Below are positions 1 to 64,000 of a stretch of DNA of 64,000 bases, piece after piece. Position 1 is the first letter of the stretch. Each line of letters begins with the position of its first letter. Position numbers and translations under genes: made by a program. The stretch is from assembly GCA_977017575.1 (NCBI GenBank), contig CDRNVI010000034.1, positions 62,001 to 126,000 on the forward strand. The letters run 5' to 3'. The notes below the pieces were generated by a model. The model saw only the letters and a list, made by a program, of their open reading frames with translations. It was not told where the DNA came from and ran no database searches. The DNA comes from Paramoeba atlantica (lineage: Eukaryota > Protista > Discosea).

Positions 1-3000
1 GCTTGCTCCGCTTGTTTATGCAGGTCGCTTTCGTCCTCTAATCGGATGCGAAGGACCGGGACGGCAGCATTGGGATCTGAGGCCTCATAGTGCCATTTGT
101 CCTCGACCGCACGGAGAGCTTCTCCCATTTCTTCTGGACTTAGTCGCATCAGATGCATGGTGGTGGGATCTAAGAGAAGTCGCATGACAAAACGAGAGGC
201 GTGTTCCCGGATGCGTACCATCTCCGCTTGCCGTTCTGGGGGATGGAATTCAAGATCCCACCAGCGGGCGACAAAGTCATGGTCGGCCTCCACTACGGTC
301 TCTGCGGGATCTGGGTCGTAGTGAATCTCCACAGTCTGCACGAGGTCGTAAAGTGTCTTGTGCTCGATTTGGGCTAACGCATGCAGAGCACCCTCTTTTG
401 TCCCGGCGAATTCGGGGGTAAGAAAAATACTCATGTTGCTGACCTTTGGGTTACGGGTGCAGTTGATCAGCTCCTTGAGACGAGGAACCCCGAGAGTGAC
501 GTTCTTACTCGCGACCCCAGCGAAGTGAAACGTGTTCAGGGTCATCTGGGTCGCAGGTTCGCCACAGCTCTGAGCGGCAATCGCCCCCACCATCTCTCCT
601 GGGTGAACTAAGGCTTGTTGGTACCGGGAGCAGATCTCCCCGCAGAGCCAGTCAAAGGCTTTTTGGTCCAGACGATATTCTTTAATGACTCGACGGGAGT
701 TTAAGTAGCCGTACAGTGCCATACGGAAGGTACACAGCGCGGTATCCAGCCGTAGTCGGGTCCATTTGTTGTGTCGGCCTCGGTTTCGGGTCGGAAGAAA
801 CCTTTCTACGGTATTCAGCACCTCCCCGATGGCTTGAATCACGTGCAGCGGATTCAGCGCGCTTCGCTGGCTGGGACGTTTTCCAACATCAAATCGTTCC
901 TGCGCGAGCTGGATGAGTCGAGGAAAGTGTACCGCGAGACCAAAGTTCTCTTTTCGAGTGTTACGAAAGAGTGCGCGGAAGGATTCGCGTTGCTGCTTCA
1001 CGGAGTCGTACTCGGTCATCAGGGTGCGGTACTCCGCTGGGTTGTCTCGGAAATACTTGCGTACCCCGGGGGAGAGGTACTCGCCACCAAACCGTGGCAG
1101 CACAGTTCCGTCGTCTGCAATTTCGTAACGGTACACCTCCGCAAAACGAGCGTTTCCCCAGGTTACAAACGGAAGATCCTGTTTCACCTCTACCTTGGGC
1201 CCATCCAAGCCATCCTCCCCGTAGGTAAACTGCAGCACGCGGTTTGCGGCGTTTCTTACGGTGCCATCATACCCGACGGTAAGATCCTCACACATTTTTA
1301 TAATCCGTCTCTGAATGTAGCCCGTGTCGGCGGTCTTACATGCGGTATCAATCAACCCCTCCCGTCCTGCCATAGCGTGGAAGAAGAAATCTGGGGCTGT
1401 AAGACCTCGGATGTAGCTGTTTTTAATGTACCCTTTACTCTGGGGTCCGTAGTCATCACGTACAAAGTGGGGAAGCGTTCGACGACGAAACCCAAACTGG
1501 ATGCGTTTGCCCTCACAATTTTGTTGCCCGACAATGGCGCCGATTTGGGAAATGTTCATTTCGTTTCCTTTACTGCCGGCCTTGTACATGCACTTGAAGC
1601 CGTTGTTGTCGCGATAGCCGTCGACAATCTTCTTACCCGCCTCGGTGCGACATTGACTTAGTACCGTGTTCACTTCCGTTTCAAACGCCTCAAGAAGCGT
1701 TTTGCCTCGCTTATCCGAAAAAGTATTATCCAGGGCGTTCTGGCAAATCTTTCTCACTTTTCCCTCCGTTTCGCGGAGTAAGTGGTCCACATCACGCACA
1801 CTTGCCTCCGTTGGGACGGAATCTTTAATCCCGACGCTAAAACTGTGATGAATGAGAAAATATGCCGTGATACGTTGTACAGCATTCATAAAGTCCTTAC
1901 ACGCGTCCGTGCCCTCGAGATTGACAATCACGTGAATCAGCGAGTTGAGCAGATTTCCCACAATCTTTTTTACCACAACCCCATGCAAAAGCTCCCCATG
2001 ACGAATCAACACCGAGAGATCACGAGGGGCCATCAGCGCTCCGTGTGCCGTTGTATCGGGGACATCATTTCCATCCTTCTCATGGGTTTCCAGCGACACC
2101 TTCGGCAAGGCCATTGTGAACGCCTGCTTGCCTGTCCACAACGGTTTAGGCTTTACAATCGCGGGACACACCAGCGAGCTCCACCCCTCCACCCACATAC
2201 ACATACTTTGGAACGTAAATTTATCCAGAAACGTGTTTCGTCGGGTTAACAAATACACCCCCGCGAGACTATCCTGCACGATCCCCATCACCGGGTACGC
2301 CTTCCCTGGACTAATAAAATTCCGCGGCACCATCATAAACTCCATCAACTCCCCTTTCGTCAGCAAACTCTGCGGGAGATGCAAATTCATCTCATCCCCA
2401 TCAAAATCCGCATTATACGGCGTCGTGGTGGACAAATTCAACCGAAACGTGTTAAACGGCAACACCCGGGCCCTGTGCCCCATCATCGACATCCGATGCA
2501 GCGTGGGCTGCCGATTAAACAACACCACATCCCCGTCCCGCATATGCCGCTCCACAATCGACCCCACCGTCAGCACCACCTTGTTCAACCTCTCCGGGTT
2601 CATCTCCTTCAACCCCAGCCGCTCCCCATTCGCTTGCAACACAAAATTCGCCCCGGGGTAGCGATGAGGGCCTCTTCGTACCAGCTCCGTAAGCCCCTCC
2701 CGGTTGTACCCCGTCACCCTCTCCGGGAAGCTCACGGTCATGGCCACACTCCGGGGGACCCCCACCTCATCGACCTCCACGTTCGGGTCTCCCGTAATCA
2801 CTGTTCGCGCACAGAACTCCACACGCTTTCCCATTAAGTGTTGTCGCACTCTGCCGTACTTCCCTTTGAGTCGCTCTGCTACGGACTTCAGCGCTCGGCC
2901 CTGGCGACTGGTGACTTTTTGTTTACGAAAGAGTGTCGTTGTGTTGTTGACATAACAGGAGAGATTCAACTGGAGAGCGGCTCGTGTGGCCGCGATCTCG

Positions 3001-4004
3001 TGCTGCAGCCCGGACTCGAGTTTGTGAGATAACTCTTTGTTGAGTCGGATAATGGCTAAGAGGATATGGGTGAGATCGTCCTCGGAGGGGAGAGCGGCGG
3101 TTCCGCTGTTGAAGGCGACGGAGGGACGGAGGTGGAGAGGGGGGACGGGGAAGATTTCGAGGAGGAGGTCACAGGGATGGGAGGTTGAGGTTGGGGCATG
3201 TTGTGGGTTTGATTTTTGTGGTTTCGTGTTTTGTGTTTTCGTATGGCTCTGTTCCTCCCGGAGATTACGGAAACGGGAGGGGGAGAAACCGAGAAAGGCC
3301 CAATGGGCGGGGTTGACTTTTTCGAAGAGACGAAGGACGTCATGGGCGGTCCATTGGGTGATCTCGGTGGAGGTGCCGTGTTCGGTGAGGAGATCAAACA
3401 GGAGAGTGCCTTCGGTACGACGAAGACGGGGTTGTTTCATGTTACAGCCCAGGGGGTGGTCGTTGTCTTCGTTGTCGTCGTTTTCGTTTTCGTGGTGGGG
3501 GTCTGTGGTGTAAGGGCGCGTAGATTTTGTGGTTTGACATGTGGTGCGACAAATTTGGGATAACGCTCGAAGACGGAAACGGGTGATGGAGATGGTATTG
3601 GCGCTGGGGTAGTCGGGATGGGTGGTGTCGATTAAACTTTGTCCACAACTTTTGCATATGGTTTTTAAGAGTAAAGTAACGACACGGAAGTAGCACAGGT
3701 TGAACATGGGCTCCGCAAGTTCAATGTGACCGAAATGGCCGGGGCACATGGGGTATTTCTGCGTGCACGTCTCACAAATGACAAAAGGGCTAAAACTCCC
3801 AAGCCGAGGGTCACTGGTGCCATTTAACAGCGGAATACCGTTTTTTACGGGAATCGTCTCACACACACCTCTGCGAATCGCGTCTTTGTTTTGCGTAACA
3901 CTGAAAGTTTGCATCGTGGCCTTGTCCATGGCACATAACTCGATCGAGCGTACCTTTTTGAGCTCACGGTCCAGCGGAGGAAGATAATAATTCGCGCCCG
4001 CCAT
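1..4004 (-). CDS. RPB1: RNA polymerase II largest subunit (3' part continues beyond the left edge)
   Basis: Manual translation from ATG at 4004 (MAGANYYLPP). Motifs: DPRLG..CETC..CPGHFGHIELAEP, LMGKRVEFCARTVI, LFNRQPTLHRMSMMGH, catalytic TTPYNADFDGDEMNLHLPQS (~2380-2435), FFFHAMAGREGLIDTACKTADTGYIQRR, GEPATQMTLNTFHFAGV. It is absent from the ORF track, probably because its stop codon lies outside the window. Confidence 0.97.
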   Translation of the reverse strand, partial: MAGANYYLPPLDRELKKVRSIELCAMDKATMQTFSVTQNKDAIRRGVCETIPVKNGIPLLNGTSDPRLGSFSPFVICETCTQKYPMCPGHFGHIELAEPMFNLCYFRVVTLLLKTICKSCGQSLIDTTHPDYPSANTISITRFRLRALSQICRTTCQTTKSTRPYTTDPHHENENDDNEDNDHPLGCNMKQPRLRRTEGTLLFDLLTEHGTSTEITQWTAHDVLRLFEKVNPAHWAFLGFSPSRFRNLREEQSHTKTQNTKPQKSNPQHAPTSTSHPCDLLLEIFPVPPLHLRPSVAFNSGTAALPSEDDLTHILLAIIRLNKELSHKLESGLQHEIAATRAALQLNLSCYVNNTTTLFRKQKVTSRQGRALKSVAERLKGKYGRVRQHLMGKRVEFCARTVITGDPNVEVDEVGVPRSVAMTVSFPERVTGYNREGLTELVRRGPHRYPGANFVLQANGERLGLKEMNPERLNKVVLTVGSIVERHMRDGDVVLFNRQPTLHRMSMMGHRARVLPFNTFRLNLSTTTPYNADFDGDEMNLHLPQSLLTKGELMEFMMVPRNFISPGKAYPVMGIVQDSLAGVYLLTRRNTFLDKFTFQSMCMWVEGWSSLVCPAIVKPKPLWTGKQAFTMALPKVSLETHEKDGNDVPDTTAHGALMAPRDLSVLIRHGELLHGVVVKKIVGNLLNSLIHVIVNLEGTDACKDFMNAVQRITAYFLIHHSFSVGIKDSVPTEASVRDVDHLLRETEGKVRKICQNALDNTFSDKRGKTLLEAFETEVNTVLSQCRTEAGKKIVDGYRDNNGFKCMYKAGSKGNEMNISQIGAIVGQQNCEGKRIQFGFRRRTLPHFVRDDYGPQSKGYIKNSYIRGLTAPDFFFHAMAGREGLIDTACKTADTGYIQRRIIKMCEDLTVGYDGTVRNAANRVLQFTYGEDGLDGPKVEVKQDLPFVTWGNARFAEVYRYEIADDGTVLPRFGGEYLSPGVRKYFRDNPAEYRTLMTEYDSVKQQRESFRALFRNTRKENFGLAVHFPRLIQLAQERFDVGKRPSQRSALNPLHVIQAIGEVLNTVERFLPTRNRGRHNKWTRLRLDTALCTFRMALYGYLNSRRVIKEYRLDQKAFDWLCGEICSRYQQALVHPGEMVGAIAAQSCGEPATQMTLNTFHFAGVASKNVTLGVPRLKELINCTRNPKVSNMSIFLTPEFAGTKEGALHALAQIEHKTLYDLVQTVEIHYDPDPAETVVEADHDFVARWWDLEFHPPERQAEMVRIREHASRFVMRLLLDPTTMHLMRLSPEEMGEALRAVEDKWHYEASDPNAAVPVLRIRLEDESDLHKQAEQ

Positions 4005-4233
4005 TGGGAAAGGTGAAACGTTTTAAAAGAAAGATATTTAAAAAAAAGAGACGTATATTTTGGTTTTTGGGAAAAAAATTACCGTCTTTCACAACGCGGC
4101 TCATTCTTCTGTAGTTTTGGTTCTAAATTCTACACTGTATTTCACAGATATTAGTTCTAAGTACAATGGACATGAGAAACGAGCTCTACTGTAAGTCTAC
4201 TCTCCCATACCGATACTTCGAATTTTACTCAGC

Positions 4234-4686
4234 TTAATATCCTAGTATTTGCTCGCGCATACGCTTTCCTTTTTCTTCATATACCTTCTTTCTATGTAGA
4301 GGAAGCTCACGCCACATCAATCCCGCCCTCTTACCCATCTGTTTAGTACTCATGCCTCGTTTCTGAAGCTCTGGTCGTACCTCCTTAAAAAACATCAAAT
4401 AGGGGTTACACTTGGCAAATTGAGAAAGACGTTTCTTTTGTACCTTTGGATCGACGTGTACCTTTAGTTTATCCACTTTAGGAAGATGAGCTGCGTTGTA
4501 CTCAGCGGCTTTTTTCACATACTCCTCACGACATGCCTTTGGCAAGCCTCTGTACATGACTCCCAGTGCTTTGGCTATTTCGGCTACAGTATAATTTGGG
4601 TTTTCCTTCCGTACAATGGCCCGATTATCCTTCAGAAACGCGAAGAAAGCAGAAAGTCTTTGAAGGGTTACGCTGCGACACAACAT
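4234..4686 (-). CDS. Two-HMG-box protein with a mitochondrial-type N-terminus (kinetoplast-associated KAP-like)
   Basis: First ATG at 4686 gives MLCRSVTLQRLSAFFAFLKDNR..PNYTVAEIAKALGVMYRGL..REEY, then a second box NPYLMFFKEVRPEL..KQMGKRAGLMWREL..RKKVYEE. Confidence 0.8.
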   Translation of the reverse strand: MLCRSVTLQRLSAFFAFLKDNRAIVRKENPNYTVAEIAKALGVMYRGLPKACREEYVKKAAEYNAAHLPKVDKLKVHVDPKVQKKRLSQFAKCNPYLMFFKEVRPELQKRGMSTKQMGKRAGLMWRELPLHRKKVYEEKGKRMREQILGY

Positions 4687-5003
4687 AAACAGGACGAAAA
4701 GAGAAAAAAGGTTTCGAATTACTAAACCCAACTTGAAGAAAAAAGACCCAGAATAAGATCCATGATATCATCCTAAGAAGCTTTATGATATCACCATAAG
4801 AAAGATCTCAGATCAAGAGGTAGACTCTTATCTCGCATTTCACATTTTTGTTTAAAATCGAAATGGTTATTGCTTCTTTCGAAGCCTACCCATACCCTCC
4901 TTCGTCCTATGGCGCAACCCATTCACAAAAATTACGTTTCTTCCCTCGAGAAGGCGATACTCTAAAAAAAGGGAACCTCTCAGATAACCCCCCCCCCCCT
5001 CAA

Positions 5004-7799
5004 TCATTTTTGATCCAAGACTTGCACCGTCCCCAGCGGAGGGGCCACCTGGAGTACGGGGATGTACTGCAACACGGTCTGTCCCTCCTCTACGAACGGG
5101 AGGAGTCGAAGACAGCCCGCGACCAGAACCGTGCTCCCCTCTGTGAGCCCGGAGTGACTCAGGTACTCGGAGGCAAACCCCAGGGAGCCGTCCAGGCACA
5201 ACACGTGTAACACCTCATCGGCCTCCTCAAGTGCATCCGAAGAGGGAGAGAGGCAGGGAGAGGAAGGAGAAGTAAAAGTAGGCAAAGAAGAAGAAAAAGA
5301 AGAAGAAGCGTTCCGCAGGCGAATCGAGAAAAACCCTACACGGCTCTCGAAATAGTATCCCATGCCCAGTGGGGCGACACAGGACGCAATAAACACCGAA
5401 AAACTTCCACTCGCGGGGGTAAGATGAATGATGGCACTTTCCGGCACCGAGGGGTGTCGGGGTATCGGGTAGGGTAACAAGGGACGACAAAACGGGTGGG
5501 GTAACACCTCCACCTCAGGCTTGCTCTGTTTTGGTGTCTCCCCGGAGGCGACCTGGCTACGTATCTTATCTTCCCCTCCCGTACTTGAGGAAGGGGATGC
5601 CCGTAACAGCTCCTCAAAGCTTTTCGGGGCTACGACTACATCTTTGCGTCGTTGCGTCGTGCGGGAGGGGGAACCCGAAACCTCCCCCTCCATGGGTACA
5701 TCTCGTTTTTCTGACCCATGTGCCACCCCCCTATGCACGTTCAGCGCATCCTGAAACCGAAAGGATTTCCCACACACCTCACACGTGTACCGCAGCTCCG
5801 AGGCCGGAACCGTCTCTTTTACCCCCTGTCCCTGAGAGGTAAAGATATTAAACGGAACCCCTTGAACGGTTTTCTCAGAGCTAACCTCGGATAAAAAACC
5901 TTCTCCCGGTTTTATCCCCTCCTCAAGAGAAGAAGAAGAAGAAGAAGAAGACGAAGAAAAAGGAGAAGAACTCGTAAACAAGTTTGAACTCGAATACGAG
6001 GGTGTACTTCCCCCTATCCCACCCCCTTGTGGTACGGTCGTGGACATGGTGGTATGACCACTACTCGGACCACCCCCGGGCTGTCCACTGCCCCCTCCCG
6101 CCCCCACGGCCCCCATCTTCGCGAGCTCCCCCGTCGCGGTGACCACGAGCCCGTGCTTCGTGTTCGCGTGGTGCTGGAGCTGCACGATGGAGCGGAAGGA
6201 GCGGCGGCAGAGCGCGCAGACGTGGGCGCGCTCCCCGGTGGTGGGGACGACCGCGAGGGGGTCGGACCCGAGGGGGTACTCCCGGCTGCCGAGCATCCCG
6301 GGCAGCGCGGGGGAGGGGGGAGGGGGGAGGGTGTCGGAGGAGAGGGCGCGCAGGGCGTGGGAGAGGAGGGAGGGGGAGGGCGGAGAATACGAAGAATACG
6401 AAGAAGAAGAAAAAGAACCCCTTGCTCCCCTTATTCCTCCATGGTGTTTCGCGGTGTTGGAGGAAGAGGGAGAAAGGGTAGAGGGAGAAGAAAAAAAAGA
6501 AAAAGATCCTCTTGTTCTCCTTGTTCCTCTACCTCTATGTTGTTTCGCGGTGTTGGAGGAAGAGGGAGAAAGGGTAGAGGGAGAAGAAAAAAAAGAAAAA
6601 GATCCTCTTGTTCTCCTTATTCCTCTACCTCTATGTTGTTTCGCGGTGTTGGAGGAAGAGGGAGAAAGGGTAGAGGGAGAAGAAAAAAAAGAAAAGGATC
6701 CTCTTGTTCTCCTTATTCCTCTACCTCTATGTTGTTTCGCGGTGTTGGAGGAAGAGGGAGAAAGGGTAGAGGGAGAAGAAAAAAAAGAAAAAGGTCCTCT
6801 TGTTCTCCTTATTCCTCTACCTCTATGTTGTTTCGCGGTGTTGGAGGAAGAGGGAGAAAGGGTAGAGGGAGAAGAAAAAAAAGAAAAGGATCCTCTTGTT
6901 CTCCTTATTCCTCTACCTCTATGTTGTTTCGCGGTGTTGGAGGAAGAGGGAGAAAGGGTAGAGGAAGGAGAAAAAGGAGAGGAAAAGGGAGAAAAAGAGG
7001 AGTAGTCGGTTGTTCTCCCTTTTCCTCTACCTCTATGTTGTTTCGTGGTGTTGAGGGAAGGGGTAGAAACGGTAGAGGAAGGAGAAAAAGAAGAGGAAAA
7101 AGGGGAAGAAGGAGAAGAAGGGGAGTAGTCTGTTGTTGTACTTTTTTCTCTATGTTGTTGTTTCGTCGTGTTGGAGGAAGAGGAAGAAAATGTACTGTAA
7201 AAAACAGTAGAGTATGAAAAAATAGAGGAAGAAGAAAAAATAGAGTACGAAGAAGAAAAAGGAGAGTAGGAAAAGGTGAAAGGAAGGAGAGCGTGTGGGG
7301 GACGTACACGTTGCTGTTGTTGCTGTCGTCCATAGGGACGAGTGTAAGAGGCTTTCGTACAGCCCGTAGGGAGATACCCAAGCCCGAGCCTCACAAGTTC
7401 AAGCCTGGGCGAGGTGGAGGGCAGCAGAGCGTGTAGGGGACGTACACGTTGCTGTTGTTCATAAGGACGAGTGAGAGTTCCTCTGTACAGACGACTAGGA
7501 GTCTTAATATGGGAGTCGTCCATAAGGGGAATTCCCCTATGAGGAGAGTCCATACTTTGGCGCGCCCCGTTAAGATCGGGGAGTACGCGTTGTTGTCTTA
7601 CATAGGGACGAGTGTACGAGGTAGGGGGAAGGAGAGTGTGTAGGGGGAGCACCTGTTGTCGTTGTTGTCCATAATAACGAAGGGGATCGTGTGAGAGTCG
7701 TCCATAGGTGTGGGGAGAGAGGAGGACAGAGGGGGTGGAAAGAGGGGGGAGAGCAGAGGGGAGAGGGAAGGAGAGGTGGTGGGGGAAGGGGGGAGGCAT
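5004..7799 (-). CDS. KREPA3/MP42-like RNA-editing complex protein (two C2H2 zinc fingers plus C-terminal OB fold); conserved core 5004-6296, N-terminal extension uncertain
   Basis: Zinc fingers CALCRRSFRSIVQLQHHANTKH and CEVCGKSFRFQDALNVHRGVAH. The C-terminus GYYFESRVGFFSIRL..EGSTVLVAGCLRLLP..YIPVLQVAPPLGTV resembles the recalled KREPA OB fold. An internal ATG at 6296 gives a 430-aa protein. Confidence 0.7.
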   Translation of the reverse strand: MPPPFPHHLSFPLPSALPPLSTPSVLLSPHTYGRLSHDPLRYYGQQRQQVLPLHTLLPPTSYTRPYVRQQRVLPDLNGARQSMDSPHRGIPLMDDSHIKTPSRLYRGTLTRPYEQQQRVRPLHALLPSTSPRLELVRLGLGYLPTGCTKASYTRPYGRQQQQQRVRPPHALLPFTFSYSPFSSSYSIFSSSSIFSYSTVFYSTFSSSSSNTTKQQHREKSTTTDYSPSSPSSPFSSSFSPSSTVSTPSLNTTKQHRGRGKGRTTDYSSFSPFSSPFSPSSTLSPSSSNTAKQHRGRGIRRTRGSFSFFSSPSTLSPSSSNTAKQHRGRGIRRTRGPFSFFSSPSTLSPSSSNTAKQHRGRGIRRTRGSFSFFSSPSTLSPSSSNTAKQHRGRGIRRTRGSFSFFSSPSTLSPSSSNTAKQHRGRGTRRTRGSFSFFSSPSTLSPSSSNTAKHHGGIRGARGSFSSSSYSSYSPPSPSLLSHALRALSSDTLPPPPSPALPGMLGSREYPLGSDPLAVVPTTGERAHVCALCRRSFRSIVQLQHHANTKHGLVVTATGELAKMGAVGAGGGSGQPGGGPSSGHTTMSTTVPQGGGIGGSTPSYSSSNLFTSSSPFSSSSSSSSSSLEEGIKPGEGFLSEVSSEKTVQGVPFNIFTSQGQGVKETVPASELRYTCEVCGKSFRFQDALNVHRGVAHGSEKRDVPMEGEVSGSPSRTTQRRKDVVVAPKSFEELLRASPSSSTGGEDKIRSQVASGETPKQSKPEVEVLPHPFCRPLLPYPIPRHPSVPESAIIHLTPASGSFSVFIASCVAPLGMGYYFESRVGFFSIRLRNASSSFSSSLPTFTSPSSPCLSPSSDALEEADEVLHVLCLDGSLGFASEYLSHSGLTEGSTVLVAGCLRLLPFVEEGQTVLQYIPVLQVAPPLGTVQVLDQK
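6440..7200. repeat. 96-bp tandem repeat (about 5 near-identical copies plus degenerate flanking copies) inside the 931-aa ORF
   Basis: The unit TGTTGTTTCGCGGTGTTGGAGGAAGAGGGAGAAAGGGTAGAGGG... recurs every 96 nt (6538, 6634, 6730...). It translates as SSSNTAKQHRGRGIRRTRGSFSFFSSPSTLSP. Confidence 0.92.
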
Positions 7800-8059
7800 C
7801 GGCTGGGGTGGGTGGGGAAAAAAGGGGGGGGGGCTGAAGTGGATGAAGAGGAGAGGAGGAATGGAGGGTGCTGCGAGGTTCTTAGTTTGGAGAGGAAAGG
7901 GAGGGACAGATGGGTGGGAAGGTTAAAAAGAGGGACATGTGGGCCTTTTGGGGCATGAGTGTAGAGGTATAAAAAAAATAAGTGAGGTAATGTGCAATGG
8001 GAATTGAAAAGGAACGTAATGAAATGTGATGTGGCATGAGAATCAATCACGCAAAGAAT

Positions 8060-8857
8060 GTAAACCGGGGGACGGAATAGTATCACGTTGTTGAAACTTA
8101 ATAATAGCTTGACAACTTAATAATAACCTGTCATACTTAATAATAACCTGTCAACGTTTTGAAACTTAATATTAACTTGTCGGCGGGTTATTATTAAGTT
8201 TTTGATGACATTTAAGGTGACCGTATCATTTGAGAGTGTGTAGGCAGTCGCTGGAGTTTTCTAGCTGTAGCTTGCAGTAAGTGGCAATCGATGAGAGCCT
8301 CTGGCTGTCACTGGGGGTCAGAACTATTAGAAACCGATTAGAAGCCACGCTGGAATGTCGTTTCTTTCGCTCTACCGTATCTAGCATAGCATTAGCAAAA
8401 TTGCTTACGCATAAACGGTAAACCGTTTTGCTTCATAGCACTACATGCGCACCGTTTTTCCAACGTATCTTGGCCAAAATCTGCCCTATACATTCAATAA
8501 AACTACAAATTCTGGGCCAGAACATCTCATTGCTCCGTGGAAAAACACAAACTTAATAATAACTTGACAACTTAATAATAACTTGTCCAGCTTAATAATA
8601 AGCTGTCTAGCTTAATAATAACTTGTCTAACTTAATAATAAACCGCAACTTAATAATAAACCGCATCTTAATATTATTAAGTTGCGGTTTATTATTAAGT
8701 TAGACAAGTTATTATTAAGCTAGACAGCTTATTATTAAGCTGGACAAGTAAGCTGGACAAGAAAAAAAGTAGTAATTACTACTTTTTAAGTAGTAACTTT
8801 AGCAATTACTAGTTTACTAGTCCAAGCTATTAAATATTATTCCGTCCCCCGGTTTAC
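8060..8857. mobile_element. MITE-like element with 20-bp TIRs, internal 20-bp subrepeats and a long palindrome
   Basis: GTAAACCGGGGGACGGAATA (8060-8079) is the exact reverse complement of 8838-8857. Internal CTTAATAATAA subrepeats. No clean target-site duplication. Confidence 0.7.
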
Positions 8858-9138
8858 TGACACCCCTCGGGCACAAAAAACGTCCGATGTAGTAGACAAA
8901 AAACTTGTTCACACAGCCTGTGTGAACACAGAAGTGCAAAGTAGCATATTAGGGATTACAAAAATTCAGGGGCTGCGGATAAAGCCTCGATGAATTGAAC
9001 CTCTCGAAACCTCGAAACTACGATATGCCCCTTGGTGAAATCTCGAGAAACCTCGTCACCCACAGCCCTTCATTTGTATTTTTTCTATACAAAAATTAGT
9101 TTCGTCCAAAATTTTGAAATACACCCTTTGTTGAAATA

Positions 9139-9257
9139 CAGTGCGCCCAGATAGCAAAGGTTTTTTTAGTAGTTACCACCGATTTTGGGTAACTACTAAA
9201 AAAAATTTTCCCATTTGGGAAAAGCGTTTTTTGGGACTTTACCAACTGGGCGCATTG
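9139..9257. mobile_element. Small MITE (TIR CAGTGCGCCCAG)
   Basis: TA|CAGTGCGCCCAG ... CTGGGCGCATTG|CA. Confidence 0.5.
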
Positions 9258-9505
9258 CATACTCCCCTCATATCCTAGCGTTGCTCGGTTTTGGCAAAAA
9301 GAGTAAGAAAAAGGAAGAAAATAAGCGTGCAGTGCTTTTTCCTATTCTTTGAAAATCTATTTACAGTCGCATTGCTGAATACAAAATCAATGCACTCATG
9401 AGTGAAAGACGTCTTTTCCTGCCAAAAAAAGCATTACCCCAAGTAGGAGAGATTCGGCTACTTTGGCCCGAGACCGATTCTATTACTGGGGGGTATAAAG
9501 TAATA

Positions 9506-10324
9506 TTACGTAGAATCAGTAATCATTGTTCCGTAGCGAACAAAGTGAAAAGGATTTAGCTGCTTTGGTATAAGTTCACGATTGACTGTACCAGTTAGTT
9601 TTTCGTTGTCATGCAACCAAAGTGTATGCATGTTGTGGGGGAGAAAATCAAGATTCACCCGTCCCGAAAACTTGTTATCATACAAAAACAATTTCTCTAA
9701 AGTGGAAGGCAAATTCCTCAGATCAGGAATCCCGGTAAAATTATTCTCGCCCATGGAAAGATATGTCATGCAAGATGGTAAGTTGTGTAGCTGCACATGA
9801 CCAGAAAGGTTATTATTAAAAATCGATAATTTCGTCAATGTTTTTGGGAGAACAGAAAGGTCAATTGTTCCTTCAAACTTGTTATCACCCAGGAAAAGTT
9901 GTTCCATTTGTACAGGTAGGTGCTGAAAAAGTAGCTCACCAGTAAGCGCGTTAAGTGTAACTTCAAAATCGATTATGCTGTCAGGCAACTTATCAAAAGG
10001 AATGTTGCCCGAAATCTTGTTTTCATAACTAGCAAAATTAACTATCGTTTGAGGGATAAATTCCCACAGGAAAAAACCACTTAAATGATGTTCTCCCCAA
10101 CCGATTTCAACAATTTCTTGTCGATCGTTGCATACAACACCAGGCCACGCACACGCAGGAGTAGAAGTATTCCACCCTTGAAATAAAGACCGTTCGGACT
10201 CATTTGTAGAGTCAAAGGCAATGTTTTGAGTAAATCTTGCAAGCTCATATTCCTGAGGGAGAGTCACCCATGTAACTTTAGAAGCACGTGCACGCTGCAA
10301 TGGATACGACAAAGCCGTATCCAT
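9506..10324 (-). CDS. Short LRR-family protein
   Basis: Family N-cap LPQEYELARF..WNTSTPACAWPGVVC, followed by about 8 repeats of LPxxLxxLxLxxNxFxGxIDL. Confidence 0.9.
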   Translation of the reverse strand: MDTALSYPLQRARASKVTWVTLPQEYELARFTQNIAFDSTNESERSLFQGWNTSTPACAWPGVVCNDRQEIVEIGWGEHHLSGFFLWEFIPQTIVNFASYENKISGNIPFDKLPDSIIDFEVTLNALTGELLFQHLPVQMEQLFLGDNKFEGTIDLSVLPKTLTKLSIFNNNLSGHVQLHNLPSCMTYLSMGENNFTGIPDLRNLPSTLEKLFLYDNKFSGRVNLDFLPHNMHTLWLHDNEKLTGTVNRELIPKQLNPFHFVRYGTMITDST

Positions 10325-10480
10325 AATTATGTTAAAAAAATGGTGATATGCTAAATATAAGTACGAAATCTAAAGCTTTTTGGGGAAAATGGCCATTTAG
10401 ACTCAAAATCGACTCTCCTAGTAGGAGAATCTCTCCTACTACCGTAGATCTCCCAATAATAGACCCTCCAGACATAGAGA

Positions 10481-10950
10481 TTGCGGTGGTTGTATAACTA
10501 CCGCTCTACCCTCGATTATTGCAAAAAAAGTAAACAAAAACAGTGAAAATATAAAGAGGAACACAGTAGTATAATAGATGAAAAAAATATAAAAGAGGTC
10601 TCCGGTCTAAAATTCGCCAAGGGGCCGTTTTGTGTCGGAAGAATGGTGTGGTTGGAGTTGCATTCTTTACCTAATACATTCCGTGGGCTTTACCTCATAT
10701 CTACGAGTGATTTCCGACGCGCAAATATCGAATTGAGTGCTCTGAGAGCAAAAACACGCAAAATTCACCCCATTTTCCCCCAAAAATCGGCTATTTTTCG
10801 TTCAAATCCTTCCGGTTTCTTGCGCTTTTGAGACCAATTTTGCTTTTTGAGCCTTTGGCGATTTTTCTTTTTAAGGCTCTTCGTTAAACGCGGAGGTAGT
10901 TTTCGACGCGAAGTACGCAGCATGAGTGACTTCTAAGTTGACTTCTAAGT
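10481..10950 (+). mobile_element. Non-autonomous Helentron/HINE-like element, copy 1
   Basis: Starts with the hairpin TTGCGGTGGTTGTATAACTACCGC and ends in the CTCTTCGTTAAACGCGG..GACTTCTAAGTTG module. Its interior is the reverse complement of 59670-59910. Confidence 0.6.
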
Positions 10951-11295
10951 AAACAACTTTATGGAAATGAAACATGCTAAGGACATTGTGATTCACACAG
11001 ATTGGTGCCCATAGGGTGCCCATATGGAGACCCGAAAAACAGCCAAAACAAGATTTTTAGAAAATACGAACCTTGGAAAAAACTAATAAAATGGAGGTAA
11101 AAAACGAATCTATTATTAGTACCCTGAGAGGGCTGAAACCTGGAGGACCCTGTCACTACCAGGTGGGATCGGTCGGGATCGGCGCTTGTGTCCCGTTTTA
11201 TGATATTTGTTACTCCTTTTTTGATGAACTTATTATATCATTTTTTTCTCTCTTATTAGTGTGGTTTGCAATTCCTCGCTTTCTGTCCAAAACTA

Positions 11296-11800
11296 ATGGA
11301 CGGAGATGCACCTCCAGATGACTCTCTGTACACAGAAAATATTTTCATCTCCGGTGACTCTGAAGCATACGATGGTATGCGTTCGTGGATCAGACGTTCT
11401 TAGAAGTAGACAATGCACAAGTCTTTGAGTCGTGTTAAAAAGGGGTACGACTTTATGTCTTTGCCTGGAGCAGAGCGAAATGCGAGGAAATTCGTCCTTG
11501 ATCGTTTACCGGACGCTGGTCTTCTCGAGCGCATGGAGGAAAACGTCATTAGTTTGTGTGTCAACTGGATAAACAATCCAAAAAAAATCCAAATCATTCC
11601 GGATTGCTCCGGATGGCCACTGGCAAGCCAGACCCTTCACAGACAGATTTGGAAGTTCCGAGGCCGACGTCCTCTACCAGTTTCCGCTTGTCCAAGGCGG
11701 CACCAACGTGCTGTTGCCGACACGCTGCGTCGACGAACTGTACGCCAACACGGCTTACCCAAGAGGTGTAAGCGGGGTAAGGGAGCTGGTTCCCTGAGGG
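11296..11800 (+). pseudogene. Disrupted ORF of an unknown dispersed family (homologous to 43454-43843)
   Basis: MDGDAPPDDSLYTENIFISGDSEAYDGMRSWIRRS*K*TMHKSL..AERNARKFVLDRLPDAGLLERMEENVISLCVNWI has two in-frame stops and a later frameshift. Confidence 0.6.
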
Positions 11801-12199
11801 GAGGGCCCGGGACGGTTCTCCGAGTACTGGGCCTAGTCGGTTCTCAGCCCAGCCTCTTAGAGTGAGGCCGCCAGTAATATTGCGATGAGCGGGTTTGAAC
11901 TCGCCGTCTGAGAACCATAAACAATCGAAGGAAGCAGTTAAAAGATTTTCCGTGCGGTAAAGTGGTAGAGCTCTAACGTTCCCATCGATGAGATGAGTGT
12001 CCTCCACCATTTGTAGTACCTTTCTGGGTCTGTTTGGAACTGAATAATTGAGTTTACAACTTTAATTATGGCATGCGGGCTAGATCATCTCCGGGGCTGT
12101 TATAGAAGATAGCTAATGTTTCTACTTTAACTGTTATGCGTTATACACTTTTATGTTACGGCTCCTATATTGTACAAATGCTGTATAGTACCTACAATA

Positions 12200-13910
12200 C
12201 CGTCCGATCCATAATTAAGGAATAACTTCAATTAGTGCAGGGGATTTTAAGAGAATAAGTACTGCACTAATTGAATGTGCACTAATTAAGTGTGCACTAA
12301 TTAAAAGCGGAACTGCATCTCTTGGAAAACTAGAAAAAGGCAGAAAATAATTCGCACAAAATAATTCGGAAGATTAATGGTTAACAAATATCTGGTCAAA
12401 AAAGTAATTTGCGCACAAGGATTCTGAAGTTTAGCTGTTAATGAATATTTGGTCAAGAATAACATAAAATCCGATCGAAAAGGAAGCAAAACTAGGTCGC
12501 ACATGAATGAATCTCAAAAGAATATCGTTAATCAATGTCTTCGATACAAGTTTTCTTTTTCAGACTTTCCAAGATATAGTATGCGCAACGAATTACTTAC
12601 AATTCGAGCCGTAGCTTCTGCAATAGTTGAAGTTGCATCGGAATATATGCTTTCCAAATCTGCATGCTAGTCAAAACGAAACGACTCTCACAAAGTGCTT
12701 GGAATTCACGTACTTCTTCATTACTGATAACGTACTGATCGCACGGCTGAAATACGTGAGTCATTTTTGGGGGAATAAATACCACTGAGCACCCGGTATC
12801 AGATAGAAGCGTCAAGATTTCTTTGTGTTGTGACGCTTGATCAATTAGCAATAATGCCGGTAAGGTGGAATCTCCCAGTTTTGTTCGGATTTCTGTTAAT
12901 ACCTCCTTGAAATCCTGAGTCCATTTTTTAAAAGACTCTGCATCTTGAAAATGCGACGCTGCACGATGATCTTGTATGATGCGCTTGTTATGTTCTTTGC
13001 GAGGAGCTTTGGCATGCACACCATCCGTCACCCCCTTCCACAAGAAATGCGCGCGGTGAAGTACACCATCAGCAGATACAAGTATTGTTGATGTAAATCC
13101 GAGACGCGTCCCTGCAAGCTGAATCGGCTTTCCCTTTGATGCACGTACCCATGTCCATTCGCGGTTTGTTTCATCCAGCTTACAGAAAAATTCATCCATG
13201 TTAAATATGAGTTCTGGGAGAATGTGGGAATATTTTTTTAGCTCATCATAAAAGAATAAACCAGCCTTCATCACTTCAGGAGAGGAAACCGTGCGATCGG
13301 ATGTAGCGGCTCGTACAGTAAATCCGTTGTCGTGCAAGAATCTGCGTGCCCAAGAGCAGCTTATGACGTAGGGGCCCCCATTCTCAGAAAGAAGTTCAGA
13401 CCGATCTCTACCCAATATCCCTCGAGCCATGCTTGCAATCAAGGATGCATTGTACATCTTAATGCCATCTAAAACATCATTCTTTTCTGCATCCGTAAGC
13501 ATATCTTTTCGGCCACACTTACCGGAAGGAGCATGGTCATTCAAAGCATAGGCACTTCGTTCAGACATTTTCTTACCGTGCGTTTGATTCCAAATCTGCA
13601 TGCTAGTCAAAACGGAACGACTCTCACAAAGTGCTTGGAATTCACGTACTTCTTCATCACTCCACGTATTTCTTTTTGCTTTGCGCGATGAGCGTTTAGC
13701 CTCAAGTTCCTCCACAAGATCTGCCACATGCCGTGATACGCAAAAATTGTTTGAGGCAAGCGTCGACTGCGACGGGGCCATAGCAGGAAAAAGTAATCAA
13801 AAATGAAGAGTTTCTCCACAAAAAATAAAAAAATTAATTATTGCACTAATTAAATGTGCACTAATTAACTGTGCAATGATTTTTCACCGCAGTAATTATG
13901 GATCGGACGG
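12200..13910 (-). mobile_element. pogo/Tigger-type DNA transposon with perfect 18-bp TIRs and TA target duplication
   Basis: TA|CCGTCCGATCCATAATTA (12200-12217) ... TAATTATGGATCGGACGG|TA (13893-13910). Subterminal GTGCACTAATT repeats at both ends. Confidence 0.93.
12597..13781 (-). CDS. pogo-like transposase (CENP-B-type HTH plus DDE_1), C-terminus scrambled
   Basis: SWARRFL (HTH), IFNMDE, LLIDQASQH, FIPPKMTHVFQPCDQ (D,D,D triad). Confidence 0.88.
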   Translation of the reverse strand: MAPSQSTLASNNFCVSRHVADLVEELEAKRSSRKAKRNTWSDEEVREFQALCESRSVLTSMQIWNQTHGKKMSERSAYALNDHAPSGKCGRKDMLTDAEKNDVLDGIKMYNASLIASMARGILGRDRSELLSENGGPYVISCSWARRFLHDNGFTVRAATSDRTVSSPEVMKAGLFFYDELKKYSHILPELIFNMDEFFCKLDETNREWTWVRASKGKPIQLAGTRLGFTSTILVSADGVLHRAHFLWKGVTDGVHAKAPRKEHNKRIIQDHRAASHFQDAESFKKWTQDFKEVLTEIRTKLGDSTLPALLLIDQASQHKEILTLLSDTGCSVVFIPPKMTHVFQPCDQYVISNEEVREFQALCESRFVLTSMQIWKAYIPMQLQLLQKLRLEL

Positions 13911-14972
13911 TAATCTGAATCTACAAAATATCTAATGTATATCGGTTATTTTCCTACTTACCTATGATACTGATTATAGCAAGCAATAATCGCAATTTTC
14001 GCCAAAAAATCAACGCGAAGCGTGCAGCATGAGTGACTTCTAAGTTGAAAACAAACACCGCATTTAACGAAGCCACTAAAAAATTATCAATATGGGGGTG
14101 GGGTCATCCCACCCCCATATTGATGACCCCATACCAATGGGGTCATCCCATTGGTATGGGGCAAAAGAAGTACAAGTGTGGCGCCCAAGAGGTGCGCGCA
14201 AGTTCTCAGAGACACATAAAAATGTATTCCTAAGATAATTGAATGAAAGGCATGTTTCTGCATGACACACTTGCCAAGCCGATGAAAATATAACGATGTG
14301 TTTGCTATATATCAATTGCGGTGGTTGTATAACTACCGCTCTACCCTCGATTATTGAAAAAAAAGTGAACAAAAACAGTGAAAATATAAAGAGAAACACA
14401 GTAATAAATAATAGAAGAAATTATAATAGAAGAAAATTATCTTTATAATAGAAGAAAAAATATAAAAGGGGGCCCCGGTAGTCCAAAACTGAAAAAAAAA
14501 ATTCAAAAAAAGGGGGGGGGATACGTCGCGATTCTTTTTTTCGAATTTTTTGCTTTTCAAAATCGAGCGCAGGGAAGTGGTAGAGTAGGCCGCGGCAATA
14601 ATCCCCCCCCCCCCATGGCGGTACCCCCCAGGTACACGCAGGAGGGGTCCGACAAGGCCAAATTTTCCGAATTTTTTGGGGTGACCAAAATTTTTTTTTG
14701 ACCCAAAAAAAGGTAAAAATAATATTTTTCCAAAATCGACTCCTAAATCGTATTCGGGGAGTTTGGGACCTCAGCTACCATTCTACGACGTTTTTTTCGC
14801 CAGATTTGACTCCTGCCCCTACTGGTAAGGCATCAAAAACGGCCCAAATTCGGGTTAAAATTTCGCAATTTTTGTCGAAAAATCGAGCTGTTTCCCCCAA
14901 AAAAGTAGATTATTCATGATCTTTTCCCGATTTTTCTTTTTTAGGATCTTCGTTAAACGCGGCGGTAGTTTT

Positions 14973-16196
14973 GGTGAAATTAAAGCAAAATTCGCCTTTT
15001 TTTGAAAAAAAAAGGAAAGTCGTCCCCACTAAAAATAATTGTATCTTTTTTGCGAGTATCGCGAATTGCAAGTATCGTATCATGTATTTCTACTTCTTCC
15101 TTTATTTTTCAGATTCATTTTTCAGATTCAGACTCCTCAACTCCAACACATGCCCTGTAAAGGATGCAACAGTTTCTCTTGCCGAGGAAATCTCACTTTG
15201 AGCAAAGTTTCTGTGTGGAGCGAATGTTATAAGTCAGCGTATGTTACAAGTCAGCGCACAAGGGGCCCTACACTATGCACGTCACTGGCGGGAAATGGAG
15301 GTGTACTAAAAAATGCAAAGGAACGTACGCCACCTTAGGACATCTCGTACCTGGAAGGGCACAAAGAAGTGCAAAGCAAACATTAAAGTACATAATTTTG
15401 TACGCTCGTGGTGGACGGCATGCGGATTCGGCAGCGGAGACAGAACTTAGTCAGCAGACCATTGTGTCTCTAAGGCAATGGATGGATGGCATGATGGCCA
15501 CAGCTCATGTTCGCCGAAGTATCAGGAATCGCGGCAGCGTTGCTTCAATGCAATGCGATGAGACATTTTTTTCTGTACGGAAACGTCGCCGAGGTTCTCA
15601 TGGTGCAAGACGGGTGCGAGATGATGGTACAGAAGTTGCACAGACAATTGCTGTGACTACTCAAGCGAACAAATTATCTGAAATGTTCATGGAAGTTGTA
15701 CCTGATCGTAAGGCGAGCACGTTACTTCCTCGAATTGAAGATCTGGCGAGCGGGGGGAGGAAACGAATTTGGACCGACGGGGCGCGTCACAATATCCGCC
15801 TTGGTGGACGCTATAAGTGGAATAGCATGAACCACCGCCGAGAATGGATAACAGAAGAGGGTGTCCACACGAACACTGTGGAGTGTGCGAATTCGGTGGC
15901 GAAGAGACTTAATCGAGAAGGAAACGTATTAGGAAGAAAAAAGGATAAACGGGCAGATCGTGTGCAAGCCAATGCTGAAAAAAGCAACGGCAGCCTACGG
16001 TACAATGGCGGCGATGTAATGCTGCGCATCCTACAGAATCTACAAGATCATTGTCATCGTATTCATTTGTAGGTCTTGTCCAAGTATTTAAGTCGAAAAC
16101 TAGAAGCGGAAAGTGTTGATTTCATTGCACAAAATTTTTGAAAACCGGAAAAAAAAAACCTTTTTTTAAAAGGGCGAATTTTGTTTTAATTTAAAC
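14973..16196 (+). mobile_element. Merlin (IS1595/ISXO2-like) DNA transposon, 1224 bp
   Basis: 8-bp target duplication GTAGTTTT at 14965-14972 and 16197-16204. Imperfect TIRs GGTGAAATTAAAGCAAAATTCGCC / GGCGAATTTTGTTTTAATTTAAAC. Confidence 0.9.
15275..16072 (+). CDS. Merlin/ISXO2-like transposase (N-terminus probably degenerate)
   Basis: MQCDETFF, VPDRKASTLLPRI, IWTDG, SMNH..WITEEGVHTNTVEC..AKR. Confidence 0.88.
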   Translation: MHVTGGKWRCTKKCKGTYATLGHLVPGRAQRSAKQTLKYIILYARGGRHADSAAETELSQQTIVSLRQWMDGMMATAHVRRSIRNRGSVASMQCDETFFSVRKRRRGSHGARRVRDDGTEVAQTIAVTTQANKLSEMFMEVVPDRKASTLLPRIEDLASGGRKRIWTDGARHNIRLGGRYKWNSMNHRREWITEEGVHTNTVECANSVAKRLNREGNVLGRKKDKRADRVQANAEKSNGSLRYNGGDVMLRILQNLQDHCHRIHL

Positions 16197-16575
16197 GTAG
16201 TTTTCAACGAGAAGTGCGGATCATGAGTGACTTCTAAGTTGAAAACGACCACCGCGTTTAACGAAGAGTCTAAATATTTCTTGTGTTCGATACCAAAAAC
16301 AGGAGAATTAAGGGACGGTTAATTACGGGACACTTTGACCTTGATGAGGGGCATCTCTTAAATTAAGGGTTAATTAAGTTAATTAACATGTCCCGTAATA
16401 AAGACCCACACTGTAGGTCGAAAGCTCCTACGGTAACTGTTTTACAGAAAAGAAGAAGAAAGCTCATAGAAACAGCGGATGTGGTTTCCCATTTTGACAA
16501 CTTTTGAGTTTTTCAATCAGTTTAATGAAAATGTTACGATGCAATTCCGACCGCATTGATCAGATTGTGGATTAG

Positions 16576-17361
16576 TCACTGAAATTCTGTAAGCAGAGTA
16601 TTAAACACGTCGAAACGTTTCACCTTTCTCTGGTAAGAAAAGCTAAACAGCCCTAAGCTCTTCGTATACAATTTGGGAGGTAAAGATTTGACACTATAGC
16701 TCCCCTTTAACTTTGGGTTCGATGCCAATGTGAGCTGCGATAACCCCATGGGAAGGTTGTCAAAGCAAACTGAACCATCTAGTTCGTTGTGATAGAAGTC
16801 GATAAATTTCATTGTGTTCGGAAGGCGAGAAAGATTGAGATCCCCTGAAAACTTGTTTTGATGCAAATCAAGGTATTCAAAACCATGCGGAAGATGGCGT
16901 AGATCAAGTCTACCTTCACATTCATTCATATACGCACTCATTTTCTTCAGCGACCTCGGTAGGTCCGTCAAATTTAGATTTCCAGTAAAACTATTAGCAT
17001 TGGCAACAAACTCTGCTAAGTTACGAGGCAAATATTCCATCTCAATGGATCCCGAGAAATGATTATTGTGCAAATTTAATCGAGAAAGCGTCGTGGGGGC
17101 GTATTTCCACCGTAGAATTCCGAGATACCCACTATTCCACCAGGTAAGCGATTCTACGAACCCATCTTCTCCACATCGTATACCCCACCAGCGGCAGGCG
17201 GTATTGCTTTCGTTCCACGAGGGATCCGGATTTCTCACTTCTTTCATAAATTCCACAAGTTCGTATTCTTGTGGCACCGCAGCTCTTGCCTTACCCAATC
17301 GCGTGGAAGTGTGATTGGTGTCTGCAGAATGTAGGAACACTATACCTATGGATAATGCCAT
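16576..17361 (-). CDS. Short LRR-family protein
   Basis: ADTNHTSTRLGK..VPQEYELVEF..NPDPSWNESNTACRWWGIRC, followed by LRRs. Confidence 0.9.
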   Translation of the reverse strand: MALSIGIVFLHSADTNHTSTRLGKARAAVPQEYELVEFMKEVRNPDPSWNESNTACRWWGIRCGEDGFVESLTWWNSGYLGILRWKYAPTTLSRLNLHNNHFSGSIEMEYLPRNLAEFVANANSFTGNLNLTDLPRSLKKMSAYMNECEGRLDLRHLPHGFEYLDLHQNKFSGDLNLSRLPNTMKFIDFYHNELDGSVCFDNLPMGLSQLTLASNPKLKGSYSVKSLPPKLYTKSLGLFSFSYQRKVKRFDVFNTLLTEFQ

Positions 17362-17452
17362 TGCGCAAAATATGACCCAGTTGTAAAAGATTGCGACGGG
17401 TCTAGGGAAGGGGTGGTTGCGAATTGTAAAAAAAATTATAAAAAATTAGATA

Positions 17453-17810
17453 CTCTTCCTCTCATTAATTTCTACAAATATAAATTATAACGAAATAGAA
17501 AATTTATAAAGGAAAATTTATAAGAATTTATAATTTATTTATATTTATAGAAATTAATGAGAATGATTAGGCAAAAAGTCCTGATCAGTGATCCTGCCTG
17601 ATGGAAAAACGCTGTTTTTCTGCGATAAACTATCGCGGAACGTGAGATCCAAGGCCCTTGTCGGAAGTGAGGGTCAAATTTTTCTGCGGTGTTCTCCCCT
17701 CTATCCTAGATTTTCCTGTTTTTTCTCCAAAAATATAATTTTTTGAAAATCTATAATTTTTTTTCTGAAAAATTAGGAATGGCATTTATAGAAATTAATG
17801 AGAAGAGGAG
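17453..17810. mobile_element. TA-target MITE
   Basis: TA|CTCTTCCTCTCATTAATTTCTA ... TAGAAATTAATGAGAAGAGGAG|TA. Confidence 0.7.
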
Positions 17811-18009
17811 TATACCCTCCATGATCATAAAAAAGGGTTGTGTGAAAAAAACACGGTAGGTTTAGAAAAACAAAAACAAAGAAAAGATTTTAAAAAAAAT
17901 TGTTTTTACTTATTCCAGTTTTCTCTTAAAAAGTGCATAAGAAAGCACGGTAACTTTAATTGTCCTTGCTTGTCAAAATTGTTTGAACCTGCTTGAAAAA
18001 CAGATTTTA

Positions 18010-19081
18010 CCGGTGAAACAGTTATTAAGGATAGAAGTAATTAAGGCAGAACAGATTTAAAAATTAATTATTGCCTTAATTAAAGTTGCCTTAATTAAAG
18101 TTGCCTTAATTGAAGTTGCCTTAATTAAAGTTGCCTTAATTGAAGTTGCCTTAATTAAAGTTGCTTAATTAAAGTTGCCTTAATTAAAGTGGCGCTGATA
18201 AAAGCCCAAAACAGTTCTTATTTAAATATTGTCGTTCGTAGCATAAATATCACATTTCTGCTAAAAGTGCTCAATTTCTGATCATTTGTCAAGTTTTTCG
18301 TGCTTTTCTAGACGAGCTTCGCCTGTTTCGCCTACCTTTACGGTCTTCAACCAGTTCAACGTGTGAGAGAAAAGCTAAAACGATCATTGAAAGGAGAAGT
18401 CTGAGACGGAATCATGAAATTAATTTTTCCCATTTTTTTCCCCAAAATGACAAAAAATTAATTATTGCCTTACCGGGCGTTACTTAATTACGGAATTTCT
18501 TAATTACGGTTAACGGTTAAAATTTCGTCGATTTTAACCCTAAATCGGTTAACCGTAATTAGGGAGTAACCGTAATTAAGAAATTCCGTAAATAGGGAAA
18601 ATCGGTTATGCGTTGCGCACAACGAATTTAAACATCAATGAAACTATAACGATCTACCATCAATATCGTGCATCTTATACCCACTAGATTCGAAAGTGCG
18701 CTGTCGCTTTCTTCTAGTGGTATCCGCATCATCGTTGCGTTCCTCGTAGTCAAATCCAAGCTAGAATGTTTCCAAGCCCCTCGTAATGCAATTATCTGAT
18801 ACTATGTCGCAACATGGTGGCGCATTCCACATTGCACCAGGAATGCCAGTCGCTCTATTCCTCGCCCAGGAGGCTTTCTGCTTCCTGATATTCCAGTCAC
18901 AGGGCACATAAAAATATTTTGCTCGGAAAATAGAAATGTCAGTTTTAACCTTAAATAGATTAACCGTAATTAGGTAAAAACCGTAAGTAAGGGCAACCGT
19001 AATTAAGTAACGCCCGGTAATTAAAGCTGCCTTAATTAAAGTTGCCCTAATTTTAATTACCCTTAATTGAAGTTTCTACGG
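18010..19081. mobile_element. TA-target MITE containing a 15-bp TTAATTAAAGTTGCC array and a nested MITE
   Basis: Imperfect TIRs CCGGTGAAAC..ATTAAGG / CCTTAATTGAAGTTTCTACGG with TA flanks. About 8 copies of the 15-mer at 18074-18190. Confidence 0.55.
18473..19017. mobile_element. Nested TA-target MITE (545 bp)
   Basis: TA|CCGGGCGTTACTTAATTACGG ... CCGTAATTAAGTAACGCCCGG|TA, perfect 21-bp TIRs. Confidence 0.85.
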
Positions 19082-19256
19082 TATATCATGTTTTAATTGA
19101 ATTAGTCTTCCATGCAATTCTTTATGCAAAAGAAATTTCTACACGAGCTTAACTTAGAACACGAATTTTCGTGTATTCAAAGGCCTTGCATTTCAGCGTT
19201 TCCGGTAGTAAATCGACATGAACTTCTCCCGTAAGCTCGGAGTTGCCACGAAGTTT

Positions 19257-20505
19257 GTTTTTTCATGCACTTATAGTGCAGAGATTTGCCTCACTACATG
19301 TCCTTACCCGCATACGACGGGTGGATCAAGTGAGGGTTCGCCCTCGCCGGAGGTGTGCGGGTGCAGAGAGCTGGGGTCCCAGGTGCAGAGAGCTCGGTTG
19401 TCATGTGCAGGTGCAGAGAGCCGGATGCGTAATCCCCATATTACAGTTTCGGGGGCAATCCGGGTGCAGAGAGCTGCGACAGAGCCGAGGTGCAGAGAGC
19501 TGGGCGACCCCCAGGTGCAGAGAGCCGGGAGTCTCGTCGGCGGAGGATACGCCTAGTGGCCCTCAAGGGAGGACACCGTGACGCATGGCCTCTTCGGAAA
19601 GGTAATTGCGAGAGAAGGGGAAGCCGAGAGAGGGAAACACACACTCCAGGGGAGTGATTCGGGAAGGGGTGAAGGGGTGGAAGCGCGTCCCCTGCTTCAA
19701 CAATGGAGGGGGTGCAGACAGTACCTGTAGGTCGCTGTCGAACGGTGATGACCGATGGCGACCGGTGACGACCGATGGCGACCGGTGGCGAACGCTGTAG
19801 GCATTTTTTGAGGTTCGAAGGATCGACCATTAACCATACAAGTCTTCATAAACCACCCTTCATAAATAAGGCACCCCACCTTATTTTTGGCACAACAACG
19901 AAGGCCCCACACAAGCCGCGCTCGTCGTTTTTTGCAACAAGCTCCGGCGTTAGGGTTTCCACGTCTTGCGCTTTATGGCGTTCGAGGAAGAGGTTTTTTC
20001 CCATTGGGACGCACGTCGCGGAACAGTGAACGCAACGTTCCACAAATTACCCTTCTTCGCCGGAGGGCTGGCGGCAATCGAGGCAGACGGATGGCGTTTT
20101 CAAAGTGAACAGCTTATCTTCCCAGGTATCACAAAATTTCTTAGCACAGCGAGAAGTTTGCATTAATGGAACTAAGAAAAATAGTCGGGAATGTATAAAT
20201 TGGTGGTGTATAAAATGCTAAATTGTTTTTGCTGATGTATAATTATATTGATCAGTCGGTCATAAAGTTGAGCATTTTGGTCTTCAAAGTGTCGTTTTCT
20301 GGGAGTCGGTGACGACCGGTGGCGAACGCTGTAGGTATTTTTTGAGACCGTCGAAGGGCCACTTGCACTCCCTCCAATAGAGAGGGACAGTTTCGGCCTT
20401 AGTGCCGGCCGGAAACGGGCATAAAAATACAGTAAGAGTATGCCCGTTGCCGGGGAAAGAAAGGATAAACTCAACAAGGTACAGAAACTGTATCTTTATC
20501 GATGA
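19257..20505 (-). mobile_element. SL-headed insertion E1 (contains a nested MITE)
   Basis: On the minus strand it starts TCATCGATAAAGATACAGTTTCTGTACCTTGTTG, continues with the CCGG(C/A)AACGGGCAT hairpin, and ends GCATGAAAAAAC. It is homologous to E2 at both ends. Confidence 0.75.
19705..20375. mobile_element. MITE with 3-bp AAT target duplication (PIF/Harbinger- or CACTA-like target length) nested in E1
   Basis: AAT|GGAGGGGGTGCA ... TGCACTCCCTCC|AAT. Removing it restores colinearity of E1 with E2 (GCGTCCCCTGCTTC..AGAGGGACAGTT versus GCGCACCCCTACTTT..AGAGGGACAGTT). Confidence 0.75.
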
Positions 20506-20643
20506 AAGACTTACAAGTGCAGAAGGAAGGAGAGTAAGTGTTACATGACCACTTAGCTCATTCGCCGACAGAATTAATGAAACTAGCTTTGACGGAAGGT
20601 GACAAAGATCAATGATTCCCGAGAACTTATTGTACGAGGCTGT

Positions 20644-21393
20644 GTTTTTTCATGCAGGGCGAGACCTGCAGAGATATGTAGGCCCAGCAGAGGTAGGCGC
20701 AATCAACGCTCCCTGCTGGTCCTTTTTGCCTTTCTCGGCGACACAGGGAAGTGCGCGGGATATCTGCCCCGGGAAGGCGAAGAGAGGCGGCCTCATCGGG
20801 ATAAGATGTCCCGAGATGCTCAGCGAGCGCAATGCGCCAGGGAAGACATACGGATTTGTAGGACGCGGATGGTATTCCCATCGTACATGCTACAAATGAC
20901 TTCCATGGTTCATGATACAACATGGTCAGGGCCATGGATGCATGCTGGCAAATGGAGTCATGGTTCATGATGCATCATGGGCATCGGGGTCCCACCGAAT
21001 CCGCCACGGCTGGTGAGCAAGAGAGGTGCATAGAACATCCTCTAGAACACGCATGCAACGTGTTTGCTCGCCGTGTGGGAGACTTCCGGTATATGGAAGC
21101 CTCCTGCGCGCAGCAGTACCGGTGTCGCGCGATGGGGAAGACACGCCACGTGGTCCCGTAGTAGGGTCCTGCAGCGCATGGGGACTCGGAACCATGTTCC
21201 GAGCGGGGTGGTGGGAGATGAAGAAAGGGAGGCGCACCCCTACTTTGCGACAAGAGGGACAGTTCCTCTCCTAGCGCCATCCGGAAACGGGCATTGACAT
21301 AGTAAAAATATGCCCGTTTCCGGGAGAGAAATGATGAGCTAGGAAAATGTACCAACGAGGTACAGAAACTGTATCTTTATCGTTAAAACCGTC
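20644..21393 (-). mobile_element. SL-headed insertion E2 (750 bp)
   Basis: On the minus strand it starts ..TTTTAACGATAAAGATACAGTTTCTGTACCTCGTTGGTAC, has a perfect 14-bp stem at 21281-21294/21310-21323, and ends GCATGAAAAAAC. Confidence 0.75.
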
Positions 21394-21987
21394 AAACCAA
21401 GATAAATGGGGTGGAAGGTTTACGAGATCAATCTCACCTCTAAGTTTGTTGTTGGATACGGAGAATCGGATGAGTGATCTCGGCAGCACGTCCCACTGAA
21501 TCGTGCCTCGTAATTTACGACTCTCTGGATCAAACGCGGTGATTTTGTTTTCATAAGCCTGAACCCCTTCCCATATATCGGCTGTCATGGATGTGTTCCA
21601 AGAGGGAAGGTGATTCTCAATGGTACGTACCATACGCTCGAGACCGTACTCCAGGGGTAGGAGCACACTTCTGACTCTCCCCGCTTTTGCATCCCCACTA
21701 CTCGTATCGGAACAAATAAGAACGTTTGAAGAAGCTTGGCCACATGGCAACTGCAAAAAGCACATGTTGAACTATTTTGAAAAATTATGAAAAAAGAGTT
21801 CGAAGGAGTCCGCTTTAAGGGCTATGCGCCTGAATAAAGATAGATCTTGGAAAGTATAGGCGTATGAATATTTAGTTTCTTCAACATGGTACATTAGAAT
21901 GTAAACATCGGATTATCTATTTCTAACCGCGATCCTTTCGCATTAGAAAAATGTAAGTCACTAGAAGAATGTACATCACTTCATGAC

Positions 21988-24900
21988 TTACTGTGACAAG
22001 ACCCTTCTGGCTTCCTTCATTTCAGATAAAACAGTAGGAGAAAAGATATTTTCTGTGTTTCCTGGCATGGAGGAACGCTCCAAGTAACTGGCACGTCGCG
22101 TGGGCTTCAGAGTCTTGTCCAATATATTTACTGTTTGTTTTTTCTCTGCCGGACGAAGCTCGGGGTTCGATAGTGCGAGAGAGGAACTTATTGTGTCCGA
22201 CAGCGCGCAAAGCCGTTTGCTTTCATCCGACGTGAGTTCAGCTTGAATGACCCAATACTCTTTTCGATCCAGCCCTTGTGCGACAGCATCCTGTGATACA
22301 AATTTCGAATCTTGTTTTATCTTTTCTTCACTCCTAATCTGAAGTTTGCATGAGAGATAGACTCCATGAAAAGTACCACCGGTTGTGGTCACGAGAAGTG
22401 GACCACTTAATTCAGTTTTCAAAGACGAGGAAGAAGAAGATGAAGTAGACGAAGGTAGAGAAGAATCAAGCCCACTGGGAGCTTTACTTCTCACCGGTTC
22501 CAGCGACTGAGCCCATTCTAACTCTGTAAGGGGGGGCAATGGAAGATGCGCCCCATGGCCTGCGTTTTCCATCGAAGCATCATATGAATTTCGCATCTCG
22601 CCGTAGTAATCACAGAAGAAGCGCGCGTCAATATACGAATTTCGAATAAGGTAATCCATCGCCTCTGGGGGTAGCTGTATTACTCGGGAAGAGCCAAGGT
22701 AGGGAGCCAGGAGCTGAGCTCCAATGATGTTGAGCGTTCGCCCATCTTTTTGAGTGACTACACACACGGCTGCGGGCTTCTGTGCTCGTTTAATTGCAAG
22801 AGACATCGATTGAGCCTCGCGAGATTTTCTGTGCCCTCCGTTTTCGATGTTTTGCTGAAACCACGAAGCTTCTTTTGTCATGGCACTCCACGACCCGTCG
22901 TTGTTTTTACAAAACGTGTAATAGTGAAACAGATTCGGCAGCACTGTGAAGGGATAGAGGACTTGATTGGAAAAAGCTTCGTCGAACGTAGAAGCGGGGC
23001 ACTTGTCTGGGAAAGGGCGTTCCAAGACTTGCTCTTCTGGCGTTGTGGAAGGCGCTACTTTCTGAAACAGTGCAAAAAAGAATCCCGTTTTAAAGGAACG
23101 ATTCTCATGGGGAAGAAGCCGTGCGCACTGCTCGAGATTATCGCTCGCTGAGCAAAATAATTCTGTAAAATTCGAAATCGTACGCAATGGGGAATCCCAC
23201 GCAACCTCTTCAATTGCGGACACAAATCGTTTAAGATGACCCCTGTGTTTATCCGATTCGGTTCGGTTTTCAGCGTAATGTGGCACACACCAGCGACGCA
23301 GCCCCGGACGAAGGCAAACCCCCGAGAAAGAGCTCGGAAGATTTACGTGCCTTAGCTCTACAGAGCCAGCATACTCCCGCAACACAGAGGCCACCACAGC
23401 CTCATTCTCCACAGGGTTGAGACTGCAAGTGGAGTACAGTACACTCCCCCCTACATGGACCAGTCGTAGTGCGCGAGATAAGATTGCGCGCTGGGTGTTA
23501 AAAAGGGTTACCCCCTCGAACGGTCGCCACGTGGCGTTAAGATGAACATCATGACCCATGCGCCCGTCTCCGGAACAAGGGACATCGGCGAGAACGAAAT
23601 CAAAAAACGAACCGCTCGGTTCTACGGTTTGTGACAACGTGAGGGGGTTAGAACTCCACCGGTCGTGTTGTGGGACAACATTGTTGCCTAACACTGTAAT
23701 GTCTTTTGATGCCGTTTTCTCCTCCCCTCTCTCCTCCTCTGGCTGCACACGAACCAGTGGAAAATGCTGTGCGTCATACTGCGTAAGCAGCACTTGAGGA
23801 AACGGAGCTAACGATAACCGTTTCTCCAGATCCCCCCTGCGTGGGCTGTTTTTATCATTCACCACCAGCACCCCTCGCCTTCCGAGGCACTCCGCGAGAC
23901 GCAGTGCTTTATTCCCCGGAGCCGCACATAAGTCCAACACGAAACTCCCGGGTCGGATTCGCGCCCCCAAAAGTGCCGTAGCCAACACCGAACTTAAGGA
24001 TTGAATCCCTAAAAGGTGATGGGTGTGAAGTCGATAGAGCCAACTTTTCATCAAAGGCTCATAGGCAACAAAAACCTCACGTGGAAGATGCGCAAGACAG
24101 GCCTTTTTATTATTTCCCAAGTTTGTTGAATGGATGGAACCCTTCGCATCCCCTACACTCTCAGAGGGTTGTGGCCATCTCCCCATCCTTTGTAGTTTTC
24201 CCTCTAATCCATTCATTGGAGCCTTCCCCTCCTTGGCCTCAAAGGAAGACGCGTAATATTTATTACGCTGCTGCAACTGCAGAAGTGCGGTGCGTAGCCT
24301 TTTCCAATACGGCCACGCGGTGTGGAGCCGTGCCGTTAGGGGGGCATTGAGGTCAATGGGATTTTCAGAACTTCTGTTCTGAACAAAAGAAGAGGTTGTT
24401 GTTGCTGTTGTTGTTTCAGATAGGTAAGCTTGATAGGCAGCTACATCCGCAGCGCTGTGGAGTACGCCTTGCCGGTGGTAGTAGGCGAGGAGCGTATGGC
24501 TGCGATGGGAGGGGAGAGGGAAGGAGAGAGACACGAGATGGGGGGGATAGGGGTGGGAGATTTGAAATTCATGGGAAAGTGTTTTTAGCATGTCGGCGGC
24601 CGTGGTCGTGTCGGGGCTTTGGGGGGAGATCGTAGGGGATTCGGGAAGCAGAGGGGGGAGTTCGGTGGAGGTGGTTCGGTTCGTTTTGGAGCGCAGCTCG
24701 GCGGGGAGGACGGGAAAAAGGGTGCGGGCGAGGAGAAAGGGGTGAATCCCACAACGAAGGGCGAGTTGGTAGTGCTCCACCCCAAGAGGGAATGCAGCTT
24801 CGTTTTTGCAGTAGTGCATAATGCGAAGAGCGTTGTGCCACTGCCGGGTTCGACGTGCGGCAAGAAGAACTGTACTTAGCGTTGCGGGAGTAAGGCGACC

Positions 24901-24999
24901 TTTCGCGTCGTACATTCGAATTTGCCGATGAAGCGACAGAGGGGAGGGGGTGCCGAGGAGGTCGTGCGCCATTTGCTGAATTCGACCGTAAACGTTCAT
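21988..24999 (-). CDS. NSUN2/Trm4-like RNA m5C methyltransferase (RsmB/NOP2 family)
   Basis: VLDLCAAPGNKA, FDFVLADVPCSGDG, LYSTCSLNPVENEAVV (both catalytic Cys), RLLPHE..TGFFFALF. Confidence 0.92.
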   Translation of the reverse strand: MNVYGRIQQMAHDLLGTPSPLSLHRQIRMYDAKGRLTPATLSTVLLAARRTRQWHNALRIMHYCKNEAAFPLGVEHYQLALRCGIHPFLLARTLFPVLPAELRSKTNRTTSTELPPLLPESPTISPQSPDTTTAADMLKTLSHEFQISHPYPPHLVSLSFPLPSHRSHTLLAYYHRQGVLHSAADVAAYQAYLSETTTATTTSSFVQNRSSENPIDLNAPLTARLHTAWPYWKRLRTALLQLQQRNKYYASSFEAKEGKAPMNGLEGKLQRMGRWPQPSESVGDAKGSIHSTNLGNNKKACLAHLPREVFVAYEPLMKSWLYRLHTHHLLGIQSLSSVLATALLGARIRPGSFVLDLCAAPGNKALRLAECLGRRGVLVVNDKNSPRRGDLEKRLSLAPFPQVLLTQYDAQHFPLVRVQPEEERGEEKTASKDITVLGNNVVPQHDRWSSNPLTLSQTVEPSGSFFDFVLADVPCSGDGRMGHDVHLNATWRPFEGVTLFNTQRAILSRALRLVHVGGSVLYSTCSLNPVENEAVVASVLREYAGSVELRHVNLPSSFSGVCLRPGLRRWCVPHYAENRTESDKHRGHLKRFVSAIEEVAWDSPLRTISNFTELFCSASDNLEQCARLLPHENRSFKTGFFFALFQKVAPSTTPEEQVLERPFPDKCPASTFDEAFSNQVLYPFTVLPNLFHYYTFCKNNDGSWSAMTKEASWFQQNIENGGHRKSREAQSMSLAIKRAQKPAAVCVVTQKDGRTLNIIGAQLLAPYLGSSRVIQLPPEAMDYLIRNSYIDARFFCDYYGEMRNSYDASMENAGHGAHLPLPPLTELEWAQSLEPVRSKAPSGLDSSLPSSTSSSSSSSLKTELSGPLLVTTTGGTFHGVYLSCKLQIRSEEKIKQDSKFVSQDAVAQGLDRKEYWVIQAELTSDESKRLCALSDTISSSLALSNPELRPAEKKQTVNILDKTLKPTRRASYLERSSMPGNTENIFSPTVLSEMKEARRVLSQ

Positions 25000-25334
25000 T
25001 TTAGTCTATCTTGGTTGAGAAAAACTGGAAAAGGGAAAAACACTATTCTTAACGATCATGCATAATTGTGGCGCTAGGCCTGTATGTCAAGGCTTCATCG
25101 AGTTACAAAAATTAAGAAGAGTGCGCTTCGCATCAAACTGCAATATGAATACTTTACATGTTGTTTTAATCGAAGAAAAAAATATGCGATATTCAATAGT
25201 GATAACCGAAAACATATGAGCGGAGCCGATAAAAAAGTAGCTCCGCGTCAAAAAGTGCGCTGAGCGCCGAGACGTCCATACATGTACCTACGGGTCAAGG
25301 TCCTTTGCTCAAGTTCGGTGTAAGCCGTTTTAAC

Positions 25335-26171
25335 TTACTCTCTTTCTGAAATCTGTGGACGTAGCTTTGCACAAGATGGACCAGTACCAATAAATTCTTC
25401 GAAGAAATTACCAGTGAGATCAAAATATACAAGAGTAGGAGAAACCAATCTTAAGTCCACAATACCAGAAAACCGATTGTTTTCGATCCAAAAGTGTTCT
25501 AGCGCATCCGGCAAAGATCCAAGATCGATAGAACCTTCAAAAATGTTATCGGAAAGCACAAGATGGCGCAACTTAGGAGGAAGCTTGGTAAGCTCCACGG
25601 TCCCTGAAAATGCATTCTCATGGAGAGACAAAACTTCGAGTGTTAGGGGTAGTTGTGTTAAATCGATTTCCTCCGATAGCTTGTTTTGATATAAATGGCA
25701 TTTTTTCAGATGCGACGGAAGTCGAGTCAAATCGATGGGCCCGGAAAATAGATTCATGGCGAGTGCTATCAGCTCCATGCTCTCCGGAAAATTTTCTAAA
25801 GGAATGTTCCCTGAAAGAGAAGTAGATTTAATAACTATTTCCTCGAAATAAAGAAATGATGATAACGTTGCAAAGTTCAGCTCACCACCAATGTTAAGCT
25901 TGTGCCAGGTCAAACCCTGTATTTCTTTGTTCTTGCATCGCACGCCGTTCCATTCGCAAGCAGGGTTAGATAAATTCCATGATGGGAGAGGATTTTCAAC
26001 CTTTGCTACGAGTCGCTCAAGATAGTATTCAAGAGGAAGTAGGGCTCCACTTACTTTTGAAGGTCTGGTGGATTTCGCATATTCATCTGCACAACGGATG
26101 CGCTTTTGCGTAGATAGAAGTGGGTTTAAGAAAGTCATACGAAAAAATACCCTAGGAAGTCTGTAGCACAT
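25335..26171 (-). CDS. Short LRR-family protein
   Basis: ADEYAKSTRPSKV..LPLEYYLERL..PSWNLSNPACEWNGVRC, followed by about 7 LRRs. Confidence 0.9.
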   Translation of the reverse strand: MCYRLPRVFFRMTFLNPLLSTQKRIRCADEYAKSTRPSKVSGALLPLEYYLERLVAKVENPLPSWNLSNPACEWNGVRCKNKEIQGLTWHKLNIGGELNFATLSSFLYFEEIVIKSTSLSGNIPLENFPESMELIALAMNLFSGPIDLTRLPSHLKKCHLYQNKLSEEIDLTQLPLTLEVLSLHENAFSGTVELTKLPPKLRHLVLSDNIFEGSIDLGSLPDALEHFWIENNRFSGIVDLRLVSPTLVYFDLTGNFFEEFIGTGPSCAKLRPQISERE

Positions 26172-26451
26172 ACATACCTGTACAACTACATTGTATTCGA
26201 CGAAATATTAAGAAAAATGTACAATGAAGTACATTGAAGGTATAGTGCGGATAAGGTATCTATGAAAAAGCGAAACCTAAGATAATCAATACCTATCATG
26301 ACTATATACTCTTTTCGTATCATCAAAGCTCTATTGAGAATAATAAAGAAAAGAGGAATAATACTGACATTTGGTCTTTTGTGAGGAAAAGCATTTTGCG
26401 AGGTTGTACAAACGTCGGACACTCCAAGAATGTCTCCGCAGACTCATACCC

Positions 26452-27564
26452 TCATCTATTCGAGGACACACCCTCTTTTTTCTGTGATGCCATCTTACTC
26501 ACTAATTCTGCCCTCTTCGCGCTACGTATCGAGGATTCTGCCACCTGCAGCGTGCGCCTCAGACAAAGTAGCGAAAGTGCGCATGCAGAGAACCAAAAAA
26601 TCGAATAGAACAAGTGACCATTGGGCGTGACATAGTACTCCGGTAGTTGTGTCTCGGACGCACGCTTCGGAAAGATTTCCCCGTTCACCACCACCCGCGC
26701 AATATCCTCCTCCTCCGGAATACGAATATAATACCTTCGTAAGGGGTGCGGAAACACAGACGTCTTTCCTCCTCCCCCCATTTTCATTTCCCCACCATCC
26801 TTTCCCCCCCTCTCCCCACCACTCTTTTCCTCCCCCTCCTCTTCCTCCCTTACCCCTCCCGTGGTGGAGCGCTGTTGTCGGCTCCACGTTTGGAACTTCC
26901 TACAGTACCCCGCGGCCATCTCATACGGCCGAAACAACGACCAGGCCCGTCCCATCGGAGCTCGATGGGCCGGGGGGTTGCGCCCGCCCCACCACGAGGA
27001 GGCGTCCTCCTCATACCGCACACTCCCACGCAGCCGGGTGGACCGGTTTGTGGTGGTGCGGAGGTATTTTTGGAGGAACACCCCCCCCTTGAAGGCGTCG
27101 ATCGGGACCCACCCGAGATCAACCATCACCAGCGAGCCGTCAGGGTCGCAGTGAAACGGACACAGCGCGTGGAACCCCCCGCGGTCCTCTCCCCAGGAGG
27201 GGGAACCGACTCGGGGAGTCGTATTGTTAGGATTCGAAGGCGTAGGACTACTGCTACTCGTACTACTGCCTTTGTGTAAACCCGTAGAGGCGTTCCCGAC
27301 ACGGATGGCATCCGCTGGGGCACTACGGGGTCCCACCAGGACGGTTTCGTTAAAGTCGAAACAGCCGTGGAGGGCGACGGGCTGGAATAAGGAGGGGACG
27401 GCGGACCCGGGGGGTGGGAGGGTGTCCAGGGGGGTGGAATGGACGTTGTCCTGGAGGGAGAGGATGTGTTGCTTCCATTGACGACGGAATAGCTGCCACA
27501 CCCCCGCGTTGAAACACAGTACCCCGGAGCCAGCGAAGGCAAAGACGGTGCCGCGAAGGCCCAT
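26452..27564 (-). CDS. SURF1: SURF1/Shy1 cytochrome c oxidase assembly factor
   Basis: N-terminal TM with GVWQ..RR.WK, then GPRS, MVDLGWVP, GSVRYEE, and C-terminal GHLFYSIFWFS plus TM. Confidence 0.85.
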   Translation of the reverse strand: MGLRGTVFAFAGSGVLCFNAGVWQLFRRQWKQHILSLQDNVHSTPLDTLPPPGSAVPSLFQPVALHGCFDFNETVLVGPRSAPADAIRVGNASTGLHKGSSTSSSSPTPSNPNNTTPRVGSPSWGEDRGGFHALCPFHCDPDGSLVMVDLGWVPIDAFKGGVFLQKYLRTTTNRSTRLRGSVRYEEDASSWWGGRNPPAHRAPMGRAWSLFRPYEMAAGYCRKFQTWSRQQRSTTGGVREEEEGEEKSGGERGGKDGGEMKMGGGGKTSVFPHPLRRYYIRIPEEEDIARVVVNGEIFPKRASETQLPEYYVTPNGHLFYSIFWFSACALSLLCLRRTLQVAESSIRSAKRAELVSKMASQKKEGVSSNR

Positions 27565-27739
27565 GGTGGGGGGAAAGAGGGAGAGAGGGGAGAAAAAAAG
27601 GGGTTCCTAGGGAGGGGATTTAGAAAAGAGTGGTGGTGGAGAGGAGTGGCTTGGGGTGAGTGGAAGGGGGCTGATCCACTTCCTTGATTTATCGTCCAAG
27701 AATACTCTCCCTTTCACAATTCTTTATAAATATAAATTA

Positions 27740-28845
27740 CCGTGCGCGTAAAAATTAAGGGTAATTATAATCATTGCAGCAAAAATTAGTACAATATTAA
27801 TTAGTGCAGAAAATTGTTCTTAAAAACGCTCTGCACTAATTAGAGGGTTGAAACTAGAGAAACAATCAAGTTGACGATGATGCCGTATCTGAGGATAGCT
27901 GTTTGCAGATGACATAAGCAATACAAAGATCATGGTCAATACTATGATCCTCGAAAGCGTGGTAAAATTATTGTACTAGATCAGAATATTTTGAAAGAAA
28001 TACTTGAAAAATTTCAAAAACTACGTCACTTAAGAGTCCAAATGCCCAAAATCGGCGGACTCTTAAGTAGGGGGGGGTACAGTACGATAGTATTTATAAT
28101 TAAGATTGTAAATTATAATTAAGATTATAAATTATAATTAAGATATCATTCAAATAAGGATATTTTCGACGAAAAAATCCTTAAAATCGTAAGTAAATAC
28201 TATCGTAATTGAATTCAGCACTGTATTGTTTTGTTTTTTTTCATTGTTCATGCCTTAAAGAGCACTCGCGTTCTTTCGGAGGAAAATTTTCGGAAGCCTC
28301 TGGTTCACCGCCCGGACAGACCAAAGTCACGCATAGAATGCTTCTTGGGGCGGTCTATAGTGAGACAGGGTCTTTTTCAGAGACTGACCATACTTTTCTT
28401 GTACATGAAGACGCGGTTAACCTATAGGTAGAACGTCACGAGAAGACAGGTGACGTACAGGATCCAGAAAGGAAGCAAACACGCAATTTGTGCTCTCCTG
28501 GCTTAGTGGAAGCAGACTTAAAGGTTGTTGATGAACCGGACCGAGATGTCCCACGTCCTTCCTGGAACTTTATTCTGCACAAGGTCCGTAAGGCGGGGTT
28601 CCAGTGTTCGAAATGGTCTTTGAAGCGTCTGTACCAAAAGAAATTGAAACTACATTTCTATTTTTAATTGTTATTTAATTGGTTAATGTATATAATTGGT
28701 TAATTGGGCTATTTTTAATTGGTGTCGGTCGAGAAAAGGACACTAATTTAAAGTACACCAATTTTTACGACACTAATTTATCTTTCAAACAACTACTTCA
28801 TGAATACAAGAAAAAATCGCATGGAAAAATAATAAATTGATACTT
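27740..28845 (+). mobile_element. Degenerate Tc1/mariner-like relic (HTH remnant) with a nested ~135-bp MITE at 28079-28212
   Basis: Starts TA|CCGTGCGCG. Remnant AVNL*VERHEKTGDVQD resembles a Tc1 N-terminus. Nested TIR CAGTACGATAGTATTTA / TAAATACTATCGTAATTG. Confidence 0.45.
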
Positions 28846-28848
28846 ATA

Positions 28849-29634
28849 CTGTACCCCTCCCGTTTATAATAGCCTCTTCAATGTTTCAGTTAAAATGGTA
28901 AGAAAATATTTGAAAGAAAAAAACCCACCCCACAGTACACAAGTTTGGGGGGCTATAGGTGTAGGCTGGAGACACCTAGTTGTTCTCGATAAGGACTCGT
29001 CCATCACGAGCATATCTTATGTAAAGACGTTGAAGAAAGTACAATTTCCACAGAATTGTATCTTTCAACAAGATGGGGATACAGCACACACTGCCCGAAC
29101 CTCTATGGAGTACATTACGGGTAGAATGAGTGATGTACTTAAAAATTGGCCCCCCAATTCACCTGACCTTTCCCCCATAGAAAACGCTTGGTCGATGGTC
29201 CAGGACGCGGTGGACGGAAAGACTCCATCGGATAAACCTTCACTTATCCGATGCATACGCAAAGCGTGGTCTCGTTTGCCACAAAAGGTGATCGATAAAA
29301 CTGTTTTGAGTTTTGATGCTCGCCTTAAGAAGTGTATAGAACTCAAAGGCGAAAAAGTGACAAAATGGTAATTGTAATCTAGAAACGCTAGTTGTTCTTT
29401 GTTTCAGCCCACTCTTAGGTGCGCAAAGTTCCTATGGTGAGATCTGCAAAATGCAACAAAAATGAGCTCAAACGGCCACTTGGCCGAAAAAAAAGTGGGG
29501 GGTGACTTTTCGTTGGGCGGGGTTTATTTAAGACGGTGGAAGAAAATTAAAAAAAATCTTCCTCGGTTTGCCAAAAAAAGAACCTATATAGGGGGGGAGG
29601 GGTCGAGGCTATTATAAACAGGGAGGGGGTACGG
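28849..29634 (+). mobile_element. Internally deleted Tc1 element retaining the C-terminal half of the DDE domain (ORF 28895-29371)
   Basis: TIRs TA|CTGTACCCCTCCCGTTTATAATAGCCTC ... GAGGCTATTATAAACAGGGAGGGGGTACGG|TA. Protein motifs VWGAI, FQQDGDTAH, WPPNSPDLSPIENAW. Confidence 0.88.
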
Positions 29635-29912
29635 TAGTTTTGAAAAAACCATTTTCGTTGTTCAAGAGATAATTGGGTGAAAGGGGACTTTTTTTGCCTC
29701 CGAAAAAAACTTGAAATTTTTTCATGGTGGTTTCTCAAACAAAATTTCAGTATTATCCAAGCGAGTGAATAAGCACCATATTTTTGCTACTTACACGACT
29801 CCGCTCTATCTTTTTTTTTTTGCACAGGCTGTAAAATGTATGACAGTATCACTTTTTGTAGTTGGGAACCTTGGATGACGTGCTGATAGAAGCCTGTACT
29901 GTACGATGTGAA

Positions 29913-30530
29913 TTAAGGAGTTCTTGTAATCCGCTGTTTAAGGAAGGTTTTTTCCAGGCTCAGAACCAGAACCAAGATAAGCTCGAATAAATTCTTTGGA
30001 AGAGAAGTCAGATCTGGTGTCCCAGTAAGATCATTCTGATGGACGTTAATAATTTCTAATCGTGCAGGAAGCATATTCAGACACACCTCGCCGCTAAATC
30101 TATTCCAGCACAAATAGACCCACTTCATGGTCTCTGGGAGTGCACTTAAGTCCAACGATCCAGTAAAATAATTTTTATGAAGACTTAGCGCAATTAGCTC
30201 GAACGGTAAATTATCTAAGAGTATCTCACCGGATAACTGGCTTTCTTCTACTTCAAATGTTGACAGAGTTTGTGGAAGGTAAGCTAGGTGCAGCGTTCCA
30301 AACAGATTCATTTCATTCCAACAAATATGAGATACCTGACCTTTTTCATTACATTTTACGTCACTCCAGCTGCACGCTGCCGTAGAAGTACACCAGGATG
30401 AATGTGGGGTCTTTACATCACTAATGAGTCGCGCAAGTTCGTATTCTTGAGGTAGATTCGCGAAGCCAACCTTTGCAGGACTAATCAGAGGTGCTCTTGG
30501 AACGTCTTTAGATCGAACGTATAAGTCCAT
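29913..30530 (-). CDS. Short LRR-family protein (C-terminus possibly frameshifted)
   Basis: First ATG at 30530. KVGFANLPQEYELARL..PHSSWCTSTAACSWSDVKC, followed by LRRs. The last 20 aa lose the LRR pattern. Confidence 0.8.
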   Translation of the reverse strand: MDLYVRSKDVPRAPLISPAKVGFANLPQEYELARLISDVKTPHSSWCTSTAACSWSDVKCNEKGQVSHICWNEMNLFGTLHLAYLPQTLSTFEVEESQLSGEILLDNLPFELIALSLHKNYFTGSLDLSALPETMKWVYLCWNRFSGEVCLNMLPARLEIINVHQNDLTGTPDLTSLPKNLFELILVLVLSLEKTFLKQRITRTP

Positions 30531-30879
30531 TTGACTAAAATACACAAGCTCGTATCTGAATATTCAGCATAACCCGGGGAACGGTATATTATTTAAATTG
30601 CTATTTAAATAATATAGTGTTATTTAAATAATATAGCGTTAAAGTTTCTATTTAAATAATATAGCGTTAACGCCAGAATATTTAAATAGGGGAAAAACGC
30701 AAGTAAAAATGTGGTCTTTAGAAGTACGTACGGTAGTTTAAGGGGCTTCTAAGTTGGTATAGAGCACTTAAAAAGTTGTAAAAAATGATTTTAGCCTACA
30801 ATTCTAGCTATTACCAAAGAATTCTAGGTATTTCCAAAGGAATTCCTCGACAAGTAGGCCCGCCATAGTGGGAAAATAA

Positions 30880-33634
30880 GTGTGTCCCGAAGGACACGGA
30901 GCCCATGGGCCTCCCAACACGAATGCTGGGGCGGTGGTACCCCGAAGGGTACGGAGCCCATGGGCCTCGTTACAGAGGATGAACATACAAATGCAACGGC
31001 AAGTGTGCCCCGAAGGACACGGAGCCCATGGGCCTCCCAACACGAATGCTGGGGCGGTGGTACCCCGAAGGGTGCGGAGCCCATGGGCCTCGTTACAGAG
31101 GATGAATATATAAATGCAACGGCAAGTGTGTCCCGAAGGACACGGAGCCCATGGGCCTCCCAACACGAATGCTGGGGCGGTGGTACCCCGAAGGGTGCGG
31201 AGCCCATGGGTCTCGTTACAGAGGATGAATATATAAATGCAACGGCAAGTGTGTCCCGAAGGACACGGAGCCCATGGGCCTCCCAACACGAATGCTGGGG
31301 CGGTGGTACCCCGAAGGGTACGGAGCCCATGGGCCTCGTTACAGAGGATGAACATACAAATGCAACGGCAAGTGTGCCCCGAAGGACACGGAGCCCATGG
31401 GCCTCCCAACACGAATGCTGGGGCGGTGGTACCCCGAAGGGTGCGGAGCCCATGGGCCTCGTTACAGAGGATGAATATATAAATGCAACGGCAAGTGTGT
31501 CCCGAAGGACACGGAGCCCATGGGCCTCCCAACACGAATGCTGGGGCGGTGGTACCCCGAAGGGTGCGGAGCCCATGGGCCTCGTTACAGAGGATGAATA
31601 TATAAATGCAACGGCAAGTGTGTCCCGAAGGACACGGAGCCCATGGGCCTCCCAACACGAATGCTGGGGCGGTGGTACCCCGAAGGGTACGGAGCCCATG
31701 GGCCTCGTTACAGAGGATGAACATACAAATGCAACGGCAAGTGTGCCCCGAAGGACACGGAGCCCATGGGCCTCCCAGCACGAATGCTGGGGCGGTGGTA
31801 CCCCGAAGGGTACGGAGCCCATGGGCCTCGTTACAGAGGATGAACATACAAATGCAACGGCAAGTGTGCCCCGAAGGACACGGAGCCCATGGGCCTCCCA
31901 ACACGAATGCTGGGGCGGTGGTACCCCGAAGGGTGCGGAGCCCATGGGCCTCGTTACAGAGGATGAATATATAAATGCAACGGCAAGTGTGTCCCGAAGG
32001 ACACGGAGCCCATGGGCCTCCCAACACGAATGCTGGGGCGGTGGTACCCCGAAGGGTGCGGAGCCCATGGGTCTCGTTACAGAGGATGAATATATAAATG
32101 CAACGGCAAGTGTGTCCCGAAGGACACGGAGCCCATGGGCCTCCCAACACGAATGCTGGGGCGGTGGTACCCCGAAGGGTACGGAGCCCATGGGCCTCGT
32201 TACAGAGGATGAACATACAAATGCAACGGCAAGTGTGCCCCGAAGGACACGGAGCCCATGGGCCTCCCAACACGAATGCTGGGGCGGTGGTACCCCGAAG
32301 GGTGCGGAGCCCATGGGCCTCGTTACAGAGGATGAATATATAAATGCAACGGCAAGTGTGTCCCGAAGGACACGGAGCCCATGGGCCTCCCAACACGAAT
32401 GCTGGGGCGGTGGTACCCCGAAGGGTGCGGAGCCCATGGGCCTCGTTACAGAGGATGAATATATAAATGCAACGGCAAGTGTGTCCCGAAGGACACGGAG
32501 CCCATGGGCCTCCCAACACGAATGCTGGGGCGGTGGTACCCCGAAGGGTACGGAGCCCATGGGCCTCGTTACAGAGGATGAACATACAAATGCAACGGCA
32601 AGTGTGCCCCGAAGGACACGGAGCCCATGGGCCTCCCAGCACGAATGCTGGGGCGGTGGTACCCCGAAGGGTACGGAGCCCATGGGCCTCGTTACAGAGG
32701 ATGAACATACAAATGCAACGGCAAGTGTGCCCCGAAGGACACGGAGCCCATGGGCCTCCCAACACGAATGCTGGGGCGGTGGTACCCCGAAGGGTGCGGA
32801 GCCCATGGGCCTCGTTACAGAGGATGAATATATAAATGCAACGGCAAGTGTGTCCCGAAGGACACGGAGCCCATGGGCCTCCCAACACGAATGCTGGGGC
32901 GGTGGTACCCCGAAGGGTGCGGAGCCCATGGGCCTCGTTACAGAGGATGAATATATAAATGCAACGGCAAGTGTGTCCCGAAGGACACGGAGCCCATGGG
33001 CCTCCCAACACGAATGCTGGGGCGGTGGTACCCCGAAGGGTGCGGAGCCCATGGGCCTCGTTACAGAGGATGAACATACAAATGCAACGGCAAGTGTGCC
33101 CCGAAGGACACGGAGCCCATGGGCCTCCCAACACGAATGCTGGGGCGGTGGTACCCCGAAGGGTACGGAGCCCATGGGCCTCGTTACAGAGGATGAACAT
33201 ACAAATGCAACGGCAAGTGTGCCCCGAAGGACACGGAGCCCATGGGCCTCCCAACACGAATGCTGGGGCGGTGGTACCCCGAAGGGTGCGGAGCCCATGG
33301 GCCTCGTTACAGAGGATGAATATATAAATGCAACGGCAAGTGTGTCCCGAAGGACACGGAGCCCATGGGCCTCCCAACACGAATGCTGGGGCGGTGGTAC
33401 CCCGAAGGGTACGGAGCCCATGGGCCTCGTTACAGAGGATGAACATACAAATGCAACGGCAAGTGTGCCCCGAAGGACACGGAGCCCATGGGCCTCTCAG
33501 CACGAATGCTGGGGCGGTGGTACCCCGAAGGGTACGGAGCCCATGGGCCTCGTTACAGAGGATGAACATATAAATGCAACGGCAAGTGTGCCCCGAAGGA
33601 CACGGAGCCCATGGGCCTCGTTACAGAGGATGAA
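30880..33634. repeat. 123-bp tandem array, 22 full units plus one internally deleted unit, with a 7-unit (861-bp) higher-order duplication
   Basis: Unit GTGTG(T/C)CCCGAAGGACACGGAGCCCATGGGCCTCCCAACACGAATGCTGGGGCGGTGGTACCCCGAAGGGT(A/G)CGGAGCCCATGGGCCTCGTTACAGAGGATGAA(C/T)ATA(C/T)AAATGCAACGGCAA. Unit 1 starts at 30880 and unit 23 at 33586 (22 x 123). Confidence 0.97.
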
Positions 33635-33797
33635 GTACTGCCAGGCCGGGACCAAGCGAATTGATGCGTGACATTTTCAGGCGTGTAAGATTGTTTATGT
33701 AGATGGAGCTAAATGTAGTAGTTCTACTGGATACTAGAAACAAGTAGTTCAATTATAATTTATTTAGTTTATAATCGTGCTATAGATGTATTGAAAT

Positions 33798-33866
33798 CTT
33801 CACCCTCACACTCCGCCGAATATGGCGGTGCCGGGCTTGGGACCGGTAACAAGCGTGTTTACGAAG
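33798..33866 (-). ncRNA. Twister self-cleaving ribozyme (with P5 stem, no P3)
   Basis: Minus strand: CTTCG-TAA-ACAC-GC-TTGTTA-CCGG-TCCCAAGC-CCGG-CA-CCGCC-ATATTC-GGCGG-A-GTGT-GAGGG-TGAAG. Pairings: P1 CUUCG/UGAAG, L1 UAA plus GAGGG, P2 ACAC/GUGU, P4 CCGG/CCGG with loop UCCCAAGC, pseudoknots CC/GG and GCUU/AAGC, P5 CCGCC/GGCGG. The core CCGGUCCCAAGCCCGG matches the recalled rice twister core. Confidence 0.9.
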
Positions 33867-34220
33867 GAGTGATAATGTACATTACTTAATAGGGAGTACG
33901 AGAGACGCAAGACACAAGAATAATTATAAGTGTGTAACAACTTATAGTTGTTACAGAATATAGTTTTTATAGTTTTCATAGTTTATGGAGATTGCACGTG
34001 CGAACTAACAAGCAGTTTAAACCATTTTCTTTGATTCATTTGTTTGAGCAGTGATCATTTCTTTTGTCTAACAATGGATTTTTCTTGTTTCGTTTTTTTC
34101 CTGTATCTCGACGCCTTGCCGGGGGTGTGTGAGGTTTTCCTATCGCCGAGAACCTACTCTAAGTAAGTTTATATTTGAACAGAAGAGGTATGCATAGATT
34201 GCCTGAAAAGCCACGAACTA

Positions 34221-34649
34221 CCGTATAGCGCCCCCCCCCGAGTAATAGAATGGGTTTTGGGCCAAAATGGCCAAATCTCTGTTACTGGGGGGTGCTTTTT
34301 TGGTAGGCAGAGACCTTTTTTTCATGGGTGCGTTGATTTTCTGCCCAGACAACCCCGCAACTACACCATTCGCTCCCGCGCAACTACCCTCACCCAGCCC
34401 AGCGACCCCCACCCGCCCAAACACCCCCTCCTACCTCCAACCACCCTCCCGAGCCAAATTTCTGCTACTGGGGGTCAGCCCCAGTATGGCCAAATCTCTG
34501 TTACTGGGGGGGGTCTATTACTGGTCGTCTATTATGTTAAGAGAGAAGCAAGATGTACCATATACCCCTTCTCAGTAAGAGACCCCCTTAGTAAGAGAGA
34601 TTTGGCCATTTTGACCCAAAACCCATTCTCTCACTGGGGGGCTACACGG
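34221..34649. mobile_element. TA-target MITE with ~60-bp imperfect TIRs
   Basis: TA|CCGTATAGCGCCCCCCCCCGAGTAATAGAATGGGTTTTGGGCCAAAATGGCCAAATCTCT ... AGAGATTTGGCCATTTTGACCCAAAACCCATTCTCTCACTGGGGGGCTACACGG|TA. Confidence 0.85.
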
Positions 34650-34787
34650 TATGATAACGACAAATAAACGCTCCACATTGGTGCACTTAAATGAATAAAA
34701 ATATCAAAAATAAGGAAACGGATAAATTGTCTTTACTTTAACGGAAATGGCGTCTTGCTGTGTATTTTTGATTTGACACGATTACAT

Positions 34788-35603
34788 TTAAGGACCTTTG
34801 CAAGTAAAATCATTGCCCGTGTAGTCCAACACCGTGAAACTGTGCGCTATCCCATATTTTCCACAGACATCGTAGAATTTGTTGTTGCTTAAGTCCACAT
34901 AAGTCAGTGTCTCGGGGAGCAGCGATAAATCGATACGCCCACAGAGGCGATTCGCTCGAAGATCGACCGTGTCCAACCCGTTGGGTAAGTCACCTAATTC
35001 CACCTCGCCATCAAAAGCATTCTCATACGCTTGAAAAATATGAAGAGATCGGGGTAACTCCGAGAGCTCGCACCGGCCAATAAACCTATTTCGTGACAGC
35101 GCGAGGGTGACCAACTCCCGAGGAAGTTCCCCCCATGAGATGGGACCACTGAAAAAGTTGTTATACAAAACAAGAGAGTGTAACTGCCGTGGGAGAAACC
35201 CAGCGTTGAGTTCTCCCCCTAACTTTGTGTTGGCAAATTCGATGGTACGAAGTGAGGAGGGAAAGTTTTCCCACTCCGGGGTCCCGATGAGCTGGGTTTG
35301 ACGCAGCGACAGCGTGTGGAGCGTCTCTGGAAGGTAACGCCAGGCTGGGCGCCCGGTAAGATACGAACTTTCGAGCGCAATTTTACCCACAGCCTCGAGA
35401 TCGGGTTCGTACCCGCAGTGGATGCCGTACCAGTGAGCGACGGGGTTATCTTCCCGCCACGAGCTGTGCTGTGGGGTCATGTTACGCACAAAGAGGCTGA
35501 GCTGAAGCTCCGTGGACAAGGCAGCGTGGGTAGGCTTCCCACGACGAGATACCGGAATGTCCGCAGTGGAGAGGAATGGTGGGAAGGAAGAAGTGCTGTC
35601 CAT
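34788..35603 (-). CDS. Short LRR-family protein
   Basis: Likely start at 35603 (MDSTSSF..ADIPVSRRGKP..LSTELQLSLF..HSSW..PVAHWYGIHC), followed by about 8 LRRs. Confidence 0.88.
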   Translation of the reverse strand: MDSTSSFPPFLSTADIPVSRRGKPTHAALSTELQLSLFVRNMTPQHSSWREDNPVAHWYGIHCGYEPDLEAVGKIALESSYLTGRPAWRYLPETLHTLSLRQTQLIGTPEWENFPSSLRTIEFANTKLGGELNAGFLPRQLHSLVLYNNFFSGPISWGELPRELVTLALSRNRFIGRCELSELPRSLHIFQAYENAFDGEVELGDLPNGLDTVDLRANRLCGRIDLSLLPETLTYVDLSNNKFYDVCGKYGIAHSFTVLDYTGNDFTCKGP

Positions 35604-36050
35604 GAGATGTGGCAAAAATAATAAGAATTTTTGAATTTGAAAATATAGAAGCAAATGGGGATTGATTTGCGTAGGAAATATTGTGGTCGCACATCGCTGG
35701 ATGTTATGTCCTGTTTGATATTTTTCTGTAAAGGGTTTGTTTACACGTTTAGCAGCATTATACACATCACATGCATTCGACATTGAAGCTATTGCCTTAT
35801 TATTTTACTATTTTCACTGGATTGAAAACTTGTAAACTATCCTACGTAACTGAGTTAACAACGTTTTACAGAGTGCGTAATTCTTTTTCCGACTGTTTAA
35901 CTCGCACTATGCGGCTGTTTAAATACCGATAAAGCTTGCAGCCAAAGCCGCAGTTGTGCTACGAACAAGTTAATAAAAATCCTAAAGATTATTAGTCATA
36001 CTCTCCACTACACATTACACTACAAAGAAAAAGAAAGGGCATGACGTACC

Positions 36051-39000
36051 TTATATAGGAAGGGGCGGAACGTAGATAGGCAGAATACCGACGTGAAAAA
36101 GTCCTGCACAGGTAACTAGTGTCATACTCAAAACTAATACGAGAGTGCGTAAGAGTGTCCATACCCAACCAGGAAGCTGAGAGAGACGCTGACGAATTCC
36201 TTCAGCATTACTCCTTTTTTCCTCCTCCAGGTCGTCATCTTCGCGCCCTCGAAAGTAATCGTCTACGTCATCGCTTCCTTTTTTCGAAAAGAACCGATCG
36301 GCCTCATCCCGGAGGTCAAAGTACAACAGCGTAGGAGGAAGCTGAACATGTTCCATATCCCCGACCACCTTTTGGTTTTCCCCCAGACGTAAATCCTCAA
36401 TGCCAGGGGGGAAGTGAAATGCCTCAAGGTCACCCTGCAGGTCGTTCTCCGCTAAGTCACACTTTAACGTGTCCTCTGGGAGCCACACGTCATCCAGCGT
36501 CCCTTGTAGACGATTTGCACGAAGACTGACATCCGTCAGAGAAGGGGGAAGGGCCACAGAGGCCAAATTCCCCTCCAGTTTGTTCCGTGCTAAATCCAGA
36601 CACTGTAACTCGGAGAAAAATCCAAGCAACAGTCCCTGCGCCATCCCCTCCGGAGCGGCTTTCTTGTTCCCCCCACTTTCTTCCTCTTGCACCCCTTCCC
36701 GAGGAAACCTACCCCCCTCGTGTGGTTCCACACCCTCGGGGCTCCCCGGGGACGGTCCAGAACCCCTCCCCTCCCGAACCCGACCCCAGACCGCCCCCAA
36801 GTCCCCCGAGAGCCCACAATGCCGCAACCCCAGCGAGCGTAACCCCGAGGGCAACTTTGGCTTTCGTACCCGCCCCCCTTTTTCTTCCTTTTCCCCGAGG
36901 GCTTCCTCCCCCGGGGCCCTCCCCCCCCCGAGCACCTCCCCCAGGTCCGAGCCCTCCAACGGGTTCTCGCTGAGGTCCAGCACCCTCAACGAGGCCGGGA
37001 GCAGCCCGGGGTCCATCCGGTGCAGCGCCCCGGTGAGCTGGTTGTTCGTTAACTCCAGCCGACGCAGCCCCGGGGGGAACCACCCGGGGCTTAGCCTTTC
37101 TACCCTCCCCGTGATCTCGTTGTGGGCGAGATCGAGCCGGGTGAGGGCCCGGGGGAGCGGGGGGGCGGCCTCCAGGCTACCGTAGAGATTGGTGTGGCGT
37201 AGCCCCAGGACGTCCAGCCCGGGGGGGAGGGCGAGCTGCTCCATGGCCCCGTTGAGCCCGAGGTTGCCACTGAGGTCGAGGTAGGAGAGGGCGGGGGGGA
37301 GGGGGAGGGCGTGGGTCTCCCCGGTGAGGCGGTTGGCCCGGAGGCTGAGGTAGTGAAGCCCGGGGGGGAGACGCAGGGCGTCGAGGTTACCCACGAGGTC
37401 GTTGCCGTTGAGGTCGAGTCGTTTTAACGGGGGGGGGAGGGAGAGACGGGGGAGTTCCCCGATGAGGTTGGTGTTGGCCAAGTAGAGAAACTCCAGGAGG
37501 GGGGGGAGGGTGAGACGAGCGACGTCCCCGTGGCAAGGGTTGTCGTGGAGGTCGAGGGTGGTGAGCGCGGGGAGGGGGGTGAGGTGTTGGATCGCCCCGG
37601 TGAGGTGGTTGTTACCCAACGCGAGGTGTTTGAGGGGGGGAGGGAGAACAAGGGAGGGGAGGTCCCCCACCAGTTCGTTCCCGTTTAAATCGAGATGGGT
37701 GAGTTTTGCAGGGAACGAGACGGTGGTAAGGTTGCCGGTGAGGTGGTTGTGGGCGAGGGAGAGGTATTCCAGCGGTGGGGGCAGTTCTTCGTCTTCTAAA
37801 TTTCCGAGCAACCCGCACCCTTTGAGCCCAAGATGGGTCAGACCCGAGGGAAGGTACCCAGCGTGGAATTCACCGGAGATGTCACGGTTCTCGCTCAGGT
37901 CAAGGTGGGTAAGGGTCTCGGGTAGGTAGAGCTCATGGAAGTTCCCCTCCAGACGGTTGTGCCCTAGGCGTAGCAACGTCAGGCCCGGGGGAAGGGGTTG
38001 CAGTGCGCTGATCTCTCCCTCAAGCAGGTTCTCGCTCAAATCCAGATGGTCGACATCCGGAGGGATGAAATCCAGGGTGAGCTCTCCCTGGAGCCGGTTG
38101 AAACTTAAATCAATGAAAGTCAACGTCAGGGGCAGCTCCAGATGTTGCACGTCACCGTAGAAGTCGTTGTTCGCCAGGCTAAGGTAGGTAAGAGTCTGAG
38201 GAAGGTTCAGTAGGGCGACATCCGCCGTCAGCTGGTTGTTCGAGAGGTCGAGGTAGCGCAGCTCCGACGGGAGGTCCAGCTCGCTCAACTCACCGGTAAG
38301 AAAGTTCCCATTGAGCTCCAGACGGCTTACCCCAGTGGGAAGCACCAGGTCGTTGATATTCCCCCGCAGTCCCATGTCCATTAACCCGACATGTGTGATG
38401 CTTTCCGGCAGTCGCAGCTCTCGGGCCTCGCATCCGATTCGTAGCGCGCTGAAGTCCACCCGCTGCAACCCCTCTGGCAGACGCAGCCGCGTGAGATCCC
38501 CTGTGACCTCACAGTGGGACATGCCAAACCGAGTCAGACTCTTGGGCAACCGCAAAGTCTCAATTCGCCCGTGTAGGCGGTTGTGGCTGAGGTCCAAGAA
38601 ACTCAGCCCCTGGGGAAGCACAAGCTCAGATACATCCCCTGTCAATGCGTTCTCGCACAGTATCAAGCTCCGCAGTGTAGCAGGCAGCTGTACACGCGTG
38701 AGATCCCCCGTGAGCTGGTTGTGCCGTAACCCGAGCTCACGCAACGTAGGGGGCAGCGGAAGGTCCTCCAAGGACCCGCTAAGCTGGTTAAAACTCAGCC
38801 CCAGCAACGTAAGTCCAGGAGGAAGATTCGTGAGATCCGATATGGATTCAAACTCATTATGACTTAAGTCCAACACCTGCAATGTCGGGGGAAGCCCTTT
38901 ATGAGAAATATCCAAGCGCCCACGTAACCCGCGGGTACTCCACTTAATCCCCACCACATAGGGTTCTGGAGTATCGGATGAGGATGACGAGGGCCCACTC

Positions 39001-40070
39001 TTTCCGGGCCCTCCCGCACACGTCACCCCATCCCACCCACACGCGGGGGTGTGTTCCCCCCATGACGCGTGTCGGTTCTCCATCCCCGCCACGAACTGTA
39101 CCAGCTGCTCCAGGTCACTTCTCGGGGGGTAGTACCCCCCAGCAACCATCCGGGGCAGCGAGGCACTGTGCGCGAGAGCGGGAGGGGGGGCGGGACCCCG
39201 TCCTAAATTTTGTGTGCTCCTCCCTCCCCGGCTCATCTCCACACGTACGGGACCGTACGGGGCAGGTGAAGCCGAGGAAGAAGAAGGGGACACCGAAAAA
39301 GCCGGTGAGTCTTTTACCCTCTTCGGCGGGATAAACTTCCCCCCGGGGGTGAGGGCGTGGGGCCCGGCCTTCACGGGGGTCGGGAGCGTGATGGCCGCAG
39401 AGGAGGCGGAGGAGGAACGAGGGGGGGTTTTGGTTTGCCGCAGCGGCACTCTCCCCGCTCCATCTCGCCCCACGGAACTACTCGTGGAGGAAGAAGAGGC
39501 GGAGTAGGGAGAGAGTTTGGGGTGGAGACCGGACGTGGGGGTTCGTGTGGGGTCGTTGGCGGGGACGGCGGGACCGGAGGGGAGGGTGAAGGCGGGGGTG
39601 TCGGAGAGGGGGCGAGTGGAGGAGAAGGAGGAGGGGGAGCGCGGAGGGGAGCGTCCGGTGTAGACCGCGGACCCGTGGGAGCGTCGTGAGGAGGTGTGGG
39701 AGGGGCTACGGGTCGTGGGGGAGGAGGAGGAGGGGGAGATGGGTGACCGTGTCGTGGAAAGGGGTGGGGTGGAGGGAGGCTCTTGAGGAAGATCGTCTTG
39801 GGGAGAGGAGGACGGGGGAACCGAGGGTGGAGGGGAGTTGGGCGGGGTGTGAAGGGGGCTCGAGGCTTCGCCAGGAGAAGGTGGATACGCGTGACGAGTA
39901 ATCAAGCGGCTTGTTTCTGAAGAATCTTCGGATGGCACAGAGGGAGTGACCAAAGTGAGATCATCCGATGCGTAGAGCCGTGGAGTAGAACAGGGAGAGA
40001 GCGTTACCCCAAAAGTGTAAGAGACAAGCAGAAAAAAGAGTGTCATGGGCGGCACTTTGAGAACGTCCAA
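36051..40070 (-). CDS. Large receptor-like LRR membrane protein (hydrophobic N-terminus, Pro/Ser/Thr stalk, family N-cap, ~30 LRRs, C-terminal TM)
   Basis: N-terminal MTLFFLLVSYTFGVTLS. Cap PPRSDLEQLVQF..HASW..PACGWDGVTC. Repeats LPxxLxxLxLxxNxLxG. C-terminal WVWTLLRTLVLVLSMTLVTCAGLFHVGIL. Confidence 0.88.
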   Translation of the reverse strand: MDVLKVPPMTLFFLLVSYTFGVTLSPCSTPRLYASDDLTLVTPSVPSEDSSETSRLITRHAYPPSPGEASSPLHTPPNSPPPSVPPSSSPQDDLPQEPPSTPPLSTTRSPISPSSSSPTTRSPSHTSSRRSHGSAVYTGRSPPRSPSSFSSTRPLSDTPAFTLPSGPAVPANDPTRTPTSGLHPKLSPYSASSSSTSSSVGRDGAGRVPLRQTKTPPRSSSASSAAITLPTPVKAGPHALTPGGKFIPPKRVKDSPAFSVSPSSSSASPAPYGPVRVEMSRGGRSTQNLGRGPAPPPALAHSASLPRMVAGGYYPPRSDLEQLVQFVAGMENRHASWGEHTPACGWDGVTCAGGPGKSGPSSSSSDTPEPYVVGIKWSTRGLRGRLDISHKGLPPTLQVLDLSHNEFESISDLTNLPPGLTLLGLSFNQLSGSLEDLPLPPTLRELGLRHNQLTGDLTRVQLPATLRSLILCENALTGDVSELVLPQGLSFLDLSHNRLHGRIETLRLPKSLTRFGMSHCEVTGDLTRLRLPEGLQRVDFSALRIGCEARELRLPESITHVGLMDMGLRGNINDLVLPTGVSRLELNGNFLTGELSELDLPSELRYLDLSNNQLTADVALLNLPQTLTYLSLANNDFYGDVQHLELPLTLTFIDLSFNRLQGELTLDFIPPDVDHLDLSENLLEGEISALQPLPPGLTLLRLGHNRLEGNFHELYLPETLTHLDLSENRDISGEFHAGYLPSGLTHLGLKGCGLLGNLEDEELPPPLEYLSLAHNHLTGNLTTVSFPAKLTHLDLNGNELVGDLPSLVLPPPLKHLALGNNHLTGAIQHLTPLPALTTLDLHDNPCHGDVARLTLPPLLEFLYLANTNLIGELPRLSLPPPLKRLDLNGNDLVGNLDALRLPPGLHYLSLRANRLTGETHALPLPPALSYLDLSGNLGLNGAMEQLALPPGLDVLGLRHTNLYGSLEAAPPLPRALTRLDLAHNEITGRVERLSPGWFPPGLRRLELTNNQLTGALHRMDPGLLPASLRVLDLSENPLEGSDLGEVLGGGRAPGEEALGEKEEKGGRVRKPKLPSGLRSLGLRHCGLSGDLGAVWGRVREGRGSGPSPGSPEGVEPHEGGRFPREGVQEEESGGNKKAAPEGMAQGLLLGFFSELQCLDLARNKLEGNLASVALPPSLTDVSLRANRLQGTLDDVWLPEDTLKCDLAENDLQGDLEAFHFPPGIEDLRLGENQKVVGDMEHVQLPPTLLYFDLRDEADRFFSKKGSDDVDDYFRGREDDDLEEEKRSNAEGIRQRLSQLPGWVWTLLRTLVLVLSMTLVTCAGLFHVGILPIYVPPLPI

Positions 40071-40526
40071 AGAAGTAACAATGATCTCCAGTTGTTGGTA
40101 ATAGAGATGTGAAAAAGACTATTTCGAAACAAAAAATCAAGATTCTTAGAGTGGTGAACCGGGCTACCCCCACACGCGCTCACACACGGGTGTGAGCGGG
40201 TGCGGTCGGGTGCGCACTAGAACTTCGTGATGCGAAAAAATTTACCCCTTGGATTTTTAGTTTAGTGTAGGAGCTGAATGCGTATAAACACTACATTATT
40301 ATTCATAATTGAGATCTACACGTTTTGGGTAAGATTCATTCGAATAAAAAAAAATAAAGAAAATAAGGCAAATACAGCGACAAACGCCTTCCTGCGCAAG
40401 CCATTATGGAGCGCATAGAAGAGAGCATCATGGAAATCCCGAAAAGTATCAATGCGTAAACTCCTTCTTGAGATAAACTGCAAACCTGTTGTAACAATTT
40501 GTTACAAAAAAGCAAAAAAAATAAAG

Positions 40527-41102
40527 TTAATAATGTGAAGTGAGTGGCTTGTGCCGCTCAATGACGCGGGTAATATTTCCCAACTCAGGAAATCGCCTCC
40601 ACTGAGGTTTTGGAATTAAATGGCCTTGAGAGGGGTGTTGCCAGAAATTCGGCCAATGATTTCCCGCAAATTTTGTGGGATCAAAATACGCCTCCGCATC
40701 GGGAGTACGCAGACGCTCAATTGGAGTGGGCCCCGGGCCCCGGGACTTTGCTGTATTCTTTGTCTGCTCTTCACGGAGAACTCGGTCGTTAATCTCCTCT
40801 TGTTGAGCAATTCTCCGTCGCGTAATCTCCCTACGTCGGAGACTCGCCATGACACGGTTGTAGTGCCACTGCATACGAGCCCCGGGGACGAGGCGAAAGT
40901 GGCCGTTAACCATCGCGGCATCCGGCATCTTGTTGTCAAACATCGCGTCGCGCACCAGAAAGTTGTACCGGGCTTGGGACTCGTACCTCATTAAGGCAAG
41001 GCGCTCCGTGGCGGCGGGGTAGAACTGGGGGGCCACGGGGAGGGTGTGGGTGCCGGCCAGCACACTCTGGTAAGAGCCACGACCCAGGGCACCTCGGCTC
41101 AT
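40527..41102 (-). CDS. Conserved kinetoplastid protein, probably mitochondrial (possibly mitoribosomal)
   Basis: ATG at 41102 gives MSRGALGRGSYQSV..RDAMFDNKMP..RTPDAEAYF..NHWPNFWQHP..PKPQWRRFPELGNITRV. This resembles a recalled trypanosomatid conserved protein; its identity was not verified. Confidence 0.55.
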   Translation of the reverse strand: MSRGALGRGSYQSVLAGTHTLPVAPQFYPAATERLALMRYESQARYNFLVRDAMFDNKMPDAAMVNGHFRLVPGARMQWHYNRVMASLRRREITRRRIAQQEEINDRVLREEQTKNTAKSRGPGPTPIERLRTPDAEAYFDPTKFAGNHWPNFWQHPSQGHLIPKPQWRRFPELGNITRVIERHKPLTSHY

Positions 41103-41574
41103 GCGAGAGGCAAGGGGGGAGGTAAAAAAAAGAAAAGATAAGAAAGAAGGAAAAGGAAATGAAATGAAATGAAAGGTGCCGAATTGGTAGGGATATTTTG
41201 GAGGAGAAATGTTTACCGACCTTTTCAAAGGTAAGAACGAACTCTGTGACTTGTTACTTCCGACCATAGGCCTACAAGGAGTTTGAGTAAAAAAAATGGA
41301 AATAGACTGTACACTGATACAATCCAGTAGAAATTTACTTGACGTGTGTTGTGGATCAAGTATTTAGTACATTCGTCATCCTATTACGAAAATGTAGGAG
41401 TTCTTTCTTCGACTTTAGGAAACAGGTTTTCAGATTTGAATCTTCTTGCTTAATGCTTGTTTAAAGAAATTTTATATTAACTTTAAAAACAGTTCAAAAA
41501 TTTGTTTTTTGCAAATATTTCTTCCTCTTTCTATCAATGGATTGCGGTACAAACGAAAGTCGCAAATTAATATT

Positions 41575-42310
41575 ACTGTGACCCCCCCACTTATAGTGAC
41601 GCGGTTTTCGACCAAACGGCACTATAAGTGGGGGGGGGTAGTATGTTTCAGGTCGAGGATGAAAAGTTTTCCACCCTGAAAAAAAACAGCGCGCCGCTTC
41701 GCGGCGCAATTCTTTCTATCATGTAGTTTTGAGTGCCTAAGCGCTGTAAAAGGAGTTACTATACTTCACTGCTGTGTATGGGGTACAGTGGCCGTAAACA
41801 TTTGTGAAATAAAGATACCCTAAAAGAAAATTGTGAAATATTAATTCGTGAACAAAATTCGAAATGACGAGCTGTATTCCGTATGTTTCTATAACGAAAA
41901 AGACAAATACCTTCGTCACTGCATGCTTACCATTTATTTCTTGGAGCAATTTAAGGTGCACTTTCCTCAAAAATGCCTTTCGCTCTTTGTTTTCGCTTCT
42001 CGGGCGCTTTCTTCCTTCGAGACTGCGATTGATGCGTGATTGATAAAAAGAGGCACCGTTGCTTTTAATGCTTCGGACAGTTCCTAAACTGATCCGATAC
42101 ATTTCGCTTAGCTTTTTTGTTTCCAATTCGCTACGACAACTTCGTTGAAACCTACGAAAGGCAAAAACTGGCAAAACCTGGAAAAACCCGCGAAGTCCAC
42201 TCTGACGTAGTGAAGAAAAGTACTTAGTCAAAAATAGTGAAGAATAGTTGACCTCCGTCGTGCCCTTACTGAAATTATTCTGATATTCTTTTTTCTCAGT
42301 AAAAATCACC
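41575..42310 (-). mobile_element. Degenerate transposon relic with a ~65-bp hairpin end and an HTH-like remnant
   Basis: Inverted repeat CCCCCCCACTTATAGTG..CACTATAAGTGGGGGGG at 41581-41638. ORF remnant LSEMYRISLGTVRSIK..RKRPR resembles a pogo/CENP-B N-terminal HTH. Confidence 0.4.
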
Positions 42311-42959
42311 CTATCTAATAATTAGCGGGCACCCACCTTCCTCCACTCTTTTACCGCTGAGGATAGTATCACGGATTCTGATAACATTATAATAATGAAT
42401 GAATAAATTATTCGTTCTGATTAAACATTTTCTTGTCCATCCGATTGGAATATTTGAACGTAATTTTTTTTAAATGTAAAGTTCTCGCTTTATACTGTCG
42501 CGGTAATCTTTTATTGCTTCTTTGTCTCTAGCATCACCCTTAAAAAATGTACACAAACAATCTGGCCTAGATTTCCACTCGTTTACAAACTTCGACTCAG
42601 CATCTAACATAACCACCGTGTCGCGGTACAATTCTCGCTTGCAAAATAAAATGCACTAAAAACTTGAACATTAGTGCAATTAAGCCGAGACGCAAGTTGC
42701 GAAATAACTTCCGTGAAATATCCATTAAATCCATGTGCAACGTTAGACCAAGGAAGAAGGCAAATCTGTGACATCGTGAAGATATAAAGCTAATAAATGC
42801 CATAAATTATAGGAAGAAATAGAAAAATAGAGTATACAAACATAGGATGATAGAAATATAGTAGGAAAGATAGAAATACATTGAGACAGAAGTATGAGCT
42901 TACATTACGTTCTTCATTTCCCGCTTTCTTTACTGTACTATGCGTTCAAATTTATTGCA

Positions 42960-43843
42960 ATCCCGTAGGATCGTAAGACTTTCGCTTCTTCACCTTCATT
43001 CCTTCCCCATGAACTTCACCCATGCTTTCAGTCGTCTGCTTGATACTCAGAATTTCAAGATGGATCACTTTTTTCCGTAGAGCAAGTACGGAATCTCATC
43101 CGTGCGGCTACAAGTTTCTTGCACCTTCTCCTTAAGATTTTTACTGCGATCGCGGTGCACTCTGCCGTATTCAATAGTCCCACCTCGTAGAACACGCCAC
43201 ATCGTCTTGAACCATTGAATCACAACCTCCCGATCCCGCTTGCTATCTTCATATACCCCACCATAACACTTCTTCAAAAATTCCATCATATGATTTGTGA
43301 TGGCATCAAAAGGAACCTCACTGACACCTAAGTTCCAGGTCTGTTTCGTCTGATTCCAGCGCCAGTGTCCGGGCATTTCCGCTTCCTTCACGCCATGTAT
43401 TTCCGACTTTTCGGCGTCTTTAAAAAAAAGAAGTCTTGCTTCTCGCGCCTTCGTCAAAAGGAGGAGTCCCTGTAACGAAATTTCAATGTCGATTGGGACA
43501 TTGCATAATGACTTGAGAACATGCTCTCCGGATCAGAGAATTGGCGAATGCGCGTAGTTATCCACTGTGCGCACATCTCAATGATGTTATCCTCCATTCG
43601 CTGGGTAAGGTCAGGGGGAGGAAGACGGTCCGGGGCGCATTTGATGGCATTCTTCTCGACACTACCCATGCGTAGCCATTCGAGAGAAGTTTCTGACCTC
43701 TTCAAGGGTATTCGAAAGGTATGCCGTATCGCATACGACACCCATTTCCGCAGGGGTGCATACTTTTCAGAGTCAGGGGAGTCGATTCCTTCCTCAATGT
43801 ACTCATCGTCCCCCGGAGGAAAGTCATACTCCAACATGTTCAC
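42960..43843 (-). pseudogene. Frameshifted ORF of the unknown dispersed family (ORFs 43454-43843 and 43065-43457)
   Basis: DFPPGDDEYIEEGIDSPDSEKYAPLRKWV..VEKNAIKCAPDRLPPPDLTQRMEDNIIEMCAQWI aligns by eye with 11296-11580. Confidence 0.6.
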
Positions 43844-44266
43844 TTAGTTTGAAAGAAATGAATACGAACTATCAGTCATATAACGCCATTTCATATATTC
43901 CGCTAAGTTCGGATACTTTCTGAAAAGAAAAACAAATCAACTTCGCAAAAACCATGACATAAAAAAGAGTTTTTCAAAATCGTTTCACATATTGTGTTTT
44001 GAGAGTTTGGGACCTTTACTAGCTTTCTACGCCGTTGTTTTCACAAAATACTCCTTCTTGAAGCCGTGGCACGCCTCCCAAAGTGACCCCCCCAAAATGG
44101 GTGTCCAGGCAAAACCTGGCAAAACCAGACAGGTTTCAACCTTCTAAGTGGGGGGGGGGTACCCCGCGGCACTATATGTGGGGGGAGCACAGTATACACG
44201 AAAAACAAAAGAGATCGACAGTCAATCGCTATGCTTGTATAGCCACCGCTCTGTACATGAGTCACT

Positions 44267-45070
44267 TTATTCAGTAACGACAATTTGGGTGTAATCAACA
44301 TAAGTAAACATAGGAAGTTCTGATCTTTTCCCCATGCCGCGCAGTTCACTATTGCTTGTTAAACTGAGATCTTTCAATGATGCTGGAAGGTGAGTCAAAT
44401 CAACGACACCAGAAAACATATTGAACTTTAGACGCAATGTTTTCAAAGAATTTGGCAGCGAAGTCAAGTCAAGTGTTCCAGTAAATAAATTACTGTCAAG
44501 ATAAAGATCTACTAGTCCTGCGGGAAGTGTACTGAGAGATACGTCACCATTAAACTTGTTGCGGGATATACCCAATCTTCGCATTTTTGGAGGGAGTGAA
44601 GTCAAGTCCACGGACCCAGAAAATTTATTACTATTCAAAGAGAATATTTCCAGATTTGATGGTAAATAGTTCCATGGAACTTCACCTGTTAGGCCTTTTA
44701 CTTGGTAAGATACATCTAGAAGTTGAAGAGTACGAGGCAAATAAGCGAGATGTAGCGCACCTTCGATCTTTCCAAGGCCCAAGAAAGCGTTTTCAGCTTT
44801 GGGTTCCATCCCATCAATAAATATTCTCTTATACGTGTAAATGGAGGGATTCGAATCCAATTTGAATGATTTCTTCCAGATTAGTTCCGATACTTCGCCT
44901 CTTTCATTGCACTTTAAGTAAGCCCACTCACAGGCTGGGGTACTACTCTTCCATGACGGATGCGGATTCGTTATATCTTGCACAAGATGTGCAAGTTCTA
45001 ATTCTTGTGGGAGATTGCAGGAACTTACCTTAGCGACACGAGACTTTCGTGTGACTTCAGGAACATCCAT
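44267..45070 (-). CDS. Short LRR-family protein (close paralog of 48308-49255)
   Basis: MDVPEVTRKSRVAKVSSCNLPQELELAHL..NPHPSWKSSTPACEWAYLKC, followed by LRRs. Confidence 0.9.
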   Translation of the reverse strand: MDVPEVTRKSRVAKVSSCNLPQELELAHLVQDITNPHPSWKSSTPACEWAYLKCNERGEVSELIWKKSFKLDSNPSIYTYKRIFIDGMEPKAENAFLGLGKIEGALHLAYLPRTLQLLDVSYQVKGLTGEVPWNYLPSNLEIFSLNSNKFSGSVDLTSLPPKMRRLGISRNKFNGDVSLSTLPAGLVDLYLDSNLFTGTLDLTSLPNSLKTLRLKFNMFSGVVDLTHLPASLKDLSLTSNSELRGMGKRSELPMFTYVDYTQIVVTE

Positions 45071-45551
45071 GAGATAGAATAAATACAAAAGGCACTATGT
45101 AGAAAAATATTTTACGTAAGCAAACCATTTATCATTATAAACCGGGGTGTATATTACCCTATCACTATGATACTATCGCACCGCTAAAAACTACAGTGGT
45201 TTCAGCATGTAATAGCCCTCAAAAAGATGCTGATTATCAAAGAAGATATAGTATCTTCTCCCCATCTTGGAAATTAAACTTTTTTCGAGGATTCGGATTT
45301 TCCAAAAATCTTGTCTTAGCTGCTTTTCGAGGATCGAGATCTCTTGTTCGTAACAAGAATGAGCAAAATCAGATAAGAATCTTAAATTCGCCAGGGGACG
45401 ATTTACTGGAACCACTCTATGTTCTTTTGATAACGATTCGAAAACTGATGTCCTGTCACAGGTTAATAAACGAACATTACATTTTTTTAAAAGCTCGCAA
45501 CAACATAGATTTCCACACCCATCCGTTCCTTCACCTCACCTTTTCCTCTTT

Positions 45552-47540
45552 TCAACTCTCCCGAAACAACGGATTCTCCGGAACCCCCTCCGCGACCTTC
45601 GCCCAGGTACTCAAAATCTCCCGCTCCACCTCCTCCGTCGCCGGCCACCGCACCGCCCCCGCCTCATTCTGCATCACCACCACCAACGTATTATGCACGG
45701 GCTTAAAGTAACTCCGTTCCAAACAATGCTGGGCCCCGTCCACAAACACGTGCCTGGCCTGGGGCACCACCACCACTCTCCGCACGAACCCCTCTCTGTC
45801 TTCCTCCATCCCCACGATACACGCCGTCGGGGGATTCCTCCACTCCGGGATCACCACCGTAAACGACAGCGGCCGGCTCGACCCGCTCAGCAGGCCCACG
45901 ACGTGCTCCCGGGCGCGCTCCATCACCTCCTCGACGTACGGGGGCCCGACCTCGAAGGACCCCTCGAGGGGGCGGAACCGGAAGAAGGACCCGAGGCTGC
46001 CGAAGCAGGCGTCGGTGTCGGGGAAGGCGGAGCAGCAGCGGCGGAAGTGGGCGTTGATCGGGGAGGCGAACCCCTCGAGGGAGACGCCGAGGGTGCGGTG
46101 GAGGGCGTGGAGGACGGGCGGGGGGGTGGCGGCGTGGTGGCCGTGGCCCTCGGAGGGGTGGGAGGAGAAGGCGAGGGAGCGGTAGCGGTGGAGCAGGGTG
46201 AGGAGGCGGAGGGGGAAGGGGGAGGGAGGGGGAGGGGTAGTGGTGGGGGTAGTGGGAGGAGTAGTGGCAGGGGTAGTGGCGGTGGAAGTGGTAGGGGTAG
46301 GGGTAGGGGTAGTGGTAGGGGTAGTGGCAGGGGAAGTGGTGGTAGGAGATGGCTTGTTGAGGTTAGGAGGGGTAGTGGTAGGGGTAGTGATGGGGGTAGT
46401 GGTGGTAGGAGATGGCTTGTTGAGGTTGGTGGTGGTGGTTGTGGTGGTAGGGGATGGACGGTCATGATGGGTCGTAGGGGTAGTGGTGGTGGTAGGAGAG
46501 GATGACTTGTTGAGGTTAATCGTAGAAGATGGATCGTGCTGGTGAGGTGTCCTGGTAAGTGAAGTAGGGGAGGATGGATTCTGGAGGTTTGTAGGGGTAG
46601 GGGTAATAGAAGGTAGGTTGTCTTTTGAGGAGAAACACTCTGAGGGGTTTGCGTCTTCGTAGAGTTGACGAAATTTGGAGAAATGAGCGGGGAGGATTTC
46701 ATGAGAGATACCAAGGGAGGGGAGGGTAAGGGTGACGCGGTCAGGGGCATGGGTGATGTGGATGTTGGAGTAGTCACGGGAAAGGGTTTTATCGGAGACG
46801 GTGAGGGATTGATGATGGAGAGTGGCGACCTCCTCACAGGCCAAAGCGAGGAGGCTTTGTTGGATTTTTTTGGCAACTTGGATAGCGTGGGCTTCATCTT
46901 TGTAGGCGTCCACAGCGGAGCGCTGCATGCACTGTTTCACTAATTCTCGTTCGAGTAGGATACTGTAGTGGTTCGGGTTGCATGGAATAAGGGGATCGTA
47001 CAGCTTCGTGGCCTTACCTTCAGCTTCAGCAAGATCTTGGGCGGAGCGACATTCGAACAACCACCGGTTGAATGCCTCTCGAGGACGGGTAATGCTCGCC
47101 GCCCGTAGTAGACTATCAAAATGTTTTCGCAACTTTACAAGTGCGAAATAACGGCCCGTTTCGTACCAAGCGTCGCGAAGTGCACATGATTGAGAAAGAA
47201 AACGTTTCTGTATGGAGGTAAGATACTGGTTCACGGACAGGGTGTCTTCGTTGTCCACACCGTTTACGTCAGAAGATTTATCGAGTGAGGCTGAACTTTT
47301 ATGTTCCTGTGAACACGGCTTGGAGCTGGCTTTGTCACCACAAGTCACAAAAATTTTGTCATATGATGCAACGTCCGGAAGTTTCTCAGGCATAGATGAT
47401 AAGTAAGGCACGAGTGTGCAGGCATCCGCTCGTTCGTTGGACTCACTAAATTCTAGATGCCGTTTTCTGCGAATATCTGTCTTTCTATCACGGTGAGTTT
47501 TATAGATTTTCCAACCTTCCATGATGCTATTACGTACCAC
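45552..47540 (-). CDS. PCIF1/CAPAM-like cap-specific adenosine N6-methyltransferase domain protein
   Basis: REAFNRWLFE, LLHRY, GHHAATPP.VL..L...GVSLEGFASPIN, CSAFPDTDACFGSLGSFF, GSFEVGPPYVEEVM, LSFTVVIPEW, H.FVDGAQH. First ATG is probably at ~47523. Confidence 0.82.
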   Translation of the reverse strand: MVRNSIMEGWKIYKTHRDRKTDIRRKRHLEFSESNERADACTLVPYLSSMPEKLPDVASYDKIFVTCGDKASSKPCSQEHKSSASLDKSSDVNGVDNEDTLSVNQYLTSIQKRFLSQSCALRDAWYETGRYFALVKLRKHFDSLLRAASITRPREAFNRWLFECRSAQDLAEAEGKATKLYDPLIPCNPNHYSILLERELVKQCMQRSAVDAYKDEAHAIQVAKKIQQSLLALACEEVATLHHQSLTVSDKTLSRDYSNIHITHAPDRVTLTLPSLGISHEILPAHFSKFRQLYEDANPSECFSSKDNLPSITPTPTNLQNPSSPTSLTRTPHQHDPSSTINLNKSSSPTTTTTPTTHHDRPSPTTTTTTTNLNKPSPTTTTPITTPTTTPPNLNKPSPTTTSPATTPTTTPTPTPTTSTATTPATTPPTTPTTTPPPPSPFPLRLLTLLHRYRSLAFSSHPSEGHGHHAATPPPVLHALHRTLGVSLEGFASPINAHFRRCCSAFPDTDACFGSLGSFFRFRPLEGSFEVGPPYVEEVMERAREHVVGLLSGSSRPLSFTVVIPEWRNPPTACIVGMEEDREGFVRRVVVVPQARHVFVDGAQHCLERSYFKPVHNTLVVVMQNEAGAVRWPATEEVEREILSTWAKVAEGVPENPLFRES

Positions 47541-47657
47541 GAAGGGTGTAAACGATTAAAAGAGAGAATATACGATGGCGTCTAAATTAAAATGGAGATA
47601 AAATAGAAATAATAAAACATCTAATAAAATAGATAAAATAGAAATATTAAGAGCCTA

Positions 47658-47777
47658 CACCCCCACCAAAAAGTATTGTAATTTATTAGTATCGACGACG
47701 AATTTTTGGTCGATACTAATAAATACAATACTTTTTGTGCCGGCCATTTTTGTGAACAGTACTTTTTAGCGGGGGTG
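47658..47777. mobile_element. 120-bp TA-target MITE with internal 28-bp hairpin
   Basis: TA|CACCCCC ... GGGGGTG|TA. Internal AAAAAGTATTGTA-TTTATTAGTATCGAC / GTCGATACTAATAAATACAATACTTTTT. Confidence 0.6.
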
Positions 47778-48307
47778 TAAATAACTTTAAAAACTTAATT
47801 TTTCACCGTTTCAAAAAAGAACCAATCAATGACAAATATTCTACCAGATGACAAATACAATGTTTGTTATCTGTTTTTGTTGCAAACGAGAGATCTTGTT
47901 CCCCTAGCGAAGAGCTGCGGCGCCATTTTCATATTTCCCCCCTTCTCCCCTCTGGCCGCGGAACGTATGTTTTTTCGAGTAATATTGGCATGATTGTGTA
48001 AGAAAAGATTAAGAAAATATGTTTCTATTTTTTATTTTTGAAGAGGCGTAAAAACAGCGGGAGCGTGCAGATCTCAAAATTTCGAAAAAAAGTGATGCTG
48101 TCACCCCTCTACGCCCTGTGAAAAAAAGGGTGGGTCACTTATTCGTTGGGGGGTTTATTGAGTAAATGCAATGTAAGTAGGTAGTAATTCTACGCTAAAA
48201 AGGAGGAAGAACGGGTAGTACACGTGTACTTCGCTTGCTTCAAGTTAACAGCAATTTGATTCGAATTATAACAATTTTGTCTTTCTCTCAACCACACAGG
48301 AACAAAA

Positions 48308-49255
48308 CTACATAGTAACGACGATTTGCGTGTTATCAACGTAAGTAAACATGGGAAGTTCAGATCTTTTCCCCGTGCCGCGCAGCTCACTGTTGTTCCC
48401 TAACTGGAGGTTCTTCAATGATGCTGGGAAGTGAGACAAGTCAACGACACCAGAAAACATATTGAACCGTAGGTGCAGGTGAGTCAAAGAATTAGGAAGT
48501 GAAGTCAAGTCGGGTGTTCCAGTAAGAGAGTTACGGTCAAGATGAAGTTCTTCCAGTCCCTCAGGAAGTGTACTGAGAGACACAACACCAGTAAACTTAT
48601 TGTGAGCAAGACCCAATCTTCGCATTTTTGGAGGAAGTAAAGTCAAGTCCAGCGACCCAGTAAGGGAATTCCAGTCAAGATAAAGGTCCTCCAATCCTGC
48701 AGGGAGTGTACTGAGAGATACATGACCGGTAAATTTATTCTGGTTTAGTCCTACTCTTCGCAGGGAAGGAGGGAGTGAAGTTAAGTCCACGGAACCAGAA
48801 AAATGATTACCACTTAAAAGAAAAACGTTCAGATTTGATGGTAAATAGTTCCATGGAACTACGCCCGAATATCCGAGTGATTGTGGAAAGGATACATCTA
48901 GTATTTGAAGAGTACGAGGCAAATGAACGAGATGCAATGTACCTTCAAGCTTTTCAATGCCCAAGAAAGTGCTTTCGGACTTGGAAAAAAATTCCATTCC
49001 TTCAACGTACTTTTCTAACTGCGTAAGAAGTGTGGGCTGCTCAAAATTGAGAGATTTTTTCCAGTCTAGCTCAGATACTTCGCCTCTTTCATTGCACTTT
49101 ACGTAAGCCCACTCACAGGCTGGGGTAGTACTCTTCCAGGACGGATGGGGATTTTTCACGTCCTGTACAAATTTTGCAAGTGCTAGCTCTTGCGGGAGAT
49201 TCGCAGAACTTACTTTAGCGACGCGAGACTTTCGTGTAACTTCTGGAACATCCAT
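48308..49255 (-). CDS. Short LRR-family protein (close paralog of 44267-45070, with two extra LRRs)
   Basis: Identical start MDVPEVTRKSRVAKVSS and near-identical end GKRSELPMFTYVD.TQIVVT. Confidence 0.92.
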   Translation of the reverse strand: MDVPEVTRKSRVAKVSSANLPQELALAKFVQDVKNPHPSWKSTTPACEWAYVKCNERGEVSELDWKKSLNFEQPTLLTQLEKYVEGMEFFSKSESTFLGIEKLEGTLHLVHLPRTLQILDVSFPQSLGYSGVVPWNYLPSNLNVFLLSGNHFSGSVDLTSLPPSLRRVGLNQNKFTGHVSLSTLPAGLEDLYLDWNSLTGSLDLTLLPPKMRRLGLAHNKFTGVVSLSTLPEGLEELHLDRNSLTGTPDLTSLPNSLTHLHLRFNMFSGVVDLSHFPASLKNLQLGNNSELRGTGKRSELPMFTYVDNTQIVVTM

Positions 49256-49517
49256 GAAATAAGGTAGAGAGTAAACGGATTTTTTTGTGAGAACAAACTG
49301 CTTATCATTTTATGAGTATTACCCACTACGTAATAATTTTATTGGTCCATTCGCGGCGCCCTCTTTTACGCCGGGGGATACAATAAAACCAAGCGCTCCC
49401 ACTTATTGTACCCCCTTGTAAATAGCGAGCTACAGGTACATTAAAACGGAACGGGGTTCGTTATAAATTTACTCTTCAATTCCATGATAAGACAAAGCAA
49501 CTCGCATTCCGTTCCTT

Positions 49518-50396
49518 TTATTTTAACTGTACCTGTGTCCCCCAAAACAGAAATCCGGTTTTCCGAGGAAAGACAGACACCTCAACTTCACCGTGGATCT
49601 CAGCATTGTTTTGTAAATGTAACACATACAGCCTTTCAGGAAGATATCGGATGTGTATCAAACCACTGAATTGGTTATTTTCCATATAGAGACTTTCCAT
49701 TAATGGAGGTAAATGCTGTAGATCAGGTGTTCCAGAAAATCTGTTTGAAGCAATGTTCAAGTGTTTCAGGCTTAGAGGTAATTTGTTGAGATGTATTCCA
49801 CCAGAAAACTTATTATCGCTTAAATCAAGCTCTAGAAGCGTAGGGGGCAGAGCGCAGAGTTCTACATTCCCTTCAAACCGGTTTGATCTTAAGTAGAGAT
49901 ATTCAATATTTACTGGAAGATGCTCTAAATGTGCAATGTCTGTAAAGAAGTTTTGTATAAGATTTAGGTATGAGAGTTGCGGCGGCAAAGCATTAAAGTT
50001 GACTGCCCCCGTAAGCATGTTCTCCCAAACTCTGAACTGCTGAAGCGATTGGGGAATCCAGTTCCAATGTACCGATCCCGAAAGCTTATATCTGTTCCAA
50101 ATAATCTTCCAGACGTGTATTCCTTCGCATGTCACACCTTTCCAAGCACAAGCTGGAGTAGATGTGTTCCACGAAGGGTCTGGGTTTTCAATATCCTCAA
50201 TGAATCTTGCAAGATCATATTCTTGAGGTAAGTTGACACGTTGCACCTTGCTGGGACGAACATGCGTGTATAAAGACCTATCTTCCGGAGTGCTATCTTT
50301 TAATACGGATACGGTTTTAGCATGTTTGCGTCGTTTGGTAGGTATTTGCTGGTTGTCCGACAACCGAGCATGACGTACTAAGATACTTGTATGCAT
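49518..50396 (-). CDS. Short LRR-family protein
   Basis: RPSKVQRVNLPQEYDLARF..NPDPSWNTSTPACAWKGVTC, followed by about 8 LRRs. Confidence 0.9.
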   Translation of the reverse strand: MHTSILVRHARLSDNQQIPTKRRKHAKTVSVLKDSTPEDRSLYTHVRPSKVQRVNLPQEYDLARFIEDIENPDPSWNTSTPACAWKGVTCEGIHVWKIIWNRYKLSGSVHWNWIPQSLQQFRVWENMLTGAVNFNALPPQLSYLNLIQNFFTDIAHLEHLPVNIEYLYLRSNRFEGNVELCALPPTLLELDLSDNKFSGGIHLNKLPLSLKHLNIASNRFSGTPDLQHLPPLMESLYMENNQFSGLIHIRYLPERLYVLHLQNNAEIHGEVEVSVFPRKTGFLFWGTQVQLK

Positions 50397-52059
50397 GAAT
50401 AGGATTTCTGCTAACGCTGTTTAATGCATAATTGGGCTTGAAAAATTAACAAACATATTTAGTGTAAACTCTTCTGTAAATCTTACTAGGCTCTAAGATT
50501 ATTGAGAGAGATGCGTGTCAAATTGGCTTACTAGGATGAATTCGACACAAGTAAAATAATCATAAAAAGAGCGTAAAAACATTCGGGTAACCGACGCTAT
50601 AAATGTAGGTTAAAAGTATGTTTTTTTTCTGATTTTGTTTTTCCGTTCAAAAAAACTTTTTTATAGCTTTTTATAGCGTTCCCACTTACTGTATACTCAA
50701 GATGTTTCAGCTTACAGGGGGGGGGGATCACGAAAAGGGTGGGGGGTCAAATTTGTGCCTTGCGAGCTTTTGATCTAATTCTTTCGACATTCAACAGATC
50801 TTGAAATTTTGAGACTACATGCGTTACAACTACTTAGGCACATAGTGGTCGCCACCAATCTGAAAGTCACGAAAATGAGAATGACCCTCTGAAAAATGAC
50901 AAATTATCGTGTCAACGTTCAACTCAAAAAAGTTCCGTGTTGGCGTAATAAGCCCTTCGTACGCGCCAAAGAAGCATGCAAGAGACATGAAAAACTGAAG
51001 AAAACACTAAGCCAACTAAACTTTTTTATTTTTGCTAAGACATTGCTAAGACAGAAGCTATTTAAGTCCCACCTTTAACCCCCTATTTTCCCGCATAATT
51101 CGGTCTCGTAATCAATAGGTTCGTACCTCAACAATAATATTTTTGTTCTTGTCGGGCTTCTTAGGGTAAAAAGAAAACACGGAGCTGAGACATCAGGTTC
51201 GGATCCTCCGCGGGGCGGTGATATACCATGTTGCTTCCGTAACGTCTCTTCATCAGCTCGTCAAAGGGTGGACACGAGCGAGATAGATCAAGCTCATCTT
51301 GTCCGGAGAAACCGCGTGGCCGTGCGAAGGGTGTGGGGTCATACCTAACGTCCTCTAAGCCCCATGATGAGTTCGCCTTGATGAAATTCTGGTGCTTATA
51401 CTCTCCGGAAAAGGAGAGACTTCTAAGAGGTTGTTGCAACACACCCGTGAGGATCGTTGATAGAAGAGCAACCTGTGCAATCGACGCTCATCAGGGTGGT
51501 CAGCTTGAGTCTACGGTGACAGCTTGTGCACCACGCTGGAGACCGTCTGGGAGAAAAGTTATACTCAGTACGTGACGGCGGCGAGGGAGATAAAAAAGAA
51601 TCGATGAAATGTCGCAGACTGTCATTTCAAGAAGACTTGCCTTCGCGAACATTGAGAACCCTTACCCGGAGCCATCATTTCTGTTCAAATGGAAATATGC
51701 AAGTCATGCTGCATTTATCTCCTTTGGTCCTTTCAGTCTGGTTTCACAAATTTATGCTGGCAGTACTTTTGTACAGAAAAAGGACAAAGGTTCGGGTACA
51801 GTACTTGTCCTCGTGGATAAGCAAGTTTTGATAATTTGAGACAAGTAGCGTACTTGGATAAGTAAGAGAGGGTAACGGTAATACAACCGCCCAAGTTTGA
51901 GCCGATCACGGTACTTGTAACAAGGTACCGACCCTCTTACCATATATCAAACACCCAAAGCCTTCTTCTACAACGACCACCGTCACCCCTGTCACCTTCC
52001 TTTTCTATTCCCCCGCACTCGCCCCTCTCTCTCTCTCTCTCTCTCTTCACTTTCCTCCC

Positions 52060-53652
52060 TTACTTCCCCTCCCTCCCCCTCACCAACCACTGTGTCAACT
52101 TCCCCACCCCCCCCACCCTCTCCCCCTCCTCCTCCCTCTCCCTCAACCCCGCATGCAACCTCCGCAACCCCTCCCCCCCATCCTCCCCCCCCAACACCTC
52201 CTCCACCCCCCGATTCCCCATCCCCCCCACCCCCCCTTTCTCCCCCCCCCCTCTGTGGTCCGTCACCCTCCCCTGCGCCACGTTATACGTGCGTATCTTC
52301 TCCGCCCGCTCCCCACTCACCCACTGCTCCCCCAGCAGCGCCGCCACCCCCCCCTCCCGCGCCCCCACCGCCCGCCCCCACAGCCGCTCCCGCAGCTGCT
52401 CCAGCGCCAGCCGCCGGTTCTCCCCCCCGCTCCGCGACGCGTGGCACCGGATCGTGATCCCCGTGGGCCGGTGCCGCAGCCGCACGCAGTTGTGCGCGAC
52501 GTTCACCCCCTGCCCCCCCGGCCCCCCTCCGTGGGACATGGCCATCTCAATGTCCTTATCTGGCACTGAGATTTGGATCGGGGAGGGCTGGGGGAGCAGC
52601 GTGACGGCCGCGGTGGAGGTCTGGAGCTTGGGGGAAGTGGAGGGGGAGGGGGTGGGGACGCGCTGGATGCGGTGGACACCAATCTCGTGGCGGAGGGAGG
52701 ACCCGGCGACGGGGGAGGCGATGCGGAGACGGTAGGGGGGGCGGGTGTGGCGGGAGGCTGCGGTAGTGGCCGTAGTAGCCGTAGAAGAGGAAGAACCACT
52801 TGAGGATGAAGGTAGAGGGTTGGAAGGTTCAGGGGTTGGGGTGGTGTCGAGGATGGGCCAGTGTTGGGCGGTGCAGTAGGTTTTGTACATTTCAAAGAGT
52901 TCAGCGGCGAAACGCCAGCTTTCCTCCCCCCCGGCCATGCCTTTGACCTCGAGGTTCCAGATCTCGGTGGAGTGGAGGGTTTGTTGGAGAAGGGAGGGGG
53001 GGAGGGTTTTGTGGCCTACGGTGAAGGGGCGTGAGGTAAGGTAGTGGGAGATGGAGGGGGTTTCGAGAGAGCGGTGGACGGCGGTGACGAAGGTGTGTTC
53101 GAGGTCGGAGAGCTCGGGGAGGAGGCGGGTTTGGATTTCCTCCTCAATGAGGGTTGCCATGGAGGTACTTGAGGTGTCGGTAGAGGAGGCGGTTTCTTGG
53201 GCATCGGGGGTAGTATTCGTCGAGGCTTCGAGCTCACGTTTTTCTTTTATGGCTTCCGCATGAAGAGAAAGAATCTCGCTGCATTTGTTTAGCATGTCCA
53301 CGGCACACGGCAGGAGTATGTCTTTTAGTCTCTCTTTGGCTTCGTATGGCCATGGCTCAAACGTGTCACTTTTCGTGGAAGTTTTTGAGGGATTGACGTG
53401 TGATTGGGACTTTGTAGGAAACTCGAATCGAAGTCGATGACCGTCCTCTGCATTTTGTCCCAGCGACGGAGTTCCCAAGAACATGTAGGTCGCCTGTGCA
53501 CATGACCAATAAACTTCGTGTATGGTAGGAGATATAACGGAAGGAAAACATGGAAGAGGAATCCCTGTGTTGTTCCGTAGATGGGTCCAGTCGTGCTTTG
53601 TATTTTGCAAGTGAGAGGGAAGGGCATATCGTGCGAGGGAACGAAAGAGCAT
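52060..53652 (-). CDS. Mitochondrial class I peptide chain release factor (RF1-like)
   Basis: ATG at 53652 (MLFRSLAR, a mitochondrial-type leader). Motifs LEVKGMAGGEE, L.HEIGVHRIQRVP, QTSTAAVTLLP, GGPGGQGVN (GGQ), RAEKIRTYNVAQGRVTDHR. Confidence 0.9.
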   Translation of the reverse strand: MLFRSLARYALPSHLQNTKHDWTHLRNNTGIPLPCFPSVISPTIHEVYWSCAQATYMFLGTPSLGQNAEDGHRLRFEFPTKSQSHVNPSKTSTKSDTFEPWPYEAKERLKDILLPCAVDMLNKCSEILSLHAEAIKEKRELEASTNTTPDAQETASSTDTSSTSMATLIEEEIQTRLLPELSDLEHTFVTAVHRSLETPSISHYLTSRPFTVGHKTLPPSLLQQTLHSTEIWNLEVKGMAGGEESWRFAAELFEMYKTYCTAQHWPILDTTPTPEPSNPLPSSSSGSSSSTATTATTAASRHTRPPYRLRIASPVAGSSLRHEIGVHRIQRVPTPSPSTSPKLQTSTAAVTLLPQPSPIQISVPDKDIEMAMSHGGGPGGQGVNVAHNCVRLRHRPTGITIRCHASRSGGENRRLALEQLRERLWGRAVGAREGGVAALLGEQWVSGERAEKIRTYNVAQGRVTDHRGGGEKGGVGGMGNRGVEEVLGGEDGGEGLRRLHAGLREREEEGERVGGVGKLTQWLVRGREGK

Positions 53653-54274
53653 CACGTGAGGTGTACGTCTCAAGAAGCTGGAAGGAGTAGGATCATAAAG
53701 CTATACATACGGTTGATGAGCCGTGCGTGTGCGACAATGTCGTGGAAGGGGATCATGTTGCGTTCGTGCAGGTAGCAACAGGCATAGAAGCAACCTTTGA
53801 TTTAGATAGAAAGAAGTTCTTATATACCCTTATATACCCTGTATACAATGTACACGTAGTGATCTCAAGTGGAAAATAGATGAAGAATTTTGTTTTCTGT
53901 CTTCATATCAAATAATTCAAAAACAAGATATCCGGGTGAGATTAGTTAAGCTACAACTGCAGTCCACATTGTAACCATCTCTGCAAAAAACTGTTATCTA
54001 AAGTACACAAAAGAACTTTATCTACTCGATATACACATCAATTACTCAGATTTTTGAACCTGCAATTCAACCTCTTCCTAATTTTGAAGCTCTCGATAAA
54101 GTAACCAACAAAATAGCTGTACATTTTTGTGCTGCACAACGTGAGTGACTTCATACCACAATAAGACCTAAGAACACAAAAAAGGAATTTAAAAATCTAG
54201 AACTCTTTCTAAAATATTGAAATATATCACTAATCTACTAGTGCAAGGCTGATACCTAAAAATATCACCCCACA

Positions 54275-54844
54275 TTACTTCTTTCTTCCGGTAGGCTTTT
54301 TTTTTTGAGTGTTCGTCTTTGGCTTACGAACGCCTCTCCCTTTGGTGTTCGATGTGGATGACTTTTTGACAGGGCTGCTCTTGATAGCTTTCGCTAATAT
54401 TCTAATCATACCAGTTTTTGTTGAGGTCGGGGTAAGACCACGTCTTTTGCATGCATCACGAAGAGCTGCCACTGACATATTTTTCAAATCCTGACTGCGG
54501 AAGTTTCCCTCTACAGGAGAGGAAATCTGGGAAACGGATTGTGATGGAAGTCGGGAAGACTTCGTAGTGCGAATTGCTGTTCTTTGCTTTTTTTCCTTTG
54601 GTAAATTCTTAGAGTCCTTTTTAGACGGTGGACTATTTCTCTTTTTTTGAGAAACCGCCTGCTGTACTTTTTTTGAATCTTCGCTGGGGAGACTACTTGG
54701 TAGCACTTCTTCGTCTTGAGTATTTTCATTCGGTAGCGAGTTTATTTCTGGTGGGCATAAACAGCTGCTCTTAAAAGAGCCACAGGAAAAGCATCGACGA
54801 CTGAGAATATGTTCTTGTTGCCGCTCTAAGAAACTGTGCTTCAT
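54275..54844 (-). CDS. Basic SAP-domain protein with an N-terminal Cys cluster
   Basis: CFSCGSFKSSCLC near the N-terminus. SAP-like LKNMSVAALRDACKRRGLTPTSTKTGMIRIL. Lys-rich tail. Confidence 0.6.
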   Translation of the reverse strand: MKHSFLERQQEHILSRRCFSCGSFKSSCLCPPEINSLPNENTQDEEVLPSSLPSEDSKKVQQAVSQKKRNSPPSKKDSKNLPKEKKQRTAIRTTKSSRLPSQSVSQISSPVEGNFRSQDLKNMSVAALRDACKRRGLTPTSTKTGMIRILAKAIKSSPVKKSSTSNTKGRGVRKPKTNTQKKKPTGRKK

Positions 54845-55145
54845 TTTAAGCCGTAAGCGAGTTTTTCGAAGAGTATGGGTAAAATAAAACTCCGAAATAA
54901 GAATTAAACGAAGAATGGATAAGAACAGTGTTCATGAAATCCCTTTTAAAAAGAAAATATGGCTTCTGTATTAAAAATAACCATTTAAACTTCATTATTT
55001 TTGAATTGTTTTATTTTTGAAGTCCAGGATTTTCCAAACAACGATAGTTTTCCCACGATAGTTGTCATAATTCTTACATGGTACACAGACAATATGAAAT
55101 CATGCTGAATAAGGAAAACGTCACCCAATGTCCATCATTCCACTT

Positions 55146-56585
55146 TTAAAAAAAGTCAAAATCACCAATAAGTACGGTGGCAACAAAGAACCACACATAC
55201 CAGTGGTTCCGGTAGGAGTTCGCTATGCGCTCATGAAATAAATATCTCTGGTGCTCGCTGCAATAGTTGTAGACATAAAAATCAACAGGAATACAAAGTT
55301 CACGCTTATCTTTGTCAATACGATACGAAGAACCGGGCGCTGTCAAACGAACGGTATGGCCTTTCAAGTAGGCCCGAAAAAGCCATGCGGTGCGCAGAAA
55401 CGCATCGCAACAAGATTGAAGCTGACTGGGGGTAATGTAATAATTTTTTTCCGTTTGTTTTTGTCCCGTTACTGAAACACCCGCAGCCGCAGGTAGAGCA
55501 CTTGGCTCTACCCGTAGCGACGCATCATGTTCATTAAAATGAAACCCGGAAAGGGTGCATCGAAAGCGCACCGCTTCCACTGCCTCATGGAGACGTTCCT
55601 GTTCCTCCTGAACCGTGACCTGCAGATGCATCAGAGGGGAAGCCTCTGTGCGTAGAAAGTGCAACACCTCATAGGGCGTCGCGGTGTCTAGAAAACGAAC
55701 CTCCGCTCGGGCCCAATCAATCGTATAGGGCAATGTTCTAGCAATTGCCCCCAGATTTCGGGTTGAGCGTTTTGTTTTTTGAGTTTCAGAACTCAAAGGT
55801 TTGCTCTTTTCCTCCTCTGTGGGAGTCCTTGATAAAGTAGGGCTCTTGTTTGTTGTTTCCTGCGTGGGCTCTTGCAACGCCCAGGCCGTGTATTGCCCTC
55901 TTGTAAAATTACGGTAGTCCGAGGTCTCTTCCTGGTGATCGTTCACGAGGGTTCGTTTCGCCACGTTTGGCAGCTCTTGCAGCACCCCCTGCCGCACGGG
56001 ATCAGGGACCACCGAAAGGGACAAGTGGGAGAATGCGGGGACTTTTTCAAACAGCGCACGAGAGGCAAGAAGTCGCGCAGAGAACCCCGCAAAGTCAGCA
56101 GATTTATCCCATGTTACACGTTTCCATTTCATTTGGTTGCGCAGGGGCTGGGAGCCGTAATATTGGGTTAGGCCATCGTCGGCGTCCTCAGGAGAAGGCG
56201 GTACAGTTTCCGTCGTTTTTGCAGTGCTTCTTTGTAAATTCGCGCTTTGAGAATCCGTAGGGGTGATAATTTCTGTGACTGAGGCACATCCTGGTGCATT
56301 CGTTGCATTCTGCACGTTTGTGATTGGTTTCGTTTTGTCACCGCTTTCTGTTGTGCCCACAGAAAGGGGCGATGTAGGGGAAGATGTATTTTTAAACGAA
56401 GTGCATGCCCACTGCCATGCGGTCTTTGTGTAGTGAACAAATCCCTTTTCATCTTTTTGACGTTCATGAAGGACATGATTCATGATTTCCCTTTGGGTTT
56501 TCATCCAAATTAGAACATCACTGGGGCGAGTCGTATTTTGAAGAGGTAACGCCACACACCCCATGACAGTAGCGCGACGCATCAT
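55146..56585 (-). CDS. Hypothetical protein, probably mitochondrial, with weak resemblance to the TCAIM/DUF4461 C-terminus
   Basis: Long intact ORF. ATG at 56585 gives an MMRR-type leader. C-terminal LKGHTVRL..SYRID..ELCIPVDF followed by a hydrophobic tail. Confidence 0.55.
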   Translation of the reverse strand: MMRRATVMGCVALPLQNTTRPSDVLIWMKTQREIMNHVLHERQKDEKGFVHYTKTAWQWACTSFKNTSSPTSPLSVGTTESGDKTKPITNVQNATNAPGCASVTEIITPTDSQSANLQRSTAKTTETVPPSPEDADDGLTQYYGSQPLRNQMKWKRVTWDKSADFAGFSARLLASRALFEKVPAFSHLSLSVVPDPVRQGVLQELPNVAKRTLVNDHQEETSDYRNFTRGQYTAWALQEPTQETTNKSPTLSRTPTEEEKSKPLSSETQKTKRSTRNLGAIARTLPYTIDWARAEVRFLDTATPYEVLHFLRTEASPLMHLQVTVQEEQERLHEAVEAVRFRCTLSGFHFNEHDASLRVEPSALPAAAGVSVTGQKQTEKNYYITPSQLQSCCDAFLRTAWLFRAYLKGHTVRLTAPGSSYRIDKDKRELCIPVDFYVYNYCSEHQRYLFHERIANSYRNHWYVWFFVATVLIGDFDFF

Positions 56586-57627
56586 CAGTGTAATATTCAA
56601 CAAAAATAATTTTTGAAGAAGAGAATTTTTCTTTTGCAAAAAGAGGGAGGAACGTTTCTTTGAATATCCGAAAGATCACTTATTAAAATCTTCATAAAAT
56701 TTTCTTCGCACTGATTTGCTATGAAGTACATTGCTATGTAGGAATATTGTAGGAAAATTCATGCAGCTCCGCTTTGAGTTAAGAAACTTGAGTTAAGAAA
56801 AAATGCTAACGATGTTTGAAGAAAGAGGAAATGTGAAATTTATTTCACTTGGGGGGCCGCGGGTGTGCATCACCGAACCCGCGCTTTGCATTTGAGACCG
56901 AACGAGATCTATTTTAGTCCGAAAAAATGGATTGAACGTGCATAACGTACTACATGTACTACAGTAAAAGAACACCGAGAACAATATTCTATGAGCCCAC
57001 TTTACATGAAAGGTTTTGATCAGCTTTGAAAAAAATTAGAATCATGATTCATAAATAGGAAGCAAACGTTTCTCAGTGAGTACAGTGGTTATTTTCGACG
57101 GAAGATAATCCATTTATACCAGAACGAGATTACTTGCTCAATCGTGAACTGAATAATATCGCAATAATATTTAAAAAGAGAAAGTTCATTATTATGTTCA
57201 ACGTTTTTTCATCATGCAAAAATATATAAAAAGACAAAAAAAGGTAAACGAGAGATAATGTGAAAGTCTCACGGAGAAATTTGCTTGCTGACGACACCGA
57301 CGTTTCCTCAGATGAATAATTTTAGTGGCTTCGTTAAACGCAGTGGTCGTTTTCAACTTAGAAGTCACTCTTGCTGCGCGCTTCGCGTTGAAAACTACCT
57401 CCGCGTTTAACGAAGAGCCTAAAAAAGAAAAATTGCCAAAACATCACGATAAAACAATTTTTTTGGCAGTGCGGGTCGCGCACTGAGAACGTATGTGTAC
57501 CCCTTCCGCAGGATTGTCGCTCAAAATATGTATATGGATCAGTTAAAAACGCTTCGATGAAGACTCAAAAAAAGTTGAAATACCTTTAAAAAACACTTCG
57601 ATGAAGCATCAAGAACATCGAAATGTA

Positions 57628-58267
57628 CAGTGGTCGTCACCAATCTGAGAGTCACGAAAATGAGAATGAACCTCTGAAAAATGACAAATTATCGTGTCAA
57701 CGTTCAACTCAAAAAGCACCTTGAAAATGAGAATGGATCAAAAGTGATGTTGTTGTGCCAATCTGGGTCTCGAAAAAGAGGCATCCGCACAAAAAAACAG
57801 CTACTGCAGTGCTGGGGGTGATGGCTTTGCCGGAGGGGTGACGATTTTTTTTGGGGTCTCAGGATCGAAATCTCAGCGTCTAGGTCAGTGCTTTAATTAT
57901 TTTGTAAGTTTGAAATGCCTTCTACTTCGGCTTCTCCCTCCGCAACTTTAGATTCTGAGTCACTCACTCAAATGAAGTCAACATCTTTTGAATCCAGCAA
58001 GGAATTCGACACTGGGAAATTTAGTTCCTTTGTCGGGGCTGCGTGCGGAGTCATAGTTCTTGTTACCTACCCGGTTTCCAAAAATTTCACAATAGGCACC
58101 GCTCTCCCAGGATGACTTTATTCCGTTTTTCTACTTTTTTTCTATTTCTTGTCAATGTTCGACGGCAAAATCAACGCGAAAATGAGAATAGTCGCGAAAA
58201 TGAGAATGAGAATGTAAAAATTCTGTCAATGTTCAATTACGGATTCTGAGAATAGTGACTACCACTG
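57628..58267. mobile_element. TA-target MITE (640 bp); truncated second copy at ~50842-50930
   Basis: TA|CAGTGGTCGTCACCAATCTGAGA ... TCTGAGAATAGTGACTACCACTG|TA. The same left end plus GAAAATGAGAATG motifs occur at 50842-50930. Confidence 0.8.
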
Positions 58268-59567
58268 TACATGGATGCGCGAAAATAATTTCGGTGAGGA
58301 ATTGAAAAAAATGTAAAAAAGTCAAAAACACCTTCGATGAAGCTCCATCGGTCCCCCTATCCTTGAGTTTCTACTCCGTGTTCTAATATTCTTTTTATTT
58401 AGATTTTTTTAAGATATGTAGCTCTAAGAGAGCTCTCGAACGCGCCATTATTTTCCAAAATTGGACAGTTTTTACAAATTTTAGACCCCCCATGTGCAAG
58501 TGCCACCCCCTGTATGTGAGACTCCATCGCTGGACTTTACCGCCAATGTACATTGGCGGTAACATCATAAAGTTGTACATCATAAAGTACATCATAAACG
58601 GCACAACTCTTTTCATGGCGTAGACATTGGGAAGAAGATTGTAACAGATTTACGCCGATGCTTAGGCGAGGACAGGCTGTTGAAGTGGGGATACCTGAGT
58701 TTTGACGGCTGTACCACTAATAAGGTGGCTCGTAACAATGCCTCAGTAACAAATTACTGCTGCCATTTTTGCTGAAGTCCGCAATACAGATCTAGACGAT
58801 TGATTTGTTCTTCTTGGTACAGCCGATTAGGTAAATCTGAAAATAAGCCTCCAGGGAGTTTTGACTCGCATCGTGCTCATACCTTGCGTGGAACATTTTC
58901 TACACAATGTCCTCAAAACAGCAATGTAACCTTGGCCCGAGAGTGACATTTTTTTAGAGTTCGTAAAGAGTCTTCTAAGTTTTTCTTTCCCAAACATACA
59001 GACAGAAAGGATGATTTCAAAGGTATCTCACCAGAACAACGCATGGAGGAGCGAGAAAATTTCATACAAGAATCCATCGAAACACTGCAAAATTGCCGAG
59101 CTTGAATTGCCACCTTGGAGATGAAGGTCGTACATCGCTCCTAGAATCACTGGTTTACCCTGATGTTCTCAACACGTCTTGCTGAAGAAGTGGGAAATGA
59201 ACTTTACTCTGTCATAAACTCTTCTTGTTCCGTTCAAGAGAAGCATGATGCCTTGCAAACTTTAGGTCCGAAACTCATAGAAGAAGCTCAGCTTGCACTG
59301 AATTGTCCGGAAAGGAATGCTTTTTTTTGGCGGCGTCACGCGATTCTTGGCGGCGTCACGCGATGGGCTACGAACAAATGTGACTCCATAAAGTACGTTA
59401 TACGAAAGTTGCCAACGTTGACTAGATTAGTGGAGCACCACTGCACGAAAGAAAAGACACCCTGTAAGTCAATTAGGGATATTAAGAACGGAGATGCCTT
59501 AAACAAACTGCAGCAGGAAGAAAAAGAGCAGGGTTCGCGGAAACTTTAAAACTTTAAATAATTTTTT

Positions 59568-60440
59568 AGGCTCTTCGTTAAACGCGGTGGTTGTTTTCAA
59601 CTTAGAAGTCCCTCATGCTGCGCGCTTCGCGTTGAAAACTACCACCGCGTATAACGAAGAGCCTAAAAAAGAAAATTTGGTCTAGAAAGCTGAAGAAAAC
59701 GGAAACACTATAGCCAAAAATAGCCGAATTTCGGGTAAAAATGGGGTGGTTTTCGCGTATTTTTGCTCTCAGAGCACTAAATCCGATATTTGCGCGCGGG
59801 AAATCACCCGTAGGCAGGAATAAAAGCCTACCAAACGTATTGGGTAGAGAATACGACTCCAACAACACACCATTCTTTCGACCAAAAAAGGCCCCTTGGG
59901 GTTCGAAAAGTACTTTTTCACCTTTTTTAGTCAAAAATGGGGTGTTTTAAGGGGCGCACCACGGCTCGAAGAAGGGATGCCTTGCGAAAACAACTACGGA
60001 GAAAGCTAGTGTAGGTCCCAAACTATCAAAATAGAATAGGGGAAACGATTTTGGAAAAATATTTTTTTTGTTAGTTTTTTCGCCAACTTGAAATTTTTTT
60101 CCAAAATTTTTTTCCGAAAAAATCCGAACTTGGCGGACCCGTCCTGCGCATACGAGGGGGGTCACCCCCGGGTAGGGGGGTGGAAAATGCGTGCCAAGAC
60201 CCCGGCTATCCCTTCTGCGGGTTTGTTTCGAAGAAGAATTTTTTCAAAAAAAATTCGTGCGGTATGCCCCCCCCTCCTAGACCCCCCATTTTTTTCAATT
60301 TTTTCAATTTTGGACCACCGGAGCCCCCTTTTATAAATTTTTCTTCTATTATATTGCTGTGTTCCTCTTTATATTTTCACTGTTTGTGTTCACTTTTTTT
60401 TCAATAATCGAGGGCAGAGCGGTAGTTTTACAACCATGGC
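59568..60440 (-). mobile_element. Helentron/HINE-like element, copy 3
   Basis: ~100-bp hairpin GGCTCTTCGTTAAACGCGG..CCGCGT(A)TAACGAAGAGCC at the left. Interior matches copy 1. Degenerate GCGGTAGTTTTACAACC right end. Confidence 0.6.
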
Positions 60441-60484
60441 AATGTACTTTATAGTAACTTTAAATTTTTTAAACGGTGGTTGTA

Positions 60485-61165
60485 AGGCTCTTCGTTAAAC
60501 GCGGTGGTTGTTTTCAACTTAGAAGTCACTCATGCTGCGCGCTTCGCGTTGAAAACTACCTCCGCGTTTAACGAAGAGCCTAAAAGAGAAATATCGGTAA
60601 AAGATCAATATTTCTTTTGGGGGGTGGAAAAGCTGTATTTTTCGGCGAAAACTGCGAAATTTTAACCCGAATTTGGGCCGTTTTTGATGCCTTACCAGTA
60701 GGGGTAGAAGGCGAATCTGTCGAAAAAGACGTCGTAGAATGGTAGCTGGGGTCCAAAACTGTTAAAATACGTTTTAGGAGTGGATTTTGGAAAAATAATA
60801 TTTTTGGTCACCCCAAAAATTTCGGAAATTTTGACCTTGTCGGACCCCTCCTGCGCGTACCAGGGAGGAGTACCCCCAGGTGGGGGGGTGGAAAATTATC
60901 GCCGCGGCCTCCTCTACCACTTCCCTGCGCTCGATTTTGGAAAGCAAAAAATTCGAAAAGAAATTCTTGACGTATGCCCCCCCCCCCCATGGACCCCCCC
61001 TGGACCCCCCATTTTTTACAATTTTTCAGTTTTGGACCACCGGAGCCCCTTTTATAAATTTTTCTTCTATTATATTACTGTGTTCCTCTTTATATTTTCA
61101 CTGTTTTTGTTCACCTTTTTCTCAATAATCGAGGGTAGAGCGGTAGTTATACAACCACCGCAAGT
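60485..61165 (-). mobile_element. Helentron/HINE-like element, copy 4
   Basis: Hairpin module at 60485-60581. Interior is the reverse complement of 14340-14945. Ends GCGGTAGTTATACAACCACCGCAA. Confidence 0.65.
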
Positions 61166-61284
61166 TTATTTTACTTACTATTTATCCTTTTCACTTTATA
61201 AGGAGGCTGACGACTCTTTAGCACATTTACATTTTGAGCGTACACATCCTATGTACATACATAATCTTGTATTTACTGTCTTAT

Positions 61285-62090
61285 TCATCTTTCTACTTTC
61301 CCTTTCCTATGGATAAACTCACCCGAGGAAAGTTCTGCAAGAAAAGTTTCGTTGAAATGAAGAGCACAGAAGGAAACAATAAAGTAGCAGAGTGTAAGTT
61401 GTGTCCTGAAGGTGGACGTAAACATTTTTTGATCGCCAAAGGTCTGCAGACCGACTCTATGGCTCCAGAAAAACACCTGCTAAAACATGCTAAGACTTAC
61501 GACGTCTGGTCTAGGGAACAACAGGAAAAGCGCCGCTGTGAAAACCCAACAATTAATATATCACGACAGGCTGCTTCACCAGAACATCATGAAGATATGA
61601 TTACTATCTGGAAATCAGTGTAGGATCCCAAGCTCAGCTCTTTAGCATCCGCTAAATTGAAATAAAATCATGCGAGGTTTATGCCCCACTTCACCTCGAA
61701 GAGAAAAGATGAATGAACTGATTATAGAGTACGCGGGGCAAGCGCGAACAAATACATGAAATGAATTCGAGTTCAAATTTTCAGATGTGTGCGCATGAAT
61801 GGATACTTCAACGATCCATCATTGTACAATGTGTGCCGTGACCCTAGTGTGCAAAGGTACATCAATGTGTTGGACTAACTATATTAAGCCAATGTCCTCC
61901 ATTGATGACCCCTCCTTCAAAGTTTGCTTGAACAAGTTTTGGTGGAACTTTGTTCCGAGCGAATTTTTGCTACACACCTAGAGTCAGATGCCGGAGCAGG
62001 AATCAAGGGCTTGATCATGACTGCAACGGAAAACGGAATCGCCTACACCGTTTGCTTCGTTCATTCATTACAAAGCGAAGAAAAGGGGAT
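61285..62090 (+). pseudogene. Degenerate hAT transposase (BED finger plus catalytic-core remnants)
   Basis: AECKLC..EKHLLKH (BED finger), a frameshifted (D)EW-TST..CAVT motif, and ESDAGAGIKG..VCFVHSLQ (second Asp plus CxxH). Confidence 0.6.
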
Positions 62091-62125
62091 CGGTACGGTC
62101 TTATTTTAGAACGACTTATGCGTTA

Positions 62126-62578
62126 CTGCCCCCTATTTAGTGTTGAGTGAAATTCGGCAAAATTCAACACTAAATAGGGGATACAGCTTTATGAACGCTG
62201 TGGGGCATTTGTATAAAGGCCTGTAGGGGGACAGCTTGTAAAGGGGGATACAGCTATGAAGGCTAGGTCTGACAAGCAAAGTATAAAGGAGAAACAAACA
62301 AGCGAACAATGAATACAACCCCGCTCATTAAAAATGGGACCAACGTTTATAGAGCTACGAGTCTTGCTTTTTGTTGATTGCAAGTATCACCCTGTATGAA
62401 GAAAGTAAATTAAGGTAGAAATCGGTCAGCAATCACAAATAACAACAAAGATAAGAAAAAAACGCCTTTGGAAAAAAAAGAATTAAGCGCCGCTTCGCGG
62501 CGCCTATATGCACCGAACCCAAAATTCAACACTAAATAGGGGGGGGTTGAGCACTCAATAGTAAATAGGGGGGGGCAG
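62126..62578. mobile_element. TA-target MITE
   Basis: TA|CTGCCCCCTATTTAGTGTTGAG ... CTCAATAGTAAATAGGGGGGGGCAG|TA. Internal AATTCAACACTAAATAGGGG repeats. Confidence 0.7.
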
Positions 62579-62721
62579 TAAGAGTAAGTTCAGGGATTTG
62601 TCTATTACAGTCCAGAAGCTTACTTCGATGGTTGTATTAGAAAATCTTTATCTAAATAGGATAAAAATATCTTCTTAATAGGATTAGCTGTTAATAGGCC
62701 TTTATAATCACCAAAGAGCTC

Positions 62722-63579
62722 CTAGTGAAGCAGGTGTATTTTAGTGCGACTACAGAACTCTTGGTCAGTGAAACAGTGGCGCAATGCAGGACTGTGTGTT
62801 GAGAGATCTATCATTCCGCTAAGATCTCTATTTCCATCCAAAGTCAACCAAATCACCGTTCCGGGAAGCCTTTGAAAATCGACTTCGCCTTCGAAGAAAT
62901 TGTTCCTAAGATAAATGCGTCTCAAATTGCTTTTGATATCCCCGAACTGAGGGGTTCCAGAGAGTTCATTGTGGGAAACATCGAGAAACCTCAAAGACGC
63001 GGGTAATAAACCGAAATTCAATTCTCCCGTAAAACAGTTATCGTCGACTGAAATAACCTGCATGAAAACTGGAAGATTCTTTATTGATCCAGTAAATTTA
63101 TTACTCGAAAGCCGCAGTGTCTCGAGCTTTGGGGGAAACAGTTCAAACTCTACTAATCCACAAAGCTCATGACGACTAAGGTCCAATATAAGGACGGACT
63201 TTGGAAGATGTTCCCAGAAAAAGGTCCCTTGCAGATTGCATCCCTTCCAATCAATTGCCCCTACTTCTCCCTCTTCATTGCACCACACACCGTGCCACTC
63301 GCACGCAGGGGTGTTCGTGTTCCAAGTGGGGTTCAAATTCTTTATTCCTCGAACAAAGAGGTCCAATTTATATTCCTGAGGTAATTCACTGCCTTGTATC
63401 TTCCCTAGGCGAGTACTCGGAACATCGGCTGTGCATATACCCGAGCATTGTGTATGCAACGTCCAAAATATGACACTAATCATATTAAAATTTAGAAAAA
63501 GAAACCTGACTAAAGTCTTGATCCAAATGCGTTTCGAGATATATTTCTTAGAAATGGGGGAACTAATTCTGGGGGACAA
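62722..63579 (-). CDS. Short LRR-family protein
   Basis: ADVPSTRLGKIQGSELPQEYKLDLF..NPTWNTNTPACEWHGVWC, followed by about 7 LRRs. Start codon uncertain. Confidence 0.9.
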   Translation of the reverse strand: MSPRISSPISKKYISKRIWIKTLVRFLFLNFNMISVIFWTLHTQCSGICTADVPSTRLGKIQGSELPQEYKLDLFVRGIKNLNPTWNTNTPACEWHGVWCNEEGEVGAIDWKGCNLQGTFFWEHLPKSVLILDLSRHELCGLVEFELFPPKLETLRLSSNKFTGSIKNLPVFMQVISVDDNCFTGELNFGLLPASLRFLDVSHNELSGTPQFGDIKSNLRRIYLRNNFFEGEVDFQRLPGTVIWLTLDGNRDLSGMIDLSTHSPALRHCFTDQEFCSRTKIHLLH

Positions 63580-64000
63580 TCAAATTTGTGAAACTCAGTC
63601 AACGTTGTCAAATTATAAAAAATGCTGTATTCCCCCGTTAAGAAGAAGAAGAAGGTTCGGATGGCTCTGCAGCGCCAACTGTTAGGGTAGAGTCCCAGGT
63701 CACCGACCTTCATTGTCTTGCTACCCCATTCCCAGGCGGCACTCGACGCCTTGCGGCCCGAGCACGGCTACCCAACCGTAGCTACCAGGACGGGTGTCCG
63801 CTCCGTTGCATCGTGTAGGTTGTGTCTCAGGCCTCCTTTGCGCAAGCAGCTCGCAATTTAGAGGCTGCGCTGGAGCCTGGTTCAGCTCGACGGTTCCGGG
63901 TCGGTCCTCCAGGGGAGCGGTGCTGGGTGTGGGCATTGAAGGCACTCCTGATCGCTTTCCCTTTGTAGTGAGGCCGCCAGGTTGCGAGTTTTGCCGATAG

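What the first reader, a model, noticed from the sequence alone, without database searches (positions are those of the whole stretch)
19257..21393. Two related insertions that begin with a spliced-leader-like sequence and end in an A-rich tail
Seen: on the minus strand, E2 begins AACGATAAAGATACAGTTTCTGTACCTCGTTG|GTAC (21384-21353) and E1 begins TCGATAAAGATACAGTTTCTGTACCTTGTTG|AGT (20503-20472). Both continue into the same 14-bp stem (CCGGAAACGGGCAT/ATGCCCGTTTCCGG), share about 170 nt, diverge centrally, and end TGCATGAAAAAAC. Known: the euglenozoan SL exon ends in ACAGTTTCTGTACT(T/A)TATTG followed by GT, and SLACS/CRE/CZAR elements insert into SL genes. Inference: the reverse arrangement appears here, with an SL head carried into a protein gene. 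This suggests an SL-RNA-derived SINE-like family or retrocopies of a trans-spliced structured ncRNA. A sense-oriented SL copy might also act as a cis splice donor.
Basis: partly seen in the sequence, partly recalled or inferred. Interest (0 to 1): 0.85.

Follow-up and report, generated by a model that had tools for sequence, protein, structure and literature searches.

The report
Spliced-leader-headed SINEs in an LRR gene
Two non-coding mobile elements that begin with a copy of the host's own spliced leader have landed in a leucine-rich-repeat gene of a kinetoplastid-like protist. They belong to a family copied by R2-like retrotransposons that carry the same leader at their 5' end and the same hairpin at their 3' end.

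Summary
E2 (window 20642-21391, minus strand, 750 nt) and E1 (about 20502-19254, about 1,249 nt) interrupt one LRR gene. With both removed, the gene is collinear and gap-free with an intact paralogue.

- **The head is the true leader.** An environmental contig carries an SL RNA gene about 400 nt from a 5S rRNA gene, and its exon has the same sequence.
- **The head is not the SL RNA gene.** That gene continues GTATGAGAAGC after the exon; E1 and E2 do not.
- **They are a dispersed family.** Contigs of the same organism hold young copies of the E1 family (97-99% alike), fragments of the E2 family, and two families of R2-like LINEs (reverse transcriptase, CCHC, restriction-like endonuclease).
- **Shared ends.** All start inside the leader, always joined to the body right after ...CCTTGTTG. 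All end in ..CTC, a 5-7 bp stem, TGA(T/A)A and a short tail. Five different stems stay complementary.
- **Insertion features.** There are no target duplications and no terminal inverted repeats. E2 is missing from a second haplotype.

My reading: these are SINE-like retroposons copied from trans-spliced RNAs by these LINEs. A role of the leader copy as a cis-splice donor has no support. The scan's first readers had already noted similar leader-headed elements elsewhere in this genome.

The parts
20642..21391 (-). E2: complete non-coding retroposon of the E2 subfamily, 750 nt
   Evidence: A contig in both runs joins 20641 to 21392. Related copies at 88-92% identity lie in L001 and L002. Its ORFs match only spurious ORFs in other copies.
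21353..21391 (-). E2 head: four unassigned letters (CGGT), then leader nt 4-38 with one C/T difference
   Evidence: Alignment with the SL RNA gene of L012. The leader is 38 nt if it starts AAC, as published euglenozoan leaders do (PMC3795323).
21248..21352 (-). E2 structured 5' domain. The 14-bp hairpin arms are 21310-21323/21281-21294. The anti-leader segment GGAACTGTCCCTCTTGTCG is at 21248-21266.
   Evidence: Single-sequence fold z = -7.2. Consensus fold of 9 copies has 5 compensated pairs. Duplex with the leader is -23 kcal/mol against -13 +/- 2.6 for shuffles.
20642..20676 (-). E2 3' module: ATCTC, stem TGCAGG/CCTGCA (20665-20670/20653-20658), then TGAAAAAACAC
   Evidence: Same layout in five families, each with a different complementary stem.
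19254..20505 (-). E1: older member of the S subfamily, about 1,249 nt; each end is ambiguous by 3 nt
   Evidence: 86% (head) and 90% (3' 450 nt) identical to the 588-nt copy S4 in L004. Collinearity with P0003 leaves one codon at the junction.
20472..20503 (-). E1 head: leader from about nt 7-10 to nt 38, 5'-truncated
19699..20380 (-). 682-nt extra segment inside E1, absent from canonical family members; origin unknown
   Evidence: High-depth contigs skip 19699-20380. S4 lacks it. No tRNA and no match in the fetched loci.
19254..19285 (-). E1 3' module: ATCTC, stem TGCACT/AGTGCA (19275-19280/19266-19271), then TGAAAAAAC(AAA)
21392..21765 (-). Host LRR gene, first part (N-terminal cap and first repeats)
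20506..20641 (-). Host LRR gene, middle part, between E2 and E1
19149..19253 (-). Host LRR gene, last part with the stop codon

Best explanation
E1 and E2 are two independent insertions of non-autonomous, SINE-like retroposons. They come from two subfamilies of one superfamily.

**Anatomy.** Each RNA has three parts:
- the host's spliced-leader exon at its 5' end;
- a structured, non-coding 5' domain in which the leader core pairs with an internal anti-leader segment around a 14-bp hairpin;
- a 3' module made of ..CTC, a short stem-loop, TGA(T/A)A and a short A-rich tail.

**Partner.** The same 5' leader and 3' module are carried by R2-like LINEs of the same genome. These encode one ORF of about 1,500 aa with Cys-rich N-terminal repeats, a reverse transcriptase, a CCHC motif and a restriction-like endonuclease.

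**Inferred mechanism.**
- The source RNA receives the leader by normal trans-splicing.
- The LINE protein recognises the 3' stem-loop.
- It nicks the target and copies the RNA back to, or nearly to, its capped 5' end.
- This gives variable 5' truncation inside the leader and no target duplication.

**Consequence here.** Both inserts lie in sense orientation at the same position of successive LRR units and break the reading frame, so this allele is probably a pseudogene.

**Shown:** the anatomy, the family, the partner's domains, the identity of the leader and the E2-less haplotype.
**Inferred:** trans-splicing as the source of the leader, mobilisation in trans, and the target preference.
For: **Leader identity.**
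- L012 holds ...AACTTTAACGATAAAGATACAGTTTCTGTACCTTGTTG|GTATGAGAAGC about 400 nt from a 5S rRNA gene that scores 98 bits.
- E2 matches it over 38 nt at 97%.
- The head bins have about 450-640 times the depth of unique sequence.

**Same junction, different bodies.** SINEs continue GTAC(T/A)TTTT... after the leader. LINEs continue AATTATTTT..., then a short UTR and the ATG.

**Family.**
- Five S-family copies are 97-99% alike and have different flanks.
- Their 5' ends fall at different leader positions, and one copy is truncated at nt 144.

**Partner LINE.**
- The reverse transcriptase hits R2 proteins best, at 1.8e-17.
- CCHC, RHN and RPD..E..K..KY motifs lie downstream of it.
- One copy has an intact 1,561-aa ORF.

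**3' module.** It has the same layout in five families, with five different complementary stems.

**Head structure.** It has compensatory changes.

**Empty site.**
- An E2-less contig has depth 30.5, beside two flank variants of 32.8 and 29.3.
- Allelic contigs exist in the assembly.
- An intact paralogue is collinear across both insertion sites.

**No transposon ends.** No TIRs were found and no TSDs.
Against: - No RNA evidence was obtained. The kind of the two runs is not on record, so neither transcription of the elements nor a fresh leader on their RNA is shown.
- Daughter copies have ...TTG, not AG, in front of the body. They cannot be re-spliced at the same place, so how the family keeps an intact leader over many cycles is unexplained.
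- The stems of E1 and E2 match neither LINE A nor LINE B, so their actual partner is not identified.
- The SL RNA gene comes from an environmental contig, not from the window's own assembly.
- The tool marks the E2-less junction as possibly holding unknown letters between the two sides.
Confidence: 0.78

Rival explanations
1. The leader at the 5' end comes from co-transcription, not trans-splicing. Master copies would sit inside SL RNA genes, as CRE/SLACS/CZAR elements do. They would be transcribed from the SL promoter, and the copies in LRR genes would be off-target daughters.
For: The partner is an RLE-type LINE, the same broad type as the SL-gene-specific CRE clade (PMC12278014). In three SINE subfamilies the three letters after the exon (GTA) equal the first three of the SL RNA intron. 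This model would explain why the leader stays intact over generations.
Against: Two unrelated kinds of body, LINE and SINE, are joined at exactly the exon's last base, which is what trans-splicing predicts. CRE-clade elements insert at one fixed place inside the SL RNA gene (PMC12278014), not at the exon-intron boundary. No copy seen here has SL gene sequence on its 3' side. LINE bodies do not start with GTA.
Confidence: 0.1
2. The SINE head is a retro-copied SL RNA (exon plus intron), so this is an SL-RNA-derived SINE in the strict sense.
For: GT follows the exon in E2, S4 and S11. The leader's CUGUACC pairs with the following GGUAC, rather like stem-loop I of SL RNAs; the fold is and the comparison is from my own knowledge.
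Against: The SL RNA gene continues GTATGAGAAGC..., unlike the SINE beyond 3 nt. The hairpin-module bins are about 10 times shallower than the leader bins in X1 and 100 times in X2. Rfam gives no match. The LINEs carry the leader without any GT.
Confidence: 0.06
3. E1 and E2 are, or act as, spliceosomal introns of the LRR gene (introner-like), with the leader copy helping as a donor.
For: E2 can be read as G|GTTTTA...CACAG|C, in frame. A contig lacking E2 exists in both runs.
Against: That contig's junction reads ...TTTGA|AGCC..., one base off the GT-AG product. It also carries 3-10% differences in the flanks and sits at half the depth in X1, like a second haplotype. E1 has no AG between its in-frame stop and the exon. 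An S copy inside a Brr2-like gene cannot be removed in frame either.
Confidence: 0.03

Closest known systems
CRE clade LINEs of trypanosomatids (SLACS, CZAR, CRE1, CRE2)
   Same: Kinetoplastid hosts. A single ORF with reverse transcriptase, zinc-finger-like motifs and a restriction-like endonuclease. An intimate link with the spliced leader (PMC12278014).
   Different: CRE elements sit at one fixed position inside SL RNA genes and make target duplications. Here the elements are dispersed, often in LRR genes. They carry the whole leader on the 5' side only and make no duplications. The nearest database relatives at 27-33% identity are unnamed or animal proteins, so CRE affinity is not shown.
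R2 elements and other RLE LINEs
   Same: Best structural-database matches of the reverse transcriptase. CCHC plus PD-(D/E)xK endonuclease after the RT. Untidy 5' junctions and no regular target duplication. End-to-end joining of two templates, as in LINE B abutting S11 in L011, fits the template jumping known for the R2 enzyme (from my own knowledge).
   Different: R2 targets 28S rDNA and frees its 5' end with a ribozyme. No known ribozyme was found here, and the 5' end is the spliced leader.
Stringent LINE/SINE pairs that share a 3' stem-loop (for example eel UnaL2/UnaSINE1; from my own knowledge)
   Same: The non-autonomous partner shares only the 3' recognition stem-loop and tail with the LINE.
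   Different: Classical SINE heads are Pol III genes (tRNA, 7SL, 5S). Here the head is a Pol II trans-spliced leader plus a domain that pairs with it.
Relict spliced leaders in dinoflagellate retrogenes (PMC5585692)
   Same: DNA copies of trans-spliced RNAs that keep the leader at their 5' end. A possible stacked remnant occurs in L002, where TACCTTGTTG is repeated.
   Different: Those are retro-copied host genes. Here the leader heads dedicated mobile-element families, both autonomous and non-autonomous.
ingi/RIME and L1Tc/NARTc pairs of trypanosomes (PMC4748587)
   Same: LINE plus non-coding partner in a genome with polycistronic transcription.
   Different: Those have an APE endonuclease, the shared 77-nt Pr77 promoter/ribozyme at the 5' end, and 12-bp target duplications. 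None of this is seen here.

Membership tests
LINE-dependent non-autonomous retroposon (SINE in the broad sense) | No coding capacity of its own | tested here: met
   Only short ORFs. Their only database matches are spurious ORFs in other copies, or none at all.
LINE-dependent non-autonomous retroposon (SINE in the broad sense) | Many dispersed copies with unrelated flanks and 5' truncation | tested here: met
   Depth is 20-60 times the unique level. There are 5 S copies and 3 E2-family copies, with varied 5' ends.
LINE-dependent non-autonomous retroposon (SINE in the broad sense) | 3' end shared with an autonomous LINE of the same genome | tested here: met
   Shared as a motif plus structure (..CTC, stem, TGA(T/A)A, tail), not as identical sequence. 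The exact partner of E1 and E2 was not found.
LINE-dependent non-autonomous retroposon (SINE in the broad sense) | Presence/absence at an otherwise conserved site | tested here: met
   E2-less contig in both runs. Gap-free collinearity with paralogue P0003 across both sites.
Classical SINE | Head derived from a Pol III gene (tRNA, 7SL, 5S) with an internal promoter | tested here: not met
   No tRNA, no Rfam family. The head is the spliced-leader exon.
Classical SINE | Target-site duplications | tested here: not met
   None at any of about 10 junction pairs.
CRE/SLACS/CZAR clade | RT plus restriction-like endonuclease in the autonomous element | tested here: met
   This applies to the partner LINEs, not to E1 or E2.
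CRE/SLACS/CZAR clade | Insertion at one fixed position inside SL RNA genes | tested here: not met
   Copies lie in LRR genes, intergenic DNA, TA repeats and a helicase gene. The leader is on the 5' side only.
CRE/SLACS/CZAR clade | Phylogenetic grouping with CRE reverse transcriptases | tested here: inconclusive
   Of the ten non-self hits whose names were looked up, none carries a SLACS or CZAR name. Two are animal proteins and eight are unnamed. No tree with CRE references could be built.
SL RNA gene or SL-RNA-derived element | Exon followed by the SL RNA intron | tested here: not met
   The gene has GTATGAGAAGC...; the elements have GTAC(T/A)TTTT..., AGTTTATCC... or AATTATTTT....
Retrocopy of a trans-spliced RNA | Leader joined to the body exactly at the exon's last base | tested here: met
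   12 of 13 aligned sequences, across two kinds of body. S7 has a 4-nt deletion there.
Retrocopy of a trans-spliced RNA | A source locus where the body follows a pyrimidine tract and AG | not testable with these tools
   This needs a whole-genome search. Only about 120 kb of the genome could be fetched.
Spliceosomal intron / introner | GT..AG ends, removal in frame, spliced RNA observed | tested here: not met
   E2 only nearly fits and E1 does not. The skipping contig behaves as a haplotype.
DNA transposon / MITE | Terminal inverted repeats | tested here: not met
   Best end-to-end inverted alignment scores 5 for E2 and 7 for S4, below the shuffle means of 6.4 and 7.7.

The most novel reading that the evidence does not exclude
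The leader is a working part of the element rather than a passive scar. Both the SINE head and the LINE 5' UTR keep a segment complementary to the leader. The leader is far better conserved than its surroundings between diverged families. Daughter copies lack an AG acceptor, yet the family keeps a clean leader end.

One reading that fits is that the R2-like enzyme defines the element's 5' end by switching template onto leader-bearing RNA, or that the anti-leader recruits SL RNA. Either way the element would regain a capped leader in every cycle without a conventional splice site.

A second strand of the same reading is that these LINEs are site-preferring for one position of the LRR coding repeat.
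Probability: 0.2. Interest if true: 0.85.

Novelty: new variant of a known kind. Interest (0 to 1): 0.66.

Why it matters
In kinetoplastids, mRNAs normally need the capped spliced leader to be translated, and genes have no promoters of their own. A retrotransposon therefore has to solve both problems.
- Two solutions are known from the literature: an internal promoter with a ribozyme (ingi/L1Tc), and living inside SL RNA genes (CRE/SLACS).
- These elements suggest a third. The element lets the host trans-splice its RNA and then carries the leader along as part of its own sequence, with SINE partners doing the same.
- The copies are DNA records of trans-spliced RNAs. They may even record how the reverse transcriptase read the modified cap nucleotides.
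- The elements are a source of LRR gene decay, and of presence/absence differences between haplotypes, in a little-studied protist.
- The leader/anti-leader helix and the covarying 3' stem-loop are concrete, testable RNA signals.

Tried and rejected
- **Rfam.** Nothing relevant at gathering threshold over the whole window or at permissive E-values over 19200-21450. No SL RNA, ribozyme or snRNA family matched.
- **tRNA scan.** The extra segment inside E1 gave nothing.
- **Protein searches.** A search with an ORF from the 3' part of E1 found nothing. The exact look-up of the 1,003-aa neighbour was not on record.
- **Atlas and PDB searches.** The atlas search with the RT gave only generic RT clusters. 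The PDB search with the endonuclease region gave only noise, so that domain rests on motifs read by eye.
- **Literature.** No paper prints this leader variant. I found no description of leader-headed LINE/SINE pairs in kinetoplastids, but the library is incomplete.
- **LINE 3' end.** I first read the 3' 450 nt of E1 as the 3' end of the LINE in L004. This was wrong: an LRR fragment separates the LINE's own tail from a separate SINE copy.
- **Intron in the Brr2-like gene.** I considered that the antisense S copy in that gene might be a new GT..AG intron. No in-frame splice exists.
- **Organism.** I could not name it. Its ribosomal protein eS1 scores higher against plant and Euglena proteins than against trypanosomatid ones. 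The gene layout is one-stranded and shows no interrupted ORFs.
- **Earlier findings by sequence.** That search was blank.
Full report
**1. What is in the window**

On the minus strand an LRR gene starts at 21765 and is interrupted twice.
The leader-like 16-mer occurs only at these two places, against 0.37 expected by chance.
- All ORFs of at least 180 aa that carry a recognisable host domain lie on the minus strand. They include a zinc-finger protein, LRR proteins, a PCIF1-like protein, RF-1, SURF1 and an RsmB-like methyltransferase, and none is visibly interrupted.
- Both inserts are therefore in sense orientation within a one-stranded gene cluster.

**2. Boundaries and the host gene**

- I placed one X at each junction and aligned the three coding pieces with an intact 208-aa paralogue of the same organism (P0003). 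From residue 13 to the end the alignment has no gap. Each insert therefore sits within one codon of an otherwise complete gene.
- Contigs of two public runs were laid on the region. In both runs one contig joins 20641 to 21392, skipping exactly 750 nt.
- In run X1 that contig has depth 30.5. The flank just upstream splits into two variants of depth 32.8 (identical to the window) and 29.3 (11 differences in 150 nt). Unique sequence, including the centre of E1, sits at about 52.
- Window proteins have exact matches and second, at least 90% identical copies on other contigs of one ENA assembly.
- I read this as two haplotypes, one with E2 and one without. E1 appears to be in both.
- The kind of the runs is not on record. 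X1 has a 228-kb contig and flat depth over exons and the E1 centre, so it looks like DNA.
- The tool warns that unknown letters might lie between the two sides of the junction.

**3. The head is the true spliced leader, not the SL RNA gene**

- One scan of public metagenome contigs for the last 20 nt of the head gave a single contig, L012.
- It reads ...AACTTTAACGATAAAGATACAGTTTCTGTACCTTGTTG followed by GTATGAGAAGC.
- It lies about 400 nt from a 5S rRNA gene that scores 98 bits. Linkage of SL RNA and 5S genes is a classical feature of many kinetoplastids (from my own knowledge).
- The exon differs from all 14 published euglenozoan leaders in a review table (PMC3795323) in its last 8 nt and in a 5' half about 1 nt shorter. 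It keeps their invariant core.
- E2 matches this gene over 38 nt at 97%. E1, the other SINE copies and the LINEs match from various internal positions.
- After the exon the gene and the elements part company. Only GTA is shared with three SINE subfamilies, and nothing is shared with the LINEs.
- Depth agrees with this. The leader bins reach 33,380 and 23,837 in X1, and the next bins with the hairpin module reach 3,122 and 1,580. In X2 the figures are 4,999 against 50.

**4. A family, and its autonomous partner**

The window is all I was given of this genome. I reached more of it through spurious ORFs that gene callers had predicted inside other copies and fetched their contigs.
- **S family.** Five copies are 97-99% alike and 588 nt when complete.
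  - E1 is an older member, about 90% identical.
  - E1 also carries a 682-nt extra segment that canonical members lack.
- **E2 family.** Two fragments are 88-92% identical to E2.
- **S11.** A third subfamily.
- **LINE A and LINE B.** Each has one long ORF; the intact ones are 1,561 and 1,484 aa.
  - The reverse transcriptase matches R2 proteins better than L1, at 1.8e-17 against 2.3e-9.
  - Downstream lie a C-x2-C-x8-H-x4-C motif, RHN, and RPD...E...K..KY, the marks of a restriction-like endonuclease.
  - The N-terminus has four C-x3-C-x6-C-x-H-x-CC repeats with no Pfam match.
- Both LINEs start inside the leader. They continue AATTATTTT..., a 40-45 nt UTR and the ATG, which is how a trans-spliced mRNA would look.

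**5. Shared ends**

- **5' ends.**
  - In 12 of the 13 aligned sequences the junction between leader and body is exactly after ...TTG; S7 has a 4-nt deletion there.
  - The 5' limit varies. It is near nt 1 in E2, nt 7-19 in the other copies that keep a leader, and nt 144 of the SINE in L010.
  - This is the pattern of incomplete reverse transcription.
- **E2's first letters.**
  - E2 has leader nt 4-38 preceded by CGGT.
  - This puts three mismatched letters where nt 1-3 would be, plus one extra letter.
  - In kinetoplastids these positions are the heavily methylated cap-4 nucleotides (from my own knowledge). This could be a trace of the enzyme reading through a real cap, but it is a single case.
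- **3' ends.**
  - All five families end in ..CTC, a stem of 5-7 bp, a loop of 3-6 nt, TGA(T/A)A and a short A- or TA-rich tail.
  - The stems are all different and all complementary: TGTAGAA/TTCTACA, TATCT/AGATA, TGCACT/AGTGCA, TGCAGG/CCTGCA, and TGCGC/GCGTA with one G-T.
  - This is the signature of a 3' recognition hairpin shared by a LINE and its SINEs.
- **Neither transposon hallmark.** No target duplications were seen at any junction, and no terminal inverted repeats.

**6. The SINE head is a structured RNA that includes the leader**

- The heads fold far better than shuffles, with z of -5.2 and -7.2.
- The consensus fold of nine copies has three nested helices:
  - the leader core ACAGUUUC pairs with an internal GGAACUGU;
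  - a middle helix;
  - the 14-16 bp hairpin.
- Five pairs show changes on both sides that keep pairing. One example is A-U in the E2 type against C-G in the S type within the hairpin, with E1 as a mismatched intermediate. Near-identical S copies count several times, so the independent lineages number about three.
- The leader-to-body duplex is about -23 kcal/mol against -13 +/- 2.6 for shuffles in three SINE subfamilies. It is weaker but present in LINE B at p = 0.01, and not significant in LINE A at p = 0.11.

**7. Where they land**

- Five of about eleven insertions are in LRR genes: E2, E1, LINE A in L004 and L005, and S4.
- All five are in sense, and all lie 21-27 nt after the start of the Leu-Pro codons of an LRR unit of about 70 nt.
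- In the window and in L004 two elements sit in successive units of one gene.
- The other copies lie in intergenic DNA, beside TA repeats, inside another LINE, or antisense in a Brr2-like helicase gene.
- RLE LINEs are typically site-specific (PMC12278014 for the CRE clade). A preference for this spot is plausible, but it rests on five cases chosen after the fact.

**8. What remains open**

- How the leader is kept is not explained. A daughter copy has TTG, not AG, before the body, so it cannot be re-spliced at the same point.
  - Possible answers are a few master loci with a proper acceptor, master copies in SL RNA genes, or template switching onto leader-bearing RNA.
  - L001 (two partial leaders in a row) and L002 (the last 10 nt of the leader repeated) show that something of that sort happens at the 5' end.
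  - In L011 the tail of LINE B abuts the leader of S11 directly. This is what end-to-end template jumping would give.
- No RNA evidence was obtained.
- The LINE that moved E1 and E2 was not found.

**9. Comparison and verdict**

- The elements work like a stringent LINE/SINE pair driven by an R2-like enzyme.
- They are not members of the CRE/SLACS/CZAR group in the defining sense, because they do not sit in SL RNA genes.
- They are not classical SINEs, having no Pol III head and no target duplication. They are not SL RNA genes and not introns.
- Leader-bearing retrocopies are known from dinoflagellate genes (PMC5585692). I found no description of dedicated LINE and SINE families headed by the leader in the searchable literature.
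- First readers of this scan noted the same kind of element in other windows of this genome. One follow-up reported a leader joined at an AG inside another element. These notes are not independent evidence, but they agree with what I tested here.

Noticed in passing
L010:3001-3446: A 5'-truncated S-family copy lies antisense inside a Brr2/SNRNP200-like helicase gene, which is normally essential. It starts GT and ends AG in the gene's sense, but no in-frame removal exists. This allele looks disrupted, perhaps with a small target deletion.
   Followed up: partly
window:19699-20380 (minus strand): A 682-nt segment inside E1 is absent from canonical family members. It has near-unique depth and a 40-nt direct repeat (92% identity) at 20307-20346 and 19773-19812. 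No tRNA and no match in the fetched loci; origin unknown.
   Followed up: partly
L012:1-568: Environmental contig with an SL RNA gene (cut by the contig end), a divergently oriented 5S rRNA gene about 400 nt away, and tRNA-like T-arm fragments between them. No complete tRNA was called.
   Followed up: partly
L004:10600-11500; P0006 N-terminal third: The LINE ORF starts with four repeats of C-x3-C-x6-C-x-H-x-CC(K/Q). They match no Pfam family and are a candidate DNA-binding or targeting domain.
   Followed up: no
L011:10459-11170: The tail of LINE B (TGATATCATCATC) directly abuts the leader of a SINE-like unit, S11, whose own tail is TGATATCATATATCATATC... This could be a chimera made by template jumping, or a nested insertion.
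   Followed up: partly
L011:11629-11700; L002:7100-7140 (minus strand): A second kind of leader-like sequence, with ACCG in place of ACAG, does not continue to the leader's normal end. In L011 it is followed by GGTTCGAA, the tRNA T-loop motif. It may belong to the tRNA-derived SINEs that other readers noted.
   Followed up: no
L008:2099-3103; L011:1242-2354 and 4600-5697; window:12597-13781: Tc1/mariner-like (HTH_Tnp_Tc3_2, DDE_3) and DDE_1 transposase ORFs lie close to the LINEs and in the window. The genome also carries DNA transposons.
   Followed up: no
L001:4336-4380; L002:6325-6354: Irregular 5' ends. L001 has a partial leader followed by a second, nearly whole one. L002 has the last 10 nt of the leader repeated in tandem.
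   Followed up: partly
window 17400-25300: Exact protein look-ups place the gene at 16.6-17.4 kb on a 28-kb ENA contig and the genes from 25.3 kb onward on an 89-kb contig. The ORFs at 21.3-25.0 kb are not on record. That assembly seems to break or differ around E1 and E2.
   Followed up: no

Follow-up and report, generated by a model that had tools for sequence, protein, structure and literature searches.

A twister ribozyme motif, an AT-rich spacer, and an array of 123-nt hairpin units, all read on the minus strand of the window (the whole 64-kb stretch of DNA analyzed here), very probably form one 5' leader, whose retrotransposon would be of the tyrosine-recombinase (DIRS/VIPER-like) kind, non-autonomous, and internally deleted (Table 1). 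A twister ribozyme stands at the start of all members of this family, and no published description of a retrotransposon family headed by a twister was found in the literature. The copy in the window is a dead fragment that is polymorphic between haplotypes, and its array is a variable, expansion-prone, non-coding module of hairpins within the leader; it does not represent a functional RNA gene in its own right.

Table 1. Positions of the leader features in the window
Feature	Positions	Strand	Basis or remark
Type-P1 twister ribozyme motif with P3 hairpin	33798..33866	-	RF03160 alignment, fold, and copies
The 17 nt at the element start, CATTATCAC...CGU	33861..33877	-	Upstream of the predicted cleavage site
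AT-rich unique spacer of the leader, 163 nt	33635..33797	-	15 genomic copies, 87-100% identity
Array of 123-nt hairpin units, 22.3 copies	30878..33634	-	Tandem Repeats Finder
Truncation junction	30878..30880	-	Array homology stops at 30878; flank homology to contig C69 starts at 30880

The association of these parts was evaluated across the 45.7-Mb genome. Twister, spacer, and array occurred in one order and orientation at at least 10 independent loci with unrelated flanks, and the loci of family A, to which the window copy belongs, all shared a sharp 5' boundary at CATTATCAC. The spacer (161 to 163 nt) was located between a twister and an array in 15 of 15 genomic copies. The preliminary description had suggested that the three parts may form one unit but allowed for chance adjacency, and had proposed a genome-wide co-occurrence search to settle the matter. 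A stray twister motif lying by chance beside an unrelated satellite array was compatible with the window itself, which holds a single copy with neither a target duplication nor a tail; the co-occurrence contradicts it and leaves it with almost no probability. The unit therefore stands, and its gap between twister and array, previously put at about 165 nt, measured 163 nt.

The twister was tested as type P1 of Rfam clan CL00120. On the minus strand, its blocks are P1 (CUUCG/UGAAG), the U^AA step, P2 (ACAC/GUGU), the GC of T1, P4 (CCGG/CCGG) with the loop UCCCAAGC, a P3 hairpin, and GAGGG. The minimum-energy fold contained P1 (5 bp), P2, P4, and the optional P3 in type-P1 order, with the strand ends at P1. 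The predicted cut falls between U33861 and A33860, and the 5' strand of P1 (33866-33862) lies inside the first 17 nt of the element. A whole-window Rfam scan gave no match at the gathering score, and the initial E-value scan returned only a local Twister-P5 match. When a 101-nt slice was aligned to the twister-P1 model (RF03160), the match was end to end (1-68/68; 28.2 bits; E 1e-4), with all conserved blocks placed. This score did not reach the gathering score of the model (67.2), because the present motif has no counterpart to the P5 stem of the model and contains an additional P3 hairpin. Among twisters, P3 is present in 78% and P5 in 1% (PMC6154101). The U-A step with its following A, the GC after P2, the loop UCCCAAGC, and GAGGG were aligned to the RF03160 consensus with posterior probabilities near 1.

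Comparison of copies supported the same structure. Among 17 distinct copies, 95.4% of cells were paired (94 to 96% in the helices P1, P2, P4, and P3), as opposed to 33 to 45% when the partners were slid, and two P3 pairs were compensated from C-G to U-A. The conserved nucleotides were invariant or nearly so. In twisters, a double pseudoknot (T1 and T2) joins loop L4 to the internal loops (PMC6154101). Here, T1 (G15-C34, C16-G33) was 94% paired and T2 (three C-G pairs) was 98% paired; because these pairs hardly vary across the copies, they are evidence of complementarity and not of covariation. The genome contained 95 exact matches to the twister core, compared with 9 for a reversed control, and one of the cores is in the window. 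Stems, conserved nucleotides, and pseudoknot complementarity were those of a type-P1 twister, for which self-cleavage is predicted. With the predicted cut 17 nt inside the element, the ribozyme is placed where the 5' end of an RNA would be set, as had been supposed.

The array showed a period of 123 bp, with 22.3 copies and 97% matches at positions 30878-33619 (Tandem Repeats Finder), and array-like sequence begins at 33634. It has two unit variants, and its last 14 units show a 7-unit higher-order repeat. Each unit contains three UUCG-capped hairpins and two GCCCAUGGGC palindromes and folds at -54.4 kcal/mol (z -4.4 and -2.3 for the minus and plus strands, respectively). Across the genome, the array was found at 12 loci, with 1 to 22 copies and periods of 119, 121, 123, 178, or 314. 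Three frames across the array are open for 865 to 929 codons, as would be expected if it encoded a protein of 41-residue repeats whose mRNA was processed by the twister. The long frames are explained by the unit length (123 = 41 x 3), since the period in sister copies can be 119 or 121 bp, which breaks any frame, and copy number ranges from 1 to 22. Both strands are open, as expected of a GC-rich unit with a length divisible by three. The Pfam matches were spurious and arose by summation; no individual stretch passed. A repeat protein is therefore extremely improbable.

Complete family-A copies run on past the array, so the unit does not end there as previously described; the window copy is truncated at its 3' side. 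Beyond the array, complete copies carry inverted joined ends, a deleted RT/RNase H frame, and a defined 3' end (..GCAACTCCCT). In the C26 copy, the reverse complement of the internal complementary region spans the 3' and 5' ends as joined in silico (151/160 positions; 94%). This module is also present in family B, whose twister is roughly 80% identical to that of family A. In the C26 comparison, the inverted twister copy had core-destroying changes, whereas the 5' copy retained every conserved base. Inverted copies could also belong to a MITE-like or Helitron-like DNA transposon with terminal inverted repeats, the left one including the twister-like sequence; an inverted copy of the first 44 nt follows the array, and the 3' half lies between the members of a 124-nt inverted pair. 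These copies abut, however, and represent an inverted 3'-5' junction instead of outer ends, and the two outer ends show no inverted-repeat relationship to each other. Together with the RT/RNase H remnant inside, the decay of the core in the inverted copy alone, and the colinearity (by coordinates) of twister, recombinase, and RT in relatives, this arrangement makes a DNA transposon very unlikely. Nested MITE or Helitron ends, considered for the inverted 44-nt and 124-nt copies, were dropped because the pieces form one inverted junction with the RT remnant inside.

The RT remnant in complete family-A copies is a 199-aa frame with 154 HMMER relatives. Pfam gave no match to the remnant itself, and the ESM Atlas provided weak leads only (Euglenozoa RT/RNase H clusters; score, 0.83). 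Full-length relatives of the frame (510 to 700 aa) matched RVT_1 at 25 to 30 bits and, in one of them, RVT_3. The two halves of the 199-aa frame matched 1.1 kb apart within 587-aa frames, and these RT frames are preceded, at a distance of 4.8 to 5.4 kb, by family-B twisters in the same orientation. For eleven matches to PF00589 (tyrosine recombinase), a twister core of the same orientation was located 3.0 to 8.5 kb upstream, and a downstream core was found for none of them; the matches nearest the closest relatives (C16 and C29) were weak (E 0.002). Twister cores other than those of family B were placed 3 to 4 kb ahead of tyrosine-recombinase matches, invariably in the same orientation. For the full-length element, with relatives at about C30:377,580-384,900, C19:75,100-81,810, C43:222,900-229,920, and C16:366,800-372,300, the Gag/YR/RT content is putative, from coordinates and weak Pfam matches. 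A PF00078 profile search of the genome (150 of 1851 candidates scored) detected mostly LINE-type RTs, and the genome yielded no autonomous master with an identity above 60% to the family-A RT remnant. At eight independent 3' junctions, the sequence ..CTCCCT was followed by CA(T/A/G)T, up to CATTAT. The 3' end thus adjoins a short core (CA.T) that resembles the first bases of the element, with no target duplication. The features of the DIRS order of retrotransposons that were found are the internal complementary region, the RT/RNase H remnant, and a shared core without duplication.

These results also bear on the retrozyme-like or SINE-like reading given in the preliminary description. Its placement of the unit in the non-coding part of a mobile retroelement is supported. 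The reported lack of a target-site duplication and a poly(A) tail was also real. A SINE would have a Pol III-type head (tRNA, 7SL, or 5S), a tail that is A rich or made of simple repeats, and a target duplication; no tRNA was detected, and neither tail nor duplication was found at any copy. The proposed class is not supported, as complete sister copies have a defined 3' terminus and hold both an internal complementary region and an RT/RNase H remnant, and related families with the same twister have, by coordinates, tyrosine-recombinase and RT frames. A retrozyme-like or viroid-like element would form circular RNA by ribozyme cleavage of multimeric transcripts, and a self-cleaving motif linked to a highly structured non-coding RNA is suggestive of one. 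The unit has one ribozyme, however, with none at the 3' side or in the array units; Rfam scans revealed no hammerhead, no LTRs or other direct terminal repeats were found, and complete copies have retrotransposon features. We therefore consider such an element highly improbable. The layout of one ribozyme heading a ribozyme-free array, which had been proposed as a different architecture, is therefore most probably the 5' leader of a YR retrotransposon with an expanded internal repeat.

The window copy has lost most of this element. No tail, internal complementary region, or 3' terminus was found anywhere in the 64-kb window, and the window copy has no RT. Contig C69, which is 99% identical on both flanks, is without twister, spacer, and array at the homologous site. 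Its flank homology extends to window position 33872, and CATTAT (33877-33872) is present at the C69 site; at the truncation junction, the overlap is 3 nt (CTT). The 3' part was probably lost in a single deletion, which would also have taken out about 2.6 kb of host DNA retained on C69 at 40855-43488. The window copy is the 3'-truncated counterpart of a 5'-truncated copy at C28/C37, which consists of the array and 3' part without a twister.

The window element has an LRR gene on either side and is in sense orientation, its twister is identical to the family consensus, and its array is the largest of the family. This setting would suit a domesticated leader, in which twister and array shape a polycistronic host RNA, for example by cutting between the LRR genes or stabilizing the downstream RNA. 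The nearly identical C69 locus lacks the element, array length varies freely between haplotigs, and the flanking ORFs of copies showed no orientation bias in a crude test (five on the same strand and five on the opposite strand). Domestication is accordingly unlikely, and read-through transcription of a host gene cluster is not a general requirement, given the absence of orientation bias. The genome search with the protein of the upstream LRR gene covered 121 scored candidates of 2268.

For the retrotransposon leader, a life cycle can be proposed from the arrangement of its parts. The element would be transcribed, codirectionally with the gene cluster around it in the case of the window copy, and the twister would cut 17 nt inside it to give a 5'-OH RNA starting at A33860; in young copies, the predicted RNA start is the AAACACGC step. 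After reverse transcription, the internal complementary region may act as both splint and template, restoring the lost 17 nt and joining the ends into a circle, which the recombinase of an autonomous relative could integrate at a short CATT-like core. More broadly, we tentatively suggest, with somewhat less than even confidence, that canonical twisters are the 5'-end processing device of a whole group of YR retrotransposons and that the complementary region is the repair template for the 17 to 18 nt cut off; if true, these roles would represent a novel way for retroelements to maintain their ends. On this reading, the palindrome-plus-UUCG arrays would also be functional, for example as dimerization or Gag-binding platforms, and not mere filler.

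Twister ribozymes are widespread, and to our knowledge almost no biological role has been established for those of eukaryotes. The sole documented eukaryotic case that we found in the literature is a variant twister heading a flatworm non-LTR element; here, the host is a kinetoplastid-like protist, and the retrotransposon headed by a canonical twister belongs to another class. From the spare inverted copy of the cut-off end, a concrete and testable model follows for both the escape of a recombinase retroelement from host transcripts and the regeneration of its full-length DNA. For annotation, a candidate "new structured RNA gene" is removed, and the array is reassigned as a variable repeat inside the leader of a transposon.

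Several known systems share parts of this organization. R2 and L1Tc, the latter a kinetoplastid element, have an HDV-like ribozyme at the 5' end; cleavage on the 5' side of the ribozyme itself frees the element RNA from the host co-transcript, with essentially nothing of the element lost, and both the ribozyme class and the element class differ from those described here. A parallel in ribozyme class and position is Perere-3, a non-LTR element with a twister-class ribozyme at its very 5' end, which is co-transcribed and whose self-cleavage frees the element RNA (2021, PMC8501958). Perere-3 inserts by target-primed reverse transcription, and target duplications supply the 5' strand of its P1 (PMC8501958). 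In contrast, the whole of P1 lies inside the present element, 17 nt would be lost on the predicted cleavage, the complementary region holds a spare copy, and the insertions have a recombinase-like footprint, with a short shared core and no duplication. Retrozymes are likewise non-autonomous retroelements with small self-cleaving ribozymes (predicted here), but both of their LTRs contain hammerheads, and their RNA accumulates in circular form (Cervera et al. 2016, PMC4918200), whereas the present unit has one twister and no LTRs.

Among recombinase elements, VIPER and TATE share the host group of the present family, occurring in Bodo saltans and trypanosomatids (PMC6681497). Their order of Gag-like, YR, and RT/RH genes is consistent with the coordinates found here, which place YR before RT, and SIRE is likewise a short non-autonomous derivative with ends in common with a coding element (PMC6681497). 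Compared by description, they differ in having split direct repeats and no internal complementary region; the word "ribozyme" is absent from the paper describing them (PMC6681497). DIRS1-type YR retrotransposons have terminal repeats and an internal complementary region (PMC6681497), and no ribozyme in DIRS elements was described in the literature searched. The present family resembles them in the YR and RT/RNase H genes of its relatives (by coordinates) and in the lack of a target duplication. It differs in that its complementary region is in the 5' leader instead of near the 3' end, and the left arm of that region is half a ribozyme.

The minus-strand unit composed of a twister, a spacer, and a 123-bp array appears from its sequence to be the truncated leader of a non-autonomous tyrosine recombinase (YR) retrotransposon; its reading as a new retrozyme-like RNA element in the preliminary description was rejected. 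The observation behind that reading was confirmed, and the claim of one noncoding, mobile unit headed by a ribozyme was upheld. BLAST searches of the genome gave at least 40 matches to the twister region and 15 to the 161-nt spacer, with the array found on the same contigs. After loci with common flanks (haplotigs or recent duplicates) were paired, about 10 independent loci were counted. The co-occurrence suggested as a check was thus observed, as twister, spacer, and array kept an identical order and orientation at these loci, all with a sharp 5' start at CATTATCAC (window 33877). Chance adjacency of twister and array is excluded by this recurrence with the same 5' start. One locus (C28/C37) carries the array and the downstream part but starts mid-unit without a twister, and is a 5'-truncated copy.

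A type-P1 twister anatomy was identified at 33866-33798, and the unconstrained minimum-energy fold of the region contained exactly P1, P2, P4, and P3. A scan at Rfam gathering scores returned no match. When a 101-nt slice was aligned to the twister-P1 model, the alignment was full length and included all conserved blocks, with a score (28.2 bits; E value, 1e-4) far below the gathering score of 67.2. Relative to the model, the P5 stem is absent and P3 is an insertion; twisters in general have P3 in 78% of cases and P5 in 1%, and are cut at a U-A step (PMC6154101). On the basis of the complete alignment, these stem frequencies, and the U-A step, we treated the motif, which does not reach the formal Rfam threshold, as a twister by anatomy.

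Features of the window and corresponding intervals of contig C69
Feature	Position	Strand	Sequence or remark
LRR gene, upstream neighbor of the unit	34788-35783	minus	
LRR gene, downstream neighbor of the unit	29913-30545	minus	
Twister P1		minus	CUUCG/UGAAG
Twister predicted cut	33861/33860	minus	U^A step
Twister P2		minus	ACAC/GUGU
Twister T1 (pseudoknot)		minus	GC, pairs with loop
Twister P4		minus	CCGG/CCGG, closes loop UCCCAAGC
Twister P3		minus	5-bp hairpin
Twister T2 (pseudoknot)		minus	GAGGG
Window 29980-30880	C69:39954-40854		99% match
Window 33872-35800	C69:43489-45420		99% match
C69 extra insertion at window 29588	C69:37154-38482		
C69 extra insertion at window 29982	C69:38879-39954		

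The twister core CCGGTNNNAAGCCCGG occurred 95 times in the genome, versus 9 times for the reversed control. Three recurrent loop variants among the genomic cores, UCCAAAGC, UCACAAGC, and UUCCAAGC (about 30, 14, and 17 copies, respectively), mark further subfamilies; any change in the T2-forming CCC would need a compensating one in GAGGG. Most twister-to-recombinase pairs belong to the UCCAAAGC group.

The array (30878-33619) comprises 22.3 copies of a 123-bp unit with 97% matches, according to Tandem Repeats Finder. Its description as structured was borne out by the fold of the transcribed strand (-54.4 kcal/mol; z score, -4.4; none of 200 shuffles as stable), in which three UUCG-capped hairpins accompany a long stem formed by two GCCCAUGGGC palindromes; the opposite strand had a z score of -2.3. 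Open frames in the array were attributed to a unit-length artifact and their Pfam matches to spurious sums, and a coding reading was rejected. The 123-nt array itself is not conserved: its counterparts in sister copies have 1 to 22 units with periods of 119, 121, 123, 178, or 314 bp, and haplotig pairs have unequal copy numbers. In our reading, it is a hairpin module of the leader that is prone to expansion and that may have a role in RNA dimerization or packaging.

Homology between the window copy and its sister copies ends at 30878, within an array unit. In complete copies of this family (family A), a tail of about 105 nt comes after the array, and then the first 44 nt of the element, inverted. 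Directly adjoining this inverted copy is a hairpin with an A-rich segment, which is repeated in inverted form about 1.6 kb further on as the final 124 nt of the element, ending in ..GCAACTCCCT. When reverse complemented, the internal module aligned without a break across an artificial junction made by joining the last 115 nt to the first 45 nt (151/160 identity). A match to the joined ends is what defines the internal complementary region of DIRS-type elements (PMC6681497), and the module is such a region.

The stretch from the module to the 3' end contains a 199-aa frame whose terminal motif is RNase H-like (..NPADGLTR). Pfam recognized no domain in this frame; a HMMER search of 1.8 billion representatives retrieved 154 relatives. 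Because its full-length relatives have 510 to 700 aa and carry RVT_1 (and RVT_3 in one case), the frame is a reverse transcriptase (RT)/RNase H gene that has lost about 310 residues. In only one family-A copy (L071 on C185 and its twin L072 on C67), this remnant is broken by a 680-bp insertion (L071:1831-2511) with G-runs and short ORFs. In another copy (L015:1850-2150 on C40), a different insertion, with a (CCCCCCCTGGA)n-like repeat and a hairpin (..GTTGAAAACTACCACCGCGTTTAACGA..), comes after the single array unit; in the haplotig partner of this copy, C39, a deletion reaches into the RT remnant instead.

A second family (family B), whose twister is about 80% identical to that of family A, has the same plan: a twister, an unrelated spacer, arrays (78-nt and 83-nt units), and the same kind of complementary module. 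Its P3 hairpin differs in sequence and keeps its pairing, with two compensated pairs (C-G to U-A), and its P1 closing pair is A-U, versus G-U in family A. Over 17 distinct twister copies, 95.4% of cells were paired, compared with 33 to 45% when partners were slid. The 78-nt unit combines a C(UUCG)G hairpin with a palindrome (CCUCGAGG); it has no significant fold (z score, -0.4) and has the 12-mer GUCCUUCGGGAC in common with the 123-nt unit. Each half of the family-A RT remnant had a match at 52% identity, with 1.1 kb between the two, inside 587-aa frames that follow family-B twisters on the same strand at 4.8 to 5.4 kb; in two copies, the interval is 10 kb because of a LINE insertion. By coordinates only, strong RVT_1 matches lie on the opposite strand within these two family-B copies (C45:208679-209467 and C54:204237-205025), which accounts for an interval of 10 kb and not 5 kb.

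Eleven Phage_integrase (PF00589) matches had, on their own strand, a twister core 3.0 to 8.5 kb upstream; none had one downstream, and two had one on the opposite strand. On C16 and C29, the order read from coordinates alone is twister, YR, RT N terminus, and RNase H C terminus.

These features suggest a replication cycle. Transcription would pass through the element; in the window, a host polycistron could supply it, and flanking ORFs at other loci show no orientation bias relative to the element. The twister would fold and cut 17 nt inside the element, ahead of transcription of the complementary region, yielding a 5'-OH RNA whose first-strand cDNA would lack the complement of those 17 nt. 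The 3' end of the cDNA could then pair with the internal complementary region, and extension across the junction would restore the lost bases and form a bridge to the other end. A recombinase provided in trans would integrate the resulting circle.

At eight independent 3' junctions, ..CTCCCT is followed by CAGT, CAAT, CATTT, or CATTAT, i.e., a short core resembling the start of the element, and no target duplication was found at the element junctions examined. Such a trace is expected from recombination between a circle junction (..CTCCCT-CATTATC..) and a short target core that matches it. In six loci (L018, L019, L020, L021, L023, and L029), the 12 nt before CATTATCAC are the motif (A)CGATAAAGATA, which precedes most family-B copies despite differing further flanks, and not family-A copies; it represents either a target preference or a 5' end 12 nt longer, outside the cover of the complementary region.

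Contig C69, read as the other haplotype, matches the window on both sides of the element, and its upstream LRR gene is 98% identical. The 2,634-bp interval between the matching blocks contained no twister core in the genome-wide core search and neither spacer nor array in genome searches with every candidate scored. The common sequence extends six bases into the element on the 5' side (CATTAT) and overlaps the array by three bases on the other. We lean slightly toward insertion at the CATTAT core and a later deletion that began inside the array and took the remainder of the element together with about 2.6 kb of host DNA. C69 also carries, a short way downstream from the unit, two extra insertions of about 1.3 kb and 1.07 kb, one within or adjoining the downstream LRR-like ORF, which suggests dense transposon polymorphism between haplotypes.

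The window (C34:62001-126000; assembly of 45.7 Mb in 248 contigs) has nearly all of its long ORFs on the minus strand, a bias that fits a kinetoplastid-like polycistronic layout. Eukaryotic domains in these ORFs include C2H2, SURF1, PCIF1_WW, RF-1, and many LRRs with LRRNT_2. The unit lies between two LRR genes and on the same strand as both, and LRR-like ORFs flank several twister elements. The upstream LRR protein had >2,200 first-look candidates across the whole genome, which points to a putative very large LRR gene family. The sequence at 34231-34700, upstream of the element, contains modules that are repeated and inverted (GGCCAAATCTCTGTTACTGGGGGG-like units, runs of C and of G, and an 18-bp CCCGCCCAACCACCCCCA repeat) and that resemble small inverted-repeat elements. 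At 30593-30688, separating the truncated array from the next gene downstream, are short TATTTAAATAATATAGCGTTAA repeats in tandem and inverted orientation, probably of the "TA-MITE" type named in the preliminary description.

A full-text literature search for twisters with tyrosine recombinases or with kinetoplastids returned nothing relevant. Among the closest published cases are DIRS1-type elements, with their internal complementary regions, and the kinetoplastid VIPER/TATE/SIRE elements (PMC6681497, in which ribozymes are not mentioned). The element family is a new variant among ribozyme-processed retrotransposons, with ribozyme cleavage predicted.

Follow-up and report, generated by a model that had tools for sequence, protein, structure and literature searches.

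All real genes of the window, i.e. the whole 64,000-nt stretch analysed here, lie on the minus strand and form a unidirectional cluster that includes SURF1, an RsmB-type methyltransferase gene and LRR genes. In kinetoplastid gene clusters of this unidirectional kind, transcription generally runs through the intergenic regions. The best homologues of the SURF1 protein come from Prokinetoplastina PhF-6, Perkinsela and Neobodo, at only 36-40 % identity, and the genome is kinetoplastid-like. Within an intergenic region of the cluster, a twister ribozyme lies in sense orientation, i.e. on the strand of the genes, as had been stated in the preliminary description; it is preceded by a short leader and followed by an AT-rich spacer and a long tandem array that ends at a truncation junction (Table 1). 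Three overlapping long ORFs (921, 865 and 929 aa, positions 30804-33671) were rejected as artefacts of the 123-nt array, and the Pfam match of one of these to DUF5919 was considered spurious. The window copy has no ORFs of its own and hence no recombinase.

Table 1. Features of the twister element copy in the window (positions are those of the 64-kb stretch; twister parts are written as RNA)
Feature	Position	Strand	Basis or remark
Element leader, 17 nt, begins CAUUAUCAC	33861..33877	(-)	Start of homology in L021-L026
Type-P1 twister with P5, without P3	33798..33866	(-)	Direct reading, R1 score, covariation
P1	33866-33862 (CUUCG) + 33802-33798 (UGAAG)	(-)	Pairing read from sequence
L1, U33861^A33860 A33859	Predicted scissile bond U33861^A33860	(-)	Read from sequence
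P2	33858-33855 (ACAC) + 33811-33808 (GUGU)	(-)	Pairing read from sequence
T2 pseudoknot	G33854 C33853 + G33836 C33835	(-)	Pairing read from sequence
6-nt linker between T2 GC and P4		(-)	Read from sequence
P4	33846-33843 + 33834-33831 (CCGG/CCGG)	(-)	Pairing read from sequence
L4, UCCCAAGC	33842-33835	(-)	Read from sequence
P5	33828-33824 (CCGCC) + 33817-33813 (GGCGG)	(-)	2-nt link between P4 and P5
3′ L1, GAGGG	33807-33803	(-)	Read from sequence
T1 pseudoknot (L4 CCC with GGG of GAGGG)	C33841-39 + G33803-05	(-)	Pairing read from sequence
AT-rich spacer, ~178 nt	33620..33797	(-)	Sister copies are 91-97 % identical here
Array of 22.3 tandem 123-nt units, GC ~60 %	30878..33619	(-)	Tandem Repeats Finder, period 123, 97 % matches
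Truncation junction, then unrelated ~310-nt dispersed repeat	30570..30877	(-)	Family matches all end at 30878

On direct reading every element of the twister pairs, including both pseudoknots T1 and T2, and the complete ribozyme described earlier for this site was recovered with its coordinates and its cut site between 33861 and 33860 exact. The P4 hairpin (CCGG-UCCCAAGC-CCGG) matches the Rfam consensus exactly, P5 reads CCGCC-AUAUUC-GGCGG with a single A before the 3′ strand of P2, and all positions of the catalytic core agree with both the family consensus and the Rfam consensus. The minimum-free-energy fold, which was restricted to nested pairs, recovered P2, P4 and P5 at a z-score of -1.68, i.e. 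not strongly favoured. The site has the complete structure of a type-P1 twister to which a P5 stem is added, and it is predicted to cleave itself.

Scanning the site with Rfam at the gathering score gave no match, and a relaxed scan returned only a local match of Twister-P5 to the P4 hairpin (17.9 bits, E 0.27), next to snoRNA and sRNA matches that were dismissed as chance. For the Rfam twister-P1 model (RF03160), the gathering score is 67.2, whereas the window copy reached 18.3 bits, with E ~8 genome-wide. Over the entire genome (45.7 Mb) this model found at least 56 twister-P1-like sites, the best of them at 39.1 bits (E 8.6e-6), i.e. no copy in the genome reached the threshold. The Rfam P1 consensus has a P3 stem-loop and no P5, while alignment to it shows the opposite in all copies here; the low scores are therefore explained by a missing P3 and an added P5 in this lineage. 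A second covariance model (R1) was built from 12 twisters of other subfamilies in the same genome, with the subfamily of the window copy left out and with training copies that differ in their P1, P2, P4 and P5 sequences. Run over the whole window with filters off, this independent model scored the site at 44.7 bits (E 1.8e-9), with a runner-up at 11.8 bits (E 1.2), which rules out a chance motif. The covariance-model check that the preliminary description had proposed thus stayed below the gathering score for Rfam and was significant for the lineage model.

Further evidence is given by covariation among 26 distinct twister copies, compared with 500 shuffles and with slid controls. In this sample, 89.4 % of cells were paired versus 69.4 % after shuffling, a level reached by 0 of the 500 shuffles; changes on both sides were seen in 142 cells versus 53, and the covariation score was 0.497 versus at most 0.104 in all slid controls. 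Compensatory changes occurred in P1, P2, P4, P5 and the pseudoknot T1, e.g. CUCC/GGAG, ACAC/GUGU and CCCU/AGG as variants of P2, and CCGG, CCAG/CUGG and CCUG/CAGG as variants of P4. One P4 pair was found as GC in 14 copies, AU in 11 and UA in one, and one T1 pair as CG in 19 and AU in six, being broken in none. Since T2 is invariant (26 of 26 copies), it is uninformative on covariation. Judging from this pattern of substitution, the twister family of the genome is real, with the window copy among its full members.

Genome-wide, R1 gave at least 130 twister matches, so that the search for further copies suggested at the outset was answered by this model as well as by RF03160, and in public DNA runs the read depth over the twister was around 23 times the single-copy depth. 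The number of distinct loci is lower than that of matches because the assembly holds haplotig pairs. The twisters examined all belong to repeats with the plan twister, spacer, hairpin array and inverted copy of the head, and are set back from the 5′ edge of the repeat by 14-37 nt. In pairwise comparisons of 20 loci, related copies could be aligned from a few nucleotides upstream of the twister on into the downstream region, and the tandem array was always located downstream of the twister, with a period that differs between subfamilies (22, 25, 63, 78 or 123-124 nt). Between diverged subfamilies, the alignable part is confined to the leader and the twister, a pattern that speaks for selection on the ribozyme. 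In most loci, the first 36-59 nt, i.e. the leader and the start of the twister, recur in inverted form 150-1400 nt downstream; such inverted head copies are present at no fewer than 10 loci, recombinase-encoding ones among these.

The five close relatives of the window copy, on contigs C21, C26, C54/C99 and C2/C12 (L021-L026), share the 178-nt spacer and the 123-nt array, with 2-10 units. Their homology starts at a shared CATTATCAC, 17 nt before the cut, which corresponds to window position 33877, and their upstream flanks are unrelated. Contigs from the public DNA runs diverge at 33878, i.e. at the same repeat boundary. The leader thus reaches from the 5′ boundary up to the cut; the 5′ strand of P1 is part of it, and the predicted cleavage would remove it. 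The copies on C21, C26, C54 and C99 share the ribozyme sequence of the window copy letter for letter. The 123-nt unit contains three hairpins with UUCG tetraloops and GGCCCAUGGGCU(C) palindromes (-58.7 kcal/mol, z-score -4.3), while the spacer showed no significant structure when folded (z-score +0.15). As a guess, the hairpin array could package or protect an RNA with a 5′-OH end.

The full-length copy on C26 measures 2733 nt. Downstream of its array, the first 19 nt of the element recur as an exact reverse complement, and immediately adjoining this is the complement of the last ~118 nt. Read backwards, this inverted stretch is the junction of the 3′ end with the 5′ end, and it is therefore an internal complementary region (ICR) by the DIRS-type definition, which requires complementarity to both element ends as in DIRS-1 (PMC6681497). 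This ICR is an exact reverse complement of the junction and includes a copy of the 17 nt upstream of the predicted cut. Both ICR halves were read in this one full-length copy only, and elsewhere inverted head copies only.

When the tail and the ICR of the full-length copy were searched against the window, no other match was found, the 1.4-kb tail being missing; likewise, there is no inverted head copy or terminal inverted repeat of the window copy within the window. The dispersed repeat that follows begins exactly at the end of the array and contains internal AT-rich palindromic repeats of 19-28 bp (TATTTAAATAATATAGCG type); searched as the stretch 30877-30546, it has at least eight near-full copies on other contigs, at 83-99 % identity. 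The window copy is therefore a dead fragment, consisting of the head, the spacer and an array expanded to 22 units, that lacks the ICR, the tail and ORFs and cannot transpose.

Contig C69 is 99 % identical to the window over 28435-30880 and 33872-36380, and between these flanks carries a 2.6-kb LRR-gene segment in place of the twister-array block. The block is thus polymorphic or specific to one duplicate. A simple insertion does not account for the difference between the contigs: either the tail of the element or the LRR segment was removed by one or more additional rearrangements. On C69, the LRR-type segment (L036, G000:C69, 4856-7489) is itself interrupted by a ~1.9-kb insertion that starts with what we take to be a spliced-leader-like motif (ACAGTTTCTGTAC) and a GT donor, and two more insertions of 1.3 and 1.07 kb are located at the equivalents of window positions 29588 and 29984. 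The framing in the preliminary description, a twister within a polycistronic cluster, is not supported as such: this twister is not singular to the gene cluster but makes up the 5′ head of retroelements that form a dispersed family, present here as a 3′-truncated copy in a block that is absent from C69. The window copy remains useful as a clean example of an intact twister and as a polymorphic marker at this locus.

Coding parts were found in several relatives. At 12 twisters, a Pfam Phage_integrase domain lies 2.6-4.1 kb downstream on the same strand, as compared with around 0.65 such pairs expected by chance (130 x 92 sites), bearing in mind that the copies are not independent. At one of the loci (L035, on C12), the twister (462-548) and an inverted head copy (690-725) are followed, in this order, by a 356-aa ORF without Pfam match, a 290-aa ORF encoding a tyrosine recombinase (Phage_integrase, 43.8 bits) and a 580-aa ORF whose RNase H-like match is weak (RVT_3, 20.8 bits, below the cut-off) and for which a protein search found unnamed relatives only; next to it follows a host glutathione peroxidase gene. 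A further relative (L034) has Phage_integrase at 42.3 bits, and RVT_1 was matched at 29.8 bits in another subfamily (L027). Within the subfamily of the window copy itself, a locus on C29 (L033) has its recombinase ORF together with the twister, an array (7.9 units of 124 nt) and an inverted copy of the head. The last 1.4 kb of the C26 copy contain no long ORF, and remnants resembling RT (FLSADM.HWFHQ) and RNase H (NPADGLTR) were recognized there by eye. Where they survive, the coding parts would thus run from a gag-like ORF through a tyrosine recombinase to RT/RNase H, in some copies as decayed remnants, the assignment of RT in the recombinase-linked copies being weak.

A LINE headed by the twister was also considered, given two loci with a 1613-aa RVT_1/zf-RVT ORF 3 kb downstream of a twister. 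This was not accepted because the two loci are 99 % identical including their flanks and because an inverted head copy lies at ~550 nt; a short twister element beside a separate LINE is suggested instead. At these loci (L030, G000:C65, 1546-7962; L031, G000:C7), a seemingly intact non-LTR retrotransposon with a 200-aa ORF1 and a 1613-aa ORF2 containing RVT_1 and zf-RVT lies ~1.3 kb downstream of the short twister element. In all, at least 150 RVT_1 matches were obtained in the genome, many of them within long open frames.

We consider it likely that a real type-P1 twister with P5 forms the 5′ head of a family of tyrosine-recombinase retroelements of the DIRS/VIPER-like kind. A full-length element would consist, in this order, of the 17-nt leader, the twister, the spacer, the hairpin array, the ICR, the coding parts and the 3′ end. 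Its RNA would be made within a longer polycistronic or read-through transcript, in which the twister would fold and cut at the U^A step, leaving a 2′,3′-cyclic phosphate on the upstream RNA and a 5′-OH on the RNA starting AAACACGC, and thereby setting a defined 5′-OH end of the element RNA. In a model borrowed from DIRS-1, the lost leader may then be rebuilt from the ICR during cDNA synthesis.

In the window, the twister is in sense orientation within a minus-strand cluster, and read-through RNA of the cluster should therefore be cut at the predicted scissile bond of this copy too. It is plausible that such cutting of the polycistronic precursor is a by-product, most likely a neutral one considering that the site is intergenic and the copy unable to transpose, and the consequence for the host is probably little.

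Conversely, the host might have adopted the site for RNA processing, keeping the twister to cut the polycistronic precursor between genes instead of trans-splicing and polyadenylation. The position of the ribozyme, in sense and in an intergenic stretch of a unidirectional cluster, fits this, and so does the fact that it is intact and identical to its sister copies, although recent copying accounts for the identity. Against host adoption, the 99 %-identical contig C69 has an LRR segment instead, i.e. the block is not fixed at the locus, and the twister is accompanied by other parts of a mobile family, namely its leader, its spacer and its array. Moreover, sister copies lie antisense to neighbouring genes, such as the C26 copy with respect to the adjacent citrate synthase gene. 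A crude tally over a small sample of loci gave around seven copies in sense and around five in antisense orientation, suggesting that orientation relative to genes is not constrained; with copies in both orientations, read-through transcription cannot serve them all. Considering also that the twister heads a multicopy mobile element, it is not a host-built device for transcript processing, and we regard adoption at this site as very unlikely.

Less far-fetched, yet still improbable, is an inert relic, i.e. a copy with an intact motif that is untranscribed, or misfolded through e.g. alternative pairing with flanking RNA, so that nothing is cut. As this reading would have it, none of the public RNA runs contains the stretch, the one possible RNA run covering only 35931-36000, the copy is truncated and cannot transpose, and the z-score of its nested fold is unremarkable, but P2, P4 and P5 already appear in that fold, the catalytic core agrees at every position with the family and Rfam consensus, and clusters of the kinetoplastid type are generally transcribed through their intergenic regions. 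The idea that units between two ribozymes are excised and ligated into circular RNAs, as in retrozymes, is the least likely of the three and has hardly any chance of being correct. Some members do stand in tandem, and the twisters 6.53 kb apart on C54 could give rise to unit-length RNAs with 5′-OH and cyclic-phosphate ends. The window, however, holds a single twister and thus no unit that could be excised, and the dispersed copies have one twister and an ICR rather than two direct repeats each bearing a ribozyme.

Like the family RF03160 (clan CL00120), the copies here have L1 U^AA, P2, the T2 GC, a P4 loop UCCCAAGC, GAGGG and P1 in canonical order; in contrast to it, they lack the P3 stem-loop, carry P5 between P4 and the 3′ strand of P2, and score far below gathering. 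According to a 2021 paper, the twister ribozyme had been without a confirmed biological function until that work, which linked twister variants to a schistosome LINE; the variants of Perere-3 are a precedent for retroelement RNA released by a ribozyme (PMC8501958). There, too, a ribozyme of the twister class is located at the 5′ end of a retrotransposon, shares a transcript with sequence upstream of it and has been proposed to set the element RNA free. Perere-3 is, however, an RTE-type LINE that uses target-primed reverse transcription and in which the target-site duplication supplies part of P1, whereas the element described here is of the tyrosine-recombinase type, contains a canonical twister wholly within itself and has an ICR that includes the cut-off leader. 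The class of retroelements headed by canonical twisters here (tyrosine-recombinase, DIRS/VIPER-like) differs from that of the schistosome LINE.

Ribozyme-released retroelement RNA has further precedents in the HDV-like ribozymes of R2 and in the HDV-like L1TcRz within the Pr77 hallmark of the trypanosomatid L1Tc/ingi non-LTR elements (PMC3185411, PMC4035085). L1TcRz likewise cleaves itself at the 5′ end of a retroelement in a polycistronic lineage and frees the element RNA from co-transcripts, but it belongs to the HDV-like rather than the twister class and to LINEs and SINEs rather than a recombinase element. An HDV-like ribozyme has its cleavage site at its own 5′ edge, so that nothing is lost, whereas the twister is predicted to cut within the element, 17 nt from its start. 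The internal copy of the leader offers a testable model of how an element could tolerate a ribozyme that cuts within it, and the parallel with the ribozymes of trypanosomatid LINEs suggests that self-cleavage is recurrent for mobile elements in polycistronic units.

An ICR complementary to the start as well as the end of the element, as known from DIRS-1 and read here in the C26 copy, connects the family with DIRS-order elements (PMC6681497, PMC7192593), and its putative ORF order, gag-like, recombinase, RT/RNase H, would fit that of the kinetoplastid VIPER and TATE elements (PMC6681497). VIPER and TATE differ in having split direct repeats where the elements here have an ICR, and the same paper makes no mention of a ribozyme for them (PMC6681497). 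Hairpin arrays are no described feature of DIRS-order or VIPER-like systems. A search of the full-text literature, with many subscription journals outside its coverage, found no paper that joins twisters with kinetoplastids or with tyrosine recombinases, in line with the earlier remark that no twister had been described in this lineage. It is tempting to speculate that canonical twisters are the device by which a whole radiation of tyrosine-recombinase retroelements in a kinetoplastid-like protist defines its 5′ ends, with each family keeping a leader copy in its ICR from which the end cut off inside the element would be rebuilt; we see the chances of this wider proposal as evenly balanced. 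If true, it would give canonical twisters a biological role in nature, and DIRS-type replication would have a variant that depends on a ribozyme and is suited to genomes whose genes have no promoters of their own.

In addition, the genome contains local accumulations of the family. More than 20 twister matches fall within ~130 kb on G000:C54 (573-702 kb), which suggests a nest of twister elements, and a cluster is also present at G000:C99 (43-108 kb), which looks like a haplotig of this region. On C54, members of subfamily D are arranged in tandem with a 6.53-kb period. The twisters of this subfamily (L020, L027, L030, L034 and L035) have UCCAAAGC as L4 and GAUGG as 3′ L1, i.e. a C-to-A change in L4 is matched by G-to-U opposite and T1 pairing is kept. 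Just upstream of the twister in the window, the region 34185-34664 looks like another high-copy dispersed repeat: in the public DNA runs its summed contig depth is around 3000-5000, as compared with around 37 in the single-copy flanks, many loose contig ends fall at 34316, 34590 and 34640, and an 18-bp C-rich tandem repeat occupies 34375-34428.
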